Shown here: one piece after another, positions 1-64,000 of the stretch
How positions within the stretch are numbered: position 1 is the first letter of the stretch
How the letters are laid out: each line of letters begins with the position of its first letter
From: Bacteriovoracia bacterium
GTDB taxonomy: Bacteria > Bdellovibrionota > UBA1018 > JBFWNL01
Reading direction: 5' to 3'
DNA: 64,000 nucleotides
Assembly: GCA_050251055.1 (NCBI GenBank)
Contig: JBFWNL010000003.1
Coordinates: 1 to 64,000, forward strand
Program-made: the position numbers and the translations under genes
Notes under the pieces: generated by a model
The model's input: only the letters and a program-made list of their open reading frames with translations
Told to the model about the DNA's origin: nothing
Database searches by the model: none

Positions 1-14
1 ACTCACTAGTCCCG

Positions 15-36
15 CGGCGCCACACGTGTGGCGCCG
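15..36. repeat. Perfect 22-bp palindrome CGGCGCCACACGTGTGGCGCCG
   Basis: Equals its own reverse complement; lies about 60 bp upstream of the kinase gene. Confidence 0.8.
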
Positions 37-94
37 TACGCATGAAACACACCTTTTGCTCACGCTTCCCCCGCGTTGTTCCCGATAAGGAAAC

Positions 95-1129
95 GTGGAG
101 TTTCATAACATCGGACAGCGCATCACGCCGATTTTCATCGTTAGCTTAAGCGTCGCCCTGGGCACGGCCGCTTGGGCCGTGGACAGCTACGCGTCGAGGT
201 GCGTTCAAGCCACGATCGATCAGGTGCTGCGGCGACTCCCCGGCGAGCCTACGGAAGTGCGCCGAATTTGGATGCCCCGAAACGCTTCTTCCTACAGCGA
301 CGAAGATTGGCAAGAGCTAGTCACGCTGGGCTGGGACGGCCGCCTGACGGCCAACCGAATCCTCGAAGGTCGGGATGCCCAGGGAAATCTGGTCACCGTG
401 ATTAAGTTTGCCCGCTCGCCGCTGGAAGCGCATGGATTCCGGCAGGTCTTCGAACCCGGCGGGCTGGCCAAGCGCGAGGTCCTCGCTTACGACATCGATC
501 GGCTCTTTGGCATGGGACTCGTGCCGCGCACGAGTTTCGGCGAAACCTCGGATGGAAATATTGTGACGATGCAAGCGTACCTGAAAGGATATCATGACTT
601 GGGGGCCAGGCCCGGCTGGGCGGAGCGGGTTCCCGATGCCGACTGGCAGCGCTGCACTCTCTTCGACCTGATGACCGGAGCAATCGACCGACACGAAGCC
701 AACCTCATGATCAACGAGGACGGCCGAATCGCCTTAATTGACAACGGAGCTATGCTGTCCCCCCACAATCGGTCCGGCCAGGTCAATTTGCTAGAACGTC
801 CGGAAGTCATCGAGGCGATTCACCGGCCCCTGAGCGACGACGTGAAAGCGCAGTTCCTGGCCGTGCGGTGGGAAGAACTGCAAAAACTGATGGATCGATA
901 CGAAATTCCGCCCGAGGCGCAAGCGCTCGCCGAGAGCCGCTTCGTCGCTATCCAGGCGGGGCTGCGGGCGAACGCGCCACTCGCGGAGTTACGAAACAAG
1001 CTCGCCATCCGTCGCGGATCGCCAAAGACCACCACGCTGATCATCGGGGGCGCGGCCGTCACGGGAGCCGTCGGTGTGGGCGTGATCCGGCACTACATCG
1101 ATAAGTCGGAATCGAAAGAAAAACCTTAG
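95..1129 (+). CDS. Secreted/membrane-anchored PI3/4-kinase-like (HipA/PI4K-II-like) atypical kinase
   Basis: Signal peptide ending TAAWA; motifs VIKF, KREVLAYDIDRLFGMGLVPRT, DRHEANLMI, IDNG; C-terminal hydrophobic helix. Confidence 0.75.
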   Translation: MEFHNIGQRITPIFIVSLSVALGTAAWAVDSYASRCVQATIDQVLRRLPGEPTEVRRIWMPRNASSYSDEDWQELVTLGWDGRLTANRILEGRDAQGNLVTVIKFARSPLEAHGFRQVFEPGGLAKREVLAYDIDRLFGMGLVPRTSFGETSDGNIVTMQAYLKGYHDLGARPGWAERVPDADWQRCTLFDLMTGAIDRHEANLMINEDGRIALIDNGAMLSPHNRSGQVNLLERPEVIEAIHRPLSDDVKAQFLAVRWEELQKLMDRYEIPPEAQALAESRFVAIQAGLRANAPLAELRNKLAIRRGSPKTTTLIIGGAAVTGAVGVGVIRHYIDKSESKEKP

Positions 1130-1269
1130 GTGCCCGCGGGCGTCATCACCGGTGCCGGCGTCGTGCCAGAGGGCACTTCTCGGGAAGCGTTCATCGTTAC
1201 GATCGCCATCACGAAGGAAACCACTACGCCGGCCACCGCCGCCCAGAACGCGAAATCAAGAGCTTTCAT
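1126..1269 (-). CDS. 47-aa single-TM small protein MKALDFAFWAAVAGVVVSFVMAIVTMNASREVPSGTTPAPVMTPAGT (not in ORF track)
   Basis: Translated by hand; ATG 33 nt after the phosphatase stop, co-directional; N-terminal TM segment; fills the gap to the kinase stop. Confidence 0.55.
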   Translation of the reverse strand: MKALDFAFWAAVAGVVVSFVMAIVTMNASREVPSGTTPAPVMTPAGT

Positions 1270-1302
1270 ACCGGGGAACCTAACAGGGCCCGGGCCCCGT
1301 CG

Positions 1303-1977
1303 TCAACCCGTAGGCGGAGGGCTTTCTTCGCCCTCGGGCTCCACCGGCAGTAGCGCCGCCGGCAGCTCTTCGCCATCGCGGCAGTACTTCGATTTGTCGT
1401 AATATTTGTAGTTCGACTTACACGGGAAATAAGTTTCATAGGCGTCGTCCATTCCCGCGTAAAGCTCCTGGATGAAGTAGCGCTTGGTCGGGACAAAGAG
1501 CTCGATATGGTGGTATTTCGGGGTCAGCATTTCCAACGCCTCTTCCTTGCTCTTCCCCATGTACTCCATCTGATAAATAACCGAAGCCTCGCCGGTACGA
1601 TCGGCGCCCACCCGGCAATGCAGCAGGATCGGGCGCGGCGCGTTCCGCAGCGAATCCAGCAGCTTCAATAAATCACGGCGGTGCTGAAGTCGCGAATTAC
1701 TGAACGGGATATTGATCAGGGTCACGCCCTTGTCCTTGGCGACCTGGGTTTCATCCCGGAACCAGCTGGCTTTGGGGTCCTCGCCCCGCAAGTTAATGAT
1801 GGTCTTGATCCCGTAAGTGTCGATGGCCAGATTCAGTTCGGGCTTAGTCAGCTGAGCCGAGCGATAATACCGTCCGGGATCGATTTCATGGAAGTTTGCC
1901 GACACCCGGCAGCCCGAGATGCCCAGCGCCCCCGCCAAACCCACCATCACCCAAGCCAACCGTGTTTTAGGGTACAT
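1303..1977 (-). CDS. Lipoprotein tyrosine/dual-specificity phosphatase
   Basis: Lipobox ISGC; YYRSAQ, GIKTIINLRG, P-loop HCRVGADRTG (CX5R). Confidence 0.88.
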   Translation of the reverse strand: MYPKTRLAWVMVGLAGALGISGCRVSANFHEIDPGRYYRSAQLTKPELNLAIDTYGIKTIINLRGEDPKASWFRDETQVAKDKGVTLINIPFSNSRLQHRRDLLKLLDSLRNAPRPILLHCRVGADRTGEASVIYQMEYMGKSKEEALEMLTPKYHHIELFVPTKRYFIQELYAGMDDAYETYFPCKSNYKYYDKSKYCRDGEELPAALLPVEPEGEESPPPTG

Positions 1978-2081
1978 CCTTCGCCCTTCCTCTGGATATT
2001 TTCCCCATTAAAGACGGTTTCGATCAAAAGGGGAACCGGCATTTCTTTGACGCTTTGCTCGAAATTCAGTAGGAATGAGGC

Positions 2082-2495
2082 ATGACGATGCTGGGCATGC
2101 GACATCTCGCTTTGAACGTATCCGATCCGCAACGATCGAAGGACTTCTATACCCGCGTCCTGGGCATGCAAGTCGAATGGGAACCCGATGCCGATAATGT
2201 CTACCTAACTTCCGAGGGGCAGGACAATCTAGCCCTCCATAAACTTCCTTCGCAGGCCGGCGCGCCTGCGGCGCCCCAAGCGCTCGATCACCTTGGATTC
2301 GTGCTGGCGCGCATCGACGACGTGGATCAGTGGTACAAACGCGTGAAGTCTTATGGCATTGCCATCGTGAATGAATTGAAAACACATCGGGATGGCGCGC
2401 GTTCGTTTTATTTCCGGGATCCCGACGGGATTCTGATCCAGATCATCTACCATCCGCCGATTGCGCAGGCCTCGGCGCGCCCACCCAAGCCCTAG
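2082..2495 (+). CDS. VOC/glyoxalase family protein
   Basis: HLALNVSD..RSKDFY..VLG, DHLGF, SFYFRDPDG. Confidence 0.9.
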   Translation: MTMLGMRHLALNVSDPQRSKDFYTRVLGMQVEWEPDADNVYLTSEGQDNLALHKLPSQAGAPAAPQALDHLGFVLARIDDVDQWYKRVKSYGIAIVNELKTHRDGARSFYFRDPDGILIQIIYHPPIAQASARPPKP

Positions 2496-2836
2496 AACGA
2501 GATTTCAAGACGCGCCATCTCGCGGACGGTTTCCCGCAAGAACGCGTACAGCTCGATTCCTTTGCCCTTGTCGTCGATCCATTGCCCCGTAACGATATCG
2601 TGATTGAAGTGATGCGCAATGCCCTTGGCGGCGAATGCCACCCAAAGCTGTCGCAGCGACGGCTGGGTGCTGAGAATCAGTTTGGATTTACCGCCAAAGA
2701 CGATGGCCAGCGTGCCCAGGCCGGGCTCACACTCGGCCGCATCGGGATCGACATTCTCGAACGCCGCCTCCACGCGGGCAAATGCCTTTTGAATGAGTTG
2801 GCGATACTCAGCTTCGCTTAGCATCGGTATGACCAT
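2492..2836 (-). CDS. cyaY: Iron donor protein CyaY (frataxin); start may be 2824
   Basis: Acidic N-helix, GTLAI.F, ILSTQPSLRQLWVA, HF..D...W.DDKG. Confidence 0.8.
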   Translation of the reverse strand: MVIPMLSEAEYRQLIQKAFARVEAAFENVDPDAAECEPGLGTLAIVFGGKSKLILSTQPSLRQLWVAFAAKGIAHHFNHDIVTGQWIDDKGKGIELYAFLRETVREMARLEISF

Positions 2837-4079
2837 GAGCCCCTACATTCACTACGTTTACCGCCGCATCGGCGATGCAAAGCGCGCGCTCCCCGCGCAA
2901 AAAGGCCAGAATCTTGTTCCCCACCATGTGGGCCGCGCCGTGGGTCATCAGCCCGTGCTTGACGAGATCCTCGGCATCGGCCGGGTGTAGGCGCAGAACC
3001 TCGAGCAGCTGCTGCGTGTTCAAAAGGTATTTGGCCGCGATGCGATTGTCGTCGGCCAAGATACCGACGTAGCAACGCAGCAAATCGAGCGCGCGGCTTT
3101 CCTGCGAGTTCGGCGGACGCGAGCGGCTGAGATCGAGCTGCAGGCGCTCCGGATTTTCCAAGGCCTTCTTGATGAGACGGATCAGCTCTTCGCCGCTCTT
3201 TTTCATCTCGCCCTTATTCAAGCCACGGAAGGCGGAAAGATGGGCCATGTCCTGCGGACAGACGCGCGCCAAATCCATCAGCACGCCGTCGTCGGCGACC
3301 CAGCGACGGGGCACGTTCAGCTCCCGCACGCGCCGCTCGCGCCAGCGCATCAACTCCAGCAACACGGCCGATGCTTTCTTATCGAGACGGCCGCCCTTCA
3401 GCAGTTTCTCCGCGATCGCTTCGGGCCGTTCGTCGTAATTTTCTTTGCGCTCAAATTCGGCGGAGAGTTCGCGCGCCCATTCCCACCGGTCGAGTTCCCG
3501 CAATTGTTCGGCGAGGCGCTCGCCCAGCTCGATCAGGTGGGTTACGTCCGCCAAGGCGTACTCCGCTAACTGCGGCTGCAGCGGTCGCACGCCCCAGTTC
3601 GTGCGGGCATGGCCTTTCTTAAGCTTGATATCCAAAACAGATTTCAAGAGATTCGCCAGGCCCACGTTTTCGCCAAAGCCACAGAGTGCGGCGGCGACCG
3701 CGGTATCGACGATGGGCGTGGCCACCACGCCTAAATTAGTGAACAGGCACTCCTGATCGCCTTGGGCGGCGTGCACCCATTTCAAGATTTTTGGATCGGT
3801 GAAAACATCCAGTAGCGGCTGCAGGGGCGCGCGCCAATCCTTTACCTCCCGGTGTTGGCGACGGAAGGCTTGCACGTCGACGAGCCATGCGGAGTCGCGC
3901 CTGGAAACCTGGATGATCTGAAGATCGGGAAAGAAAGTAGACTCACGGATAAATTCCGTGTCGAAAGCGACCACCGGTCCATCCCAGGTGCCATTGCCAC
4001 CCGTCGGTTGGTTTCGCAGTTCTTTCGCTAATGCGGTGATTTCTTCCGGACGCGTGAGCAGTTCAAAGTGCAGATTCAT
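2808..4079 (-). CDS. rnd: Ribonuclease D
   Basis: AFDTEFIRE, HAAQGD, DTAVAAAL, TNWGVRPL..Q..YALADV, HRDC-like WRERR..NVPRRWV. Confidence 0.93.
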   Translation of the reverse strand: MNLHFELLTRPEEITALAKELRNQPTGGNGTWDGPVVAFDTEFIRESTFFPDLQIIQVSRRDSAWLVDVQAFRRQHREVKDWRAPLQPLLDVFTDPKILKWVHAAQGDQECLFTNLGVVATPIVDTAVAAALCGFGENVGLANLLKSVLDIKLKKGHARTNWGVRPLQPQLAEYALADVTHLIELGERLAEQLRELDRWEWARELSAEFERKENYDERPEAIAEKLLKGGRLDKKASAVLLELMRWRERRVRELNVPRRWVADDGVLMDLARVCPQDMAHLSAFRGLNKGEMKKSGEELIRLIKKALENPERLQLDLSRSRPPNSQESRALDLLRCYVGILADDNRIAAKYLLNTQQLLEVLRLHPADAEDLVKHGLMTHGAAHMVGNKILAFLRGERALCIADAAVNVVNVGAHGHTDAKRS

Positions 4080-4152
4080 CGTTTACCGTTTCACCCGGAT
4101 CCTCCCGGGTCCCCCAGTTCCTGCTGGGCCAGCCGGCCAATGGCCGTTGCAA

Positions 4153-4617
4153 TTAAGCGGCGCGTTTAACGCCAGGGTCTGCGGCGCGAATCGCCGACAG
4201 CTCGAAGACTCTAATTCTCACTTTTGCGTTGGGGCTGGCAAGGGTGAAATCCTTGCGAGCCCGATCTTCTTGATAAATTTGGTACGCATAGCTCGCGATG
4301 ATGCGGGTCGCGTCGGATTCCGACTTTTGGTATTCCTCGATCTTGATCTTGGAGCGCAGCCATTGCACGCCCTGGTCCTGGATTTCGGGTTTCAAGAAAG
4401 GTTGCGACAGAAGTTCTTCGACGTAATCGCCGAACTCTTCGTCTTCTTTTTCCTGGCGCTCCCGGAGGTCGTAAATCAAGGCCAGCGGGTTGCCATCCCC
4501 CTGATCCATGCCTTTTTCCAGGATGCCTATCTCACGGTCGTCGGATAGCGCCTCGACCAGTACCGGAGATTCCCCATGCGTATTCACAACGAGCGCGACA
4601 GTTCCGACTTTCTTCAT
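4153..4617 (-). CDS. Acidic hypothetical protein
   Basis: 154-aa ORF with RBS (GGAGGCAGGAA) and typical codon usage. Confidence 0.75.
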   Translation of the reverse strand: MKKVGTVALVVNTHGESPVLVEALSDDREIGILEKGMDQGDGNPLALIYDLRERQEKEDEEFGDYVEELLSQPFLKPEIQDQGVQWLRSKIKIEEYQKSESDATRIIASYAYQIYQEDRARKDFTLASPNAKVRIRVFELSAIRAADPGVKRAA

Positions 4618-4749
4618 TTCCTGCCTCCGTAGCCAAGTCCGAGTTGTCTATCCATCGTTCGTTGCGCCTTATGATTGCCTTGCCCTAACAAGATACTATT
4701 CGGAGTAATTATGTCAGGTAATGACCGGCTTAACAAACTGAGGTTCCGG

Positions 4750-4778
4750 GTGACACGTTAAACCGCCTAAGGTAGCGT
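4750..4778 (+). promoter_or_regulatory. Sigma70-like promoter for dinG (GTGACA-17-TAGCGT)
   Basis: 17-bp spacing; 12 nt upstream of ATG 4791. Confidence 0.45.
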
Positions 4779-4790
4779 TCCGGCTCACTT

Positions 4791-7586
4791 ATGGGTGTGC
4801 CCAAATTTGTCATCTTAGACTTCGAAACCACGGGCCAAACCCCGGGTCCCCACGAGATCATCGAAATCGGGGCGGTCCTGGTGGAAGGGATGCTGGAAGT
4901 CGCCCGCTACGAGACGCTGGTGCGTCCGCACAGCCCCATCCCCCTCGAGATCACCCGCCTCACCGGCATCACGAATGAAATGGTGGCTACGGCCCCGCGC
5001 TTGGAAGAAGTCGCGGCCCCCTTCCTGGAGTTCCTGGGCGACTACCCGATCGTGGCCCATAACAACGCCTTCGAGCAGGCGTTCCTGGATCACTTCCTCA
5101 AGCCCCTGGCTTTAGACGGAAAGACATTCGAAACCCACAACACGATCGACCCCATCGCGCTCGTGCTGCCAGAAGCGCCGTCGCTCTCGCTCGAAAACCT
5201 GCGGCGCCGGGCCGGCGTCGATAACCGCGATGCCCACCGCGCGCTCAAAGACAGCATCGATACCCTCAAGGTCCTGGAGTACGTGCAGGACATATTGAAA
5301 AAAGAACGCCCCCAGATCGCCCGCATCGCTCTCGATACGTTGGGCGATGGCTACTGGTGGCACTGGTTCTTTAATGAGGCCGCGACCCAAGGCGGGCTCG
5401 ACCTTACCTCCGCTCCTGGCGACGAACTTGGCGACCTGAAGGAGCTGCGCAACGAGGACAAGACGAAGGAAATCGACTGGGCCGTGGATCTACCGGAAAG
5501 CGCGATCCACGAAACCCTGCAAGGCGCCGACGGCAAGGACGGTTTCCAATACCGCGAAGCCCAGGAAGTGATGTCGCGCGAGATCTTTACCGCCCTGACC
5601 CAAGGCCAGAAGAAGGCGATCGAAGCGCCGACCGGCACCGGAAAATCGATGGCGTACCTGCTGCCGGGTTACTTGGTGGCCGAAAAGACCGGGGCGCCGC
5701 TCGTCGTGTCCACGCACAGCAAGTCGCTCCAAGATCAGTTACTGGAAAAAGACATCCCGCGCCTGGGCCAGATTCTGGGCCGCGAAGTACACGCGACCGC
5801 GGTGAAGGGCCAGGAGAATTACCTCTGCCTGCGTAAGCTGCACGAGCTGGTCGATTCGCTAAAAGAGAATAATTTCGAGGGCAGCACCCAGGAAGAGCTC
5901 TGGTGCACGACTTACTTGCTCGCGTATGCGTCGGTTTCACCGCTCGTGGAAGTGAACCGGGTGTCTTATTACTTACGGACGCTCTTTCCGCCCTTCAATT
6001 CCGTGCTGGATCAAGTCCGCTCGCACCACAGCACGACGATCGGGCCGAAGTGTCCCTTTTACAAGCGCTGTCACTTCTTTAATAGCGCGCGCAAAGCGCA
6101 TCAATCGGAAGTGATCGTGGCCAATCATTCATTGACCTTCCAATGGCCCGCGCACCTGCCGCAGATCCGCAACATCATCTTCGACGAAGCCCACCACCTG
6201 GAAGACCAGATCACCGAGGCCTACACGGTGGAAATGACGGAGAACGCAATCACCGAACTCACCCGCCGCTTGACGCGCAAGTCGAAGAACAAACGCGCGA
6301 AGAGCGAACTAGGCTTGGTCGCCAGTCTTTTCCTAAATCTGAAGCTGTCGTTGGAGATGAGCGACCGCAATCACCGGGACGACTTGGAAGCGCTCGCGAA
6401 GACCATCCAAGACAAGCTCGCCGACGTGAACGCCCGCTTCGTCGCGCACACCAAAGCCGCTCCCGCGTCGGACTGGGAAACCATCATCAACCTATCGATG
6501 ACTCCCGCCGCCCGCACGCAGGGGCTGACGGACGGATTGCGCGGGCTCCATGACGCCGTCAAGGCCATGGCCGATTACCTCGGCCACGCGCACCGGGCGC
6601 TTGAACAGGAAAAGCGCCGGGAAGCGGGCCAATTGGATCTGTCGATTGACCTGCTCACGAACTACTACGAGCATTACTTCGAATACCAGACGGCCTTGGC
6701 CGCGATCTTGGACGACTCGCGCGAGAACTGGCTGCGCCTGCTCTTTTGGGAAAAGAACAAGGGTGTTTGGCGCCTCGAAGTCAATCCCATCGAAGTGCAG
6801 CCTTTAACTGAAAGCTTCTTCAAGGAAAAGCGCTCCGTCGTGCTCACGTCGGCCACCCTTTCGACGGGAGCTTCCACCGAGTTTGTCACTTCGCGCATCG
6901 GATTTAAACCCGACACCAAGCTCATCTCGCTGCCGTCGCCTTATCCGTTGCACCGCCAAGCCGTGGCGTACATCCCCGGTGACGTCCGGCAACCCGGGAC
7001 TCCCGAACACCTGGAAGCATTGATTGATTTCACGGAGCAGACCACGCTCGCGCTGCAAGGACGGACCCTGTTACTGATTACGTCGAATTTCCGATTACGA
7101 AAGGCGGCGGACGAGCTGCGGGCGCGCCTCGAGCCACAGGGCATCCAGGTCTTTGACGCGCTCTCGGATTCCCGTGCGGCCGAGCTCTTCCGAAACTCAG
7201 AGCGGGCGCTTCTGATCGGCAGCGAGAAGTACGGCGAAGGTCTCGATATTCCTGGCCGTGCCTTAAGCTGCGTGATCGTCGAGAAGATCAACGAAGCCAT
7301 GACCCGCGGGCCCCTTGCGGAAGCTCGCAAGGAAAAAACCAAGTTCGCGCTGTTTGACTACGACTTCCCGCTACGCATGATGTGGCTCCGGCAGCGCGTG
7401 GGGCGTCTCATTCGCTCCGCGACCGATCAGGGCTACGTGGTAGTTTTCGACCCGCGTTACCATAACTGGAGCCCAGGTACGCGCACGGTCGTGCATAAGG
7501 CGTTGGCGCCGATTCCTATCAAGGCCGGGACGCGAGATCAGATCCTGGCCGATATCCAGGCCAAGGAAGCGTCACTTTCGCATTAG
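4791..7586 (+). CDS. dinG: DinG-family helicase with N-terminal DEDDh 3'-5' exonuclease
   Basis: ILDFETTG, VAHN, HRALKD; Walker A EAPTGTGKS, IIFDEAHHL, LTSATL, GEGLDIPG, QRVGRLIRS. Confidence 0.92.
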   Translation: MGVPKFVILDFETTGQTPGPHEIIEIGAVLVEGMLEVARYETLVRPHSPIPLEITRLTGITNEMVATAPRLEEVAAPFLEFLGDYPIVAHNNAFEQAFLDHFLKPLALDGKTFETHNTIDPIALVLPEAPSLSLENLRRRAGVDNRDAHRALKDSIDTLKVLEYVQDILKKERPQIARIALDTLGDGYWWHWFFNEAATQGGLDLTSAPGDELGDLKELRNEDKTKEIDWAVDLPESAIHETLQGADGKDGFQYREAQEVMSREIFTALTQGQKKAIEAPTGTGKSMAYLLPGYLVAEKTGAPLVVSTHSKSLQDQLLEKDIPRLGQILGREVHATAVKGQENYLCLRKLHELVDSLKENNFEGSTQEELWCTTYLLAYASVSPLVEVNRVSYYLRTLFPPFNSVLDQVRSHHSTTIGPKCPFYKRCHFFNSARKAHQSEVIVANHSLTFQWPAHLPQIRNIIFDEAHHLEDQITEAYTVEMTENAITELTRRLTRKSKNKRAKSELGLVASLFLNLKLSLEMSDRNHRDDLEALAKTIQDKLADVNARFVAHTKAAPASDWETIINLSMTPAARTQGLTDGLRGLHDAVKAMADYLGHAHRALEQEKRREAGQLDLSIDLLTNYYEHYFEYQTALAAILDDSRENWLRLLFWEKNKGVWRLEVNPIEVQPLTESFFKEKRSVVLTSATLSTGASTEFVTSRIGFKPDTKLISLPSPYPLHRQAVAYIPGDVRQPGTPEHLEALIDFTEQTTLALQGRTLLLITSNFRLRKAADELRARLEPQGIQVFDALSDSRAAELFRNSERALLIGSEKYGEGLDIPGRALSCVIVEKINEAMTRGPLAEARKEKTKFALFDYDFPLRMMWLRQRVGRLIRSATDQGYVVVFDPRYHNWSPGTRTVVHKALAPIPIKAGTRDQILADIQAKEASLSH

Positions 7587-7597
7587 TCACCACCAGG

Positions 7598-7626
7598 TTG
7601 CACGCCCGTAAGCACCATGCTAAATC
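7598..7626 (+). promoter_or_regulatory. Sigma70-like promoter for prfC (TTGCAC-17-TAAATC, TG extension)
   Basis: Spacing and position 13 nt before ATG 7640. Confidence 0.45.
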
Positions 7627-7639
7627 CCGGGATAGTTCT

Positions 7640-9292
7640 ATGGCCACCGCGGATCAGATCAAACAGGAAGTCGCCCGACGCCGCACGTTCGCGATCATCT
7701 CGCACCCAGATGCTGGGAAGACCACGCTCACGGAAAAGCTCCTCTTATATGGTGGAGCCATCCACCTGGCCGGGGCCGTGAAAGCCAAGAAAAACCAGCG
7801 CAACACCACCTCCGACTGGATGGAGATCGAAAAGCAGCGCGGGATCTCCGTCAGCGCGAGCGTCCTGCAGTTTGAATATTTCGGAACGCAGGTCAACCTC
7901 CTCGATACGCCGGGCCACAAGGACTTCTCCGAGGACACCTACCGCACCTTGATGGCGGCCGACGCCGCCGTGATGCTGATTGACGCCGCCAAGGGCGTCG
8001 AGCCGCAGACCCGCAAGCTCTTTGAAGTCTGCCGCATGCGCGGAATCCCGATTTTTACCTTCATCAACAAGCTCGACCGACCGTCGCGCGAACCACTCGA
8101 TCTGATCGACGAGACCGAGAAGGTGCTCGGCATCCGCTCTTCGCCCATGACCTGGCCCATCGGGACTGGAGATCGTTTCCGCGGGGTCTACGATCGCCAC
8201 TCGAAAGAAATCCTGCTCTTCCAAACCGAAGGCGAGGCGAATCAGCGCGGCAAGCTCGAGCCCGTGCAGATGACCGGGATCGACGACCCGAAATTCATCC
8301 AGCTGCTCGGCGGCCCGAATAACGACGAACACGAAGCCAAGTATCTGTACGATCAACTCAAAGCCGAGCTCGAGCTGCTCGAAGCGGCCGGGGATGAGCT
8401 GGATATCGCCAAGGTCTTGAAGGGCGAGCTCTCGCCGGTCTTCTTCGGAAGCGCCATGAATAACTTCGGCGTGCAACGTTTTCTAGAGGAGTTCATCAAG
8501 ATCGCCCCTCACCCGTCGGCGCGACAAGGCTCCGCGGGGCCGGTGGAGCCTTGGCACGAAAAATTTTCATCGTTTGTTTTTAAGATCCAAGCGAACATGG
8601 ACCCCAATCACCGTGACCGCGTGGCGTTCATGCGTATTTGCTCGGGCCACTTCGTGCGCAACATGACGGCCAAGCACTCGCGCCTAGAGAAGGAATTCAA
8701 GCTCGCGCGCCCGCTCAACTTCTTCGGCCAGGAGCGCGTGATCGTCGAGGAAGCCTGGCCAGGGGACATCGTCGGCATGGTCGACACCACGGGAAGCCTG
8801 CGCATCGGCGACACCCTTTGCGAAGGAAAGGTTTTCGAGTACGCCACCATCCCCGCGTTTTCACCCGAGCACTTCGCGTCCGTGCGTATCCTCGATCCGC
8901 TCAAGCGCAAGCAGCTAAAAGCCGGGCTGGACCAGCTTTCGGAAGAAGGCGTCGTACAAGTCTACCGCCAGCGTGACTTCGGCGATCGCGACCCCGTGCT
9001 GGGCGCGGTCGGCGCGCTGCAGTTCGAAGTGCTCCAGCACCGGCTGCTCGCCGAATACAGCGTCGACGTGAAAATGGAAAAACTGGGCTATGCGCACGCC
9101 CGCTGGGTCACCGGTCCGGTGGACCTGGACTTTTTTGAACGCCGCGAAGATAGCCGCTGCCTGCTTGACCGCGACGGCAACCCGGTGTTGCTCTTTAAGA
9201 GCGACTGGTCGCTCCGCTGGGCCGAGGACAACCACAAGCAGCTGCAGTTTCTCAAGACGGCGCCACCCAAGAAGTCCGACGGCAAAAAATAA
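7640..9292 (+). CDS. prfC: Peptide chain release factor 3
   Basis: RRRTFAIISHPDAGKTTLTEKLLL, SDWMEIEKQRGISV, DTPGHKDFSEDTYR, FKIQANMDPNHRDR. Confidence 0.98.
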   Translation: MATADQIKQEVARRRTFAIISHPDAGKTTLTEKLLLYGGAIHLAGAVKAKKNQRNTTSDWMEIEKQRGISVSASVLQFEYFGTQVNLLDTPGHKDFSEDTYRTLMAADAAVMLIDAAKGVEPQTRKLFEVCRMRGIPIFTFINKLDRPSREPLDLIDETEKVLGIRSSPMTWPIGTGDRFRGVYDRHSKEILLFQTEGEANQRGKLEPVQMTGIDDPKFIQLLGGPNNDEHEAKYLYDQLKAELELLEAAGDELDIAKVLKGELSPVFFGSAMNNFGVQRFLEEFIKIAPHPSARQGSAGPVEPWHEKFSSFVFKIQANMDPNHRDRVAFMRICSGHFVRNMTAKHSRLEKEFKLARPLNFFGQERVIVEEAWPGDIVGMVDTTGSLRIGDTLCEGKVFEYATIPAFSPEHFASVRILDPLKRKQLKAGLDQLSEEGVVQVYRQRDFGDRDPVLGAVGALQFEVLQHRLLAEYSVDVKMEKLGYAHARWVTGPVDLDFFERREDSRCLLDRDGNPVLLFKSDWSLRWAEDNHKQLQFLKTAPPKKSDGKK

Positions 9293-9331
9293 CGAAGGCC
9301 GCCGCCAGGTTGCCCCGGCCGGCGGCCTTCG
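9293..9331. terminator. 12-bp GC hairpin between convergent genes
   Basis: CGAAGGCCGCCG / CGGCGGCCTTCG; no adjacent U-tract. Confidence 0.55.
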
Positions 9332-9350
9332 CCCTCTCACCAAATTTTTG

Positions 9351-10532
9351 CTACCGAAGGTTCGTGAGCTTGAACACGCAGGCCTTGTCGTCACCGGCGT
9401 CCAGCACGAAGCCCCCGACGTAAAGCACGCCATCGCGCACGCCCAGTAAGCTTTGCGCTTCCGCCTGGCGCTCGCCTTCACGACCAGGATTCATGTGGTC
9501 GTAGGTAACCACCTTCGCCGTTGGCGCGCCGTTCAGATCAACGCCCAGCGCGGCCACCAGGGCTTGCGCGTAGTAACCCTGCCCGCCCGTTTTCTGAACC
9601 ATACGAGCGGCAAAGTAAACCTGGCCGTCTTCCAAAGTCTTCAGCTCATAAGCGGTACCGAAACCGGGGTTACCACCGGTCAGATCCACGCGCTGAAAGG
9701 GCGTCTCACCCGAAATCACCCGGGCCTGAAAGCCGTCACCCTCGGGCGTGGCGATCCAAACGCGGGCTTTTTCGTCGATCGCCAGCGCGGTTCCCGACGC
9801 CAGCGCGAGCGTGCCTTCGATCAAATCCTGCTGCACGAGCTCGGCTTTTTTTGCATCCGCCGAGTACTTCACGCGCTGAAGTACGAGCTGTTCGGCCGTA
9901 CCGCCGTCCGCCGTCGCGCAGCCCTTCAGGCGATACACCACCGCACCCTGGCCGTCCCGACGCGTGAATTCCACGGCCTCGAAACCTCCCGCCGGAGCCG
10001 CGCCCGTATCGGCGCAAACTGGCTTGGGCATCTCAACGAAAGATGGAGCGCCTCCGCCGATATCGGCGGTCTTGGCTGTCATCACCTCGCCCGTGACGCT
10101 CAACTTCACCTCGCAGTTGCCAACCTTGTCGGACTCCCGCTTACCGGCGAGCAGCACGTAACCGTCGACTTCTTCCCGAAGCGCCACCACCGGACCCTTG
10201 CAGAAATCGGGTGACTTAGCATGGGTGTCCGCAAAATTTTTCTCGAACGCCTCGTCGCGCGAAAGATCCGCCCGGAGTCGGCTCACGAAGTACGTCGGCA
10301 AGTTATAATGCCGATAGGCGCTTACCACGCCCCCATCTTGGGCAATCAGATTGACGACGGGCGAGCCGCCGGTGGAGATCGAAGTCACGCCCACTTGCCA
10401 GGCCACTTCCTTCGCAACCCCCGGCTTCACCGCGCCCGGGAGCGTGATCCGTTTCGGACCTTCACCACAGCCGGTGGCCCCGACGACCATCACGAACCCT
10501 GAAACCATCACCAACGTGTCTTTGAATTTCAT
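9351..10532 (-). CDS. Hypothetical lipoprotein, beta-rich (propeller-like)
   Basis: Lipobox ATGC; 393-aa ORF. Confidence 0.75.
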   Translation of the reverse strand: MKFKDTLVMVSGFVMVVGATGCGEGPKRITLPGAVKPGVAKEVAWQVGVTSISTGGSPVVNLIAQDGGVVSAYRHYNLPTYFVSRLRADLSRDEAFEKNFADTHAKSPDFCKGPVVALREEVDGYVLLAGKRESDKVGNCEVKLSVTGEVMTAKTADIGGGAPSFVEMPKPVCADTGAAPAGGFEAVEFTRRDGQGAVVYRLKGCATADGGTAEQLVLQRVKYSADAKKAELVQQDLIEGTLALASGTALAIDEKARVWIATPEGDGFQARVISGETPFQRVDLTGGNPGFGTAYELKTLEDGQVYFAARMVQKTGGQGYYAQALVAALGVDLNGAPTAKVVTYDHMNPGREGERQAEAQSLLGVRDGVLYVGGFVLDAGDDKACVFKLTNLR

Positions 10533-10558
10533 TGAGGCCCTTATAACGCGACGAGACG

Positions 10559-10589
10559 CAAAAAATCAACGCTATGCGTTGTTTTTTTG
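10559..10589 (-). terminator. Hairpin CAACGC/GCGTTG flanked by A/T tracts; likely terminator of the ubiB-fadD-mutT run
   Basis: Inverted repeat followed by T-run on the minus strand. Confidence 0.45.
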
Positions 10590-10635
10590 TATTTTAACTA
10601 ATTAATATTATTAAAAATTACCGGAGCCGTGAAAA

Positions 10636-11178
10636 TTAAGAATTTAAGAGCTGAATCCAGGTCCGCGCGACCGCCCCCCGCTCGTACCAAATCGTGCCCC
10701 AGAACGAGCGCCGTTCAATGACATACGGAAGGAAGTGACGGTCACCTGCCCAAAGGTTCAGTTCGGAAACCCGCGCGGCCGGTACCCAGGCGAGTTCACC
10801 CTCAGGGCAAATTCGCTTCAAGCCGGGTTCGTCCCGACGGATGCGCGCCGAGAACACGTAGACCAACCAATCCTCATGCTTCGCCGGTTTGAAAAGCGGG
10901 AATTGAAGCACGCCGAGCGGAACGAACGCATTTTCGGGCAAATCAACGCCCGCCTCCTCGAAGAACTCCCGACGCGCGCATTGAATCGGCGATTCCCCCA
11001 GCTCGAACTTCCCGCCCAAACCATTCCACTTCCCACCGTGAAAATCTTGGCCGCTCGCGTGCTTCTCGCCGTTTCGATGCAGCATTAGCACATCGGCATC
11101 GGCACCTTCCGCGTCGCGCGCGTAGATCAAAACCGCGGGGATCACCCGGCGCTCGCCGGCTTCGTAGGGATTACTCAC
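10636..11178 (-). CDS. NUDIX hydrolase, 8-oxo-dGTPase (MutT/MTH1-like)
   Basis: KWNGLGGKFELGESPIQCARREFFEEAG Nudix box; EGELAW, LW.GDRHFL. Confidence 0.9.
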   Translation of the reverse strand: MSNPYEAGERRVIPAVLIYARDAEGADADVLMLHRNGEKHASGQDFHGGKWNGLGGKFELGESPIQCARREFFEEAGVDLPENAFVPLGVLQFPLFKPAKHEDWLVYVFSARIRRDEPGLKRICPEGELAWVPAARVSELNLWAGDRHFLPYVIERRSFWGTIWYERGAVARTWIQLLNS

Positions 11179-12964
11179 CGCCGCCCGCGTACATCTTGTC
11201 GATTAAGTGCTTGTAGTTCTGTTCGATCACGTTTCTTTTCATCTTCATGGTGGCCGTCATGTCGCCGCTTTCGATAGAAAACTCGGCGGCGAGCACCGTC
11301 ACCTGCTTGATCTTTTCGAAATTCGCGAGCGACGAGTTAAGCGCGTCCACTTCGCGTTTCACGTCGGCGAGCGTCGCGGCATCCTTCACCACGCCATCGC
11401 CCAACGCGCCTGGCTTGCCTTGGAGTTCCTTGAGAACCCCCTCGCTCAGGGTCACCAACATTGAGAGATACTTACGGCCGTCCCCTACCATGCACGCTTG
11501 GCTAATGAGCGGGGATGCCTTCAAGCGATCCTCAATCGGAAGGGGCGCGATCATCTTGCCGCCGGAGGTTTTGATGATCTCTTTCTTACGACCCTTGATC
11601 TTCAGCAAACCGCGGTCATCGAGCTCGCCCAAATCACCGGTGTGCAGCCAACCATCGACCAAGGTTTCTTCGGTGGCGTCGTCATTCCGGAAGTAGCCCT
11701 TAAAAACGTGACGCCCCTTCGTAAGGATCTCGCCATCGGAAGCTAAACGGAACTCCGTGCCCGGTACGGGTTTACCGACGGTACCGGCGCAATCCACGCC
11801 CGGAAGCGTCATGCAAATCACGCCCGTCGATTCGGTTTGGCCGAAGTCCTCGAGGATCTCGAGCTGAAGCGCCCGGAACCAGCGGGAAACGTGGGCAGGA
11901 AGCGCCGCCGCGCCGGAAGCGCACACCACCGCCCGACTCAATCCCAGCGCATGGCGCACCTTGGAGAGCACGAGCTTATCGGCGAGCTTGAGCTGCACGA
12001 CATCGGTGAGTCCGATCTTCCCCTTGCCCGCGTACTTCGCCTGCGCGAACTTCCGGCTAACCCGTAGGGCCCAGGCGGCCAGCTTGGCCTTGGCGCCGGT
12101 CGCCTGCGAAAGCTTGTGATCCACGCCCTCCATCATTTTTTCCCACAGGCGCGGCACGCTCAGCAAAATCGTGGGTTGCACTTCGACGATCTCGGTCGAA
12201 ACCTTCTCGAACGCCGTGCAGAAAGAGACCTTGCCGTTGAGGCAGATGCCCACGCCCAAATTTTGGATCTTCTCGGCGATGTGGCAGAGCGGAAGAAACG
12301 AAAAGAGCTCCGACGCCGGCGGGATCTTCCAGAAGCTGATCGCCAGCCCCGCGGTATAAACGAGGTTGTCGTGCGAAATGAGCGCGCCCTTGGGGCTACC
12401 CGTGGTGCCCGACGTATAAATCAGGAACGCGCCCCGGTGCGGGTCCATCCGATCCAGGTACGGCTGAATCTGTTTACCGGCCGCGAGCTTTCTGCCTTCG
12501 GCGAGCGCCGTTTCATAAGCCACCGCTTTGGGATGAACGCTCGTATCGCCATCGAACACGAAAACGCACTCAATCGTCGCCGGCAGCGCATGCTCGCCCT
12601 GCTTGCCAACGATCTTCTGAAAATACTCTTTGTTCTGGACGGCCAAAAACCGCGCTTGGGTATGGTCGACGATGTAGTGGATGTCTTTCGCGGTGGAGTT
12701 GGGATAGATCCCGGCGGTCTTTCCGCCGAGGAGCCCCGGGGCGAGATCCATGTGCACCCACTCGGGGCAGTTGTAGGAAAGGATGCAAACGCTGTCATCG
12801 GGGGTAAAACCACGCGAATCGAGATACATCGCCAAGGCGAAGACGCGGTCGCGAAAATCCTGGGCGGGAATGGTTTTCCACTCCCCACCCCGTTTCATGC
12901 TCTGGGCGGGCGATTGGGGCTGGGTTTCCGCCCACTGGTGCAAACGATGAATCAGAGTACTCAT
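11171..12964 (-). CDS. fadD: Long-chain fatty acid-CoA ligase
   Basis: YTSGTTGSPKG, SFLPLCHIAE, DFGQTE, GWLHTGDLG, GRKKEII, TMKMKR. Confidence 0.92.
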   Translation of the reverse strand: MSTLIHRLHQWAETQPQSPAQSMKRGGEWKTIPAQDFRDRVFALAMYLDSRGFTPDDSVCILSYNCPEWVHMDLAPGLLGGKTAGIYPNSTAKDIHYIVDHTQARFLAVQNKEYFQKIVGKQGEHALPATIECVFVFDGDTSVHPKAVAYETALAEGRKLAAGKQIQPYLDRMDPHRGAFLIYTSGTTGSPKGALISHDNLVYTAGLAISFWKIPPASELFSFLPLCHIAEKIQNLGVGICLNGKVSFCTAFEKVSTEIVEVQPTILLSVPRLWEKMMEGVDHKLSQATGAKAKLAAWALRVSRKFAQAKYAGKGKIGLTDVVQLKLADKLVLSKVRHALGLSRAVVCASGAAALPAHVSRWFRALQLEILEDFGQTESTGVICMTLPGVDCAGTVGKPVPGTEFRLASDGEILTKGRHVFKGYFRNDDATEETLVDGWLHTGDLGELDDRGLLKIKGRKKEIIKTSGGKMIAPLPIEDRLKASPLISQACMVGDGRKYLSMLVTLSEGVLKELQGKPGALGDGVVKDAATLADVKREVDALNSSLANFEKIKQVTVLAAEFSIESGDMTATMKMKRNVIEQNYKHLIDKMYAGGGE

Positions 12965-13004
12965 GCTTCCCTCCGGCCAAGCGTATAACAACGCGCGTCA
13001 CATT

Positions 13005-14432
13005 TCAAAGGTATTGATCTAACAGTTTACGCGCCGGCAGCTCGCAGTCCAGCTTGGAAAGGAAAATGAATACGCCGCCTAACTTGCGGTCGAGAAAGAC
13101 GATTTCCGGCGGCGGCGGCCGCAGACGGAAGGCCATCACGAGCTTGGGTCCCTTGGTCGCCACGCGCTTCGGCAAGTCGCTCTTTCCCCACCGATACCGG
13201 CCGGTCTGAGGATTAAAATACTCGCGCGACAGACCCGCCTCGCGGAACACCCGCGCGTCTTTGGATTCCGGCGCCGGATCGAAGAACCCTTCCATGATGA
13301 GCGTACATACTTCCGCGAACAAAACCCGGGTTTCTTCCGGGTCGTCGGGCCGAAGGAAGCCAATCTCGGCCGCCCCTTCTACGATACGGCCGAGATCGTA
13401 GGCTTCGCAGCCTCGGATCAGCTTCTTATAAGCCGCGATGAAGGCGGGCTCAAACTTGCGAACCGCGCCGAAATCAAAGAGCACGATCTGATCGCCGCCG
13501 GGCGTCCCGGCCGGACCTTGCCCCAGGCGCACGCGGTAGTTGCCAAAATGCGGATCCGTCTGCACCATGCCCCAGCTCAGGAACTCGCGGAAATAAAGAT
13601 CCAAAAACGCTTCTCCCAAGGCATTGCGGCGATCGGCGCTCAACGCGTTTACTTCCGGGCTGTCGATCGCGACGCCATGCTCGAAGCTCGTGGCGAGTAG
13701 CTTCTTTCCGCTGAACTGGGGAAAGAGCTTCGGGACCACGAAGCGGTCGGCCCCGGGCGCGGAAGCGAGCCGGGAGGCGTATTCCTGCGTAAGGCTCGCC
13801 TCGATCTCGTAGTTCGTTTCCTGCTTCAGCATCGTGCGCACTTCCGTGAAGAGCTGATCGATCCGGGTCGAGTCGGACAAGAACTTCGTCATGGAGAGAA
13901 TAGAGCGTATCGAATTCAAATCGCTGTCGATGGACTTGTCCACGCCGGGATATTGGATCTTCAACGCGAGCGTTTCACCGGTCGCTTTCACGGTCGCGCG
14001 GTGGACCTGCCCCAAAGAGGCCGCCGCCACTGGCTCCGGGTCGATCTCGAGCTGCGCCAAAGTTTCCGGGGGCAACCGCTTGCGCAGGATCTTCGCCATT
14101 TCCGACCACTCGACCGGCGGTGAGTCGCTTTGCAGGGTCTTTAGGACGCGGTTCACCTCGGGCGGTAGAAAATACTCGCCCATCACCGAAAGGGATTGCC
14201 CGGCTTTCATCACCGTGCCCTTCAGGCGGCCAAACTCGTTCACCAGGAGCTCCGCCTGGGAGGCGAGCAGCTGCCTCAGGCGTCCTTCGTTTTTTTCCGC
14301 CGAGGACAGAAGACCTCCCACCGCATGGGTCGCCGCCTGGGCACCCATGTTCAACGTAAGCTTCGCCAAGCTCAGCCCGCGCGCGAACGCGCCGGATTTG
14401 ATGTTTTTTAAGGATGTCTTTTTCTTTTCCAA
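13005..14432 (-). CDS. ABC1/AarF/UbiB (COQ8-like) atypical kinase
   Basis: MKAGQ, AAASLGQVHRA, KIQYPG, QTDPHFGNY, LFDFGA. Confidence 0.93.
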   Translation of the reverse strand: MEKKKTSLKNIKSGAFARGLSLAKLTLNMGAQAATHAVGGLLSSAEKNEGRLRQLLASQAELLVNEFGRLKGTVMKAGQSLSVMGEYFLPPEVNRVLKTLQSDSPPVEWSEMAKILRKRLPPETLAQLEIDPEPVAAASLGQVHRATVKATGETLALKIQYPGVDKSIDSDLNSIRSILSMTKFLSDSTRIDQLFTEVRTMLKQETNYEIEASLTQEYASRLASAPGADRFVVPKLFPQFSGKKLLATSFEHGVAIDSPEVNALSADRRNALGEAFLDLYFREFLSWGMVQTDPHFGNYRVRLGQGPAGTPGGDQIVLFDFGAVRKFEPAFIAAYKKLIRGCEAYDLGRIVEGAAEIGFLRPDDPEETRVLFAEVCTLIMEGFFDPAPESKDARVFREAGLSREYFNPQTGRYRWGKSDLPKRVATKGPKLVMAFRLRPPPPEIVFLDRKLGGVFIFLSKLDCELPARKLLDQYL

Positions 14433-14480
14433 GGCGCTCTTTCTATCCCGGCCTTTCGCGAAACGCCAGGGACGGTAGCC

Positions 14481-15365
14481 CTAGTAATCAATCCGTTGGC
14501 CGGAATGCCGTCCGGAAGGAGGGTAGTCACGTGTTTTTTGCGTAGTCCCCGGAGGGGGTTGGTCGCGAGGTCGTTCTGGCTTGCTTTCCGGTGTTGGACC
14601 GAGTGCGATGCTTTCCACTACGGCCGGATTTTCAGTGGACGTTTCAAAGCTAGCGACGATCACGGTCCCGCCGACCACAACTAGGACAACTTTGGCGGCG
14701 GCCTTTCCCACCGCGTCGATCTTTTCCGCTCCCGCCTGATCTTCCAAAAGACGCGGCAGCACGCTAGCATCCGACACGAACACCTGCGCCGGAAAGTGAT
14801 TTCCATTTTCGTCCACGAATCCCTTGGTCAGCATCGTCTGAACGATCTCCGGCACCGAACCCCGTGGGCCATCTAGATAAATCCCTACCTTTTCCAAAGT
14901 ATTGCACGCGCCTGCATAGCAGGTGAGTCCCCCGGCCTGAAATCGCCGCTCGCCTTGCTTCCGCAGCTTTTCCACTAACTCAGGGGGAAGCCCTTCGAAT
15001 TTATACCAAGTCCCCACGTTTAAAGTCTTCGCGTGGTCATGCACCTCGACCGTCGCCAAGATCCCCCCGTCGAAGCGGCTACCGCCCCCAATCAAATAGG
15101 CGTGGCCACCCTCGTCGATCGCAAAGATCGTGTGCTCGCCGGGACCGAAGGCGTCTTCTATTCTCACGAATCCTTTTCGGACATATTTCGGCACATGTAC
15201 ATCCAACCCCTGCACTACAGTTGCCTCTATTCGTTGACCCTTCAGCCAAACCTCGATTCGGCTCCGCGCGCATTCGCGCGCTGCCTCAGGCGAAGCCTCT
15301 CCCTTGGCGCTAAAAAATCCGGATATCAGGACCAATCCGAACCCAAACGTGCGTACACCGCGCAT
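14481..15365 (-). CDS. Secreted hypothetical protein with C-terminal TM and Pro-rich tail (start may be 15377)
   Basis: Signal peptide, early Cys motif ARECARSRI, TM VVLVVVGGTVIVASF. Confidence 0.7.
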   Translation of the reverse strand: MRGVRTFGFGLVLISGFFSAKGEASPEAARECARSRIEVWLKGQRIEATVVQGLDVHVPKYVRKGFVRIEDAFGPGEHTIFAIDEGGHAYLIGGGSRFDGGILATVEVHDHAKTLNVGTWYKFEGLPPELVEKLRKQGERRFQAGGLTCYAGACNTLEKVGIYLDGPRGSVPEIVQTMLTKGFVDENGNHFPAQVFVSDASVLPRLLEDQAGAEKIDAVGKAAAKVVLVVVGGTVIVASFETSTENPAVVESIALGPTPESKPERPRDQPPPGTTQKTRDYPPSGRHSGQRIDY

Positions 15366-15490
15366 GCACCCCATCACTTTCTTATCGGAAAAGCGTGTAA
15401 AACACCGAAGCGGGTTTGTGGGGCGTCGAGCGCGTCAATGTCCTGACGACGAGGCCGCTCAAGCGGGAAAGCGAATACCGGCTAAATGTC

Positions 15491-17380
15491 TTATTTCGTA
15501 CTGAACGCGTTGAAGAGTACGCGATTCACTGGCGCCGACGCGGGTTTACGACCGCCCGTCGCCGGCTCGGCGGCGATCTCGCCCGTCAGCGCCGTGGGCG
15601 AATAGATATTGAGGTACCAGTAGTAATTGCGCCCGATGAGCGCCACGTAGTCGCGCGTTTCATTGAACGGGATCAGATCCAAGAAAAGCATGCGGTTCTC
15701 GACGGGGTAGCGACGCAACCACTTGTCCACGTTTTGCGGGCCGGCGTTGTAACTCGCGAGCGCAAGTTCCGCGTCGCGGTCGAAGCGAGTCAGCAGCTGG
15801 TTGATGTACTTCACTCCCACCCGAATATTGGTCGAAGGATGTAGCAGCTGGCGCTTGGAAACCTTCGCTAGGCGCTTGGCTGTGTAGGGCATGAGCTGCA
15901 TCAGCCCCAGCGCCCCGGCCGAGGACCGAGCCACGCTGACGAAGCCGCTTTCCTGCCGGATCAAAGCCGAAAGAAAGTAAGGATCCACGACCGATCCGTA
16001 TTTGGACAAGGTGGTAAATTCCTTCAGCGGATAGAACTCCTTCAACAAGCCCAGTGAGATCAGGGTCGGGTCGGTTTGAAAGGCGGCTGACAAAACGCTG
16101 AACTGCGCGATCGGCGCTCCGCTACGACCGGCAAGCAACGCCACGTAGATTTGAAAACCCGGCTCGGAGCCTTCGAGGTTGCGGAATACATGGAGCAGCA
16201 CATCGCGCGCTAGATCGTGCGCCTTGAGTTGCTGGAGCACCTCCACCGTACGAATAAAAAGATTCAGTTCCGGATTTTTCTTCGTGCGGAAGATAACCTG
16301 GGAATTACCCCGGTAAAGCAGGCTGACGATGTCGTTGAGCTTTCCTTTATTCAGTGCGATCGAGTGATAGCTGAGCGGGTTCGTCTTCGCGAGTTTGTTT
16401 TTAAAAACCTCGAACTGCAGCTTGTTTCCCGCTTCCTTGGCGCACCAAGCGCGCCAGTAAAAAGCGCGCGTGATGAACTTATCGTCCTTCTCGGAAAGAT
16501 ACTGCAGGTGCGGCTGGGCATCCTTGCAGTTCTTCGCCCAGAGATAAATCAGGCTGGCGCGGAACCGCGCCTGGGCGATCGTGTCTTTAATTTCTTCCGA
16601 GGTGGCGGGCTCCCAGCTGCGGTCCGCGCAGCTCACGGAACGCTCATACAGGCGGCGCGCCAGGTCCTGATAAGCTTCACCGGGAAAAAACTCTTCTACT
16701 TTCGAACCCAAGTTGGTGAGCAAGATCGGCGAGAAACACTTCGCGGAGGTGAGCACCGCTTTGGTGTAGGTCTCCATGCTCGCGAACTCGCGAATTTTCT
16801 TGAAGGTGCGGTAGATTTCCCGACGGCGCAATCCGTCCATGGCGTGAACGTCGCCCGCCTTGATCTTGGAAATCAGGTCCGGGATATTCACGAAGCTCTT
16901 GGTCTGATCGACGGCGGCGCGTTTGGGCGTACCGATATGTTTGCGCCAGTCTTTGTCCAGGTACTGACAGAACGGATTTTCGCTCGGACGCGCGATGCAC
17001 TCGCTCAGGAAGCGGCCCTTGGCATCGGCGCTCAGGCGGTTTTTGCGGAAATCGACGTAAACCTGGCCTTGCTCGAGAAGCTTCTTGGAATCGGCCGGGG
17101 CCATTTTCTCAAGCTCGAGGCCGGCGACCGGGCGATCGGTTTCCACGAGCTCGTGGAAACTCATTTCAATCAGCGGGGTCTTGTCTTCCTTGGCGAGATC
17201 GGGTTCTTTAATGATCTCCTCGTCGCCCGTCTCACTCGCCGATTCGCCCGAAGCGTCGGGCGTACGAATACTTTCCTGGGCGTTCGTCATCACCGCGAAC
17301 GTCGGGTCGGCGGAAGTGCTGAGGCCCATAAAAATGACCAGTACGAGTATGTATTTAGAAATCTTATAAAAATGAATCAT
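15491..17380 (-). CDS. Soluble lytic transglycosylase (SLT domain, helical N-region)
   Basis: ALIRQESGF, GALGLMQLMP.TA, NIRVG.KY, ASYNAGP, IPFNETRDYV. Confidence 0.93.
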   Translation of the reverse strand: MIHFYKISKYILVLVIFMGLSTSADPTFAVMTNAQESIRTPDASGESASETGDEEIIKEPDLAKEDKTPLIEMSFHELVETDRPVAGLELEKMAPADSKKLLEQGQVYVDFRKNRLSADAKGRFLSECIARPSENPFCQYLDKDWRKHIGTPKRAAVDQTKSFVNIPDLISKIKAGDVHAMDGLRRREIYRTFKKIREFASMETYTKAVLTSAKCFSPILLTNLGSKVEEFFPGEAYQDLARRLYERSVSCADRSWEPATSEEIKDTIAQARFRASLIYLWAKNCKDAQPHLQYLSEKDDKFITRAFYWRAWCAKEAGNKLQFEVFKNKLAKTNPLSYHSIALNKGKLNDIVSLLYRGNSQVIFRTKKNPELNLFIRTVEVLQQLKAHDLARDVLLHVFRNLEGSEPGFQIYVALLAGRSGAPIAQFSVLSAAFQTDPTLISLGLLKEFYPLKEFTTLSKYGSVVDPYFLSALIRQESGFVSVARSSAGALGLMQLMPYTAKRLAKVSKRQLLHPSTNIRVGVKYINQLLTRFDRDAELALASYNAGPQNVDKWLRRYPVENRMLFLDLIPFNETRDYVALIGRNYYWYLNIYSPTALTGEIAAEPATGGRKPASAPVNRVLFNAFSTK

Positions 17381-17479
17381 CGTGTTTCTTAGCGGCGTTC
17401 CTTGCCGCCCTCTAGTTTACTGTATCGGCGGAAATACAAAAGCCTTTTACGTCAAGCAACCCCATGGCATGATTGGACA

Positions 17480-18712
17480 ATGCATATTCTTGACACCCTG
17501 GCCCTGCTTTCCGGAATTCTCCTCGTAGCGAAGCTCATTGGAGGCGTGGTGAACCGCTTCGGCGTCCCAGCCGTCCTCGCCGAACTCCTCACGGGCGTGA
17601 TCGTCGGAAATTTGACGTTCTTCTGGCCATCCTTTGCCGAGACCGGCCTAGCGGGCCTCGAAAAGTCGGAATTGGCTCATGGGCTTTCCGAACTCGGCGT
17701 GCTCTTTCTGCTCTTCAACGTCGGCCTGGAAACTAATCTTGCCGATATCGGCCGCGTGGGTCGCGACGCGACCATCGCGGCTTTTCTGGGCGTGGCCGCG
17801 CCATTCGCGCTCGCCTTCGCCACCTTGCCCTTTTTGGAAGGCGCCACTTTTAATCACACCCTCTTCATGGCCGCGGCCTTGACCGCCACGAGCGTCGGCG
17901 TCACCTCGGCCGTGCTCAAGGAAGTCGGCCAGCTCGCCAGCCGTTCGGGACAAATCATCCTGGGCGCGGCCGTCATCGATGACGTGCTCGGAATTATCGT
18001 ACTCACGGTGGTGTCCGGCATCGTCGCGACCGGCGCGGTTTCCGTGGGCGCCGTGAGCACTCTCTTGGTCAAAACCGCGATATTCGTGGTAGCGGCAGGG
18101 CTCCTTCGCGCCTACGTATTTCCCCGAGTGTTCCTCCGGGCCCGCCCCTTCGAGGTTTCCGGCAGCCTAACCATTTTTCTCCTCGCCCAAGCCCTGCTCT
18201 TTGCCTGGATCTCCGAGAAGATCGGATTGGCGGGCATCATCGGCGCCTTCGCCCTAGGCGTTATCCTCGATGACGTTCATTTCAAAGACTACAAAGCCAA
18301 GGAAGGCACCTCGTTGGAGCACATTATCAAGCCGGTCGTGGACTTCCTCAGCCCCATCTTCTTCGTGGTGGTCGGCATGAGCGTGAAATTCGAGGCGATG
18401 CTGAAGCCCGAAGCCATGGGACTCGCGGCGATCCTGATCGTCACCGCGATCTTAGGAAAGCTGGCTTGCGGACTAGCGCTCGGCAAGCAAACCCGCAAGG
18501 CGGGCGGGGATCGTTGGATGGTGGGCTTCGGGATGATGCCCCGGGCGGAGGTAGGCTTGATTTTCGCGTCGATCGGCCTGAGCCGTGGAATTTTGTCTTC
18601 GGTGGATTACGCCGCGCTCATCGCCATGGTAGCCCTGACCACCTTCTTGGCGCCGTTCCTGATCGTCTGGCGCGCGAAGCAAATCGCGCCGTCCGCGAAG
18701 AAAACCGCCTAG
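17480..18712 (+). CDS. Cation:proton antiporter (CPA2/NapA-like)
   Basis: Multi-TM; LFNVGLE, ATSVG, GAAVIDDVLG, GMMPRAEV. Confidence 0.93.
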   Translation: MHILDTLALLSGILLVAKLIGGVVNRFGVPAVLAELLTGVIVGNLTFFWPSFAETGLAGLEKSELAHGLSELGVLFLLFNVGLETNLADIGRVGRDATIAAFLGVAAPFALAFATLPFLEGATFNHTLFMAAALTATSVGVTSAVLKEVGQLASRSGQIILGAAVIDDVLGIIVLTVVSGIVATGAVSVGAVSTLLVKTAIFVVAAGLLRAYVFPRVFLRARPFEVSGSLTIFLLAQALLFAWISEKIGLAGIIGAFALGVILDDVHFKDYKAKEGTSLEHIIKPVVDFLSPIFFVVVGMSVKFEAMLKPEAMGLAAILIVTAILGKLACGLALGKQTRKAGGDRWMVGFGMMPRAEVGLIFASIGLSRGILSSVDYAALIAMVALTTFLAPFLIVWRAKQIAPSAKKTA

Positions 18713-19881
18713 TCGCGGAACGCGTTGACGTTTACACCCACGACCGGCCAGGTTTCGGCCTTGGCTTGGTTCTTTAGGTAACTACCGAGCGGAATATTCT
18801 TGATGCCATCATTGGCCGCCGCATGCACGAAGTAAGGCACTTTGCCTCGATAGATGACAAATCCCTGATGAGAGACGAGCAGCGGCCGCCGGCTATCCGC
18901 CCGATGCACGATATTGAGTACCGAGCCTTCGGGCAGGCGACTCATATATGCTTCCGCGTTTTCGAGGGGGAGATAGGGAAACTGCACTTCGACGTCTCGC
19001 TGCCAGCTGGTCCCGTCCACCGAAGCCACGGAGCGGTCCACCGCGCCGGCCTCCACCTTACCGCGGGCAATCTGTTTCTCAAGCCAACGACGCTTGGAGA
19101 TGACCTTTGTCTCGCGCTGAAACACGATCTGGGCCTGCGCTGCCGTATCTTCTGTCGTATCCCGCAGGACGCCGGCTTTCACGTTATTGGGAATCCAGTC
19201 AATTTCCGGAAAGTGGTTCCGTCCCATGAAATCGGTGGCACTGCCGTAGCGGATCTGCAAGAGGTTCGCGTAAAAGTCGAGTGGCGTGCGCGAACGCGCG
19301 AGCGCGCCGACGGTTTCCACGTACGTCGTGCAATCAAACTGGGCCGGTACGAGCGGCGCGGAATCGGCGATCTTCGGCGCCCCCGCAATGCCGCGCAACG
19401 CGGTGACGGCATCGACGTCGGTGCGAAGCCAATCCGCCCAATACGCGATGCGGGCCCCGAGCTCGAGCTGGGTGGCACGCGCGAACTGCGCCGAGAGATC
19501 GATATTCGCGCGGTTCACCTGTTCGGTTACGGGCGCGCTCGGCTCCGGGGTCCCTGCGGTTTCTGAGGGGCGCTCATACTGGGCGCTGAGCTTCGCCATC
19601 ATCGAGAACGTCACGGCAAAGAGCGCGAGTCCCATTCCGCTGAGGACGAGCTCCTTCCAACGCGAGATGCGGTTACGCCAAACTTTCGAATCTGGCGGCG
19701 TGATCGTTACGGTCGGCGGCGCGGCTCGGCGCGTCTTTCCGGCTTTAGCCGCCGTTTTCACGGCCGATTTCGCGGTCTTTGGGGCGGTACGCCGCTTGGG
19801 TGCCGCCCGCTTCGCTTTCGGGGTCCGCGCGGTGCGCGCCGTGGTTTTTGCCGTCTTCTGCTTTCGAGTAGTTGAAGCCAT
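18709..19881 (-). CDS. DUF1460/NlpC-P60-like peptidoglycan amidase with K/A/R-rich N-terminus and TM anchor
   Basis: FDCTTYVE, RNHF..DW, VSHQGF, FVHAA. Confidence 0.85.
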   Translation of the reverse strand: MASTTRKQKTAKTTARTARTPKAKRAAPKRRTAPKTAKSAVKTAAKAGKTRRAAPPTVTITPPDSKVWRNRISRWKELVLSGMGLALFAVTFSMMAKLSAQYERPSETAGTPEPSAPVTEQVNRANIDLSAQFARATQLELGARIAYWADWLRTDVDAVTALRGIAGAPKIADSAPLVPAQFDCTTYVETVGALARSRTPLDFYANLLQIRYGSATDFMGRNHFPEIDWIPNNVKAGVLRDTTEDTAAQAQIVFQRETKVISKRRWLEKQIARGKVEAGAVDRSVASVDGTSWQRDVEVQFPYLPLENAEAYMSRLPEGSVLNIVHRADSRRPLLVSHQGFVIYRGKVPYFVHAAANDGIKNIPLGSYLKNQAKAETWPVVGVNVNAFRD

Positions 19882-19965
19882 AGGGGTCTCCCGTGACTCT
19901 TTTCGGTAAGTGTCGGGGAAAACCCAAGGGCTTAGGTCGTCAGTGAATTGGCGGACTTTCGCGAA

Positions 19966-20559
19966 TTAATCGCGAACGCTTTCGTAAACCGGTTCGGCTT
20001 CCCCTGCCCGCCCACTGGCCAGGTACGGCATCACGCACCGGTGGGCCATGAGCGCGCGCTCGATGTTCCCGCGGACCTTACCAATCTCCGCCTGCTTGCT
20101 ATCCGCCCGCTTCGCCGAATCCGGACCGGGTTCGTAAACCGCGAAGTAACCCGCCACCAGTCGAAAATACGCTTCCGTGGCGCGGTTCTTTTGGTAGCGC
20201 TTCAGATACTCGGCACACACCGGGCGATCATCCTTCGTATTCAGGGCGCGCACGACTTCCATCTGCCGATCATAGGCGTCCAAGGCCTGCTCCAACGCTT
20301 CGAGCTCAAGCGTGAGGCGCTGCTCCTGCTTGAACTGCCAAGTCTTGGCCAGACGCTCCTCGCACTTTTGCCGAGGGGATGTCTTCACGCAAGCTTCCAT
20401 CCAGTCAAAACGCCAATCGGCGAGTTCAAACAAACGGCTGTCCAGGAAGCTAATCCGGGAGGTGACGACGGGAGCCGCCATCCAAGGATTCACGTCACCG
20501 GCATTCGCGAAACCCGCGAAGCCCACCCCAGCCAAGGCCATCCAAACCAGTTTTTTCAT
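19966..20559 (-). CDS. Secreted helical hypothetical protein
   Basis: Signal peptide MKKLVW...ANA; RBS AAGGGG. Confidence 0.75.
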   Translation of the reverse strand: MKKLVWMALAGVGFAGFANAGDVNPWMAAPVVTSRISFLDSRLFELADWRFDWMEACVKTSPRQKCEERLAKTWQFKQEQRLTLELEALEQALDAYDRQMEVVRALNTKDDRPVCAEYLKRYQKNRATEAYFRLVAGYFAVYEPGPDSAKRADSKQAEIGKVRGNIERALMAHRCVMPYLASGRAGEAEPVYESVRD

Positions 20560-20642
20560 GTATTTTCCCCTTAAAGAAGGGGGCTATGGCAACGCGTACC
20601 AGTTGTCAATCCAACAGTCTTGGTGTTAAGGTCCCTCACCTT

Positions 20643-20789
20643 ATGGGAAAAAGACTCAGAGCTAAACACACGAAATCTCGCAAAGACAAAGCCACCGCTT
20701 ATAAGGCCGGCAATGGCCCCGCGCGCCACAAGATCGCCAAGGAGCGCGCCAAGAAAGCTTTGTTCCGCAAAAACAATCCGATGGTTTAA
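20643..20789 (+). CDS. 48-aa highly basic small protein
   Basis: MGKRLRAKHTKSRKDKATAYKAGNGPARHKIAKERAKKALFRKNNPMV; upstream TTGTCA-18-TAAGGT promoter. Confidence 0.65.
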   Translation: MGKRLRAKHTKSRKDKATAYKAGNGPARHKIAKERAKKALFRKNNPMV

Positions 20790-20882
20790 AGCAGTCGCTC
20801 CCGGCTTCCGGGATCGTCTCGCCCACCTTCAAAATTTTTGCTTCGGATCCCGCGGCGCGAACCGGCTAGCGGTCACTACCGA

Positions 20883-21206
20883 CTAAACGACGCCTTCGAG
20901 CATCTGCTTGAGCTGACCGGACTCGTAAAGCTCCATCAAATCATCCGACCCACCCACGAGCTGGCCCTTGATATAGACCTGCGGGTAAGTGAAGAACTCG
21001 GAATACTGCTTCACGGCCTCGCGCATCTCTTGGTCTGATAAGATATCGAAGTGACTGAGCTTATCCGCCGTCACGCCCGAGGCCTGCAAGATCTGGCAAG
21101 CCCGCGACGAAAACCCGCACTGGGGTTCGTTCGGCGACCCCTTCATGAAAATATGCACGGGCTTGGATTGAATCAGTTGTTCGATCTTCTGGTTGATGTC
21201 ACCCAT
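20883..21206 (-). CDS. grxD: Monothiol glutaredoxin Grx4
   Basis: FMKGSP..PQCGFS, TYPQVYIKG.LVGGSD. Confidence 0.95.
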   Translation of the reverse strand: MGDINQKIEQLIQSKPVHIFMKGSPNEPQCGFSSRACQILQASGVTADKLSHFDILSDQEMREAVKQYSEFFTYPQVYIKGQLVGGSDDLMELYESGQLKQMLEGVV

Positions 21207-21453
21207 GGGGGCTTCCTTTCGCCTGCGCCGGCGTAAGCGCGGTGATCGTGAGGGCATGAAGCTCCCCGGAAAGCAGCTCCGGCTTCACCAATCCCTGCAC
21301 CATTTTCTTTTGTTCCAGCGGGAGCTTCCCCTCGAACGCGCTCGACACGATCCGCACCTCGTAGTGGTCCTGGGTGCCGGTCTGGTCGATGACGGAAACC
21401 TGGGCATCGGTGGCCAAGGCTTCCAGGCGTTTTTTGAGTTGCTCCGGCGTCAT
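21199..21453 (-). CDS. BolA family protein
   Basis: DHYEVRIVSSAFEGK, LHALTI; overlaps grxD start. Confidence 0.92.
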   Translation of the reverse strand: MTPEQLKKRLEALATDAQVSVIDQTGTQDHYEVRIVSSAFEGKLPLEQKKMVQGLVKPELLSGELHALTITALTPAQAKGSPHG

Positions 21454-21554
21454 AGATAAGTCCAGGTCATACCTCAGGACCGGATGCCGGGGCAAGGGGC
21501 GAAGCCCGGGTAAAAAATCGCTAAAAATCGATGGAAAGGGCGAAAATACCGCGG

Positions 21555-22631
21555 CTACTTAGCGGCCGAGCCACCGAGACTGAATCCCTCGCCTACGACC
21601 GTAAAGCCTCCGCCCAACGAGCCTTCGCCCAGCGTCGCTTCTTCCGGCTTCCCGCCGCTCGTCGTTCCGCCACCCGCGACCGTGGTCGTTGCCGCCGGGA
21701 CACCCGTGGAACCCGCCGAGCCCGAAAGGGAGAGGGGCTGAGCCGCGGCGATCGAATAAACCGGGATCTTCTCTTCGCTCAAGCCCTGGCATTGCTTGAC
21801 GCTGCCAACGGTGACCATGCTGCCGCCCAAAACTTTGCAAATCGCATTGGGTTTATCGATCGTCGCCGCCGCTTCGGACTCCGGCTTGATCGCGTCGGCA
21901 ACCGCCGCCAGCGTAGCCACACTGGTGGTGGGCTCAATCTTCGTCACGACGGGCTGGCCCGTTGGCTTCGGAAACGTACAATTGTAATCCGTGACGCCGC
22001 CCGCGCCGACCACGGTCGAGAACGCGCCACCGGCACCCGCGCATTTGATGGCGGCTTGAATGTCCGGAGAGTTCGGGTCAAAAGGTTGGGGATTGGCGGG
22101 GTTCTGAGCCGCGGCAGCCGAACCTTGGCAACCCGTGATTTCATTCGCGCCATTCATGAAAGCCGTCACGGGAAAGTTCATGGTCCGCGTGGGCGATCCA
22201 TAGTAGGAGCCTGGCCGCTTGGTTTCTGTCACCCGAAAATTCACCATCGCCGTGCCTACGCCCAGAGGAGTCACGCTCGAAATCTGTGCGTCGCTCAACG
22301 TCTCATTCCCCAAGGCACGTCCTTGGTTCACGAGCATCTGGCCCACGGAGGCCAGATCGCGGAAGCTCACCTGAGTACCCACGACAGCGGGGATCGCCGT
22401 TTGGCCCGCGGCCGGCGCGAGAGTCTGACCGCAGGAAGCAAGCGTGCTCATCTGGGTATAAACCTGGTTCATCAACGCCATCCGATCGGCATCCGTCACC
22501 ATCTGCATGCGCATCTTGTCGGAGCTACTGCCAATGCTCATCACGGCCATGGACATAATCGCGACCATCAGCAGACCGATCATGCCTTGAAGCAAGCCGA
22601 AGCCATCCTGGTTTTGAATCAACTTTTTCAT
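21555..22631 (-). CDS. Type IV pilin-like/pseudopilin protein
   Basis: Class III signal MKKLIQNQDG|FGLLQGMIGLLMVAIM; Cys pairs; Gly/Thr-rich tail. Confidence 0.75.
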   Translation of the reverse strand: MKKLIQNQDGFGLLQGMIGLLMVAIMSMAVMSIGSSSDKMRMQMVTDADRMALMNQVYTQMSTLASCGQTLAPAAGQTAIPAVVGTQVSFRDLASVGQMLVNQGRALGNETLSDAQISSVTPLGVGTAMVNFRVTETKRPGSYYGSPTRTMNFPVTAFMNGANEITGCQGSAAAAQNPANPQPFDPNSPDIQAAIKCAGAGGAFSTVVGAGGVTDYNCTFPKPTGQPVVTKIEPTTSVATLAAVADAIKPESEAAATIDKPNAICKVLGGSMVTVGSVKQCQGLSEEKIPVYSIAAAQPLSLSGSAGSTGVPAATTTVAGGGTTSGGKPEEATLGEGSLGGGFTVVGEGFSLGGSAAK

Positions 22632-22697
22632 GAATCTGACCCTCTCCAAAAACGTTCAGCAATTAGGTCCGAGTTAAGATATTTTGTTAAGATTATC

Positions 22698-22717
22698 TGA
22701 CTTTATGAATAAAGTCA
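22698..22717. promoter_or_regulatory. Palindromic operator candidate TGACTTTAT-GA-ATAAAGTCA
   Basis: Perfect 9-bp arms in the AT-rich region upstream of the pilin-like gene. Confidence 0.55.
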
Positions 22718-22771
22718 AACAAAACAACGCATCACGACACAGTATAAATCAAATAATATCAATAGACTAGG

Positions 22772-23494
22772 TCAAACCCCAACCTGAGGACAGGTCTGAG
22801 ATAGTGTACACGCCCCACACCGGGGGCCTCTCGCCATACACACCGCTCGGCCGTGATCAATCAATAGATGAGAGAAGATCACCCAGTCCTGGCGCGGGAC
22901 CACCTCCATCAGGGCATGCTCCACCTTCACCGGGTCGAGCTCTTTTGTGAATCCCAGGCGCCTCGAGATACGGCCGACGTGCGTGTCAACCACCAACCCT
23001 GGAATTCCAAACGCATTACCCAGGATCACGTTGCCGGTCTTGCGACCCACGCCCCGTAGAGCCGTAAGCTCGTCGAGCGTACGGGGAACCTCCCCACCAT
23101 GCCGGTCGCGCACGGCACGCGCCATCTCCCGAATAGAGAGCGCCTTGTTTTTATAGAACCCAGTCGTGCGAATGAGCGCCTCGATATCCTCAAGCTTCGC
23201 CTCCGCGAACGCTCGCGCGTCGGGGTAGCGCGCGAAAAGATCAGGCACGACCAGATTCACGCGCTTATCCGTGCACTGGGCGGAGAGAATCGTCGCCACG
23301 AGCAGCTGAAAGGGCGAGTTGAAAATCAGGCTGCATTTTGAATCGGGGTAAAGGCGTTTGAGCTCCTTGAGCACGACGAGCATGCGAGCCCGCATTTGCT
23401 CGGGCGTCTCGCGCTTCGCGCCCGACTTCTTCGCCACTCGCGCCTTGGCCGCGGGCTTACGATTCGGTTTGGCCTTTAAGCGCGCTTTAGCCAT
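22772..23494 (-). CDS. nth: Endonuclease III
   Basis: LLVATILSAQCTDKRVN, HhH LRGVGRKTGNV, VDTHV, CX6CX2CX5C. Confidence 0.97.
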   Translation of the reverse strand: MAKARLKAKPNRKPAAKARVAKKSGAKRETPEQMRARMLVVLKELKRLYPDSKCSLIFNSPFQLLVATILSAQCTDKRVNLVVPDLFARYPDARAFAEAKLEDIEALIRTTGFYKNKALSIREMARAVRDRHGGEVPRTLDELTALRGVGRKTGNVILGNAFGIPGLVVDTHVGRISRRLGFTKELDPVKVEHALMEVVPRQDWVIFSHLLIDHGRAVCMARGPRCGACTLSQTCPQVGV

Positions 23495-25158
23495 CGGCCA
23501 ACATCCTTCGCCGAGCGGGCGTTCACGACGAGCGAAGCCGGCAGGAGTGCCTTGCGCGCGACCGCGACTCCATAGCGCGTGTCCGCAAGCCCCGCCACTT
23601 CGTGCGCATCCGGATTCACCGAAACGAGTGTCTCGTGCGCGCGTAGCTGCGGCCCAAAGCGCCAATCGATATCGAGCCGGGCCGGATTCGCATTGATTTC
23701 AATCGCTACATCCCGCTTAGCGCATTCCGCGATCACCGCTTCCATGTCGAGATCAAAACCCGCCCGACCCAAAAGCAGTCGACCGGTAAGGTGCCCCAAG
23801 AATCGTGTCGCGGGATGCCGCACGGCCTTCAGCACGCGCTCGGTCATGGCCTTGCGATCCATCTGGAAGCGCGAATGAATCGAGGCGACGACGAAATCAA
23901 AAGCGGCCAGGGTCTTCTCGTCGTAATCCAGGCCGCCATCGGCCAAGATGTCGCTCTCCACGCCCCAAAAGATCTCGATGTCGTCGTACTTCTCGCGAAC
24001 GGCGTCGATCTCCTTGCGCTGCTTTTTGAGCGCGTCGGTTTTCAAGCCTTGGGCATAAAACGCGCTCTGGCTGTGATCGGAGATGCCGATGTACTTGAAC
24101 CCCAGTTTGCGCGCGCCTTCGACCATCTCAGCAATCGTGTTCACGCCGTCGGAATACGTGGAGTGATTATGGAAGACGCCTTGGACCCCGTCCCAGGCCA
24201 AAATCGCCTCGAGCTTCCCCTTTTTGGCGAGTTCGACTTCCTCCCCGCTTTCGCGCATTTCGGGGCCGATCCAGGGCAGTTCGATTTTCTTATAAAAATC
24301 CGTTTCGCTCGCGGCCGCGAAAGATTTGGGAGCGCCCAACTTCTTCCAATGCGCTTCGGTGGCGGTAGTGCGCGCGAGCTCATACCCATAACGATCGGCC
24401 TCGGCGAAAGCGAGCTTCACCGGCACGGGCTGCTTCTCGTGACCACCCAACTCGGCGGCCAGCTTTTCCAGCTTTTCTCGGACGGCCGCGGCTCCCTTTT
24501 CGGGCAGGCGGACCAAATACTCGAGCGCTTCCACTACCTCGAGTTCGCGTCGATAGGCCCCCGTAGCGGAGAATGCCTCGGCGCCGGATTTTGCCTCGGC
24601 TTTTATGCCCAGTTTATCCAAAGCTTTCTTCAACGCCGGCTCTACTTCGGCCGCCCCCGCGCGCGCGACATCCAGGCGGAACTGTCCGCGGGTGGAGTTC
24701 AAAAACTGGATCTGCTCCAAGACTTTCTGCTGCAATTTTTCGCCGAAACCCTTGAGCTTCAGCAGGCGGTTCTCCCGGCAGGCGTACTCCAGCTCGGAGA
24801 TCGTTTGGATTCCCAGCTCGTCGATCAGGAGCTGCGCCTTTTTGGGACCCAAACCGCGTACGCGTACTAACTCCAATAGCGCCGGTGAGATCTTGCTCTT
24901 CACGGCGTCGAGCTGCGGAGTGACGTCTTTGACGAAATAGTCGGTCAGGACTTCGGCGATGCCCTTGCCGATGCCCGCGATCTCCGTGAGCGTTCCCGCG
25001 CGCGCCCGCGCGGCCAGGTCCTTCACTCCACCGACCGTCGCCGCGGCCTTCTCAAACGCGCGCACTTTGAACGGATTCTCGCCGGCCAGACTCATCAGCT
25101 CGCCCATCTCAGTCAGTAACGACGCGGCTTGTTCAGGAGTAGGTTCGGGTTTCGCCAT
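23476..25158 (-). CDS. polX: DNA polymerase X / PHP exonuclease (polymerase site degenerate)
   Basis: GENPFKVRAF, GIGKG, GLGPKK, GFGEK; PHP motifs HNHSTYSDG, SDHS, GVESDI, NPDAH. Confidence 0.92.
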   Translation of the reverse strand: MAKPEPTPEQAASLLTEMGELMSLAGENPFKVRAFEKAAATVGGVKDLAARARAGTLTEIAGIGKGIAEVLTDYFVKDVTPQLDAVKSKISPALLELVRVRGLGPKKAQLLIDELGIQTISELEYACRENRLLKLKGFGEKLQQKVLEQIQFLNSTRGQFRLDVARAGAAEVEPALKKALDKLGIKAEAKSGAEAFSATGAYRRELEVVEALEYLVRLPEKGAAAVREKLEKLAAELGGHEKQPVPVKLAFAEADRYGYELARTTATEAHWKKLGAPKSFAAASETDFYKKIELPWIGPEMRESGEEVELAKKGKLEAILAWDGVQGVFHNHSTYSDGVNTIAEMVEGARKLGFKYIGISDHSQSAFYAQGLKTDALKKQRKEIDAVREKYDDIEIFWGVESDILADGGLDYDEKTLAAFDFVVASIHSRFQMDRKAMTERVLKAVRHPATRFLGHLTGRLLLGRAGFDLDMEAVIAECAKRDVAIEINANPARLDIDWRFGPQLRAHETLVSVNPDAHEVAGLADTRYGVAVARKALLPASLVVNARSAKDVGRWLKRA

Positions 25159-25186
25159 GTCCGCGTTATATGCTAGAAAGTCCCCA

Positions 25187-26344
25187 ATGGACAAGCACCT
25201 GCTCTTCGACATCCTCTCCCAGCCCACCGCCCCGTACCGCGAGCGTCACGTCATCCGCGTCATCATGCGCGCCCTCCAGAAACGCGGCGTCCCCCACTTC
25301 CAGGACCCGGTGGGTAACATCATTATAGGAGTGAAGTCCCGGGCGGAGTACCTGGCCCGAATCCAAAAGAAAACGAAGGAACCGGTGCGCGTTTTCATCG
25401 CGCATCTGGATCACCCCGGCTTCCACGGCGTGAAGTGGGTCACGAAGAAGCTCCTGGCGATCCAGTGGTACGGGGGCTCTCCCACGAAGCTTCTCAACGG
25501 CGCTGCGCTGTGGTCAGGGGATGCCCGCGGCTGGCTCAGCGAGGGCAAACTCGTACGTCCGAAAATGCACAAATCCGGCCGCTGGCTTGAGAAGGGCTTC
25601 ATCCAATTCAAAGACGAACAAACACGCGCGAAGCAGCCCGACGCCACGAAGATCTACGGCGGTTTCCGTTTTCGTGCGCCCGTTTGGGAGAAGAATCAGA
25701 TCCTCTATACGAAAGCCGCCGACGACCTCATCGGCGCGTTCGCCATCACGAGCGTCGGTCTCGATTTCAAGAAAATGAAGGGCGATCATTTCCTGGGCGT
25801 GCTCACGCGCGCGGAAGAAGTGGGCTTCATCGGCGCCATCGGCCATCTCGAATTGGGCTGGCTGCAAAAAGCGAAGCGCCCGGTGGTGGCGGTCAGCCTC
25901 GAAGCTTCGCGTACTCTGCCCGGCGCCAAGATCGGAGCGGGCCCGGTCGTGCGCCTTGGCGATCGCGCCACCGTCTTCAACCCGAACGCCCTCAAAGTGT
26001 TTGCGGGGGTCGCGGAAAAAGTTCTGCCGAAGAAGCACCAGAAGCGCGTGATGGACGGCGGAACTTGCGAGGCGACGGCGGCGACCGCGTACGGCTTCCC
26101 CGCCATCGGCATTTCCGTCCCCCTCGGCAACTATCACAACGAAAGCTACGAAGGCGGACCCGACTCGCGTGGCCATCGGGGCCCTGGCCCGGAGTTCGTG
26201 CACCTGAATGACATCGAAGGCATGCTCAAGCTCTGCCAGGCACTCGTAAAGCCGGGATTGCCGTGGGCGCAGCCCTGGGAGAAACAACGTCGGAAACTGA
26301 AGCAGAGCTTCCGGAAGTCGGCGCGGCTCTTGAAAAACATTTAG
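25187..26344 (+). CDS. M20/M28/M42-like Zn metallopeptidase
   Basis: IAHLDHPGF, AADDL.G, TRAEEVGFIGA, GGTCEA, NYHN. Confidence 0.85.
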   Translation: MDKHLLFDILSQPTAPYRERHVIRVIMRALQKRGVPHFQDPVGNIIIGVKSRAEYLARIQKKTKEPVRVFIAHLDHPGFHGVKWVTKKLLAIQWYGGSPTKLLNGAALWSGDARGWLSEGKLVRPKMHKSGRWLEKGFIQFKDEQTRAKQPDATKIYGGFRFRAPVWEKNQILYTKAADDLIGAFAITSVGLDFKKMKGDHFLGVLTRAEEVGFIGAIGHLELGWLQKAKRPVVAVSLEASRTLPGAKIGAGPVVRLGDRATVFNPNALKVFAGVAEKVLPKKHQKRVMDGGTCEATAATAYGFPAIGISVPLGNYHNESYEGGPDSRGHRGPGPEFVHLNDIEGMLKLCQALVKPGLPWAQPWEKQRRKLKQSFRKSARLLKNI

Positions 26345-26363
26345 CGCGGAAGGATATCCGAAC

Positions 26364-26957
26364 TTGAACCAGCTCAAGCGAATTTGCGTATTTTGCGGCT
26401 CGAGCCCCGGCGCGCAACCCGTCTACCTGGAAACCGCGAAGACGGTCGGCAAGCTCCTCGCCTCCGAAGGCATCGGCGTCGTCTATGGTGGCGCGAGCGT
26501 GGGCCTGATGGGCGCGGTCGCGGATGCCGCGCGCGAAGCCGGCGGCGAAGTCATCGGCGTAATCCCGAAGTTGCTGACGAATAAGGAAATCGCCCACCAG
26601 AATCTGAAAGACTTACGCGTGGTCGATTCCATGCACGAACGCAAAGCGCTCATGGCCGAGCTTTCCGACGGGTTCGTCGCTTTGCCCGGCGGCTTCGGCA
26701 CCTTCGAAGAGATCTGCGAGATCATCACCTGGTCCCAGTTGGGCCTGCATCGCAAGCCGGCGGGTCTCCTGAACGTGAATGGCTACTACAACGCCCTGAT
26801 CGAGCAATTCGACCAGGGCGTGCGCGAGCAATTCATTGCCCCGGTTTACCGGGACATGGTACTCAGCGCGTCAGAACCCCGGGAGTTATTGGCCAAAATG
26901 CGGAACTATCAGGCGCCTCCGACCCCGAAGTGGTTACGCAGTTCGTCGCAAACTTAG
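26364..26957 (+). CDS. LOG family phosphoribohydrolase (TIGR00730)
   Basis: CVFCGS, YGG..GLMG, MHERK, PGGFGTFEE. Confidence 0.95.
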   Translation: MNQLKRICVFCGSSPGAQPVYLETAKTVGKLLASEGIGVVYGGASVGLMGAVADAAREAGGEVIGVIPKLLTNKEIAHQNLKDLRVVDSMHERKALMAELSDGFVALPGGFGTFEEICEIITWSQLGLHRKPAGLLNVNGYYNALIEQFDQGVREQFIAPVYRDMVLSASEPRELLAKMRNYQAPPTPKWLRSSSQT

Positions 26958-26993
26958 GTTGAAAGCCCCTGAGCGCGGGAGTATATGATGCCC

Positions 26994-28022
26994 ATGGCAA
27001 ATCCCATCCGTATTGGCATCAATGGTTTCGGCCGCATTGGCCGTAAAATCGCGCGTTTGGCGCTCACCCGTAACGACGTCGAGATCGTCGGCATCAACGA
27101 CCTCTCCGACATGAAAACCCGGGCCCACCTGCTGAAGTACGACAGCGCCCACGGGATCTTCCCGCTGGACGTGAAGGTCGACGGCGACTTTCTGATCGTC
27201 AGCGGCGGCGGCGTCACCAAGAAGATCAAATGCACCTCCGAAAAAGATCCGACCGCGCTCCCCTGGGGTAGCTTGGGTGTGCAGTTCGCGCACGAATGCA
27301 CGGGCATCTTCACGAGTCAGGAAAAAGCCTCGCTGCACCTGAAGGCCGGCGCAAAGAAGGTCGTGATCTCGGCACCCGCCAAGGACAAGGAAACCCCGAC
27401 GTTTTGCATGGGCGTGAACGAGAAAGCGTACGATGGCGCGAAAGACCACGTGGTCTCCAACGCCTCCTGCACGACGAACTGCCTGGCCCCGCTCGTGAAG
27501 GTTTTGGATGATACCTTCGGCGTGAACCGCGGCATGATGACGACGGTGCATAGCTACACGAACGACCAAAATATTTTAGATCTGCCGCACTCGGATCCCC
27601 GTCGCGCGCGCGCGGCCGCGGTTTCGCAGATCCCCACCACGACTGGCGCCGCCAAGGCGATCGGTCTCGTGCTCCCGCACCTCAAGGGTAAACTCGACGG
27701 TTTCTCCGTGCGCGTGCCCACGCCGAACGTCTCGCTCGTGGACTTGACAGTGGAGTTGAAGAAAACCACCACTAAAGAAGAAATCCAGACCGCGTTCAAG
27801 AACGCAGCCAACGGCCCACTGAAAGGGATCCTGGGCTACACGACCGAGCCGCTCGTGTCGATTGACTATAACGGCAACCTCGCGAGCTCGACCGTCGACG
27901 GCGATCTCACGAACGTGATCGACGGCAACCTGGCCAAGGTCGTTTCCTGGTATGACAACGAATCGGGTTTTTCGGCGCGCATGATCGACCTCACGCTCTG
28001 GATGGCCCGCCAGGGACTGTAA
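26994..28022 (+). CDS. gap: Glyceraldehyde-3-phosphate dehydrogenase
   Basis: GINGFGRIG, SNASCTTNCLAP, WYDNE. Confidence 0.98.
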   Translation: MANPIRIGINGFGRIGRKIARLALTRNDVEIVGINDLSDMKTRAHLLKYDSAHGIFPLDVKVDGDFLIVSGGGVTKKIKCTSEKDPTALPWGSLGVQFAHECTGIFTSQEKASLHLKAGAKKVVISAPAKDKETPTFCMGVNEKAYDGAKDHVVSNASCTTNCLAPLVKVLDDTFGVNRGMMTTVHSYTNDQNILDLPHSDPRRARAAAVSQIPTTTGAAKAIGLVLPHLKGKLDGFSVRVPTPNVSLVDLTVELKKTTTKEEIQTAFKNAANGPLKGILGYTTEPLVSIDYNGNLASSTVDGDLTNVIDGNLAKVVSWYDNESGFSARMIDLTLWMARQGL

Positions 28023-28039
28023 GCGAGGACTATCGAAAA

Positions 28040-29221
28040 ATGGCCGTGGCGCTCCCCAATATCCGCACCTTAAAAGACCTGCACGTCCGCAACCAGCCGG
28101 TGTTCATCCGGTTGGACTTCAACGTTCCCTTGAGCGAGCCCGACGCCGAAGGCTTGCGCAAGGTGGAAGACGACACCCGCATCACCGAAGCCTTGCCCAC
28201 GATCAAGACCGTGATGGAAAAAGGCGGCAAGCTGATCCTGGCTTCCCACTTGGGGCGCCCCGACGGAAAGCGCACGCCCGAAGATTCGCTCGAACCCGTG
28301 GCGCGTCGCCTGGCCGAGCTGCTCGAAACCGAAGTCACGCTCGCCGAGGACTGCGTCGGCGAAGGCATCGAGCTCATGGTGAAAAACATGACGCCGGGCC
28401 AGGTGCTGCTGCTCGAAAACCTGCGCTACCATCCGGGCGAGGAAGCCAATAGCCTCGAGTTCTGCCACGACCTCGCGCGGCTCGCGAACGTCTACATCAA
28501 CGACGCGTTCGGCACGGCCCACCGCAAACACGCTTCCGTTTACGGCGTGCCGATGGTGATGGATCAGCGCGGAGCCGGCCTATTAATCGAAAAAGAATTA
28601 CTGTTCTTAAATCGCCTGCTCAATCAGCCCGCGCGGCCCTTCTATACGATCCTGGGTGGCTCCAAGGTCAGCGACAAGATCAAGACCATCGAAAATCTCT
28701 TGCCCGGCGTACAAGGTCTTTGCGTCGGCGGCGCGATGGCCTATGCGTTTTTGGCCGCGAAAGGCGAGAAAGTGCCGCCGCAGGCGAAGCAACCCGGGGC
28801 GGATGATATTCGCGCGGCCGAAAGTATCCTGCGCGAGGCAAAAAAACGCGAGCTGCCAGTGCTCCTGCCGGTCGATACGGTGGACACGTTCGACATCGGC
28901 CCCCAGACGATCGAGCTCTTTAAAAAATTCCTCGCCGGCGCGAAGACCGTTTTCTGGAACGGCCCTTTGGGCTGGTTTGAGAAACCCGAGTACGCCACCG
29001 GCACGTTTGAAATCGCGAAGATGCTCGCCGAAGTGAAGGCACTCAAAGTCGTGGGCGGCGGGGACACGGTTTCGGCGATTCACCAAAGCGGCATGACCGC
29101 GGGCTTTGACCACCTCTCCACCGGAGGCGGGGCCGTTTTGAAATACCTGGAAGGCAAGAGCCTCCCCGGCATCGACGCCCTGCGGATCACGCAGAAGGCG
29201 CAATCGCCGGTGCTCGAATAA
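28040..29221 (+). CDS. pgk: Phosphoglycerate kinase
   Basis: RLDFNVP, SHLGRP, LLENLRY, NDAFGTAHR, STGGGA. Confidence 0.97.
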   Translation: MAVALPNIRTLKDLHVRNQPVFIRLDFNVPLSEPDAEGLRKVEDDTRITEALPTIKTVMEKGGKLILASHLGRPDGKRTPEDSLEPVARRLAELLETEVTLAEDCVGEGIELMVKNMTPGQVLLLENLRYHPGEEANSLEFCHDLARLANVYINDAFGTAHRKHASVYGVPMVMDQRGAGLLIEKELLFLNRLLNQPARPFYTILGGSKVSDKIKTIENLLPGVQGLCVGGAMAYAFLAAKGEKVPPQAKQPGADDIRAAESILREAKKRELPVLLPVDTVDTFDIGPQTIELFKKFLAGAKTVFWNGPLGWFEKPEYATGTFEIAKMLAEVKALKVVGGGDTVSAIHQSGMTAGFDHLSTGGGAVLKYLEGKSLPGIDALRITQKAQSPVLE

Positions 29222-29224
29222 CTT

Positions 29225-30052
29225 ATGAATAAAACGCGCGGACTCATCATCGCCGGCAACTGGAAGATGAACCATGGACCGCGCGCGACGGCCGACTTTT
29301 TCACGCAGCTTAAAACCGGCTGGGCCAAACTCCCGGCCGCCGCGGCGCAAGCGCTGCAAGCAGGATCGGTCCACGCGCGTATTTTCACGCCCGCCGTAAG
29401 CTTGACCGCCGCACGCGAGTCGGCTGCCGGCACGCCGATCACGATTGGCGCCCAAAACGCACACGGCGAGAAAGACGGGGCTTTCACGGGTGAGCTTTCC
29501 GCCGGGCTGCTCCAGGAAGTTGGGATCGGATCGACCTTAGTGGGACACTCCGAGCGCCGGCAATTCTTCGGCGAAACCGACGCCACGGCCCGCGCCCGTG
29601 CGGAAGGCCTGCTCGCCCAAGGGATGGAAGTGATGTTCTGCATCGGCGAAACGCGCGTCGAGCGCGAAGGCGGGCAGACCAAAGCCGTGCTCGAGCGTCA
29701 GATCGACCAGGGCATGACGGCGGCGATGTTTTCGGCCGGCGCCGGCGCTCACGGCTTTCCGCGCTTCACCCTCGCCTATGAGCCGGTGTGGGCGATCGGC
29801 ACGGGTTTGAACGCCACGCCGGAACAAGCCGAAGAGGCGCACCAAATGATTCGCAAGCACCTGTGGACCCGGTTTGGCGTGGAAAACGCGAGCCGCACGC
29901 CTATCTTGTACGGCGGCAGCGTGAAACCCGATAACGTGGCTTCGCTGCTCGACGGCTCGAATGTCGACGGCGCGCTCGTCGGCGGCGCGAGCCTGAAAGC
30001 CGATTCGTATCTGGCGTTGCTCGCTGCTTGCGGCAAGTACGCTTACGCGTAG
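29225..30052 (+). CDS. tpiA: Triosephosphate isomerase
   Basis: AGNWKMN, GHSERR, AYEPVWAIGTG, LYGGSV, LVGGASL. Confidence 0.98.
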   Translation: MNKTRGLIIAGNWKMNHGPRATADFFTQLKTGWAKLPAAAAQALQAGSVHARIFTPAVSLTAARESAAGTPITIGAQNAHGEKDGAFTGELSAGLLQEVGIGSTLVGHSERRQFFGETDATARARAEGLLAQGMEVMFCIGETRVEREGGQTKAVLERQIDQGMTAAMFSAGAGAHGFPRFTLAYEPVWAIGTGLNATPEQAEEAHQMIRKHLWTRFGVENASRTPILYGGSVKPDNVASLLDGSNVDGALVGGASLKADSYLALLAACGKYAYA

Positions 30053-30058
30053 GGGCCG

Positions 30059-30712
30059 CTAACTTAAGAGCAGGTCCGATGGCTTTAGACCCAGCCCCTT
30101 CAAAAGCTCAAGAATCTTCTTCAGCAGCCGCTCAAACTCGCGGGTAAAATCGTCCCGGTTCATCCAACGGCGATAGGCTTCGGCTTCCTCCGGCGAGATC
30201 ACGCCGTCACCGTTGGTGTCGAAGTCGGATACATCGATGACCCCGTCACCATTCCGGTCGTACTTCTTCAGCAAAAACGCGGCGAGCTCCTCCGCGGAGA
30301 CTTTTCCGTCGCCGTCAGTATCGATCTCTTTCCAATACTTCTCGAAAAGCTTCAACAGCCGGATCATGCGGTTGAAAAGATAACAATAATCCGTGATGCA
30401 GCTGCCGAATTCGCGCAGCGACTTCAGGTTTTCTAGCGCCTCTTTTTTCCACGCCTCGCAGGTCTCGGGCATGGGGGAAAGCGTGCAATCAATGCGCTCA
30501 ATCTCGCGCCGAATCTTGTCTTTCCAGTCTTCGATATCGCTCGGTACGTCCTTGGGAAAAATCCGGCGTAAAGGCTCCAAGAAAGGGTTAGGAGCGGGAT
30601 TCACGGGAACCTTCCCGCCGCCGCCCGCCGATGCCAAGGCAGCCTCGGCCCGGACCCCACCCAATGCCGTGGCCAAAACCATTCCCATCACGATTACGAA
30701 AATGCCTCGCAT
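30059..30712 (-). CDS. Secreted EF-hand calcium-binding protein
   Basis: Signal peptide; loops DTDGDGKVSAEE, DRNGDGVIDVSD, DTNGDGVISPEE. Confidence 0.82.
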   Translation of the reverse strand: MRGIFVIVMGMVLATALGGVRAEAALASAGGGGKVPVNPAPNPFLEPLRRIFPKDVPSDIEDWKDKIRREIERIDCTLSPMPETCEAWKKEALENLKSLREFGSCITDYCYLFNRMIRLLKLFEKYWKEIDTDGDGKVSAEELAAFLLKKYDRNGDGVIDVSDFDTNGDGVISPEEAEAYRRWMNRDDFTREFERLLKKILELLKGLGLKPSDLLLS

Positions 30713-30932
30713 GGATTTTCCCCCTGTATCTAGTATAGAGGCAACCCTGGCCCGCCTCCACGAAATGCCCCCACGGAACCGTCTTCTTGTGCACTGGCGT
30801 TGGCTGTATAAGTATATGAAATAAAAAAGAATTATAACCCATCCCCGCGCCTCTCGCCCGCCCTGGCGGTGCGGGATGCCTCAACCAACCCGGTAGACAA
30901 AGGCAGGGGTCTCCGCTATATCCCTAAAAACC

Positions 30933-31295
30933 ATGAATACGCTCATTACGGTCGTGCACATCACCACGTGTTTCTTGTTGATCCTCGTCGTCCTGATCCA
31001 ATCGGGCAAGGGCGCGGAAATCAGCGCCTCTTTCGCCGGCTCCAGCCAAACCATCTTCGGCAGCTCGGGCGGCGCGAACTTCTTCACGAAGCTGACGGGT
31101 ACGCTGGCCGGGATTTTCATGCTGACGTCGCTCGTACTGACGATCATGGGTAGCCCGCGCACCCTGATGCGCGCCGAACCTTCGGCCGCGACGCCGCCCA
31201 CGCAAACGGCGCCGGCGCAAACCACTCCGGGCGCCGCCACGACCGCGAACCCGGCCGCTCCCGCCCAGGCTCCGGCAGAACCCGCTAAGAAGTAA
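30933..31295 (+). CDS. secG: Preprotein translocase SecG
   Basis: VLIQSGKGA...FGSSGGANFFTKLT. Confidence 0.95.
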   Translation: MNTLITVVHITTCFLLILVVLIQSGKGAEISASFAGSSQTIFGSSGGANFFTKLTGTLAGIFMLTSLVLTIMGSPRTLMRAEPSAATPPTQTAPAQTTPGAATTANPAAPAQAPAEPAKK

Positions 31296-31297
31296 TC

Positions 31298-31792
31298 GTG
31301 CTCCGTAAGATTTTCCCGCTCGTTTATGTGACTCTCGCCAGCTGGATGCCGCTATCCGCTGCCTTCGCCGACGAGGTGGTCGACATTTCCAAACCCAACG
31401 TCGTTTCCGTAGAGCTCTTGGGCCGCGCGGTGATCTACAGCCTCAACTACGATCGGCTGGTGAGCGACAGCATTGCCTTGGGCGCCGGCATTTCGGCGTA
31501 CTCGGTGTCCTACTTCGGCGCGGGAAACAGCTATTTCCTCCTACCGACGTATCTAAATTATTATCTCAGCCCCAAGATCGGCCGTGGCTTCTTCACGGGC
31601 GGGTTCACCTTCGCGCTCTCGGGTGCCACCGCCTCGTCCACGGGCCCCTTCGTCGGGGCTGGCGTGGCGTTGACGGCGGGCGGTGGTTATGAGTACCGCT
31701 ATCAAGGCGCGATCCTGCGCGCCGCCGGCTACTTCCTGGTAGGCAAAACTTTCCAGCCCTGGCTCGGCGTCAGCGCGGGCCTCATCTTTTAG
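31298..31792 (+). CDS. Small outer-membrane beta-barrel-like protein
   Basis: Signal peptide, ELLGR..YSLNYDR, alternating strands, C-terminal Phe. Confidence 0.7.
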   Translation: MLRKIFPLVYVTLASWMPLSAAFADEVVDISKPNVVSVELLGRAVIYSLNYDRLVSDSIALGAGISAYSVSYFGAGNSYFLLPTYLNYYLSPKIGRGFFTGGFTFALSGATASSTGPFVGAGVALTAGGGYEYRYQGAILRAAGYFLVGKTFQPWLGVSAGLIF

Positions 31793-31831
31793 TCCATCTC
31801 CCGCGGTTTTCCCCGTGTTAGAATTAAACTC

Positions 31832-32644
31832 GTGAAGCCGAATTTACGGCGCATTCGCGCGCTCGCCCTCATCGGCATGGCCGCCACCCTCGGAACCGCA
31901 GCTTCCGCGCGCGCGGCGATCCCCCTCCCCCTCGGCGAAGGCGATCTGGCCAACCAGATCGCCGCGCAGTCCGGCAGCGTCAGTACCCCCGTCATCAAAA
32001 CCGTCGGCGTGGGCTTCATGCACCGACCTTACGAGCCGGCTACGCCACTGGGAACTTCCGCGGGCATCGACTTCAGCATCGAAACCACGATGGCGAAGAT
32101 CCCTCAGGATTTCAAGGACGCCCTAGCCACGCTCGGCAACGGGGACGCCGACGGATTGCCTGTGCTCCCCGTGCCGAAGCTTCACTTTCACAAGGGATTC
32201 GGCCGTACCGATGTCGGTGTCTCGGCCATCGGCTACCAGGGATACCTCGCTTACGGCGCCGACGTGAAGGTCGTGATTTACAACCCCGAGGAGGGACTGA
32301 CGTGGGCGCTACGGCTTTCCTACAGCTATACGAAGCTGGGGATCGTAACGGCGAAGACCTGGGAACCCGCTATCCTCATCTCCCGTGGTTTCAGTTTCGC
32401 CAACACCTACGCGGGCCTGGGCGTCCAGCTCGTCTCCGGCTCGTTACATGTCGAGCACGAATTCGATACCCCGTTTGGCCCACAGACTTACGCGCAAGAC
32501 TTCACCGCTACCGCGCGTGCCGTTTCCCTTTTCATGGGCGTCGGCTTCTGGATCGGCCCTACCGGTCTGAAACTTACGCTCGAAGGCTCCTTCAGCAGCG
32601 CCCAGGCCCATACCATGGGCATGAAGTTCGGCTTTAATTTCTAG
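31832..32644 (+). CDS. Outer-membrane beta-barrel-like protein
   Basis: Signal peptide, amphipathic strands, ends KFGFNF. Confidence 0.72.
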   Translation: MKPNLRRIRALALIGMAATLGTAASARAAIPLPLGEGDLANQIAAQSGSVSTPVIKTVGVGFMHRPYEPATPLGTSAGIDFSIETTMAKIPQDFKDALATLGNGDADGLPVLPVPKLHFHKGFGRTDVGVSAIGYQGYLAYGADVKVVIYNPEEGLTWALRLSYSYTKLGIVTAKTWEPAILISRGFSFANTYAGLGVQLVSGSLHVEHEFDTPFGPQTYAQDFTATARAVSLFMGVGFWIGPTGLKLTLEGSFSSAQAHTMGMKFGFNF

Positions 32645-32746
32645 ACCGTGTCTTCAGTGAGACGGCCAGCCAACGCCAGTGCACAGAATCCTATCCCTAT
32701 TCGCATATCGCGGGCAGATGTCCCCCACGCCCGTTAAGCTAGAAGC

Positions 32747-33151
32747 ATGTCGCAAATAAATTCGCCGTTGTCCCAATCGCTTCTAACCTGGATGGCTTGC
32801 ACCTTGGTGCTAACCGCATCCGCATGCATGTATTCCCCCGGAGAACGGGAAGCTTACTTCGACGCGCGTCGACGCTGTGTACAAGCCAATCCGCCGCCGG
32901 AAGGCAAGGCCGCCTGCCTGAGCAATCTGGAAGAACAGAAACGAAAACGCGATGAAGAACTCCAGATTAATCCGCTTCCCCGAAATGCCATCGTCGAAAA
33001 TCTCGACGAGATCGAGTCGGAGCTAGGCAAAATTCTCCCGTCCGACGAGCTCCAGGACTTCCTGGGATTGCCCAAAGAGGAAAAAATTACCCTGTTGATC
33101 TATGCATTGGCGGATCTCGCGCCGAAAACCGAAGAAAACAGCGGAAAATAG
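32747..33151 (+). CDS. Hypothetical lipoprotein
   Basis: Lipobox-like ASAC; 134 aa. Confidence 0.6.
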   Translation: MSQINSPLSQSLLTWMACTLVLTASACMYSPGEREAYFDARRRCVQANPPPEGKAACLSNLEEQKRKRDEELQINPLPRNAIVENLDEIESELGKILPSDELQDFLGLPKEEKITLLIYALADLAPKTEENSGK

Positions 33152-33189
33152 CGCGATTTTTTTGGAGCCCTGCCTTAAAATCTAAGGAA

Positions 33190-34197
33190 ATGGCTCTAAG
33201 ATCGCTCAAGATCGTCGTGCTGTTTGATTTCGCCGCGGCTCCGCCGGCGGATCACGATTATTCCACCTACTGGCAAGATCCGGAATGGCGCACCGAGCGC
33301 AACGTCGTCCAGACCCTACGCGCGCTGGGTCACCAGATTCATCTTTTTGGCATTCACGATACGGTCGATCCGCTGCTGGAGTTCCTGCGAGCGGAGCGGC
33401 CCGACCTCGTCTTCAATCTCTGCGAAGCGTTCGCCGGCGACCGGGAGCACGAAGCCAAGCTCGTGGCCATGCTAGAGCTATTGGGCATTCCGATCACGGG
33501 CAGCTCCTCTGTCGCCCTATCGCTCTGCAAAGACAAGGCGCTTACCAAAAAAATCATCGCTCACCACGATGTGTGCGTTCCACGCTTCGCCGTATCTAGC
33601 CCAGAGCGACCGCTGCGCAAGCTCCCCGACTTGAACACCCTGACATTCCCCGTACTAGTGAAACCGCTGGGTCTGGAAGCTTCCGAAGGCATCGCCCAAG
33701 GCTCCCTGGCGCAGTCCGCCGCCGCCGCCTTGGCGCGCGCGCGGCATCTGCACCGCAAGTATGGCGTGGACGTGATCGTGGAAGAGTACATCGTCGGGCG
33801 CGAGATCTATGTCTCCGTGATCGGCGACCAAGTTCTCCCGCCGCGCGAGCTGGTATTTTCGAAAATGCCCTCCGACCGCCCCCGTTTCGCCACCTATCAT
33901 GCCAAGTGGGACGAAGCCTACCGCCGACGCTGGGGCATCCAAACCCGTCCCCTCCGAGGGGTGGATAAGGAAGTCCTGGACCGGATCTTCGACGTGGCCA
34001 CGGAGGCCTACCGCGCCCTGGGGATTACCGGCTACGCCCGCATGGACTTTCGGTTAAACGATTCCGGTGAGCTTTACTTCATCGAAGCCAACCCAAACCC
34101 TTCTATCGCCCGCGAAGACGACTTTGCCCGCTCGGCGGCGGCGGGGGGGCTTGACTATCCCGCGCTTTTGGGAAAAATCATCGAACTAGCCCTATGA
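33190..34197 (+). CDS. D-Ala-D-Ala ligase-like ATP-grasp protein
   Basis: PDLVFNLCE, DKALTK, VKP..EASEGI, EEYIVGRE, RMDFR, IEANPNP. Confidence 0.9.
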   Translation: MALRSLKIVVLFDFAAAPPADHDYSTYWQDPEWRTERNVVQTLRALGHQIHLFGIHDTVDPLLEFLRAERPDLVFNLCEAFAGDREHEAKLVAMLELLGIPITGSSSVALSLCKDKALTKKIIAHHDVCVPRFAVSSPERPLRKLPDLNTLTFPVLVKPLGLEASEGIAQGSLAQSAAAALARARHLHRKYGVDVIVEEYIVGREIYVSVIGDQVLPPRELVFSKMPSDRPRFATYHAKWDEAYRRRWGIQTRPLRGVDKEVLDRIFDVATEAYRALGITGYARMDFRLNDSGELYFIEANPNPSIAREDDFARSAAAGGLDYPALLGKIIELAL

Positions 34198-34958
34198 AAC
34201 TGATTTCTTGGAATGTGAATGGGATTCGGGCCGCGACCCGCGGCGGCTTTTTGAAGTGGCTCGAGCAGGAAGACGCCGACGTCGTGTGCTTGCAGGAGAC
34301 CAAGGCTACCGCCGCGCAACTCGAGCCCGCGGTACGCAGCCCGCTGAAGTACCGAACCGTGTGGCACTCCGCCCAGAAGGCCGGTTACAGTGGCGTCGCG
34401 ATCCTCAGCAAGCACGACCCGCTCGAAATCCGCGAAGGCATGGGCGTCGAGGACATCGACGCCGAGGGCCGGGTGCTGATTTTCGAATACCCGAACTTCG
34501 TCCTCATCAACGCGTATTTTCCCAACAGCCAGCGCGAACACGCGCGGCTTCCCTATAAGCTCGCCTTCTGCAAGGAGATGCTTAAGCTCTGCAACAAATA
34601 CAAAGCCAAGGGCAAGAACATCGTCCTTTGCGGCGATTACAACATCGCCCACCGCGAAATCGATCTCAAGAACCCGAAATCCAACACGAAGAACGCGGGT
34701 TTTCTACCGGAAGAGCGCGCGTGGATGGATCAGTTCCTGAAGGCGGGATACAGTGACGTATTCCGCGATCAACATCCCGAGCCCGGTCATTACACCTGGT
34801 GGAGCTATCGCCCCGGCGTGCGCGAGAAAAACATCGGTTGGCGTATCGACTACCACTGCGTGAACTCAGAGTTCGCCGACCGCGTGAAACGCACGGAGAT
34901 TCATCCGCACGTCATGGGCTCGGACCATTGCCCGATTCTTTTGGAAGTAAAGAAATGA
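34194..34958 (+). CDS. xth: Exodeoxyribonuclease III
   Basis: SWNVNGIRA, CLQETK, GDYNIAH, YTWWSYR, GWRIDY, GSDHCP. Confidence 0.97.
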   Translation: MKLISWNVNGIRAATRGGFLKWLEQEDADVVCLQETKATAAQLEPAVRSPLKYRTVWHSAQKAGYSGVAILSKHDPLEIREGMGVEDIDAEGRVLIFEYPNFVLINAYFPNSQREHARLPYKLAFCKEMLKLCNKYKAKGKNIVLCGDYNIAHREIDLKNPKSNTKNAGFLPEERAWMDQFLKAGYSDVFRDQHPEPGHYTWWSYRPGVREKNIGWRIDYHCVNSEFADRVKRTEIHPHVMGSDHCPILLEVKK

Positions 34959-36097
34959 CGCCGCTGCACGGTGCTCTGATCCGTGCTTCTCGTCAATTCG
35001 CTACGCTCGGCGCCTTGGCCGCGGTCACGAGCTGTACTGCGTCCTTTCAAAACGCGGTGGATGCCCAATACTACCTCTTCGTTTCCGCCAACGGGACCAG
35101 TCCCTATTCCATCAACGCGTTTTCTCTGGATGCCGTATCGCGCCTCACGGAGGGCACCCAGAACTCGGTCGATAACTCCTCGCCCCTCGTAGTCTCTCAT
35201 CCCAGCCGGCCTTGGATCGCAACGTCGACCTATGCGGGAAGCCCGCGACTGGTGACCACTTATTCCGTAAATGCGGCCGACGGCGCCCTCACGCAAATGT
35301 CACAGCTAACGATCGGAAATCAATCCCTGCGGGCATTGGCGCTGGACCCCATCGGTGAGTTTATCGTGGTGGGCATGGACACCTACCTACATCTGGTGCG
35401 GTGGGACGCCCGAACGGGCGCCGTCACTTCCCTCCCGGGCTATGACTATGTCACCCTCGATATCCAGGTCCCGGCGATGGCTTTTCATCCGAATGGAATC
35501 TGGCTTTATGTCATTCGACAAAGCACGATTTCGGTTTCCTACCTCGATGTATTCAGTATCGCCCGTGAGGCCGGAACTCTGACCCTGATGCAATCATTAG
35601 CGCTCGGGGCCAACCAAGACTACCGACGTTTAGTCATGCATCCAGATGGGCACACGCTGATTGGTTCGGAAGTCGTAAGCGGCGGCTCGGGGGTCGTTTC
35701 TTTCTCCATCGACCCGAGCACCGGCCTCGCCACATATGTAACTAAAAATCTCGGTATCATCGGCGGCCAGGGTGGATTCAAGTTCACCTCCGACGGTCGC
35801 TATCTCGTCAATTGGGCTTCGGCCGGTAGCCTGCAGCTCTATCGTTTGGATTCCGAAACTCACCTATTGAGTCTCTATTTCACGCAAAGTACGAACGTGG
35901 GATCGAACACCAATATCTTCGACCTAGCGATCAGCCCGGACGGTACGAAGATATATGGAGCCGAATATGGCGCGGGCAAACTCTACGAGCTTGGGCTAGA
36001 CGAAGCGTCCGGATACGTAACGTTACTTCAGACTTTCACTACTCCGCTGCAACCCCAGCGCATCGCGATTGTTCGTACCCTTAAACCTGCACCCTAG
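34955..36097 (+). CDS. Lactonase-like 7-bladed beta-propeller lipoprotein
   Basis: ATGA overlap with xth; lipobox VTSC; repeats HPSRPW, DPIGEF, HPNGIWLY, HPDGHTL, SDGRYL, SPDGTKIY. Confidence 0.8.
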   Translation: MTPLHGALIRASRQFATLGALAAVTSCTASFQNAVDAQYYLFVSANGTSPYSINAFSLDAVSRLTEGTQNSVDNSSPLVVSHPSRPWIATSTYAGSPRLVTTYSVNAADGALTQMSQLTIGNQSLRALALDPIGEFIVVGMDTYLHLVRWDARTGAVTSLPGYDYVTLDIQVPAMAFHPNGIWLYVIRQSTISVSYLDVFSIAREAGTLTLMQSLALGANQDYRRLVMHPDGHTLIGSEVVSGGSGVVSFSIDPSTGLATYVTKNLGIIGGQGGFKFTSDGRYLVNWASAGSLQLYRLDSETHLLSLYFTQSTNVGSNTNIFDLAISPDGTKIYGAEYGAGKLYELGLDEASGYVTLLQTFTTPLQPQRIAIVRTLKPAP

Positions 36098-36522
36098 TCC
36101 AGCTTCTCGACTGCGATGCCAACGGATTTCAGCAGCTCGAGCGAGTCGCGCACGCGATAGTCCTCGCCGTAAAAGACTTTCTTCACGTTACCGAGGTTGA
36201 TGAGACGCTTGGCGCAGGCCACGCAAGGCAAGTGGGTGACAAACACAAACTTCTCGACGCTACGGGGAGAGTCGCAGTTAATGACCGCGTTTTCCTCGGA
36301 GTGCAGACAGCCGCAGTTCCCTGGCTCCTCACGGTCACAGCCGTTGCGCAAACCCGTGGCGTTACCGTTGTAACCGACGGCGAGGACCTTGCGAAAATCA
36401 GTGCTGGTAATGACGGTACCAACGTTCAACCGTCGGCAGGTGGAGCGCGCGGCCAAAGTTTGCGCGAGCTTCAGGTAGATGCTTTCGAAACTCGGCCGAG
36501 GCGGAACCTTATCCAAGCTCAC
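36094..36522 (-). CDS. dCMP deaminase / ComEB family
   Basis: RSTC.RLNVG, GYNG, HSEENA, THLPC..CAK. Confidence 0.93.
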   Translation of the reverse strand: MSLDKVPPRPSFESIYLKLAQTLAARSTCRRLNVGTVITSTDFRKVLAVGYNGNATGLRNGCDREEPGNCGCLHSEENAVINCDSPRSVEKFVFVTHLPCVACAKRLINLGNVKKVFYGEDYRVRDSLELLKSVGIAVEKLD

Positions 36523-37082
36523 TTGCCGGATCCTTCGCCTTCCGTGCGCAACGCGGGCTTCACGGGAATGTTGATGTAGCCTAAATAAGTTTGTAGCTCG
36601 CGGATCGACTCGTGAATGTCACCCACCGCGCGATGGGCGTTCTGCTTGGCGAAGTTCACGCCGTAACGCTCGCGGAAGACCTCTTTCCAAGACGTCACAT
36701 CCACCATCCGGTAGTGCAGACGCTGGGTGAACTCTTTCAAGTAACGATCGATGAAACGCCGGTCGTTGCCGATGGAGTTCCCGACAATCACCACCCGATC
36801 CGTCTTCGCGTAATGGCGGTCAAGCAACGCAATCATCTCTTTTTCTACTTCCGCAATGGGGGTGCCGGTAGGAATGGCCTTCGTCAGGCCGCTCTCGCCG
36901 TGGGTCTTCTGGCACCAGTCGTCCATCAGGGCAAGGATCTCGGGGGGCTGGAACACCACGCGGTGGTACTCCTCGAGCGGTTTGAAATTCCAGTCGGTCA
37001 CCACGGCCGCCACTTCAATGATGTGGTGGACATTTTCGTCGAGGCCGGTCATTTCGAGGTCGATCCAAAGCAGAGGTTTCAT
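36519..37082 (-). CDS. orn: Oligoribonuclease
   Basis: WIDLEMTGL, HGESGL, GNSIG.DRRF, HYRMVDV, HRA..DI.ESI. Confidence 0.96.
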   Translation of the reverse strand: MKPLLWIDLEMTGLDENVHHIIEVAAVVTDWNFKPLEEYHRVVFQPPEILALMDDWCQKTHGESGLTKAIPTGTPIAEVEKEMIALLDRHYAKTDRVVIVGNSIGNDRRFIDRYLKEFTQRLHYRMVDVTSWKEVFRERYGVNFAKQNAHRAVGDIHESIRELQTYLGYINIPVKPALRTEGEGSGK

Positions 37083-37175
37083 ATCGCGTAGGAACGATTT
37101 AATCGGAAAAGCAGTTGTTTTTCAATCCAATTGCCGACAAACTTTGGAATTCAAACCACTCAGGAGGAGAAACTT

Positions 37176-37697
37176 ATGAAGAAACATATTTTCGCGATTG
37201 GGCTTTGCGCCATTTCCGCCACCGCATTCGCCGGAAAGGACCATCATGCGCCGGCCCCGATGCCCAAGGAGTTCGATAGCCTGAAGGCCCTGGTCGGGAC
37301 CTGGGAAGGCACGACGATGATGGAAGGCAAGGAAATGAAGGCCACGACGACGTACGAGCTCACCTCCGGTGGCACCGCCATCGTGGAGAAGCTCGGCCCC
37401 GGAACCCCGCACGAAATGGTTTCGATCTATCACAAATCCGGCAAGAGCCTGGCCATGACCCACTATTGCGCGATTGGCAACCAGCCGTTCATGAAGCTCA
37501 AGAAACACGACGGCAAGACCATGGCCTTCGAGATGGACATGAAGAAGCCCGTTGGCGTGGACTCCCACAAGGAAATGCACATGCATGCGGTTTCGTTCGA
37601 GTTCACCGATGCCGATCACTTCAAGCAAAACTGGACGAACATGGTGGATGGCAAGGTGGCCGACACCGCCGTCTTCACGATGACCCGCAAGAAGTAA
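37176..37697 (+). CDS. Secreted beta-barrel (lipocalin/DUF1579-like) hypothetical protein
   Basis: RBS AGGAGG; signal peptide; LKALVGTWEG, MTHYCAIGNQP. Confidence 0.8.
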   Translation: MKKHIFAIGLCAISATAFAGKDHHAPAPMPKEFDSLKALVGTWEGTTMMEGKEMKATTTYELTSGGTAIVEKLGPGTPHEMVSIYHKSGKSLAMTHYCAIGNQPFMKLKKHDGKTMAFEMDMKKPVGVDSHKEMHMHAVSFEFTDADHFKQNWTNMVDGKVADTAVFTMTRKK

Positions 37698-37728
37698 GCG
37701 GCGTCGGTTTGCGGCTTTTTCAAAACGG

Positions 37729-37761
37729 AAAGGCGCCTTCGGAAACGAGGGCGCCTTTTTT
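37729..37761. terminator. Intrinsic (probably bidirectional) terminator
   Basis: AAAGGCGCCTTCG-GAAA-CGAGGGCGCCTTT then T-run. Confidence 0.85.
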
Positions 37762-38389
37762 ATTTGGGCGACTCAGGGGAAGGCGACGCATCTTCGCCAA
37801 AGCTCCAGCGCAGGCGAATGCCGACATCAAAGACACAAACCGAAGAAATCGCGTACTCACCGCTTCCGACTCCCGAATAGCTGACCGTCTTGCCGGGCAG
37901 CCAATACACCGTCAGGGCCGGACCATAGGAAAATGTCGGCCCAGATCGAAAAAGGTAACTCAGCGAAGGACCGATCGCCCAATTGTCATAAGCCCCGATC
38001 CCAATCGGAAGGACGAACCACTGGGAGGTGAAGCCGGTCGCCTTTCCCAGTTTCAGCCCGAGCCACAGCGCGCTCGACTCGGAACGGCTAGCCGCGTAGA
38101 ACGCCTCCACCCCGTAGAAGTTCAGAAAAGACAGCGTAAAAAAACTAGCGCCGAAGGTCGCCTTGAAATCGTAAAAGCCACCGACCGTCCAATCCTGGCC
38201 TAGACCCGCTTGAAGCTCAAGGCCGGTCGTCGCGCCAAAGCTCGAAGCCACTTCCGAGTTAGAGAAGGTCTTCGTAAAGCCTAAGCCCGTCTCGACGTGA
38301 ACAGGCAAAGCGTGCGCAGCGGCCGGGCCGCCGACGCCGACCACGAATCCCGCGATCACGAACTCTACGGCCAATAAGCTCGGTTTCAT
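37760..38389 (-). CDS. Outer-membrane beta-barrel-like hypothetical protein
   Basis: Signal peptide; aromatic/Gly-rich strands ending GIRLRWSF. Confidence 0.65.
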   Translation of the reverse strand: MKPSLLAVEFVIAGFVVGVGGPAAAHALPVHVETGLGFTKTFSNSEVASSFGATTGLELQAGLGQDWTVGGFYDFKATFGASFFTLSFLNFYGVEAFYAASRSESSALWLGLKLGKATGFTSQWFVLPIGIGAYDNWAIGPSLSYLFRSGPTFSYGPALTVYWLPGKTVSYSGVGSGEYAISSVCVFDVGIRLRWSFGEDASPSPESPK

Positions 38390-38492
38390 GTAAACACTTT
38401 ATATTACTTGTATTTTTCGATCAACATTACAAATAGGGCTCTATATTATTGAAACAGAGGCGGCGCGCCAGAAGCACTGCCTCAAAGCGCCC

Positions 38493-38521
38493 TTGATTTA
38501 CCTTCCCGAGGTAGGTAAGAA
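38493..38521 (+). promoter_or_regulatory. Sigma70-like promoter of fusA (TTGATT-17-TAAGAA)
   Basis: Spacing; RBS AGGAG downstream. Confidence 0.45.
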
Positions 38522-38556
38522 CGTTAAATTCCAACTTCTTAGGAGACTAACCAGCC

Positions 38557-40668
<2,112 letters not shown>

Positions 40669-40688
40669 CCTTCATCTCGCGAATCTTC

Positions 40689-40723
40689 AAAAGGCCGGTT
40701 CCTTCACGGGACCGGCCTTTTTT
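40689..40723 (+). terminator. Intrinsic terminator of fusA
   Basis: AAAAGGCCGGTTCC-TTCAC-GGGACCGGCC-TTTTTT. Confidence 0.9.
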
Positions 40724-40861
40724 GTTTCTGGCGGCGGGGGGCTACCCAGCTGGAATTCAAGCGGCCCCAACCGTCAATTTACACCACGCGCCTATCTCTC
40801 GCGCGCGGGATCCCCTACACTGAAAGTCCGCTCTATACGGGCGGCGAAAGGGGGTGGTGCC

Positions 40862-40915
40862 ATGATGATTACATCGAGTAGCCAACCCATGGCGAACGGG
40901 GTGATGGCGCTCTAA
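40862..40915 (+). CDS. Candidate 17-aa leader/micropeptide MMITSSSQPMANGVMAL
   Basis: Preceded by extended SD GAAAGGGGGTGGT at 40846-40858. Confidence 0.4.
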   Translation: MMITSSSQPMANGVMAL

Positions 40916-40966
40916 ACGAGCGACATCGCGAATCGTAGTTTCCCGTTCGCCATTGGGAAGCTTTTG

Positions 40967-41005
40967 CGGGGAGGCGTTCATTTCGATGGGCGCTTCCCCG
41001 TTTTT
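40967..41005 (+). terminator. Intrinsic terminator
   Basis: CGGGGAGGCGTTCAT-TTCG-ATGGGCGCTTCCCCG-TTTTT. Confidence 0.85.
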
Positions 41006-41192
41006 ACTTGAGCCCTGCGTCTACGAAGACACAGGATCGCGGCTTAGAAGGCTGTCGATTTCCTAAACGGATCTTTCGTCGCCCCTCCTGAATTCATTGG
41101 GATTTTATTTGGTCCCGGTCTTGCTCTTACCTATCCATAAGTTCAACAAATTCCGAAGAGTAAGTGACCGCTCAACCGATTATGGGCAAGGT

Positions 41193-43499
41193 ATGAAACG
41201 GGATCTGGTTACCGCATCTTTGATTTTCTTTTTCGGCGCCATGCTCGCGTCCATGCCGAGCTTCGCCGAAGACCCCGAGGTTGCATCGGCGATTGATCAA
41301 AGCATCAACCGCGTCGCCACGCCGGGACTCTACTTCCAGATCGGTACCCTCCAAGAAGCCCAGCTCGGCGACGTGCTCGGCGCCCACCTGCAGAACAACC
41401 CGCAATTCCTGCAAAAAGCGCTCGAAAAAGTCGAGGGCGCGCTGACCGGCTACACCGCGGTCCTGGGCCCGTTCGATGACGCCACGACATCCGGCGAGAA
41501 CGCGGATGCGATGAGCCTGCTCAATCACTTCTCCACGTTGACCCCCGTGGATGCTAACGGAAAGCCGATCCCGATCGTGCCGATGAAGCTTCGTAACGAC
41601 AGCGGCGTGGAGCGCGACGCAAAGTCGTGGTTCGCCGTCCACGTTCCGAAGCCGGTCGAGGGCCAACCCCCGCCCGTTCAGTTTGAAAGCGAGCTCGAAG
41701 CCAATCCCATCGAGTATGTCCCCTTGGACGATCAAGGCACGGTTCGCGTGACTTTCCGTATGCGTCGACTTTCCGCTCGCGTACGCGGCGCCCGCTTCGG
41801 ATACGCGTATCAAACTCCGGAAACCGTGGATAAGGTCGACGTCCTGGGTCGCCCGGTCTACGACTCCACGGGGCGCCCCGAACAAGTCCTCGTGCCCCCG
41901 ACCTTCCAAGATTTGCCGCTCGGCGAAGATGGCCAACCCCTGGATCCGATCGACGCTAGCGTCGATTTCCAGCAGCCCACGGTCACTTTCGTAGTGAAGA
42001 TGCCCGCGCGCGGAAGCTTGAAAGTGGAAGTACTAGACCTGCAGGTGAACCCGGGCCAGCCGGGCACCGTGAAAGCAAACATCGACTTCCGCCAACGCAC
42101 GATCCGCATCCCGGAGGTACCGGGACCACGTCAACCGGACGAGAGTTCAGTCGAAATCACGCTCGGGGAAAAAAGCGCGACCCAGATCCAGGATCTCGCG
42201 ACGACGAACATGGTGGCGTATCTCACCCGCCTCCCCACGTCACCCACTTTTCAGGAAAAAATGGTGGACCAAGCCAAGGTAGATCTCTCCACCGCCATTC
42301 AAGCCGCGATCCAAACCGAGCGCGTGCCAGTGTCCACGACGATCCCGATCAACTTCGTACGCATCCTGGCCAACCTCAAGGCCCAGATCGGCGACGGCTT
42401 GAGCCTGCGCCAGAACCCGATGCAATCAGCCCGCGAAGCTCCGAGCGAGCGAGAAGCCCGGCGATCGGCGGTGGATTTCCAACTGCTAGAAATCGGTAAC
42501 TCCGTGAGCGCGCTCCAGGCCGTGACCGACCCCGGTGCGCTGGAAAAGCTAATTCTGGGATTGGATGCGGTCGATTTGCTTTGGATTTCCAGCCTCGCTT
42601 CCCGGCCCAACGCCGCCGAAACGGCCAAGGCGCGGGCAGAGGCCAGACGGAAGCTTCTCAAACTTTTGGACAAAAAACCTTCCGAAATCACGGCCAAAGA
42701 CTTTAACTCCGTACGCGACGAAATCACGAGACTCCTTCTCTTGACCCGGGGGCAGGCAAGTTTGGACGGCGTTTTCATCTCCGCTGAGGAAGCAAGCTAC
42801 CTACGGCGCTACCGGAATATTCTCGACGGCATCGGAAAATCCCGTTCGATCGTCTTCAGGGCCTCGGAGGTGGGCACCGACCTTGAGCACGGGGTTTTCG
42901 CCATGGAAGCGTACGTACAGGGCGCCCGCCAAGTCTTGTACCCACTATCCGAATGTGACTGGCGCCCCGAGTTTCGGCGTGCCCGCGAGTCGCGCCTGAG
43001 TATCAGCCTGGAAATCATCAATAACCTCTTGGAGTTTTTCACCGACGCCGGAGAACTCGATCCCTTCCTCAAGGAAAGCGGCCTAAAGCTCCGAGCTCCG
43101 CCAAAGCTGGTGGCGATTCCGGGCACCAACCAGTTCGAGTTCCGCATCAAGGGCGACAAAGGTGGAACCCAGATCGATCTCATGGCCAAGCTTCGCATCG
43201 GGCCTTCGGCCGACGGCCGCGGCCTCCGCATCTATGACCTGCAAGCCAGCCGGACCGACGTCGTCGTGAACTACCCTTGGGATATTCTGGTGTCGGCACT
43301 CGATAGCTTGTTCGGAATTTCCGGCGGACGCTTCAAGGACGCCGTTAACGGCATGAAAACCAAGGTTGGGGAACCCATCGACATCCCGGCGCTCGATCAG
43401 CTGAAGCTGCGGGTAACCGACGTGAGCAACGACACCGCGGGCGTCACGAGCTTCTATTTCGTACCGACCAGCGCCGCAAATACGGAGGGCGCCCGATGA
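41193..43499 (+). CDS. Large secreted protein, BPI/LBP (TULIP)-like
   Basis: Signal peptide; PGLYFQIG near N-terminus; RLSISLEIINNLLEFFTDAGEL resembles the BPI C-domain helix. Confidence 0.75.
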   Translation: MKRDLVTASLIFFFGAMLASMPSFAEDPEVASAIDQSINRVATPGLYFQIGTLQEAQLGDVLGAHLQNNPQFLQKALEKVEGALTGYTAVLGPFDDATTSGENADAMSLLNHFSTLTPVDANGKPIPIVPMKLRNDSGVERDAKSWFAVHVPKPVEGQPPPVQFESELEANPIEYVPLDDQGTVRVTFRMRRLSARVRGARFGYAYQTPETVDKVDVLGRPVYDSTGRPEQVLVPPTFQDLPLGEDGQPLDPIDASVDFQQPTVTFVVKMPARGSLKVEVLDLQVNPGQPGTVKANIDFRQRTIRIPEVPGPRQPDESSVEITLGEKSATQIQDLATTNMVAYLTRLPTSPTFQEKMVDQAKVDLSTAIQAAIQTERVPVSTTIPINFVRILANLKAQIGDGLSLRQNPMQSAREAPSEREARRSAVDFQLLEIGNSVSALQAVTDPGALEKLILGLDAVDLLWISSLASRPNAAETAKARAEARRKLLKLLDKKPSEITAKDFNSVRDEITRLLLLTRGQASLDGVFISAEEASYLRRYRNILDGIGKSRSIVFRASEVGTDLEHGVFAMEAYVQGARQVLYPLSECDWRPEFRRARESRLSISLEIINNLLEFFTDAGELDPFLKESGLKLRAPPKLVAIPGTNQFEFRIKGDKGGTQIDLMAKLRIGPSADGRGLRIYDLQASRTDVVVNYPWDILVSALDSLFGISGGRFKDAVNGMKTKVGEPIDIPALDQLKLRVTDVSNDTAGVTSFYFVPTSAANTEGAR

Positions 43500-46042
43500 A
43501 AAAACTACCGAACTTCGATTGTTTTTCGTGGCGCTTGCTCGCGCTCGCCTTGGCGTTAGGCCAACCCGGAACCGCTGCCCACGCCGACGTATATTTCCGC
43601 ATCGGTCAATCCGGGCTGCAAAAAGTGCTGGAAGAGGAATTCGCGGCCCGAATCAACGGCTCGATTCCGCCCGAGTTATCGTGGCTCCATGTCGAGAAGC
43701 AGAATCATGACTTCCTTGTTTGCGGAAACGCGAATCGACTAGATGTCACGGTGCCAAAGTCTACGCCTACCGCCGGTCCGGTCACCTCCGCTTCGACGCC
43801 GGGAGCCGCCGCGTCCGTCCAGGCCGTTCGACTCCCACAACCTGCCGGCACGAGCCTCAGCTACGAAACCACCGAAAAAGGCATCCGTTTACGCTTCGTG
43901 CCGAGCGAAGTCGATCTAAACATCCACGAGCTCAACGCCAAGATCGAGAAAATGACCGTTCAGCAGGGGGACAACACGATCACGCTGAACAACAAAACCG
44001 CCCGCGTACGCGACCTGCGTATCCACGGCAACGACCCCGCCCATCCGCCGGTGGAGATTTCCTTCGAACTCGTGAAGGGCGCCGACGGCCTCTTCACGCT
44101 CGCGAGCTCCGACGTGAAGGTAAACCCCGCGTCCCTTACCTTAGAGAAAGGCGCGCTAGAAGTGAATGGCCGGCTGCCGGGGCTTTCTGGCGCCGAATGG
44201 GATACGGCGGTCGCTGACTTGGCTTGGCGGCAGGTCCTGGCGAACCGGGAAATGATCGCCCGGCGTTACGTCGAGGAAAAGAAAGCAGAACTCCAAAGCC
44301 AGGTACAGGCACTCGTGACGGAAAAACTGAATCCTCCTCTCCTGCAAGCGTATAACCAGTCGGTTTCCGAAGAAATCCAGCTAATGCTGCGGCAAATCGA
44401 ATTCGTGCAAAACGGCGTCAACGGCGCGCTTTACTCGCCGGAGAACTGTTTCGCGCTTTATCCAGGACCTTCGAGCGTAGAAGAAGTCACCACGGCGCGG
44501 GATCTGGCGCTCTTGCTTCCCCCGGACGAGCTCAATCACCGAATCCGCGAGCAGCTCCAAAAAGGCACGTCGTTCGAGCTCAAGCGTGGGCGCTTCCAAC
44601 TGGAAGACCTGAGCTACGTCTTCCCCAAGGACGGAAGGTACTATCTAGACGTCAAGGGCACGTATGAAACAGATGAGATCCAGGCACGCACGGGCGTGCG
44701 GGTGACCTCGGCCCAAACTACCGCCCACCTCGAAGTAGTGCCGAAGATCGAAAATGGCCAGATTAAGCTCTATCTTTATGAAGCGCCCGGCGCCGAGTTT
44801 GCGGCGCAGGTGCCCCTAAACGGACGTCCGAGCGAAGGCATCGGCGCGCGCTACCAGGTGACGGGCCGCACTCCCGACGGCCGGAGTACCGGGCGCGTTA
44901 CTTTAGACGACGGAACGGAATGGGTCATCGGCCGTGCTTTCTTTGAAACCGGCTTCGTCAAACTCGACCGCCCGGATGGCACCGAAGAAACCCTCACCGG
45001 CCAGCAGTACTTGGAGCGTAAAATCGGCAGTAAAATGAACAAGCAGGTATACGTGGTACGACCGCCTTCCATGCGCGCGCGCGCGGATGGGACTTTCGCC
45101 GTGAGCCTCGAGCTGGAATTGCAAGTGAAGGACTTCAAAGATGCCGAGATGATCGGAAAAAGCTTCGAGGTTTGGCAGCCGACCGATCTGGACCAGGTGG
45201 AGCGCGATAACGCGCGTTCGCGACTGCAATCCCTCTACATGCAGCGCGCCTTGGACGAGTCCGGCTATGACCCGGACAGCCGTTCGCGATCCGGGCTCAG
45301 TAAATACTACCAGAAAATAAAAGACATCCCCGCCGCGGGCCCGGTTACCGATGAGGAAAAACGATTGCATGCGATCGCCACGCGGGCACCGAATCCACGC
45401 CTCTCAAACAAACCGGGCGAGGGACGCTGGGTGCCGAAAACCACCTTTAATGTACAGATGGATCTACGAATGCAGCCCGTGTGGCGGAACGGGCGCTGGG
45501 AATTCGTCTACCAGAAAGTAGCGTCTGCGACTCTCACCGGCCTAGGGGAAAACACCAAACAGCGACGGACTCCCGGCTTTAAGACTTCGCTCGATCGTAA
45601 TCATGCCTGGCTCACGGACGGCATATTGGGCAAGGGACTGAACAGCACCCTTTTGGCCGAGAACGCCAAGATCGCCGGCACGATCGATCAAGAAATCCGT
45701 GGCACGACCAAAGGCGCGATTGTGCTTTTTGATGTTGACCCGAACGATCCGCCGATCCGCAAGACCATCCTGGAAGGCCAAGAGCTGGTACGCGAGTATA
45801 TGGGACGCGACTCCGATATCTCCCGCATGGGCATCGACGGAAACGGGCAGATTTACGTGGATCTCGCGATGACGGCGGCCCCCCCGGGCACCCAAACTCC
45901 GGCGATTCCGCCCATCGACATCCAGGGCAAATTTAACGACGCGATCCGCTCGCGCCTGCCGAGCGGCCTGCAATGGCACCCCGATACCTTGGGTATCGAC
46001 GCGGACGGATCACTCCGCGTGGAAGGTGATTTTTCCAAATAG
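43496..46042 (+). CDS. Large secreted protein, BPI/LBP (TULIP)-like
   Basis: ATGA overlap; signal peptide; DVYFRIGQSGLQKV; DLALLLPPDELNHRI. Confidence 0.75.
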   Translation: MKKLPNFDCFSWRLLALALALGQPGTAAHADVYFRIGQSGLQKVLEEEFAARINGSIPPELSWLHVEKQNHDFLVCGNANRLDVTVPKSTPTAGPVTSASTPGAAASVQAVRLPQPAGTSLSYETTEKGIRLRFVPSEVDLNIHELNAKIEKMTVQQGDNTITLNNKTARVRDLRIHGNDPAHPPVEISFELVKGADGLFTLASSDVKVNPASLTLEKGALEVNGRLPGLSGAEWDTAVADLAWRQVLANREMIARRYVEEKKAELQSQVQALVTEKLNPPLLQAYNQSVSEEIQLMLRQIEFVQNGVNGALYSPENCFALYPGPSSVEEVTTARDLALLLPPDELNHRIREQLQKGTSFELKRGRFQLEDLSYVFPKDGRYYLDVKGTYETDEIQARTGVRVTSAQTTAHLEVVPKIENGQIKLYLYEAPGAEFAAQVPLNGRPSEGIGARYQVTGRTPDGRSTGRVTLDDGTEWVIGRAFFETGFVKLDRPDGTEETLTGQQYLERKIGSKMNKQVYVVRPPSMRARADGTFAVSLELELQVKDFKDAEMIGKSFEVWQPTDLDQVERDNARSRLQSLYMQRALDESGYDPDSRSRSGLSKYYQKIKDIPAAGPVTDEEKRLHAIATRAPNPRLSNKPGEGRWVPKTTFNVQMDLRMQPVWRNGRWEFVYQKVASATLTGLGENTKQRRTPGFKTSLDRNHAWLTDGILGKGLNSTLLAENAKIAGTIDQEIRGTTKGAIVLFDVDPNDPPIRKTILEGQELVREYMGRDSDISRMGIDGNGQIYVDLAMTAAPPGTQTPAIPPIDIQGKFNDAIRSRLPSGLQWHPDTLGIDADGSLRVEGDFSK

Positions 46043-46077
46043 TCCGCCGCGCGCATCGAGCCCCTCTGAGCTTACGC

Positions 46078-46902
46078 TCAATTTTCTGAGGAAGTGCGTT
46101 CCACCTCGGCCAAAGGCGCCGGGGCCGGCGAAGTCGGCGCGTTTTCCCACGGGGATAGCTTCAATGGGTAAATGAGCTTAATTCCCCGCTTCGTCTCCAA
46201 ATCTAGTTCGTCCGACCACATTCCTTTTTTGTAATTCGTATCGATCACCAGCGCATTGAAATCCGCGCCATCCCGGCTTAACTCATAATGTCCTAGCGAT
46301 CCGCCGTTTGGCTCGGAAGGGTGAAACGCCAGATCAAACGCCCACCGCTCCCAGTTCAACGCGTAATACCGGTACTCAAGTCGGAGGGACTGTTTCTCCA
46401 TGCCGGGAAAAAACTGTAACTCCTTGGCCGGGCGGCCGGCCGGTTGGATGAAAATCACGTGGTATCCGCCCGTTTCGTAGATACAGGCTCCATCACCGTG
46501 CGCTAAACTCGCCACCGGCCAATGGTCACCCGACGCAGGCTCGATCTCCGGTGCCGGCGGCGCTCCCTCCCCTTTCACCGGCGCTCGGAAAGTTTTCTTG
46601 CGGATTCCGATCATCCGGCCCTCGGCGTCAACCACGCCCACGATCTGCATGAAAAGATCGTCCGCGTAAAAATATTCGTAACGAGTGGGCTTCTCGGTCC
46701 CCGGCAACGCACGCAAGTTGCGCACGAAGGTATAGGTGAGATGCACTTCATCCGCGCCCAACGGCTTTAGCCAGGATCGGTAAAGCGCGAGCTGGCTTTC
46801 GCCGGGAGCAGTCGGCGGCGCGTCCGCCAACTCCGCGCCCGAAGCACTTCCCAGACACAAAAAGACCGCAAGCCAAAGAAAACGACAAATCCCCAAAAAC
46901 AC
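46078..46902 (-). CDS. Secreted hypothetical protein
   Basis: Signal peptide; 274-aa ORF. Confidence 0.65.
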   Translation of the reverse strand: MFLGICRFLWLAVFLCLGSASGAELADAPPTAPGESQLALYRSWLKPLGADEVHLTYTFVRNLRALPGTEKPTRYEYFYADDLFMQIVGVVDAEGRMIGIRKKTFRAPVKGEGAPPAPEIEPASGDHWPVASLAHGDGACIYETGGYHVIFIQPAGRPAKELQFFPGMEKQSLRLEYRYYALNWERWAFDLAFHPSEPNGGSLGHYELSRDGADFNALVIDTNYKKGMWSDELDLETKRGIKLIYPLKLSPWENAPTSPAPAPLAEVERTSSEN

Positions 46903-47021
46903 CGATGCGCCCTCAAATTCTAACCCGAAGCAAACTCTCGCCGCTTAATTAGTGCAGCGCATCAGCAATAGCAATGAGGGGGAATTATTTTTTTAAATAA
47001 TTGAAATTATTAAACTTTAAA

Positions 47022-47771
47022 TCAAGAACACAGTTGGGTTAGCACTCCCTGATCCTTCAAGGAAAGCCCGACGAAACGAACGGCGAACCCACCTGGGTAC
47101 TTTCCATTCGGCTCCGCCTTGCGCACCACTTCGGCCGCGCACTGAATCGTGCGCAGCTGATCGAGCGCTAATCTGACCGAGCACCGTGAACCCACCTGGA
47201 TTTGGCCCAACGAAACCTGCCGGCGATTCTCGTCGACACCTTCCTCGAACGCGAAGAATGCTCCGCTCTTGGAGACGTCGTACGTGCGGGTGTTGATGCT
47301 GGGACCGGTGACTTGCCGGACATGCGCGGCCACCGCTAGCAGCTTACGCGGCGAAATCCGCCACCAGCGAAGCGTCGGTTCGAGTAACGCCAGCCCCGCG
47401 TCCCGCAAAAAGAGCGCGCACACCGAGAGCGCGGCGAGCAGCGTCGAGATAAACGCCCATAGCCAGCGGGGATCCTCGGCGGGATCGGAAGTGAGCGCGA
47501 AGTACTCGCTCACCAGCCAATTGTTCCACCCCACGACGAACACGAAAAGCGGGCCGGCGTACTTCAAAGCCGGCGACGCGTGATAAGCGAGCAAAGCATT
47601 TGCGAACGAAACACTCATCACGATCCAATTCATGGGCGTCAGCTTGGCGAGGATCTCAGTGAGCTCAGTGGGTGGGTGCCCGAAGGCGAGCATCACCTGC
47701 AATGGCAGGCTCAGCCCCACGGCCGCGAACACGGCCGACATGAACAAGAATATTTTAGGCTTCCGTTTCAT
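47022..47771 (-). CDS. Membrane protein with C-terminal PilZ domain
   Basis: Four TMs, then RISPR (RxxxR) and DVSKSG (DxSxxG), GFAVRF. Confidence 0.88.
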   Translation of the reverse strand: MKRKPKIFLFMSAVFAAVGLSLPLQVMLAFGHPPTELTEILAKLTPMNWIVMSVSFANALLAYHASPALKYAGPLFVFVVGWNNWLVSEYFALTSDPAEDPRWLWAFISTLLAALSVCALFLRDAGLALLEPTLRWWRISPRKLLAVAAHVRQVTGPSINTRTYDVSKSGAFFAFEEGVDENRRQVSLGQIQVGSRCSVRLALDQLRTIQCAAEVVRKAEPNGKYPGGFAVRFVGLSLKDQGVLTQLCS

Positions 47772-47818
47772 AAATTTCTCGCTCGAGTTTCAGGTTTGAA
47801 AACCGGCTCGCCGCCGGA

Positions 47819-48949
47819 TTAGACTTTGGAGAAGTGGTAGCAGTAACTGACGGTCCGGTTGACGTAGCCGCGAATGCCGCGCATTTCCTGGGTCTTGAGC
47901 CAGCCGCGACCGTGTTTCTTCAGCGAAGCGTACACGCGCGAATAGCCCGCGTTGTAGCTCGCCAGCATGAGCTGCGTGTGCGCCATCTCGGGATCCGGGA
48001 ACGTCTTGCGGATGTAGTCGAGATTTTCCGGCGTAGACCAACGGTCCGCCAGGTAGTGCGCATAAGCGAGCCCGCCTCGCACCGACTTTCGGGTATCCAG
48101 ACGCCACTCGTTCTCGGGGTTCATCTTCTTGAGCATCACGAGCGCCCGCAACCAAGGTACCGGCATCTCGTGGGCCTGCGGGTAGCGTGGAAAGTCCGGG
48201 AACTGGTGGATGACTTCCTGTTCGGCGAGCGTGGTCATCTGCGTGAGGCCAATCGCCTTCGCCCAGCTGATCACCCGCGGATCAAATCCCGACTCTTGAG
48301 CGACGAGCCCCGCCGTGAAAGCGGGGCTGAATCCTTCCTTAACCGACTCTTCCTCAATCATTTTCAAAACGCGTTCACTGGGGGAAAAGTCCGCCGTATT
48401 GGAAACACTATGAAGCCGGAACGCCATGCACTCGGGCTCCTCGAAGCGTGCGTACCCATAGGCGCCGGACTGCCCCTGATAAGTGACTTCAATCAAATTA
48501 TCTTCAGCCGCGGGCAAGCGCACCACCGGCACCGTGAGCAAGATCTTCCGCTCCTCGCCCCGGACCGAGGAAGATGCCTGACGCATCAAGGTTTCGGTCA
48601 CGTCGATTCCGTTATGGAAGATTTTCACGGCGGACACATCGAGATCCCCTCGAGGATCGACAACCTCCAGCTCCATTGGGGAAGGTCCGTGCCACACCTG
48701 CCGCCCGGGCTTTCCAAAGTAGATCTTAGCCTGACTTGCCGGACCGTCTCCCATCGCTACCGTACGGGAACCTCCCACGCCGGCACGCCGATGAATCTGC
48801 TCACGAATATCCTCATTGACCCGGGCCGGAAAAAAGCTCCAAACCGCGCCCAAAGGGGTGCTTGGGCCCGCACACCCGGTGGTCCATCCCACGAATATCA
48901 CGGGAAAAGACGTTAGAAATGATAATTTTTTAATATTATTAATTATCAT
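47819..48949 (-). CDS. Lipoprotein lytic transglycosylase (SLT domain)
   Basis: Lipobox TTGC; AQESGF, AIGLTQM, LASYNAG. Confidence 0.85.
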   Translation of the reverse strand: MIINNIKKLSFLTSFPVIFVGWTTGCAGPSTPLGAVWSFFPARVNEDIREQIHRRAGVGGSRTVAMGDGPASQAKIYFGKPGRQVWHGPSPMELEVVDPRGDLDVSAVKIFHNGIDVTETLMRQASSSVRGEERKILLTVPVVRLPAAEDNLIEVTYQGQSGAYGYARFEEPECMAFRLHSVSNTADFSPSERVLKMIEEESVKEGFSPAFTAGLVAQESGFDPRVISWAKAIGLTQMTTLAEQEVIHQFPDFPRYPQAHEMPVPWLRALVMLKKMNPENEWRLDTRKSVRGGLAYAHYLADRWSTPENLDYIRKTFPDPEMAHTQLMLASYNAGYSRVYASLKKHGRGWLKTQEMRGIRGYVNRTVSYCYHFSKV

Positions 48950-48958
48950 TAACAAACA

Positions 48959-48987
48959 AGCTTAGAGGGTAGCGACTTCTTTGTCAA
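48959..48987 (-). promoter_or_regulatory. Near-consensus sigma70 promoter TTGACA-17-TAAGCT
   Basis: -35 at 48982-48987, -10 at 48959-48964 on the minus strand. Confidence 0.75.
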
Positions 48988-49011
48988 GAAGGCCAAAAGC
49001 GGGCCATGGGG

Positions 49012-50211
49012 TCAGACTCGACGCAGCCGCGCCGAAAGATGCAAAAACGCCAGTGCCAACGTCAGGGCGGCCGAAAGCCACATGCCTGATTGATACGTCA
49101 GCCAGTGATTCAGAAGGGCCGCCGCCGCCAAGGTGCCCACGCCCCAGTCAAAAAACTTCCCCACCAAAAGCTCCAACCCCACCACTTCGGGAAACTGCTC
49201 CGGCGTGGCAAGCTTACGCCGCAGGCTCTGGGTGGTCACCGCGTTCACGCCGTTACACAGGCCAGAAATAAACAACACCAACAAGGCCCAGGCGAAGTGC
49301 GGAAGCTCGATCAAGAGAAAGCGCGTCACCGCCAAAACCGCCAAGGCCAGAAACGCGAGCTTCGCGTCGCTCAGGGTGGCGGCCCACCGAGCGGCACGAC
49401 TACGGCCCGCGCGCAGATTCACCGCCGCCACGAGCGAACCCAGACCCGTGAGCGCATAGATGATGGCCGAGTGCTCAACTGGCAAGCCGTAATGGTCGGT
49501 GACCACGGAAAAAAGCAGATAGTTAAAGAGCGAGATCGGAATCCAATAGCCCATCGAACGGATGAGGAAGATCTGCAGCAAGCCCGGATAGCGTCGCAGA
49601 TATCCCAGCGGACGCAAGGAGGACGCACGGACCGTCTCCGCCCGACGATCTCCCCGTAAGCTGGCGCAAAGCGAAGCCGATATCAAAAACGAAGTGCCGT
49701 CCAAAACAAAGATCCATCCCATCGGCACGATCTGCAAGAATCCCAACGCGAAGAGCGGGCCCAAGAACTGCGCACTGTAAAGCCCCTGCAGGATTTCCGC
49801 CTGAAGCGATCGTTGATGCCCGACTTCTCCCAACCCTTGCGAATACGTTTCGCGCGCCATCTCGAAGTACTGCTTCATCGCCGTCGAGAAAAAAACTAAG
49901 CCTAACGCCACCGCCGGAGAAACCGCGTGCCCCATTCCCATGGCGATCGCGAAGAAAAACAGGATGGCAGCCGAAACCAGCTGAGTTCCCACCAAAATCT
50001 GCCGCAGCGAAAGAAAGCGCATCAGATAAGGACCGGTCCAGCCGCCCACGCCGACCGCTAAACTCCGCAACGGCACGCTGTAGGCCGCGATCGCGACGCT
50101 ACCGGATTGCTTATACAGGAACACCACCCACGCGAAGTACGACAGCCAATCCCCGAAGGAGGTGATAAAAGTCGTGAACGAAAGAACTCGATTTTCCTTT
50201 TGCATCGTCAT
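49012..50211 (-). CDS. MFS transporter (DHA3/MFS_3-like)
   Basis: About 12 TMs; SFGDWLSYFAWVVFLYKQSGS; LGPLFA..IF.LDG.SF.IS. Confidence 0.88.
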   Translation of the reverse strand: MTMQKENRVLSFTTFITSFGDWLSYFAWVVFLYKQSGSVAIAAYSVPLRSLAVGVGGWTGPYLMRFLSLRQILVGTQLVSAAILFFFAIAMGMGHAVSPAVALGLVFFSTAMKQYFEMARETYSQGLGEVGHQRSLQAEILQGLYSAQFLGPLFALGFLQIVPMGWIFVLDGTSFLISASLCASLRGDRRAETVRASSLRPLGYLRRYPGLLQIFLIRSMGYWIPISLFNYLLFSVVTDHYGLPVEHSAIIYALTGLGSLVAAVNLRAGRSRAARWAATLSDAKLAFLALAVLAVTRFLLIELPHFAWALLVLFISGLCNGVNAVTTQSLRRKLATPEQFPEVVGLELLVGKFFDWGVGTLAAAALLNHWLTYQSGMWLSAALTLALAFLHLSARLRRV

Positions 50212-50215
50212 CTCC

Positions 50216-51049
50216 TCATGAACCTTCGTTCAGAATTTCGTGTGATTCGAGCTCCTTGCAAACTCCCACGAACAGCAACGGCACTAGGCGTGGATCCTGG
50301 GACGGGGTCTTCAGCACGACGTGCGACTGCACCCACTGCTTAAGCAGGCGCAGCTGTTCGCGCGCGGCACGGGCGATCTCCGGCTGCACGAGCTGAAAGG
50401 CGTAGGAAATCTCCTGTCGCTCGCTCCCCTCCTTGGACATATAGAGGGTCACCTGATTCAAGATGAACTCGTGAGCCTTGGAAACGATTCGCGGATTCGA
50501 GGAGCCGAACTTTGGCAGCCGGTAGAGCACGCTGCTCGGCCGGATATACTTATCGTCGACCTCGATCAGCTCCAAATCAGCCATCTGGGCGAGCAGTTTC
50601 CTGGAAAGCTTGATTTCCTGCTTCGGCACCCGCTCCACCAGGATCAAACGGCGATAGAATCGCATCGCGTCCGGCGTCTGCGTGAGAAAGTCCAGCTGCG
50701 CTTCACTATAAGAGCGGTGATCACGGGCATCCCATTCGAAACGCCCCTCCTCCAGCGACTGCGTGAGGTTTTTGGCCAGGTACTTCTGCAGCGGCGCCGA
50801 CGAAGCATCGTCCGCCAAATGAGAACTAAAATAAGCCTGAATGAGGACGTGGCGCGAGGCCGCGGGCTCGTGATTGAAGATCGCCGACAGCAATTTCGGC
50901 GTAGGGGCCTGCTTGCCGCTTTCGACATTTTGAAACTGACGGAAGGAAATCCCGAGTTTCTTCTCGCCGCCGTACCACTGGTACAGCTCGCTCACCGATT
51001 GGAAGTTTTGTTTCCCGCGCCTTTCCCGTAAAAATTCAGAGAAATTCAT
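50216..51049 (-). CDS. XRE-like HTH transcriptional regulator with C-terminal putative sensor domain
   Basis: FSEFLRERR...LGISFRQFQNVESGKQAPT; RBS AGGAG; 4 nt from the MFS start. Confidence 0.8.
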   Translation of the reverse strand: MNFSEFLRERRGKQNFQSVSELYQWYGGEKKLGISFRQFQNVESGKQAPTPKLLSAIFNHEPAASRHVLIQAYFSSHLADDASSAPLQKYLAKNLTQSLEEGRFEWDARDHRSYSEAQLDFLTQTPDAMRFYRRLILVERVPKQEIKLSRKLLAQMADLELIEVDDKYIRPSSVLYRLPKFGSSNPRIVSKAHEFILNQVTLYMSKEGSERQEISYAFQLVQPEIARAAREQLRLLKQWVQSHVVLKTPSQDPRLVPLLFVGVCKELESHEILNEGS

Positions 51050-51062
51050 GGCCTACTCCTAC

Positions 51063-51101
51063 TTGGAAATAAAATTTCCAACAAGGAAAATTTATTTCAA
51101 A
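51063..51101. promoter_or_regulatory. Tandem palindromic operators TTGGAAAT-AAA-ATTTCCAA and AAGGAAAA-TTT-ATTTCAAA
   Basis: Two 19-bp copies with 20-bp periodicity in the divergent promoter region; TTGACG at 51109-51114. Confidence 0.72.
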
Positions 51102-51162
51102 AGGGGGATTGACGAGCGGCTTTTGACTATGGCATCCCCTCTGGCGTGGGGAGATGGAATCA

Positions 51163-51384
51163 ATGAAAAACAAATACGTGTTGGTAGTGGTGCTGCTCGC
51201 ATCGGGATCAGCTTGGGCGAACGGCGGGGATGGAAACCGCGGTAACCCCCGGGACGGCAATCCGGATCGCGCGCGCGCCACGTTCGATGTCTCGAAAGAG
51301 AAAGCCTCGGCCAAGGACTTCGGTCTGATCAAAAACCCGATTTCGGGTAAGTCAGATCGCCGTCTCGGCGCCGAAGGCAACTAA
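51163..51384 (+). CDS. 73-aa secreted peptide
   Basis: Signal peptide MKNKYVLVVVLLASGSAWA; polar mature part with DGN/GNP repeats. Confidence 0.7.
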   Translation: MKNKYVLVVVLLASGSAWANGGDGNRGNPRDGNPDRARATFDVSKEKASAKDFGLIKNPISGKSDRRLGAEGN

Positions 51385-51408
51385 GCAAAAAACCGAGGGG
51401 AAACCCTC

Positions 51409-51480
51409 AAAAATAAAAAGGCCCATGCTCGAAGAACTCTAGGCTGTAACCTAGAGAAAGCACAGGCCGGTATTGCTACC
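51409..51480 (-). ncRNA. Candidate cis-antisense RNA in the operon leader
   Basis: Minus-strand TTGAAG-17-TATACG (51515-51487); long hairpin 51420-51468, then TTTTTATTTTT on minus. Confidence 0.35.
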
Positions 51481-51603
51481 AAGTTCCGTATACCGGATCC
51501 ATCGCACTTCTTCAAGCACTCGAAACGGGAAGACGATTTACCTGCCACATCGGTGGTTTGCGCCTTCGTGTTTCCGGGCCTTCAACTGAAGGAGGAAGAG
51601 CAG

Positions 51604-53286
51604 ATGAAGTCCGTAATCAATAAAACCCTAGGAAAGACCGTGTCGGGCCTGGTGTCCGTCAGCGTCGCCCTGAGCGCGGCGGCGCCGGCGTGGGCCGTGC
51701 CCACGGCATACCCGCGCCACGCGATCCCGACCGATTTAGTGAATCTCACTAGCTCATCGGCGCTCGCCGATAGCGAGCTGACCAAGCAGTACTACGTCAT
51801 GCCGCCGATGAGCGGCGTGGCTAAGCTGGCAGATCCGAAGGTTCATAGCGCGAATCTAGGATTTTGCGATGAGATGGTGGATCTCCAAGGCATGACCCGC
51901 GAGCTAGCGAAGCGAGTCGGCGAGCTGTCCCTCAAGATGACGGAACAGGGCGAAGAGATCATTAAGCTTAAGGTAAAGGCAGACGCCGCCGAGGCCAAAG
52001 CCGCGCAAAAAGCCGCCGAGAGCGAAGACCTACAGAAGGTGCAGGAACTCGCGAACCGCGTCGACGACATCGAAGACCGACTGACGAAGCTCTACGAAAT
52101 GCAACAAGGCGGATGCGAAGGCGAAGCCTGCGAAAACATCTCGAAGGAAATCGCCGATCTCCAGGCCGAGAAGCGAAACCTGGTGAAAGAGCTCGACGGG
52201 ATCCGGGATGTCATTCGTTCCGATTACAAAGCCTACATGCGGCTGCGAGCCCAGGCGACGGTAGCCCGCAAGGCGGTCAATAACGCCAAGGATACCTACC
52301 TGCAGCTCTCGATCCAGGCCGCCGAAAGCCGCCGGACGATCTTCGATATGTATTCAGATTTCGCCAAGCTGGAAGGGGGCTACGCGAACATCAATTATGA
52401 CTCCGGATTCGAGGAAAACATCGTCGAGCTGCGAAAAATGAACCCCCAGTACCAGTTCACGGCCATCCCGACGGCGGACGCGCGCATCAATGCCGCGCTC
52501 ATCGCGGGCGGCGGCGCCAAGGACTCGTATCTCGCCAGCCTACCGGCGGTCCTCGATTACACGATCGACGGCGTGGCGTACTTGCCCTGGGGCGCGAAGG
52601 AAGACGTTTCGCTTCCCGCGTATCCCAGCAAGGTAACGGCGGGCTTGCGCTTGAGCCTCGTGGGCGCGTGCCCCATCCACAAGCCGAAACTCTTCAAAGT
52701 GGATCGCGACGCGACCGGACTTCCGCTCTTCAGCATCGCCACCACCTACGAGTATCCGGCGGCGTTCCGGCAGCGCGTTTCGTTCAAATACAATCTGTAC
52801 AAGTTCTACAGCATCTTGCACGAGCAAGGTTCGAAGGGGGGATTCTTCTCTTCTTCGAGCTGGAACCGCACGACCGAGAACAACATCGTGCGCGACGGCT
52901 TTGAGATGGATTGGAAGAACGAAGACGGCACCGACACCTTGAAGCTCGAACAAAAACGCGAAATCGAGGCGATCGTGAAAGCCGAACTGCTGGAGCGCGC
53001 GCTCAAGGCATTGGCTTCACCCACCTTCGACACGCCGACCAAGCCCGGTGAGGCGCCGCCGGTTCCGGCGAACGGGGCAATGGTGCTGGCGAAGGGACTG
53101 CAGAAAACCTGCGGTTTCTTCAGCTTCTACTGCGTGGGCGGCTCGTGGCTGCTCAAGGGGCTAAGCGCGATCTTTGGCAGCTCGCGCAGCTCGGCGGAGT
53201 TCAAGCGGACCAACGACATCGTGATTTCCGAAACCTGGAAGTTCGATGAAGTGCACATGAAACCCGGCGTAACCGCCTATCGCTAA
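51604..53286 (+). CDS. Secreted protein with long coiled-coil hairpin and beta-rich C-domain
   Basis: RBS AAGGAGG; signal peptide ending APAWA; about 170-aa heptad region with CEGEAC; C-terminal TCGFFSFYC and amphipathic helix. Confidence 0.85.
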   Translation: MKSVINKTLGKTVSGLVSVSVALSAAAPAWAVPTAYPRHAIPTDLVNLTSSSALADSELTKQYYVMPPMSGVAKLADPKVHSANLGFCDEMVDLQGMTRELAKRVGELSLKMTEQGEEIIKLKVKADAAEAKAAQKAAESEDLQKVQELANRVDDIEDRLTKLYEMQQGGCEGEACENISKEIADLQAEKRNLVKELDGIRDVIRSDYKAYMRLRAQATVARKAVNNAKDTYLQLSIQAAESRRTIFDMYSDFAKLEGGYANINYDSGFEENIVELRKMNPQYQFTAIPTADARINAALIAGGGAKDSYLASLPAVLDYTIDGVAYLPWGAKEDVSLPAYPSKVTAGLRLSLVGACPIHKPKLFKVDRDATGLPLFSIATTYEYPAAFRQRVSFKYNLYKFYSILHEQGSKGGFFSSSSWNRTTENNIVRDGFEMDWKNEDGTDTLKLEQKREIEAIVKAELLERALKALASPTFDTPTKPGEAPPVPANGAMVLAKGLQKTCGFFSFYCVGGSWLLKGLSAIFGSSRSSAEFKRTNDIVISETWKFDEVHMKPGVTAYR

Positions 53287-53303
53287 TCGGAAGGAGCCTA
53301 ACC

Positions 53304-54350
53304 ATGAAATCCAAAACGCAGATGATCGTGGCGGCTCTGATCGCAGTCATGGGAGTGGGGCTTGCCCCCACTCCCGGGCTCGAGCAGAGCGTTGCTCAGG
53401 CCGATGAAGCCGCGCAGGAAATCGTGACTTCGTCCGGAGGGATTTATGCCTACGCCCGCGTTGGGAAAAAGGTGGTCGTCGTACCGTCGGCAAACTCCGC
53501 TCGGCTTCGATTGGAAAATCCTTCGTCGCGGCCGGTATGCGCGGACTTCGAGACCGAGATGAACCTGCGCCTGCAGTACGTCCGCTCGGTGTGCGGGGCC
53601 ATCGGGGGACGGCCCCCGCGCGGCTCGGAGGGCGCCTGCCGACAGGCAAAGGCCGATCTCGACCGCTCCCGTTACGCGCCGGTTTTCGGGTCCTCCGCCG
53701 TTTACACGTTGGCCGTGGACGGCCAGCGCCCCGTCAGCCCGGAGGATGCGCGTGAGCTCGAAACCCAGCTCTCCTCGCGCCTGCGGGTGTTGCCGAACCA
53801 GGTTCTGGTGTTTCCGGTCACGGCAAACTTCGGTCCCTGGCAAGGAGCCGAACTAAAAGTCAGTGAAGACGCCTGGTCCAGAAAGTTCGAGGCATGGGGC
53901 TTGGCCAGCCGTCCTTTGCGGGTGAGCGGCCTTGAAATCACGGTCGAAGGCGCGGAAGTGATCTGTGACTTGCGTGCGGGCCGGGCAAACCTGGAGACCC
54001 AGGCGCCCGTGGAGATGAATCTCAATTCGGACTATCTCTTTGAAGTCGACTTGGCCTGGAACATCCGCGAAAGCCTACGGGCCATGACCGAGGGAAGCGA
54101 TTGGAGCCCGCTCGAGAAAGCGGCCGGGCTTGGAATCGATATCTCCTACCTGCTCAAACAGTCGGGTCGGGGCAAGGACTTGGCGGAGTTAAAGTCCCTC
54201 ACGCTAGACCTCGTTCGCATCCTCTATGATGGCGAGCTCCGGATGCGGCCGTTCGCCGATCGGACACAGATGGAGCTGGCGTACTTCAACCGAACCGCCC
54301 GTGTCGTCACCCGGTACATAGGCCGCCACGACGAAGGAGACCCAGAATGA
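53304..54350 (+). CDS. Secreted hypothetical protein, possible distant paralog of the upstream gene
   Basis: RBS AAGGAG; signal peptide; colinear motif similarity. Confidence 0.8.
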   Translation: MKSKTQMIVAALIAVMGVGLAPTPGLEQSVAQADEAAQEIVTSSGGIYAYARVGKKVVVVPSANSARLRLENPSSRPVCADFETEMNLRLQYVRSVCGAIGGRPPRGSEGACRQAKADLDRSRYAPVFGSSAVYTLAVDGQRPVSPEDARELETQLSSRLRVLPNQVLVFPVTANFGPWQGAELKVSEDAWSRKFEAWGLASRPLRVSGLEITVEGAEVICDLRAGRANLETQAPVEMNLNSDYLFEVDLAWNIRESLRAMTEGSDWSPLEKAAGLGIDISYLLKQSGRGKDLAELKSLTLDLVRILYDGELRMRPFADRTQMELAYFNRTARVVTRYIGRHDEGDPE

Positions 54351-54637
54351 ACCGAGACTGGCTAGTGATCGCCGCGGGTGGACTCGCCTGGGCGCTCGTT
54401 GGATGCGGGAAGACGCCGGGGAATCCCTCCCCCGGCGGATTTCCCGCACCCGGGGCGCCCGCCCTTCGGCAGTGCGTGGCGCAAGCCCCTGTCCTGCCCT
54501 GCGGGGAAAGCCTGGAGAATGCGGTGTTGTATTTCGTGGAACTGCGAGAGCGATGCGCGGATGGAACTGACGAAGCTGACCGCCAGCTTCTGCGGCTGGC
54601 AAAGGAAATGGAAACTGACTGCGAGAGGAAAAGATGA
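54347..54637 (+). CDS. Small Cys-rich lipoprotein
   Basis: ATGA overlap; lipobox LVGC; four further Cys. Confidence 0.7.
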   Translation: MNRDWLVIAAGGLAWALVGCGKTPGNPSPGGFPAPGAPALRQCVAQAPVLPCGESLENAVLYFVELRERCADGTDEADRQLLRLAKEMETDCERKR

Positions 54638-55032
54638 AAACGAAATTTAGCATAATCGTGCTTTTAGCGGCGGCCCTGGCTGCCACGTTCGTGAGTGCCG
54701 GCCGCTCCACGAAGGAAAACGGTGTCCTAGACCACGCCCCCCGGAATGCGGAAACACCCCAAACGCCTTCCGGGGGCGTTACCACCGTGCCCGCGGCGAC
54801 CCCGAGGGCTGCGCCGCCGTCGCGCGGTAGCCTGGGGGAAACCCTCGTGGCGTTGCGAGAAAAAAGCCCGGCCGAGCTCCATAGCCTGCTGGCGGAATCC
54901 GAAGAAGCCCTGGATCGCGGTGACTACTTCAACCGGGCCAATCGCGACGAACTGGACGCCGAGGAGCGAGCGACGCTCACGGCTTGGGTCCGCACGCGGG
55001 CGATGATCCGCTACCTGCTGGCGACCCGTTAA
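54634..55032 (+). CDS. Membrane-anchored/secreted helical protein
   Basis: ATGA overlap; N-terminal hydrophobic segment, Pro-rich linker. Confidence 0.7.
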   Translation: MKTKFSIIVLLAAALAATFVSAGRSTKENGVLDHAPRNAETPQTPSGGVTTVPAATPRAAPPSRGSLGETLVALREKSPAELHSLLAESEEALDRGDYFNRANRDELDAEERATLTAWVRTRAMIRYLLATR

Positions 55033-55528
55033 GCCACTGCAGGATCGCGACATCGAGCTGGCGGTTGAATTTCAGGCCGACTTCACGCAAGGTTCCGACG
55101 TGAAAGAAACCTGCCTCCTGGTGCAACCGCACGCTGTGATCGTTGCCCTCGGTGATTCGAGCCAAAATCGCGTGGATGCCGACGCGCTTGGCTTCGGTTA
55201 AAAGTCGCGCGAGCAATGCCCGCCCGATCCCGCGCCGCTGGAAGTCCGGGTGTACGTAAACGGAGTTTTCCGCGGTGGCGGAATACGCGCAGCGGTCCGA
55301 GTACGAGTTCAAGGAGGCCCAACCGCTGATTTTAGCGGCGGAGCCGGATGCGCCCGGGTGGGTTGAAACGAAGATCGGGTGCCGGGGGCCATGCCCTTCG
55401 AACCAGGCACGCTGCTGCTCCACCGTCTTCACTTCGGTATCGAAAGTCGCCGTCGTGTGCTGGATCGCGTGATTGTAAATTTCCGTAATCGCGGGTACGT
55501 CGGCTCCCGTGGCCAACCGAATTTCCAC
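54977..55528 (-). CDS. GNAT N-acetyltransferase (YncA/MddA/Pat-like)
   Basis: IYNHAI..TTATF, ENSVYV...QRRGIG, N..S..LH...GF..VG.LREVG.KF. Confidence 0.92.
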   Translation of the reverse strand: MEIRLATGADVPAITEIYNHAIQHTTATFDTEVKTVEQQRAWFEGHGPRHPIFVSTHPGASGSAAKISGWASLNSYSDRCAYSATAENSVYVHPDFQRRGIGRALLARLLTEAKRVGIHAILARITEGNDHSVRLHQEAGFFHVGTLREVGLKFNRQLDVAILQWLNGSPAGSGSSPACGPKP

Positions 55529-55545
55529 TTTTTAGGGGTCCTGAT

Positions 55546-55911
55546 TTATTTCAAAATGCTAACGACCGTCGCGGTCGTACGATCCGTGAGCTTCGCGGTC
55601 TTGTCCCAGGCTTCGGCCTGGACTTCACCGTAGAAAGTCACGACGACGGCGCAATAACGGCCCTCTTTGTCCACGACCGTGGCGTAGTGGCCCGCGTTCT
55701 TGCTGCGATAGTCAGGGGAAATTTCAACGTGCATGTTCTTCAATTGATCGGCCGTGGCGCCGGTGACCTTGCCACAAACTTCAGCCATGCGACCACCGCG
55801 AATGACTTCATAAAACGAAGTGATCTCGACTTTGACCTCTGCCTGCGCGATGGCCGACGAAAATCCCGCCCAAATCAATAGTCCGAAAGTGATCTTGGAA
55901 ATCTTCTTCAT
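55546..55911 (-). CDS. Secreted small beta-sandwich hypothetical protein
   Basis: Signal peptide ending AQA; AEVCGKV, GRYC; RBS GGAGG. Confidence 0.8.
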   Translation of the reverse strand: MKKISKITFGLLIWAGFSSAIAQAEVKVEITSFYEVIRGGRMAEVCGKVTGATADQLKNMHVEISPDYRSKNAGHYATVVDKEGRYCAVVVTFYGEVQAEAWDKTAKLTDRTTATVVSILK

Positions 55912-56011
55912 AGCGCCCTCCGTGGGTTGATGCTCCTTAGGGTACCCTAGAATTCCCGAACGGGTGACGGAAAAAACGGGTGAGGCAACGGCACCACCCC
56001 GCGTTACGAGG

Positions 56012-56842
56012 CTACATCGTGGCGGATTTTTCCTCGATCTGCACGGCCCGGTTCATCACCTTATAAGCCAGCCACAGCGCAAAGTAGCGGGGGACCAGGC
56101 GCGGGAAGAAACACGCCAACTTATTCAGTAGCCCGGGAATGACAATCGCCTTGCGCGAGAACATCCCGTTCAGGGCGATCCGTACCACCTCGGAAGCGAG
56201 CATCATCGTCGACTGGCCCGACTCGGTGATTTTCTGGCCGGACTGCTGGAAGAATTCGGTCGTCGTGCCGCCCGGGCAGAGGCAGGTGATATGCACGTTC
56301 GTACCCTGCAGCTCCCAATTCAAGGTTTCCGAAAACTGACGCACAAAGCCCTTGGCGCCCGAGTATGTCACGAAGTTCGCCACGCCTTGGAAAGCCGCGA
56401 TGGAGGCGACGTTCGTGATGAAACTCGGCTTACGATGCGTGAGCATGTGCTGAATAAAGCGATACGTCAGCTCCATCAAAGCGGTGCAATCTACCTGGAT
56501 GGTATCGAGGTGGCGCTGCAGCGGGCGCTGCATAAACGGCCCGTAGCTGCCGATACCCGCGTTGTTGATCAGGACATTCACGAACTTTCCGCCCTCGGTG
56601 ACGGCATTGAAAAGCTTCTCGCCCGCGTCGCTTTGACAAAGATCGACGGACACGACCTGAACCTCGACGGAGCACTTCTCACGGAGGTCCTTGGCGAGGG
56701 CTTCCAACCGATCCGTTCGGCGAGCCGTGATGACCAGGTCGGCGCCTCGCTCCGCGAGCTGACGGGCGAACTCTTCACCGATACCACTGGAAGCTCCGGT
56801 GACGAGGGCGCGATAACCTTTCAGATCTTTTCGGTCAAACAT
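56012..56842 (-). CDS. Short-chain dehydrogenase/reductase
   Basis: TGASSGIG, NNAG, YSGAK, CPG.T.TEF. Confidence 0.95.
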   Translation of the reverse strand: MFDRKDLKGYRALVTGASSGIGEEFARQLAERGADLVITARRTDRLEALAKDLREKCSVEVQVVSVDLCQSDAGEKLFNAVTEGGKFVNVLINNAGIGSYGPFMQRPLQRHLDTIQVDCTALMELTYRFIQHMLTHRKPSFITNVASIAAFQGVANFVTYSGAKGFVRQFSETLNWELQGTNVHITCLCPGGTTTEFFQQSGQKITESGQSTMMLASEVVRIALNGMFSRKAIVIPGLLNKLACFFPRLVPRYFALWLAYKVMNRAVQIEEKSATM

Positions 56843-56846
56843 TAGC

Positions 56847-57584
56847 TTACCTACCTTGGGGGCCGATCCTACTCCAAAGTAAAGCCCGGGTCAAAATCAC
56901 GTGCCCGGCCAGGGCCCCGCCTACGCAGACGGGGGCAATCCAAACGTACGGCAAGTGAAAAGCTAGCTGCAGTGGGGGGTCCACCGGCCAAGCAAAAGGC
57001 AGCGGCGAAGAAAAGACCACGACCCGCAGGACGTTCATCAGGAGCCCAAAACCCACAAGATTCGCGACCCATGCCACCGCCTTGGATCGGCTCGCGAACG
57101 GAACCGCGGCCAGGGCAACGATCCCGCTAATAATATCGAAATTCGCGCCCATCGCTCCCGACCAGGTCATCGATTCGGGAATCGTTCCGCTCCCCACCCA
57201 GGCGTGCAGCACGAGCTCCAGCGGCAGGCGAAATGCCTGGAACCCGACGAGCGCCGCGATCGGAAGCCCCCGTGCGATCATCCCCCCGACGGGCGAGAGA
57301 CCAAAACCCACGGAAAGGATCGTCAGCACGGCAAACATCATCGGCAAGCGGGGCATGGGGGAGGCCTCGGCGAACCCGCTCGCGGCCGCCAGCGAAACGA
57401 CGCCCACCCAAAGGGCGAGGCCCGTGGCAACCCTTCCCGTAATACGCCCGGCGGGGCGACCCGTACGACGAGCCGCCCAGTGCGTGCCCGAAAGCACCGC
57501 GACGACCACGGCGGCTACGATCACTAGAAATGAAATGACGGAAAGCGGGGTCGCGGGCGTGAACACCATCGCCGCGGAACTCAA
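56847..57584 (-). CDS. Multi-pass membrane hypothetical protein
   Basis: About 7 TMs; [17 protein letters not shown]. Confidence 0.8.
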
Positions 57585-58555
57585 CCCTTACCCCGAGTCT
57601 TCGTGAGACCCGGCTTGGCGTGCTTTTCGATGAACTCGATGACTTTGGCGGCGACGTCGACGCCCGAAGCACCCTCGATGCCTTCAAGACCGGGTGAAGA
57701 ATTCACCTCCATAATGAGCGGACCGTGGTTCGATCGCAGCATGTCCACGCCAGCCACGTTCAAGCCCATGACCTTCGCCGCGCGGATCGCGGTGGAGCGC
57801 TCTTCCGGCGTGATTTGCACTTTCGACGCCGACCCGCCGCGATGCAAGTTGGAGCGGAACTCCCCCTGCTTCCCTTTACGCATCATCGTCGCGACTACTT
57901 TGCCACCGACCACGAAGCAGCGGATGTCAGCGCCGCCGGCCTCCTTCACGAATTCCTGCACCAGAAAGTGCGCGTCCAGGCCGCGGAACGCGTCGATCAC
58001 GCTTTCGGCCGCCTGGCGGGTTTCGGTGAGCACCACGCCCACCCCGTGCGTGCCCTCGAGCAGCTTGATGATCAGCGGGGTTCCCCCGATCAAGTTCATC
58101 ATGTCCTGGGTGTCGTCGGGAGAGTGACCGAACGCGGTGATCGGTAGACCGATCCCCTTTCGCGAAAGTAGCTGCAAGGAGCGCAACTTGTCGCGCGCGC
58201 GCGTGATTCCTTGCGATTCATTCACGCAGTAGACGTTCATCATTTCGAACTGGCGCACGACCGCGGTGCCGTAGAACGTGATCGAGGCGCCGATGCGCGG
58301 AATGATCGCATCGAAGCCCTCGAGCATCTTTCCTTTATAGTGAATGGCCGGCTTGTGGGCGACGATCTTCATGTAACAGCGAAGGGGATCGATGATCTGG
58401 ACGATGTGCCCGCGCTTTTCGGCGGCTTCGACCAGCCGCCGCGTCGAGTAAAGACTCGACTTGCGGGAAAGGATGCCGATCTTCATTTGCTTCGGGTGCC
58501 TGGGGTGTCTCGAGGGCTTGGCGTTCCGCTTCGGGCCAGTTTTCTTGGTGGTCAT
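57581..58555 (-). CDS. rimK: 30S ribosomal protein S6-L-glutamate ligase
   Basis: [43 protein letters not shown]. Confidence 0.96.
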
Positions 58556-59064
58556 TTGTGCACGGAGCTCCCTGAGGTTCGGCGCTTACGCGACTTTTCG
58601 CCGGAAAATTTACGGGGCGGTTTGCCCAGCAGGTATGAAGACGCGGGACTAATGAGGCAGCGCTGGCTCAGCGCCGTGCGGCCCAAGAGCAATCGGAAAT
58701 TCATGGTGGAGCGATTCGTGAGCGTGAGCTCGATCGGCCAGTCGCGCGCGCCCATATGGAGCCGCGTGCGGATCACGACCCGCTCTTCGCGTTGCCCGCC
58801 CGAGTTGGCGACCACGCGGTGTTCAATGACCTTCGCCACGCAGGCCACCTCGCGCGTGGTCTTACGCTGCAGGGCATAGACCTGGAAACGCACCTTCAAT
58901 ACGCCCTTTTGGGTGAAGAGCTCAATGCCATGGGCGTGCAGCGCCGACGTGCGGGCGCCAGTGTCGACTTTTGCCTTGATGCAAGGGATGCCGAGGTCGG
59001 GAAAGCCCACCCACTCGCGCCATCCGATCTTCATCTTCAGTGGTCTTTTAGCCGTCTCGGTCAT
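58552..59064 (-). CDS. RimK-associated retropepsin-like protease (RimB-like)
   Basis: [37 protein letters not shown]. Confidence 0.92.
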
Positions 59065-59228
59065 ACGGGTACGTGCTTCTTGGATCCAGCCCCTTGGTTC
59101 GGCAGTTTTTCGCAGTTTCCCAAGCTTAACGCAACGCTTATATCGTGTTTTTTCTACATTTTTTCATTCTTTTCCTGGGGCGACCACTGCAAAATGGCGC
59201 CAAGATACCGAAAAGCTCTGGGTACCCT

Positions 59229-61622
59229 GTGACGTTCGAAACTTGGCTTAAAGACCGAAATCCTGAAATTCCCGGCGCGGGCGCCGCCGCCGTGTTGAAA
59301 CTCGCCGCCGAGGGCGGCACCGTGCCGTTCATCGCCCGCTACCGTAAGGAGCAAACGGGCAACCTCGACGAAGTCGCCATCCGCGCCGTAATCGAAGGCC
59401 GTGAAGAGTGGGATGAACTCGTCAAGCGCCAAGAATTTATCGTTTCCGAGATCGAGAAGCAGGGCAAGCTCACCCCCGAGCTCAGGGCCCGGGTGCTGGA
59501 GACTTTCCACCGCGACACGCTGGAAGACATCTACCTTCCCTATAAAGTGAAACGAAAGACCAAGGCGACGCTCGCGCGCGAGGCCGGACTCGAACCTTTG
59601 GCGGATTGGATCTGGAACTGCGGTCACGGCACCGAAACCCCGCAACCTGGCCAAACCCTACAGCTTTGGGCCTTCACGTTCCGCAACGAGGCCGCCGGAT
59701 TCAAAGAAGTAGAGCAGGTCATCGAAGGGGCGCAGAGCATCGTGATCGAGCGCCTGTCCGAGAATTTGGAGCTGCGCCAGTTCGTGCGCGACGAAGCCAA
59801 TGCCAAGGGCTTCTTCGTTAGCACCAAGGGTGACAAGGCGAAACCCAACAGCAAGTTCGAAAACTATTTCAACTTCCGCGAACCGGTGAAGTCGCTCATC
59901 CAACCCCAGAACTCCCATCGCTACCTTGCCATGCGCCGAGGCCAAGAAGAGGGCGAGCTTTCCTACACGTTAGGTGGCGGAGCGGACGACGCGGAATTCG
60001 AAAATCGGCTGCTCACGCGCTTTCGCCAAGAAGCAATTGGCCAGCCCGATTCACCGGGACACGAAGTGCTGGAGCGTGCGGCGACGCTCGCGCTGAAGGC
60101 CTACGTTTTCCCGAGCATCGAAACCGAGATCAACAAAGCCGTGAAGAAAGTGGCCGACGAAACCGCGATCACCGTCTTCGCCGAAAACGTCCGTAAGCTA
60201 CTACTCGCCTCTCCCCTGGGCCCCAAGGCCGTATTGGGCGTGGATCCGGGGCTGCGCACCGGCTGCAAGCTCGCCGTGGTGGATCAGACCGGTAAGTATC
60301 TTACCAGTACGGTGATTTATCTGCAGTCCGACGACGCGAAGGCGAATGCGGCAAAGTTATTGGTGGAAGCCGTGAAGAACGCCGGCATCGAGGCGATTGC
60401 CGTCGGGAACGGCACCGCCGGGCGCGAAACCGAACTTTTCGTGCGCAAGACGCTCAAGGAAGCCGGGCACGAAGTACCCGTCATCATGGTCAGCGAGGCG
60501 GGGGCGAGCGTTTATAGCGCGAGCGACACCGCCCGCGAAGAATTCCCCGAGTTGGACGTCACCGTCCGCGGCGCGATCTCCATTGCCCGGCGCCTGCAAG
60601 ACCCGCTGGCCGAGCTCGTGAAGATCGACCCCAAGAGTATCGGCGTGGGCCAGTACCAGCACGACGTATCCCAACCGGCGCTGGCACGTTCGCTCGAGGG
60701 CGTGGTGGATTCCTGCGTGAACGGCGTCGGGGTGAATCTCAACACCGCGTCTTACCACTTGCTTGCCCACGTGTCGGGCATCGGGCCGGGCCTTGCGAAA
60801 TCGATCGTGGAATTTCGTGGAAAAAAAGGCCTCTTCCAGTCCCGCCAGCAACTACTGGAAGTTCCCCGTTTCAGCGATAAAGCGTTTGAGCAGGCAGCGG
60901 GCTTCCTGCGCATTCCCGACGCCGATAACCCGCTCGACAACACGGGCGTGCACCCGGAGCGCTACGGCATCCTGGAGAACTTCGCCAAGAAAACCAGCCG
61001 CACGCTAGGCGATCTCTTGGGCGCGGGTGTGCAAGCCCTGCGGGGAGCCGACGAGCTTCGCCAAGAAATCGGATCGTTCACCTTTCTCGACATGATCCGC
61101 GAGCTCGAGAAGCCAGGGCGCGACCCCCGCGAGGAGTTCACCGTTTTTCAGTTCCGCGACGACATCCATCAGCTCTCCGACTTGAAGCCCGGCTTAAGCT
61201 GCCCGGGGATCGTGACCAACGTCACGAACTTCGGGGCGTTCGTCGATATCGGCGTTCATCAAGACGGGCTCGTGCATCTCTCCCAGCTGAGCAATAAATT
61301 CATCAAGGATCCGCGCGAGGTAGTGAGCCCCGGCGATCGCGTGCAGGTGAAGGTGCTCGAAGTGAACCTGGAAAAGAAACAGATCTCGCTCACGATGAAG
61401 GGTGCGGAGCCCGCGGCGGCTAGGCCGGTCCGACGCGAACGGGCCCCCCGCGCCCCAAAACCCCGCGATTCGCGCGATTCCCGGGGTCCGCGTGGGCCCC
61501 TGCCTAAAGCCAGCGCGCCCCGGCCGAACCCCAATGCCAAAACGATCAAGCCCAAGGAAGCGTTCAATAACCCTTTTGCCGCGCTCGCGGGCCTCAAAGG
61601 CGGACTGAAGTCCAATAAGTAA
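59229..61622 (+). CDS. tex: Tex-family transcription accessory protein (S1 domain)
   Basis: TVPFIARYRKE.TG.LDE, GVDPGLRTGCK, DPKSIGVGQYQHD, S1 FGAFVDIGVHQDGLVH. Confidence 0.96.
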   Translation: MTFETWLKDRNPEIPGAGAAAVLKLAAEGGTVPFIARYRKEQTGNLDEVAIRAVIEGREEWDELVKRQEFIVSEIEKQGKLTPELRARVLETFHRDTLEDIYLPYKVKRKTKATLAREAGLEPLADWIWNCGHGTETPQPGQTLQLWAFTFRNEAAGFKEVEQVIEGAQSIVIERLSENLELRQFVRDEANAKGFFVSTKGDKAKPNSKFENYFNFREPVKSLIQPQNSHRYLAMRRGQEEGELSYTLGGGADDAEFENRLLTRFRQEAIGQPDSPGHEVLERAATLALKAYVFPSIETEINKAVKKVADETAITVFAENVRKLLLASPLGPKAVLGVDPGLRTGCKLAVVDQTGKYLTSTVIYLQSDDAKANAAKLLVEAVKNAGIEAIAVGNGTAGRETELFVRKTLKEAGHEVPVIMVSEAGASVYSASDTAREEFPELDVTVRGAISIARRLQDPLAELVKIDPKSIGVGQYQHDVSQPALARSLEGVVDSCVNGVGVNLNTASYHLLAHVSGIGPGLAKSIVEFRGKKGLFQSRQQLLEVPRFSDKAFEQAAGFLRIPDADNPLDNTGVHPERYGILENFAKKTSRTLGDLLGAGVQALRGADELRQEIGSFTFLDMIRELEKPGRDPREEFTVFQFRDDIHQLSDLKPGLSCPGIVTNVTNFGAFVDIGVHQDGLVHLSQLSNKFIKDPREVVSPGDRVQVKVLEVNLEKKQISLTMKGAEPAAARPVRRERAPRAPKPRDSRDSRGPRGPLPKASAPRPNPNAKTIKPKEAFNNPFAALAGLKGGLKSNK

Positions 61623-61733
61623 TCGCCAACGTCCCGGACTGTTAAGAAAACGGGAAAATCTCCGCCCCTTTTTTGAACCCCCAAGTCGCTGGGAAAACCA
61701 CGGGTTGCCTCGACACACCCTCCCCCTCGCTCT

Positions 61734-61762
61734 TTGACCTAAACCCAGAAAAACGCTAAAAT
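61734..61762 (+). promoter_or_regulatory. Sigma70 promoter TTGACC-17-TAAAAT
   Basis: Near-consensus, upstream of the propeller lipoprotein gene. Confidence 0.7.
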
Positions 61763-61801
61763 AATAGGGAAGTCACAAAACCGTTGAACGTTGGAGAAAC
61801 T

Positions 61802-63784
61802 GTGAACTTTACGTGGAGAACCATCTGCGCCGTGCTCGCCGGGGCTTTGCCCTGGGGGTGCTCGTCCAGCTTGGACTTTTCCCTCAACGGCGGCGACTCG
61901 GCGCTGGAAATCGCCCAGAACGAAAGCGCCTCCGGCGGCGGAGCATCGAGTGGTCTACCGTCGTTGCAGCTCACCCTAAGTTCCGAACATCCACTCTGGG
62001 CCAGCGTCTCCATGGACGAAAGTCTACTAACGATGGACCGCACGGTCTATTCGACATCTACAGAATATTCCATTCACGCAAACTCTACGCCGACCACCCC
62101 CTCGAACATATTCGTCGACGGCGGGGCTTCCAGCGGTAGCGGTACGATCCCTCTTTCCAACCCAGGCAGCCCGATGAGCACCCGCAATGTTTCCAGCAGC
62201 TATTCCGTTTTAGCCACCCTGACCACCGTCGGCACCACCGCGGGCTACCACTGCACCTTCTGGGGCCTAGCTTGGGGCGGCCAATTCTGTACTTTTAACA
62301 CCTCGATTTCGATCGATCCCTTCGATCAATCCATGGACCCGTACTTTACGGCAGCGTCCAACTCAGGCCAAGGCCCCACTTTCACGAGTAACTCCCTGTC
62401 CATTCTGAAATTCAAATATCAGAAACGCGCATCATTCACCGGGACCGGCAGCGAAGCCCCGCAGGATGCCCGGCGCTTTGGCAACCAACTCGTCTTTTCC
62501 GCGGAGCTCAGTAGCGGGGTACGTAAACTCCACACCATTTCCCAGGTCGAACGCTTTCAGCGTATGCTAACCGCGAACAGCGACAGCGTTACGGACAATC
62601 CGAAGTACTTCCACGAATACCGGGGGAATTTGTACTACACGCTCTTGAACGGCCCCTATCGGGAAATTTATCGGCTAGACAGCGCGGGAAATGCCAGCAA
62701 AGTATTTTCCGACCGTGCCGGCGATACCGGCGAAGTCCTGACCAATCAAGTGGTCGTGGGCACCTCCGATAACAAACTCATCTTCGGCGCACTCACCGAC
62801 TCTTTGCCGAACTCGTCTAAATTTTACGCTTATGAAGAAGGGGCAGGCGCGGGCGCGCAGTTCTTCGAAATCAACGCCAGTAACCAGAACGACCTAGCTG
62901 ATCACGTCGGGGTCACCCTCGACGGGTACTTTTACTTTTATGCGTTCCATCCACAGGGCGGGGCCAAGCTCATGCGGCGAACCCCATTGGGAGCTTTAGA
63001 AGTAGTCTCCGACACTCGAAGCGACCTCACGGCCCACGACGTCATCCGGGAAATCACCGTGCACAACGGCAAGGTCTTCTTCACCGCCAAAAGCCCGAAC
63101 GGCTATCGGAAGCTATACACATACGATCCTTCGGCGAGCAAGGTATACCAGGTCAGTAACACCGCCGGTGCCGGTTCGGATTTTCTCACGCCGAACGGGA
63201 ATTCCCCCACCTTTCTCCACAAGTTCGGTGACGCGCTATTCGTAACCGCCGCCTCTACGAACGAAAGCTGTTTCCACCTCTATAAAGTCGTGAACAACTC
63301 GCTGGACCGCCTGCCCCCGACCAACAATGGCGGCTGCGACGATCCGGGTTTCGATCCCCGCTTGGATACCCAGGACTCGAAAAACTGGAATGTGTTTCTG
63401 TCGTCCACGGTCGATAGCCGGCTTTACTTCGCCGCCCGCAATCATCTGGGCAAATTCAAGCTTCATTCGTACGATGGAACGTCGGTAAGAGTCGTGTCGA
63501 ACACCGCGCGCGACACGAATTTGCCCGACGCGCCTCGATCGCTGGTGGATTATGGTGGCGCGGTCTACTTCGGATCCTATGACGCGACCGGGGCCGAGAA
63601 GGCTCATCGCCTCTATGAAGGGGAGATTCAACAAATGACGGATCTCCAAGGGAACAGCCATGACGGCTTTCGAATGCCGGTGGTGGTCGGAGATTTCCTT
63701 TACTTCTTCGGATACACCGACACTTCCAGCACCACCGAGTCGCTTTATCAGTTCTGTGATCTTAGCGTGGGATGCGACCTCTAG
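61802..63784 (+). CDS. Lipoprotein with Ser/Thr-rich linker and ELWxxDGT-like beta-propeller
   Basis: PWGC lipobox-like; repeats FF(T/S)A....KL(Y/H).YDG/P, e.g. KLHSYDGT. Confidence 0.78.
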   Translation: MNFTWRTICAVLAGALPWGCSSSLDFSLNGGDSALEIAQNESASGGGASSGLPSLQLTLSSEHPLWASVSMDESLLTMDRTVYSTSTEYSIHANSTPTTPSNIFVDGGASSGSGTIPLSNPGSPMSTRNVSSSYSVLATLTTVGTTAGYHCTFWGLAWGGQFCTFNTSISIDPFDQSMDPYFTAASNSGQGPTFTSNSLSILKFKYQKRASFTGTGSEAPQDARRFGNQLVFSAELSSGVRKLHTISQVERFQRMLTANSDSVTDNPKYFHEYRGNLYYTLLNGPYREIYRLDSAGNASKVFSDRAGDTGEVLTNQVVVGTSDNKLIFGALTDSLPNSSKFYAYEEGAGAGAQFFEINASNQNDLADHVGVTLDGYFYFYAFHPQGGAKLMRRTPLGALEVVSDTRSDLTAHDVIREITVHNGKVFFTAKSPNGYRKLYTYDPSASKVYQVSNTAGAGSDFLTPNGNSPTFLHKFGDALFVTAASTNESCFHLYKVVNNSLDRLPPTNNGGCDDPGFDPRLDTQDSKNWNVFLSSTVDSRLYFAARNHLGKFKLHSYDGTSVRVVSNTARDTNLPDAPRSLVDYGGAVYFGSYDATGAEKAHRLYEGEIQQMTDLQGNSHDGFRMPVVVGDFLYFFGYTDTSSTTESLYQFCDLSVGCDL

Positions 63785-63803
63785 GCGCGGCAGTTAACGC
63801 GCG

Positions 63804-64000
63804 CTAATCTACGTAGTCGAGCTCTTTTCCGTACGTTTCATCCAGCCCCCGCAGGCCCAGGAAAGCCGCGGCGAGCGCGACGATACCCACGATCAATGCG
63901 CTTTGCAGCAAGGGTTGGGATTGACGCAAAGATTGAAACGCCAAAGTGAGCACGACGACGGATCCACGCACGAAATTGGGCGTGCTGGTGGTAACGGTCG
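63804..64000 (-). CDS. C-terminal part of an MFS transporter (runs off window)
   Basis: Hand translation TVTTSTPNFVRGSVVVL...ETYGKELDYVD*. Confidence 0.75.
   Translation of the reverse strand, partial: TVTTSTPNFVRGSVVVLTLAFQSLRQSQPLLQSALIVGIVALAAAFLGLRGLDETYGKELDYVD

Follow-up and report, generated by a model that had tools for sequence, protein, structure and literature searches.

A putative member of the APsRNA2 small RNA family, with a probably translated mini-ORF, in a Bacteriovoracia genome

Introduction

Dual-function small RNAs that carry tiny ORFs include Spot 42 (SpfP, 15 residues), rnTrpL (peTrpL, 14 residues) and RNAIII (hld). The RNA described here most closely concerns APsRNA2, an attack-phase sRNA of Bdellovibrio bacteriovorus HD100 which, according to Karunker et al. 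(2013, PMC3627812), is 134 nt long with a 5′ end set from transcription start site data and has an RPKM of 8,869 in attack-phase cells but of 204 in growing ones. It was reported as non-coding and as having no homologues outside B. bacteriovorus. Literature searches (Bdellovibrio small RNA/small ORF; APsRNA) returned no paper on APsRNA2 beyond this one.

Two further small RNAs enter the comparison: Ms_IGR-5 (RF02471), an actinobacterial sRNA called ‘validated but yet uncharacterized’ in its source (bioRxiv 10.1101/2021.12.14.472595), and CC2171 (RF01867), an alphaproteobacterial sRNA described as Northern-confirmed in Methylorubrum extorquens (bioRxiv 10.1101/2022.01.24.477521). The APsRNA2 and Ms_IGR-5 RNAs have been experimentally detected, in B. 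bacteriovorus and M. smegmatis, respectively. We compare with these RNAs a locus on contig JBFWNL010000003.1, within the 64,000-nt stretch that was analysed as a whole and is referred to below as the window.

Results

Extent of the element and its parts

An earlier note on this DNA had proposed a structured RNA at 40729–41050, and the 322 nt so flagged fold at −147.7 kcal/mol on the + strand (z −5.61 against shuffled sequences) and at −135.1 kcal/mol on the − strand (z −4.88). A conserved + strand RNA does lie there, but it is shorter than proposed, the conserved unit being only the central ~180 nt (about 40826–41006, +). Its parts follow one another in the order weak −10-like box, 5′ hairpin P1, Shine–Dalgarno sequence (SD), ATG, 17-codon ORF, hairpin P3 with the stop codon, and intrinsic terminator. 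These and the adjoining features are as follows.

38557–40668, +, fusA (elongation factor G), upstream neighbour, outside the element (ORF list and Pfam)
40689–40721, +, intrinsic terminator of fusA, outside the element (terminator scan)
40731–40775, +, local hairpin from the earlier note, not conserved (minimum free energy fold of the 322 nt only)
40816–40821, +, −10-like hexamer TACACT of a weak candidate promoter (sigma-70-like match)
40828–40844, +, P1, 5′ hairpin CCGCUC-UAUAC-GGGCGG (28 sequences, RNAalifold)
40846–40859, +, extended SD GAAAGGGGGUGGUG, predicted mostly single-stranded (pairing with the genome's own 16S tail)
40859–40864, +, P2 5′ strand GCCAUG (spacer and start codon), pairing with 40888–40893
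40862–40915, +, 17-codon ORF MMITSSSQPMANGVMAL plus TAA, its ATG 5 nt after GGUG
40886–40957, +, P3, long hairpin with a 15-bp outer stem (40886–40900/40942–40957) and the stop codon in the apical loop (folds, RNAalifold)
40888–40893, +, P2 3′ strand CAUGGC (codons Pro-Met-Ala), also in the 5′ arm of P3 (cognate duplexes)
40898–40903, +, internal SD-like GGGGUG, 9 nt (3 codons) before the stop (member table)
40966–41006, +, P4, intrinsic terminator, 16-bp stem and T run, 3′ end of the RNA (terminator scan)
41010–41048, +, hairpin 3′ of the terminator, beyond the conserved unit (fold only; absent in homologues)

The C-terminal 448 residues of fusA match Pfam EFG_IV, EFG_III, EFG_C and GTP_EFTU_D2, and neither of the two downstream proteins, called TULIP-like in the earlier note, has a Pfam match. 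The stems at 40731–40775 and 41010–41048, which that note had listed, occur in the fold of this sequence alone and are carried by no homologue, the flanking contexts being different. A 74-residue ORF on the − strand (40757–40981), antisense to the conserved unit and with no Pfam match, was rejected as spurious. BLAST found no second copy of the element in its own genome. No Rfam family matched at gathering score anywhere in the 64-kb window, and at E ≤ 10 the region 40600–41250 gave only chance matches of terminator type, on the fusA terminator (Thr_leader at 29.2 bits against 55, and others).

Distribution, neighbours and identity with APsRNA2

BLAST against 60 relatives gave short matches only, which were used as the seed of the family, and covariance models R1 and R2 were used for searching; R2 was made from 28 relatives including the window RNA, which scores 60.2 bits against it. 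Genomes with a match, always a single one, numbered 30 among the 116 from the order, 38 among the 127 from the class and 46 among the 151 sampled from the phylum Bdellovibrionota. Two R1 matches (L107 and L108) were dropped for having no start codon or an unrelated 45-residue frame. An exact-pattern scan of 185,579 species genomes returned 51 loci, only five of them real, with L030 a possible sixth; the remainder are chance matches, of which about 30 were expected by our estimate.

A whole-genome search of G398 with R2 gave a single match at 535181–535263 (+) (36.1 bits, E 1.5e-5), and this locus (L161) is identical, over its positions 108–241, to APsRNA2 as printed in Fig. S1 of PMC3627812. 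Like the window RNA, APsRNA2 has collinear P1, SD, short ORF, stop-proximal motif, P3 and terminator; its ORF has 15 codons (MVKNVDITKAEVTSS) and ends in GAGGUG, 9 nt and UAG. The two RNAs are only about 50% alike in sequence, because the host of APsRNA2 belongs to another class of Bdellovibrionota. PMC3627812 reports neither an ORF nor a structure for APsRNA2, nor its occurrence across the phylum. As judged from these sequence comparisons, the window RNA appears to be a local member of the APsRNA2 family and, taken by itself, an ordinary new one. The description of the RNA as unassigned thus holds for Rfam, where no family matched, but not for the literature, since the B. bacteriovorus member had been published as APsRNA2.

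The neighbouring genes are unrelated between genera and retained within them; their Pfam families differ (SDR, PilZ, DUF2079, hemerythrin, ABC and others), and at 14 of the 28 homologous loci the next ORF downstream runs convergently. The RNA had been placed between fusA and a downstream operon, and the differing neighbours and convergent ORFs indicate no tie to either. They bear equally on the reading of the element as a cis-acting leader or attenuator, in which a leader peptide and a terminator would control the 768-residue gene at 41193. The window itself offers what such a reading needs (a gene preceded, on its own strand, by a small ORF, alternative helices and a terminator), but half of the loci have the nearest downstream ORF on the opposite strand, its families differ, 187 nt separate the terminator from the gene at 41193, and the ORF has no run of one regulatory codon. 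We found no conserved, regulated gene downstream on the same strand, and the attenuator, rejected on synteny, is very improbable.

The 5′ end and hairpin P1

No promoter was found for the element in a consensus scan, and its best sigma-70-like match reaches only 6/12 (CTATCT-18-TACACT). A check of sequencing runs turned up no RNA run for the DNA of the window. Among the homologues, a TAnnnT box ends 6–13 nt 5′ of P1 in 26 of 27, with a mean score of 7.7/12 compared with 5.4 for shuffled sequences. The 5′ end of the window RNA would accordingly be expected at about 40826–40827, 1–2 nt ahead of P1; APsRNA2, as printed in PMC3627812, starts 1 nt ahead of P1. On this assignment, the stem CCCCT/AGGGG, which the earlier note had drawn around P1, is not confirmed as a part of the RNA, as CCCCT overlaps the −10-like box, 5′ of the probable RNA start, and AGGGG is the SD.

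The enclosed hairpin CCGCTC-TATAC-GGGCGG, by contrast, is conserved as P1. All of its cells are paired (100%, 28 sequences), both sides have changed at two of the four pairs, the outer pair occurs as GC, CG, AU and GU, the pentaloop reads UA(U/G/C)A(U/C), and RNAalifold recovers the helix. One pair is U-G in 15 of the 28 sequences and C-G in 13, an alternation which, with the SD, the ORF and the T run all reading on the + strand, bears out the earlier argument from G-U pairs for a + strand RNA.

The extended Shine–Dalgarno sequence

The SD forms 13 contiguous pairs (two of them G-U) with the 16S 3′ tail of its own genome, GGAUCACCUCCUUUCU, and GAAAGGRGGUG is present in every family member. Neither the SD, the conserved ORF nor helix P2 had appeared in the earlier note. 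Fifteen sites in the 3.77-Mb genome pair over at least 13 nt with the 16S tail, one of them being the reverse strand of the rRNA gene itself; of the 14 sites other than the SD of the element, four precede an ATG at SD-like spacing. The idea of a unique ‘ribosome sponge by SD length’ is weakened, since a long SD is not peculiar to the window RNA.

The mini-ORF and its stop-proximal motif

The ORF parser covered 43 of 49 loci; of the six that it missed, L083, L114, L115 and L161 have an ORF by eye or by other scripts, and L162 and L163 were left out. All members examined keep an ORF of 12–25 codons. The start codon, which lies 5 nt after GGUG in 37 of the 43 parsed members (the window RNA included), is ATG in 33, GTG in nine and TTG in one. 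Between the start and the internal G(A/G)GGU lie 21–66 nt, with 11 different values, and in 38 of 40 members this length keeps the frame. UGA is the stop codon in 1 of 44, compared with 31% of the long ORFs in the window's own genome; because related sequences are not independent, these in-frame counts and the depletion of UGA overstate the significance. The motif G(A/G)GGU(G) stands 15 nt upstream of the first base of the stop, that is, with a gap of 9 nt, in 33 of 40 members, the window RNA having GGGGUG where the family motif reads GAGGUG. Judged on its sequence, the RNA would not seem to be simply non-coding, as it has a strong ribosome-binding site and an ORF that is kept in frame throughout the phylum.

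The alternative of a purely non-coding, trans-acting sRNA, in which the SD-like and AUG-like bases act as seed or structure and a conserved helix gives rise to the ORF by accident, we consider unlikely, although it carries appreciable weight. Its authors list APsRNA2 as non-coding (PMC3627812), little of the peptide is conserved apart from (T/A)-E-V, and conservation at the nucleotide level exceeds what a peptide would need, the Ms_IGR-5 codons CGU and GCU, for example, being invariant or nearly so. An accidental ORF does not, however, readily account for a start codon fixed 5 nt from a 13-nt SD, with only ATG, GTG and TTG in that position, nor for an N-terminal part that varies so widely in length and stays in frame, nor for a stop codon held 9 nt past GAGGUG with UGA avoided; nor are these RNAs known to pair with a target.

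If the ORF is translated, its peptide might be the sole functional product, perhaps modified or used in signalling, with the RNA structure tuning its synthesis. Such a plain micro-protein gene would be in keeping with the retention of the ORF across the phylum, the recurrence of T/A-E-V and N-terminal halves rich in S, T, C, Y, H and N. It is nevertheless a quite improbable reading: residues other than E-V vary freely even inside one genus (L079/L085 and L102/L106), the window peptide has no Cys, His or Tyr, and Pfam searches of the homologous loci showed no conserved neighbouring enzyme or exporter. The positions that are conserved correspond to base-paired or SD-like nucleotides; part of T/A-E-V is at the same time an RNA-level motif (the P3 arm and GAGGUG), so that coding conservation is confounded with structure. 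Synonymous changes, such as CCC ACG GCG to CCG ACG GCC, are accompanied by compensating changes in the partner strand.

Helices P2 and P3 and the terminator

In P2, which covaries, the spacer and start codon are paired with part of the ORF: cognate duplexes between start region and ORF have a mean of −10.8 kcal/mol compared with −7.1 kcal/mol for non-cognate ones, and in a permutation over 14 sequence classes none of 20000 arrangements was as good as the cognate one. Seven of the eight members in the P2 register of the window match AUG with CAU and GUG with CAC; the spacer of L085 contains a U-G pair, and L099 deviates. The small hairpin GATG-ATTA-CATC, previously taken to be part of the RNA's structure, sits in the variable loop of P2.

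The 15-bp stem with an inner hairpin (40901–40930) that had been recognized earlier is P3, which is paired in nearly all of the 28 homologues and whose columns hold several pair types in individual folds; RNAalifold recovers its base, with compensatory changes. Covariation among homologues, on which the earlier proposal had been made to depend, is thus present in P1, P2 and P3. Because CAUGGC belongs both to P2 and to the 5′ arm of P3, lower P3 can compete with P2, and here too cognate pairings are the more stable (−5.0 compared with −3.4 kcal/mol, P about 0.002). A competitor below −10 kcal/mol is, however, confined to genus g57 and L087, and a general two-state switch between P2 and lower P3 is supported only in part. 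The mean predicted probability that the start codon is unpaired is 0.25 in an RNA ending after the stop and 0.54 in the full-length RNA.

The terminator that had been placed at 40967–41005 was recovered by the terminator scan as 40966–41001 plus the T run, and a hairpin and T run end every homologue. In the sister order, the terminator loop holds a perfect complement of the SD. Fold-back inhibition is a property of hok-type mRNAs, and this loop, in a highly structured small mRNA, could be taken to suggest a type I toxin. The peptides of the main family, however, are hydrophilic and, at 12–25 residues, would not reach across a membrane; the locus showed no antisense partner, and the promoter and terminator scan revealed no antisense pair of the two. 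A toxin mRNA of type I is in our view scarcely credible, and so is a cluster of hairpins arisen by chance, which conservation across the sampled genomes of the phylum excludes.

Discussion

The reading that we favour, and consider probable, is that ~40826–41006 (+) is a free-standing gene for a translated sRNA of ~180 nt, of the APsRNA2 family, with two devices acting on its ORF. Translation of the window RNA and its relatives is suggested by the start, frame and stop signals, and the following mechanism would be compatible with them. The strong SD, predicted to be largely unpaired, may offer the 30S subunit a standby site, while P2, by pairing the spacer and start codon with codons 9–11, would close the start. 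Since P2 covers both spacer and start codon, initiation would require P2 to open, and the P2 bases could, in some of the members, be contested by the 3′ arm of P3. The second device would be the SD-like GAGGUG (GGGGUG in the window) exactly three codons ahead of the UAA or UAG stop, at which a terminating ribosome could pair its anti-SD with the RNA in an initiation-like geometry.

The output of such an RNA might be the peptide of 12–25 residues, the engagement of the ribosome, or base-pairing unmasked when the ribosome opens P3. Poor conservation of the peptide outside (T/A)-E-V inclines us to see the act of translation, more than the sequence of the peptide, as what matters. APsRNA2, for over a decade an orphan ‘non-coding’ sRNA of a model predatory bacterium, in this way gains a family and a structure, together with a likely mode of action, namely translation.

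Comparison with known small RNAs

The window RNA resembles the dual-function sRNAs in being small, ended by a terminator and provided with an ORF of about 15 codons. To our knowledge, a super-SD, gating by a helix such as P2 and a stop-proximal SD are not features of Spot 42, rnTrpL or RNAIII.

The likeness to Ms_IGR-5 is closer. Of 121 Actinomycetes genomes sampled, 85 have an RF02471 match over the Rfam cut-off (a tally that takes in four unpublished genomes), and the RNA is single-copy and free-standing. As in the window family, a 5′ hairpin is followed by an extended SD, GGAGGUGGUCC, whose flank GGUCCG pairs with the ORF codons CGGAC in the manner of P2; the spacing from SD to start is longer. 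A 12-codon ORF of the form ...T-R-E-V-A-[AV]-[RS], with GAGGUG, 9 nt and a stop, was read in 24 of 28 parsed loci (UAG in 21). The parser took a wrong ATC start in four of the 28; for L200, the AUG-started frame from the alignment gives the conserved ORF. The shortest Bdellovibrionota ORFs (12 codons, E8-V9, e.g. MVGLPSTEVRAV) are collinear with it. RF02471 (gathering threshold 45 bits) nevertheless has no match in the window at gathering score, nor at E ≤ 10 in 40600–41250, and none in the Bdellovibrionota members at E ≤ 1 in 18 loci or at E ≤ 5 in 10 loci; conversely, R2 reaches Ms_IGR-5 loci only at E 0.18–0.7. The shared architecture would accordingly be a likeness of design, and not a proof of membership.

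CC2171 is also free-standing, and its GAAAGGAGGUGAUCC is a full complement of the 16S tail, with a start codon exactly 5 nt after GGUG and Ser as codon 2. An ORF of 18–32 codons is present in 19 of 20 loci read, inspection by eye shows that the SD flank could pair with codons of the ORF (GAUCCAG/CUGGAUC), and the RNA has a terminator. It differs from the window family in having a CAACAAC leader and no 5′ hairpin, a longer ORF, and a GGAGCAGCCUC motif that is read in differing frames. The score of L100, which belongs to the window's family, is 36.7 bits with RF01867, the cut-off of which (75 bits) is exceeded in none of the 127 class genomes and not at the element; in the window's own genome, the best match has 12.4 bits and lies away from the element. 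Covariance models have thus shown homology to neither CC2171 nor Ms_IGR-5, in either direction.

What APsRNA2, Ms_IGR-5 and CC2171, catalogued sRNAs of three phyla, do appear to share, on comparison of their sequences, is an unusual design with a maximal SD, a start codon that would be gated and a tiny ORF, with the second SD 9 nt before the stop common to APsRNA2 and Ms_IGR-5. It is conceivable, although we hold it doubtful, that APsRNA2-type RNAs, Ms_IGR-5 and possibly CC2171 form one ancient, cross-phylum class of ribosome-engaging mini-ORF RNAs that report on or buffer the translation status of the cell. In that case, the maximal SD would load a ribosome, the helix would gate the start codon, and the second SD, three codons before UAG or UAA, would hold the terminating ribosome; the status sensed might be, for example, RF1-dependent termination or the free ribosomes of non-growing cells, such as attack-phase Bdellovibrio, and the RNA would act neither through its peptide nor through classical target pairing. 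If the shared design does mean a shared function, a widespread translation biology may be hidden among the ‘sRNAs of unknown function’.

A small-RNA gene in the gap after fusA

The 470-nt gap that follows the fusA terminator and precedes two large ORFs holds the local copy of a small RNA that is spread across the phylum; its ribosome-binding site is very strong and gated, and it carries a conserved mini-ORF. The features of the locus are as follows.

38557–40668, fusA, with EF-G domains (ORF list and Pfam)
40689–40721, fusA terminator (terminator scan)
40757–40981, − strand, 74-aa ATG ORF antisense to the small RNA, no Pfam match
40828–41006, + strand, conserved unit, from the 5′ hairpin P1 to the T run of the terminator
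41193–43499, + strand, large ORF of 768 aa, no Pfam match at E ≤ 0.01
43496–46042, + strand, large ORF of 848 aa, no Pfam match at E ≤ 0.01

The two large ORFs overlap at the stop, and the first carries a signal-peptide-like N-terminal stretch; the antisense ORF is probably an artefact of GC-rich paired sequence. The region 40729–41050, which an earlier note had described as an unassigned structured RNA, is far more stable when folded than its shuffled versions, on the + strand (z −5.61) as on the − strand (z −4.88), and the structured RNA is real, but it is narrower than described and is not merely structured and non-coding. It matches no Rfam family: Rfam 15 gave zero matches across the whole window at gathering score, and E ≤ 10 added only chance hits on the fusA terminator. 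Two of the proposed stems, 40731–40775 and 41010–41048, fall outside the conserved unit and are local to the window's sequence, and the CCCCT arm of a CCCCT/AGGGG stem falls in a −10-like box ahead of the inferred 5′ end.

Distribution of the family

BLAST searches of 60 relatives picked up five genomes with short matches to the central part of the region; compared side by side, their loci all show a hairpin, GAAAGGGGGUGGUG, ATG or GTG, a short reading frame, a long hairpin and a terminator, in differing gene contexts. Scanning one genome per species for the exact pattern returned 51 loci, only five of them real and all five in Bdellovibrionota MAGs. A possible sixth, L030 on a MAG contig, has a 25-codon ORF (MTIFSDSTAVNREVSMRNSGASGAS) and a 5′ hairpin in a fold without a clear P3 (the long hairpin holding the stop codon) or terminator, and may be a distant member. 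A covariance model built from six sequences (R1) matched 32 of 116 genomes of the order; two of these hits (L107 and L108) were false and were rejected. The model rebuilt from 28 sequences (R2) found one copy per positive genome, in 30/116 genomes of the order, 38/127 of the class and 46/151 in an even sample of the phylum. In some families every sampled genome carries a copy (f21, 9/9), and in others R2 searches with Infernal's stricter filters found none (f11, 0/19 in the order and class searches; f22, 0/23).

Independence as a gene and the published member APsRNA2

On either side, the nearest ORFs fall into unrelated Pfam families (EF-G, glycerate kinase, SDR, aldo-keto reductase, FliG, poly(A) polymerase, Lon, PilZ and others). 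In 14/28 loci the next downstream ORF, by a longest-ORF heuristic rather than gene calls, runs on the opposite strand. Close relatives keep synteny (FliG_C at L086/L088, PolyA_pol at L094/L100, Aldo_ket_red at L082/L098), which fits vertical inheritance. Upstream of P1, a TAnnnT box ends 6–13 nt away in 26/27 loci, and the best sigma-70 score is 7.7 of 12, against 5.4 in shuffles. The window's own match is weak (6 of 12), and a consensus scan found no promoter there.

One member has been published. According to Karunker et al. (2013; PMC3627812), APsRNA2 of B. bacteriovorus HD100 is a 134-nt RNA at 535,188–535,321 (+) (Table 2), its start and strand set from TSS data, with an RPKM of 8,869 in attack phase versus 204 in growth phase; it was filed as non-coding, and the authors found no homologue outside B. 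bacteriovorus. R2 matches genome G398 at 535181–535263 (+), and positions 108–241 of locus L161 are identical to the printed APsRNA2 sequence (Fig. S1), so that the family is expressed in at least one species; the 5′ end of the printed sequence lies 1 nt before P1. Among the later papers searched, none mentions APsRNA2. Sequencing listings show no RNA run for the window's own DNA. We regard the element as very probably an independent sRNA gene of the APsRNA2 family.

RNA structure

The covariation that the earlier note proposed looking for among homologues is present: on a plain MAFFT alignment, RNAalifold recovers P1 and the base of P3, both with compensatory changes. In P1, 100% of cells are paired, and the outer pair occurs as GC, CG, AU and GU. 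P3 appears in the individual folds of 28/28 sequences, with several pair types per column, for instance GC 20, AU 3 and CG 4 in one and AU 20, CG 4 and GC 1 in another, counts that lean towards pairing because they are taken from per-sequence predictions. In L087, L096 and L101, the apical part of P3 includes an additional hairpin immediately 3′ of the stop codon (CUAG-CCGGAGCCGUAGAUCCGG), and the UAGA of the P1 loop recurs in the loop of this hairpin.

A new helix, P2, adds to the stems of the earlier note. In it, a stretch of 5–7 nt made up of the start codon and the bases just ahead of it pairs with codons within the ORF, as GUGGGA/UCCCAC, GUCGGA/UCCGAC, GUCGAA/UUCGAC, GUGGAA/UUCCAC, GUGAGA/UCUCAC or GAUGGAG/CUCCAUC, and in the window's subgroup as GCC(A/G)UG with CA(U/C)GGC. 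Of the eight members in the subgroup register, seven couple AUG starts with a Met codon and GUG starts with a Thr codon; the spacer of L085 contains a U-G pair, and L099 departs from the pattern. With the main register held fixed, pairing is seen in 84% and 69% of cells, the misses being mainly the other-register subgroup. Cognate duplexes average −10.8 kcal/mol versus −7.1 for non-cognate ones, and with 14 class representatives 0/20000 permutations reached the observed mean. These ORF bases have an alternative partner in the lower 3′ arm of P3, in a weaker helix that is strong in some genera only (cognate −5.0 vs −3.4 kcal/mol, p about 0.002). For the start codon, the predicted probability of being unpaired is 0.25 when the RNA is cut after the stop codon and 0.54 in the full RNA, modelled values that would fit partial opening by the 3′ arm and prove nothing.

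A family variant occurs in the sister order of the same class (f13; loci L116–L122, genomes G116–G124), with P1 as AGGAGC-UAGAC-GCUUCU and ORFs of 17–19 codons with different endings (e.g. MSSTSAKVKVALLSKVEL). The large loop of its terminator hairpin has ACCACCCCCU, a perfect 10-nt complement of its own Shine–Dalgarno (SD) sequence, AGGGGGUGGU (5/7 loci read), an alternative means of masking this SD site.

Translation signals and the mini-ORF

The 16S gene of the window's genome ends GGAUCACCUCCUUUCU, with which the window's SD, GAAAGGGGGUGGU, pairs over 13 contiguous positions (2 G-U). Fifteen genomic sites pair at 13 or more positions, one being the reverse strand of the rRNA gene itself and four others standing before ATG at SD-like spacing; the SD is therefore very strong but not unique.

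Our script parsed ORFs in 43 of the 49 members tried, with lengths of 12–25 codons and ATG (33), GTG (9) or TTG (1) as start. The start codon lies 5 nt after GGUG in 37/43. From the start codon to an internal G(A/G)GGU motif, 11 different spacings of 21–66 nt occur, and 38/40 are divisible by three; the motif stands 15 nt before the stop in 33/40. The stops are TAA 15, TAG 12 and TGA 1 in 28 order members and TAG 13 and TAA 3 in 16 members elsewhere in the phylum. The sequences being related, these counts are not independent events. In L099 the first motif is lost (GAGGUU), the frame continues, and a second GAGGUG precedes the stop by three codons. Among long ORFs in the window's genome, 31% end in TGA. 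As a mini-ORF stop UGA is almost absent (1/44 in Bdellovibrionota, 2/24 among parsed Ms_IGR-5 ORFs showing the conserved frame), so that termination would depend mainly on RF1, or on RF1/RF2 at UAA.

The peptide is weakly conserved, with a Ser/Thr/Cys/Tyr-rich start, then (P/S)-(T/M/K)-(A/T)-E-V and three free residues, and what is conserved in it falls on bases that are paired or SD-like. Judged from sequence, the mini-ORF is probably translated, and we lean slightly towards translation, rather than the peptide, being the point.

Comparison with Ms_IGR-5 and CC2171

Two RNAs that preprints give as expressed and uncharacterised resemble the window's family in design: Ms_IGR-5 (RF02471; bioRxiv 10.1101/2021.12.14.472595) and CC2171 (RF01867; bioRxiv 10.1101/2022.01.24.477521). 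Ms_IGR-5 exceeds the RF02471 cut-off in 85/121 sampled Actinomycetes genomes, a tally that takes in the unpublished G443, G414, G450 and G437. Its design is like that of the window's family, with a hairpin at the 5′ end, the sequence GGAGGUGGUCC, and a helix, GGUCCG/CGGAC, formed with codons of the ORF. In 24 of 28 parsed loci (L171–L200 without L173 and L195) a 12-codon ORF ends T-R-E-V-A-[AV]-[RS], with GAGGUG, 9 nt and a stop, which is UAG in 21/24; the codons CGU and GCU are invariant or nearly so. For the other four the script picked a wrong start, and L200, read from the alignment, has the conserved frame from AUG. Some Bdellovibrionota 12-codon ORFs (MVGLPSTEVRAV, MVSLPSTEVRMP) are collinear with this one. 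However, RF02471 scores no Bdellovibrionota member among those searched, and the best that R2 achieves on Ms_IGR-5 loci is E 0.18–0.7, so that neither search supports membership of Ms_IGR-5.

RF01867 exceeded its cut-off in 0/127 genomes of the window's class. The CC2171 loci (L129, L130 and L134–L150, from 18 alphaproteobacterial genomes, 5 over the cut-off) share the 5-nt SD–start spacing, with Ser as codon 2 and ORFs of 18–32 codons starting MSHCH, MSS or MSN. They begin with CAACAAC followed by GAAAGGAGGUGAUCC, which is complementary to the 16S tail over 15 nt. The SD flank GAUCCAG has a possible pairing partner, CUGGAUC, within the ORF; L141 shows an apparent compensatory change (GAUCCUG/CAGGAUC). 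Unlike the window's family, CC2171 is without a 5′ hairpin and has one conserved motif read in different frames.

Follow-up and report, generated by a model that had tools for sequence, protein, structure and literature searches.

A putative peptide-signalling module of Bdellovibrionota conjugative elements upstream of an operon for exported proteins

Do seven contiguous genes, running from a transporter and a regulator to a row of exported proteins, make up one conserved unit, or do they combine parts with separate histories? The locus lies at positions 49012–55032 of the window, by which we mean the whole 64,000-nt stretch analysed (Bacteriovoracia bacterium assembly GCA_050251055.1, contig JBFWNL010000003.1, positions 1–64,000). 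A first-pass annotation had read it as a single self-contained cassette, and re-checking of the ORF coordinates found all ORFs where that annotation had placed them. On the minus strand, the gene of an MFS transporter (399 aa, 49012–50211; Pfam MFS_1, E = 1e-8), putatively the importer of the mature peptide, is separated by the annotated 4 nt from that of a 277-aa regulator (50216–51049). Divergent from the regulator, across 113 nt, a gene for a 73-aa Gly-rich secreted propeptide (51163–51384, plus strand) is followed by a 219-nt structured leader (51385–51603, plus strand) and by genes for proteins of 560, 348, 96 and 132 aa in the ORF listing. On sequence evidence, the proposed cassette is two modules: module 1, comprising regulator, MFS transporter, peptide and leader, and module 2, the operon led by the 560-aa protein, A560.

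Comparison across genomes shows that the four parts of module 1 travel together in a fixed layout. Among 15 regulator loci, an MFS homolog stands immediately behind the regulator in 12 and a divergent peptide gene is found in 10, the peptide being missing at 5. An RNA model trained on 9 leaders (R1) matches 23 places, spread over 18 of 127 genomes. Apart from the training set and its near-duplicate these include 14 places, of which 13 were checked; 10 of these 13 new matches had a 244–302-aa regulator with a divergent peptide, 7 of the 10 with MFS_1 and 8 with VirB4-like cargo. One match (L175), beside ribosomal-protein and EF-G genes, was discarded as a false positive. In a phylum-wide sample R1 matched 2 of 150, so that either the leader has a narrow distribution or divergent forms, such as those of L071, L076, L078, L079 and L081, escape the model. 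Some MFS matches of module loci include MFS_3.

Within Bdellovibrionota, module 1 recurs with several unrelated-looking regulators and mostly precedes pilin, VirB4 and VirD4 genes of conjugative elements. This genome carries a second module (G000:C7) on an element with integrase, excisionase, VirD4, TrbI and VirB4 genes; a tRNA at the end of that element was dropped when ARAGORN found none. Inspection of the window ORFs found no integrase, coupling protein or VirB4 beside the window copy. The expectation that the annotated parts would co-occur elsewhere was thus borne out for regulator, MFS, peptide and spacer as a unit, but not for the operon joined to that unit.

The regulator consists of an XRE HTH, a winged helix and an alpha/beta C-terminal domain, and is a remote relative of TIGR02147/DUF4423 and a putative peptide receptor. 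It has the same length and domain order as that family, without a direct match to either model, and falls below the curated cut-offs (50 bits; for Pfam, 30 bits); a search of PDB sequences with its profile gave no meaningful match. Profile comparison by hhalign nonetheless aligned it with TIGR02147/DUF4423 over 234 columns in the same domain order at 81.5% (E = 1e-5), against 0.07–1.3% for unrelated control pairs. Other module regulators match DUF4423 weakly (E = 5e-6 to 0.03), and an HMM of TIGR02147 paralogs matches 9 of 10 of them (E < 0.003). In the confident structural model, a PrgX/ComR match is confined to residues 1–96, whereas 4G6Q (Kfla_6221), the best fold match, covers residues 111–267. 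The sensor is Kfla_6221/DUF4423-like; Kfla_6221, unlike the window regulator, has no XRE domain. No TPR family was found in the 23 regulator members searched, and the regulator is not an RRNPP protein because it lacks TPRs. A HetR-like flap and hood fold was not confirmed: HetR, of the HetR–PatS system, appeared only in weak Foldseek rows (E 0.5–1.5) and was absent from the best 50 VIA matches. For TIGR02147/DUF4423, the literature searched describes no ligand and holds a table mention only.

The divergent gap contains both of the palindromic operators that had been annotated. Predicted operator 1 (51064–51080) is a near-perfect palindrome whose centre lies 23 nt upstream of the regulator ATG and in which 8 of 9 pairs are complementary (shuffle p = 0.007); predicted operator 2 (51085–51099), an imperfect copy, lies directly upstream of the −35-like hexamer TTGACG of the putative peptide and cargo promoter (51109–51114, plus strand), and the two together form an inverted repeat (I17). 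Of 21 regulator loci, 13 have their best palindrome centred at 23–27 nt, and 13 have a TTGAC/TTGCC-type hexamer 57–62 nt from the regulator ATG. A promoter search at 51109 returned no good −10 and no full promoter.

The propeptide carries GGDGN after its signal peptide and GAEGN at its C terminus. Across 23 loci the peptides range from 50 to 97 aa, with only a 5–6-residue motif conserved, and 22 of 23 have a signal-like N terminus by a crude hydropathy and charge test. The motif G.EG[NT] occurs 15 times in the 23 peptides against 0.5 in shuffled sequences, and GN lies within the last four residues in 10 peptides against 1.2, these patterns having been picked after the peptides were inspected; 7 of 23 contain none of the typed motifs. 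Identical motifs accompany regulators without mutual BLAST similarity, so that no clean receptor–peptide specificity code is evident. Complex prediction for a regulator dimer with mature peptide weakly supports binding, at 0.34 against 0.02 for the best control (runs of 0.34, 0.51 and 0.14; contact agreement at least 35%; partner pLDDT 31–36). Of 157 solved pairs, 116 attained the mark used, as did 2 of 215 mismatched ones; at 0.60 or below it was attained by only 18 solved pairs and both mismatches. The score of 0.34, for a case unlike the calibration set, falls in a range where, without a good prior, wrong calls outnumber right ones.

The spacer, annotated as structured, is more stable than all of 200 shuffles (fold z = −4.19). 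In the leader alignment, 93.5% of cells are paired, compared with 37–57% in slid controls; 7 of 17 pairs show two-sided change, and no shuffle among 500 reached the covariation score, controls that are inflated by the relatedness of the sequences and by derivation of the structure from them. An antisense RNA with compensatory pairs is the best reading of the leader, and many G–U pairs favour the minus strand. The predicted RNA, of about 70 nt (51410–51481, minus strand; start placed from the promoter), would form a long stem followed by a terminal U run, under a candidate promoter TTGAAG-N17-TATACG (51487–51515, minus strand) whose −10 box is poor at some loci. Rfam gave no match to the leader, with only a sub-threshold neisseria_FSE elsewhere (E = 0.03), and BLAST found no copy in the rest of this genome.

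Which known systems does module 1 resemble? Its layout is like those of the propeptide–receptor systems Rgg/SHP and arbitrium AimR/AimP/aimX. RRNPP systems are defined by a Sec-secreted propeptide of 10–100 aa and an adjacent TPR receptor of 250–500 aa, which binds the re-imported peptide (PMC10075063). The 73-aa propeptide, Sec-type by a crude test, and the adjacent 277-aa regulator agree with this definition; the regulator departs from it in having a winged helix with a 4G6Q-like alpha/beta domain where the RRNPP sensor has TPRs. In the sections of the RRNPP literature drawn on here, these systems are described for Gram-positive Firmicutes, and their likeness to module 1, ICEBs1 RapI–PhrI included, lies in a small secreted propeptide beside a 250–300-aa cytoplasmic receptor on a mobile element. 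As far as the cited portion of the pCF10 account extends (PMC6540685), the PrgX/PrgQ (iCF10)/anti-Q system of Enterococcus faecalis is mirrored in layout by non-homologous parts: an XRE-HTH regulator, two adjacent operators, a peptide gene that immediately follows the controlled promoter, an antisense RNA gating read-through, downstream conjugation genes and an element-encoded uptake component. Against that portion, module 1 differs in its Gram-negative host, its regulator without TPRs, an MFS transporter in place of PrgZ/Opp, a multi-copy motif within a Sec-type propeptide and an antisense RNA that appears to have its own promoter within the leader.

Module 2 is probably an undescribed, conserved exported complex, as annotated. 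A560 (51604–53286, plus strand) has a long coiled-coil hairpin (residues 83–254), very long beta strands and a hairpin of hydrophobic helices in which two Cys are conserved. After 17 nt follows B348 (53304–54350, plus strand), which encodes an exported protein and is the conserved second gene of A560 operons by phmmer and a family HMM (phmmer E = 1e-8 to 1e-3 against the genes that follow A in L031, L032 and L038). The ATGA overlaps noted earlier, at 54347–54350 and 54634–54637, join B348, a 96-aa lipoprotein (54347–54637, plus strand) and a 132-aa exported or anchored protein (54634–55032, plus strand). The lipoprotein call agrees with a lipobox LVGC, comparison with the small lipoproteins of related operons giving no significant match (E = 1); the 132-aa protein is a conserved member, since an HMM of 10 related-operon genes, built without it, recovers it at E = 3e-9. 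A crude hydropathy test found an N-terminal hydrophobic segment in all five plus-strand proteins, and Pfam/NCBIfam gave only coiled-coil noise for them, consistent with their earlier description as lacking a recognised family. The operon is widespread (641 clusters) and unannotated, and occurs in cultured Bdellovibrio species; A560, B348 and the small genes have no Pfam/NCBIfam family or PDB-sequence match.

A560 may be compared with the cholesterol-dependent cytolysin and MACPF pore formers: it shares with them export and amphipathic, helix-prone segments flanked by long beta strands. It differs from them in its long coiled-coil insertion and fixed partner genes, and the likeness has no Pfam, PDB-sequence or profile–profile support: Thiol_cytolysin and MACPF matched neither A560 nor any of 33 family and operon proteins, and the cytolysin idea was not borne out by hhalign, which on a shallow alignment scored at background (0.07–0.3%) against 5 PF01289 proteins. 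Foldseek searches of PDB, viral and VIA-wide structures with the full A560 model returned coiled-coil matches only: the coiled coil (residues 87–256) filled the searches, which showed no central twisted sheet with two unfurling helical clusters. An Atlas search with the operon proteins reached 0.79 at best, and a second gave no usable match.

We consider it probable that module 1 is a peptide density switch from Bdellovibrionota conjugative elements, captured here to run the exported-protein operon; a circuit of peptide, MFS and regulator, as first proposed, is its best reading. The fold match to 4G6Q, the template for the peptide-released LugJ (PMC11980582), counts in its favour. Sec would export the propeptide, and cleavage would yield a 5–6-residue signal, here probably (G)AEGN, which would cross the outer membrane, be taken up by the MFS transporter and bind the regulator's dimeric C-terminal domain. 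The regulator may control its own gene at operator 1 and act through operator 2 on the peptide and cargo promoter, with the antisense RNA setting the threshold for read-through into cargo. By a narrow preference, we take the regulator to be an activator turned off by its own peptide, like iCF10 or PhrI, over one induced by feed-forward; a locus that keeps regulator, RNA and VirD4 without peptide and MFS (L072) fits more readily with an inhibitory peptide. The cargo might assemble an oligomer, secreted or in the outer envelope, that inserts its long beta hairpins into a membrane, the small genes serving as assembly or self-protection factors; this is the likeliest role, held tentatively and the weakest step.

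Could the modules instead be chance neighbours, a conjugative-element remnant that landed next to an ordinary Bdellovibrionota operon with expression of its own? Regulator, MFS and leader are absent at all 20 loci of the closest A560 homologs, and by these searches both modules occur in only 2 of 401 genomes (G000 and G296), on separate contigs in G296. Yet every part is intact, the window has no other element genes, and the leader leads directly into the A560 ribosome-binding site at 51589. Moreover, in three other genomes, from two other families and with two regulator types, module 1 precedes operons led by distant A relatives without the coiled coil (L078, L176 and L180); these short relatives align with A560 over only 84 columns (probability 96.9%), and no B348-family match was obtained for the genes in second place. 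We regard chance as unlikely. The same couplings, with contiguity here, are what speaks for the annotated antagonism cassette of all seven genes, but each half is mostly found without the other and the usual cargo of module 1 is conjugation genes; as a conserved unit it is largely refuted, and we rate it very improbable.

A different role for the peptide, as a microcin-like toxin or entry-exclusion factor that the MFS exports or detoxifies and the regulator senses by feed-forward, as LugJ senses lugdunin, would fit its small, Gly-rich, secreted nature and the MFS_3 matches. The sensor fold would fit too: 4G6Q is the template used for LugJ, which, in the part of the account cited, the peptide lugdunin releases from DNA (PMC11980582). 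However, a Sec-type signal would make MFS export needless, no modifying enzymes adjoin, conservation is limited to a 5–6-residue motif in peptides of 50–97 aa, and regulator and MFS are kept without peptide in L068–L070, L083 and L084. Such an effector is, in our judgement, distinctly unlikely.

The proposed density switch points to a peptide signalling system that we did not find described for Gram-negatives. In the portions of the literature cited, control of DNA transfer through cytoplasmic peptide sensing is described for Gram-positives with TPR receptors (PMC6540685, PMC10075063). The literature searched on peptide sensing comprised Gram-positive systems and general reviews, and held no description of arbitrium-like or MFS peptide signalling in Gram-negatives; searches of mainly open-access main texts, short of establishing absence from print, found no description of module 1 or the A560 operon. 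If true, Gram-negative Bdellovibrionota would have a convergent system that joins another receptor fold to an MFS transporter and an antisense leader, and it would count as a new signalling family and a compact, portable sender–receiver pair; GAEGN-type hexapeptides would offer the large orphan TIGR02147/DUF4423 family a concrete test ligand. The A560 operon merits structural study.

A broader, doubtful extension is that DUF4423/TIGR02147-like regulators form a Gram-negative superfamily of cytoplasmic peptide receptors. The mobile module, with repeat propeptide, own MFS importer and antisense gate, would be its dedicated form, an arbitrium-like census for the conjugative elements of predators, and repeated capture of the switch by hosts would make a new class of membrane-active secreted complexes density-dependent. 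The 33 chromosomal paralogs of this genome would sense G-x-x-x-G-N peptides cut from the N termini of neighbouring exported proteins. By a crude count, this motif occurs in 6 of 31 neighbours of paralogs, compared with 31 among 926 ORFs of exported-like type (Fisher p = 3e-4).

Every feature described in the first-pass annotation was confirmed in the window sequence: the genes and their overlaps, the gaps between them, the operators and the structured spacer. Their reading as a single conserved cassette is not supported: regulator, MFS and leader were found in 0 of 20 fetched loci of A560 relatives, and none of 15 regulator loci gave a BLAST match to any A560-operon gene. Module 1 comprises the XRE-HTH regulator (50216–51049, minus strand), the MFS (49012–50211, minus strand), a divergent peptide (51163–51384, plus strand) and the leader (51385–51603, plus strand); module 2 is the A560 operon (51604–55032, plus strand; exported proteins of 560, 348, 96 and 132 aa). 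No mobile-element genes were found within the window. Outside the module, upstream of the MFS (41097–46042, plus strand, and 47819–48955, minus strand), are genes for an SLT-domain protein and for two large exported proteins of 800 and 848 aa, of which the 848-aa one has no Pfam match.

Regulator relatives occur in Bdellovibrionota, Bacteriovoracaceae and Oligoflexia, with matches in 12 of the same 401 phylum genomes searched for A560. Together with the species to which A560-family clusters are assigned, this suggests that the host belongs to Bdellovibrionota. An MFS homolog directly follows the regulator in 12 of the 15 loci, a divergent, signal-peptide-bearing, glycine-rich ORF lies 96–188 nt from it in 10, and this arrangement is repeated at additional loci. 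Regulator and MFS without the peptide (L068–L070, L083, L084) could be listeners. At L069, L070, L086 and L087, regulator and MFS retain operators, lack peptide and leader, and diverge from a gene for an AAA ATPase that by eye resembles RarA; these are possible orphan listeners. Shorter regulator relatives (about 200 aa; L100–L102) lack the MFS and diverge from a ParA-like gene. At L088 (5.1–11.7 kb), near apparent rRNA sequence, the module combines a pair of MFS genes with the remnant of a regulator and, upstream of the peptide, an additional mini-ORF carrying GGEGN.

Downstream of the peptide, the leader presents an A run and GGCCC, then a hairpin and additional conserved blocks. Its minus strand carries a −35/−10 pair with 17-nt spacing (51510–51515 and 51487–51492), and the predicted RNA of around 70 nt closes with a long stem followed by a U run. 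Across nine leader loci, 93.5% of alignment cells pair (37–57% in slid controls), 7 of 17 pairs show two-sided change and no shuffle reached the covariation score, figures inflated by the relatedness of the rows and by a structure derived from the same rows. G-U pairs are common, which favours the minus strand. A second terminator-like hairpin is predicted just past the antisense stem (51393–51410, minus strand) and may shield the peptide gene from read-through. No Rfam family matches the leader.

A search of 127 class genomes with R1, an RNA model made from the nine leaders, gave 23 hits spread over 18 genomes; nine were training loci or a near-duplicate, and 13 of the other 14 were inspected, omitting one duplicate contig. 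Ten of the 13 have a regulator of 244–302 aa and a divergent peptide; two more sit at the edge of a contig and have VirB4-like genes, and the last is a false positive. MFS_1 comes next at seven of the ten modules, the others having a 414-aa ORF without a Pfam match (one) or ending at a contig edge (two). Cargo is VirB4-like at eight, lipoproteins with an ssb-like gene at one and an exported operon at one. None of the ten regulators has a BLAST match to that of the window at E 1e-4; the layout is thus retained even where the proteins are divergent.

One of these modules (L165, G000:C7:201842-215187) lies in the same genome as the window and heads a cluster with integrase, excisionase, VirD4, TrbI, VirB4 and pilin genes. 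It has a 259-aa XRE regulator with weak DUF4423 similarity, an MFS, a leader and a 63-aa peptide with GGEGN; cross-talk with the window module is possible. A HipA-like gene follows the element, whose left end includes 45 nt that match C2:456002-456046 at 91% identity.

Apart from their glycine content and short repeats, the 23 peptides (50–97 aa) have little in common. There are 15 occurrences of G.EG[NT] (0.5 in shuffles), and 10 peptides have GN among their last four residues (1.2 in shuffles), both patterns picked after viewing the peptides; G.EGN, noted before the RNA-found set, recurred there in L165, L166 and L168. GAEGN closes the window peptide and those of L085 and L166; elsewhere the motif takes the forms GGHE(S/T)T, GGIGN and G(Q/H)GGNG. 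A short motif repeated after a signal peptide would suit a processed signal precursor. The cargo gene after the L076 peptide (L076:3853-4827) encodes a long glycine-rich tail with many GGxGG/GQGGG repeats, like the peptide motifs. Exported proteins adjoining the 33 genes of the remotely related TIGR02147 family in the source genome are enriched for N-terminal G-x(2-4)-G-N, as in module peptides (6/31 neighbours versus 31/926, a crude count).

pCF10 has an inhibitor peptide gene behind its controlled promoter, with an antisense RNA limiting read-through into the transfer genes (PMC6540685), and the layout of module 1 parallels this. The peptide would be exported, processed, taken up by the MFS and bound by the receptor, with the antisense RNA gating read-through. 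We lean towards an inhibitory peptide because L072 lost peptide and MFS and kept regulator, RNA and VirD4. The system would operate much as peptides do in controlling conjugation in Gram-positive bacteria, yet lies outside that family; its parts are non-homologous, and in the window it is fused to an unexplained exported operon. Literature searches found no description of it.

Exported operons headed by the module recur at L078, L176 and L180 (MFS beyond the stretch covered at L180). Their first genes are short A560 relatives (HMM E 5e-5 and 2e-10; E 7e-11 with a profile match of 96.9% over 84 columns); at three more short-A loci no module was seen within 1.5 kb. The two regulator types at module-headed exported operons suggest at least two captures.

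Clustering at 50% gives 641 representatives for A560, and clusters of this family carry annotations as hypothetical proteins from Bdellovibrio and Pseudobdellovibrio species. Of 401 phylum genomes, 75 contain a match, about 50 with one beyond the coiled coil (counted from match rows). In the 20 fetched loci it is usually first in an operon of exported genes, with a 300–390-aa B gene, a 130–160-aa gene and a small lipoprotein; a 200–290-aa gene, frequent in related operons, is absent from the window, and at one locus, L034, a TIGR02147-like gene (E 0.0045) lies divergently. More distant genomes have two A paralogs; at L046–L050 both lie within one operon and each has a separate partner gene behind it, which suggests a complex of two components. 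The predicted A560 model (pLDDT 86) combines a 170-residue coiled-coil hairpin, 24–36-residue strands and a hydrophobic helical hairpin, features that suggest a membrane-inserting oligomer, function being the weakest step of our reading. Fold searches with A560 returned coiled-coil matches only, and profile comparison with cytolysins stayed at background. Thiol-activated-cytolysin-family proteins are encoded in 5 of 251 phylum genomes (L186–L190), several with lipoprotein-like N-termini.
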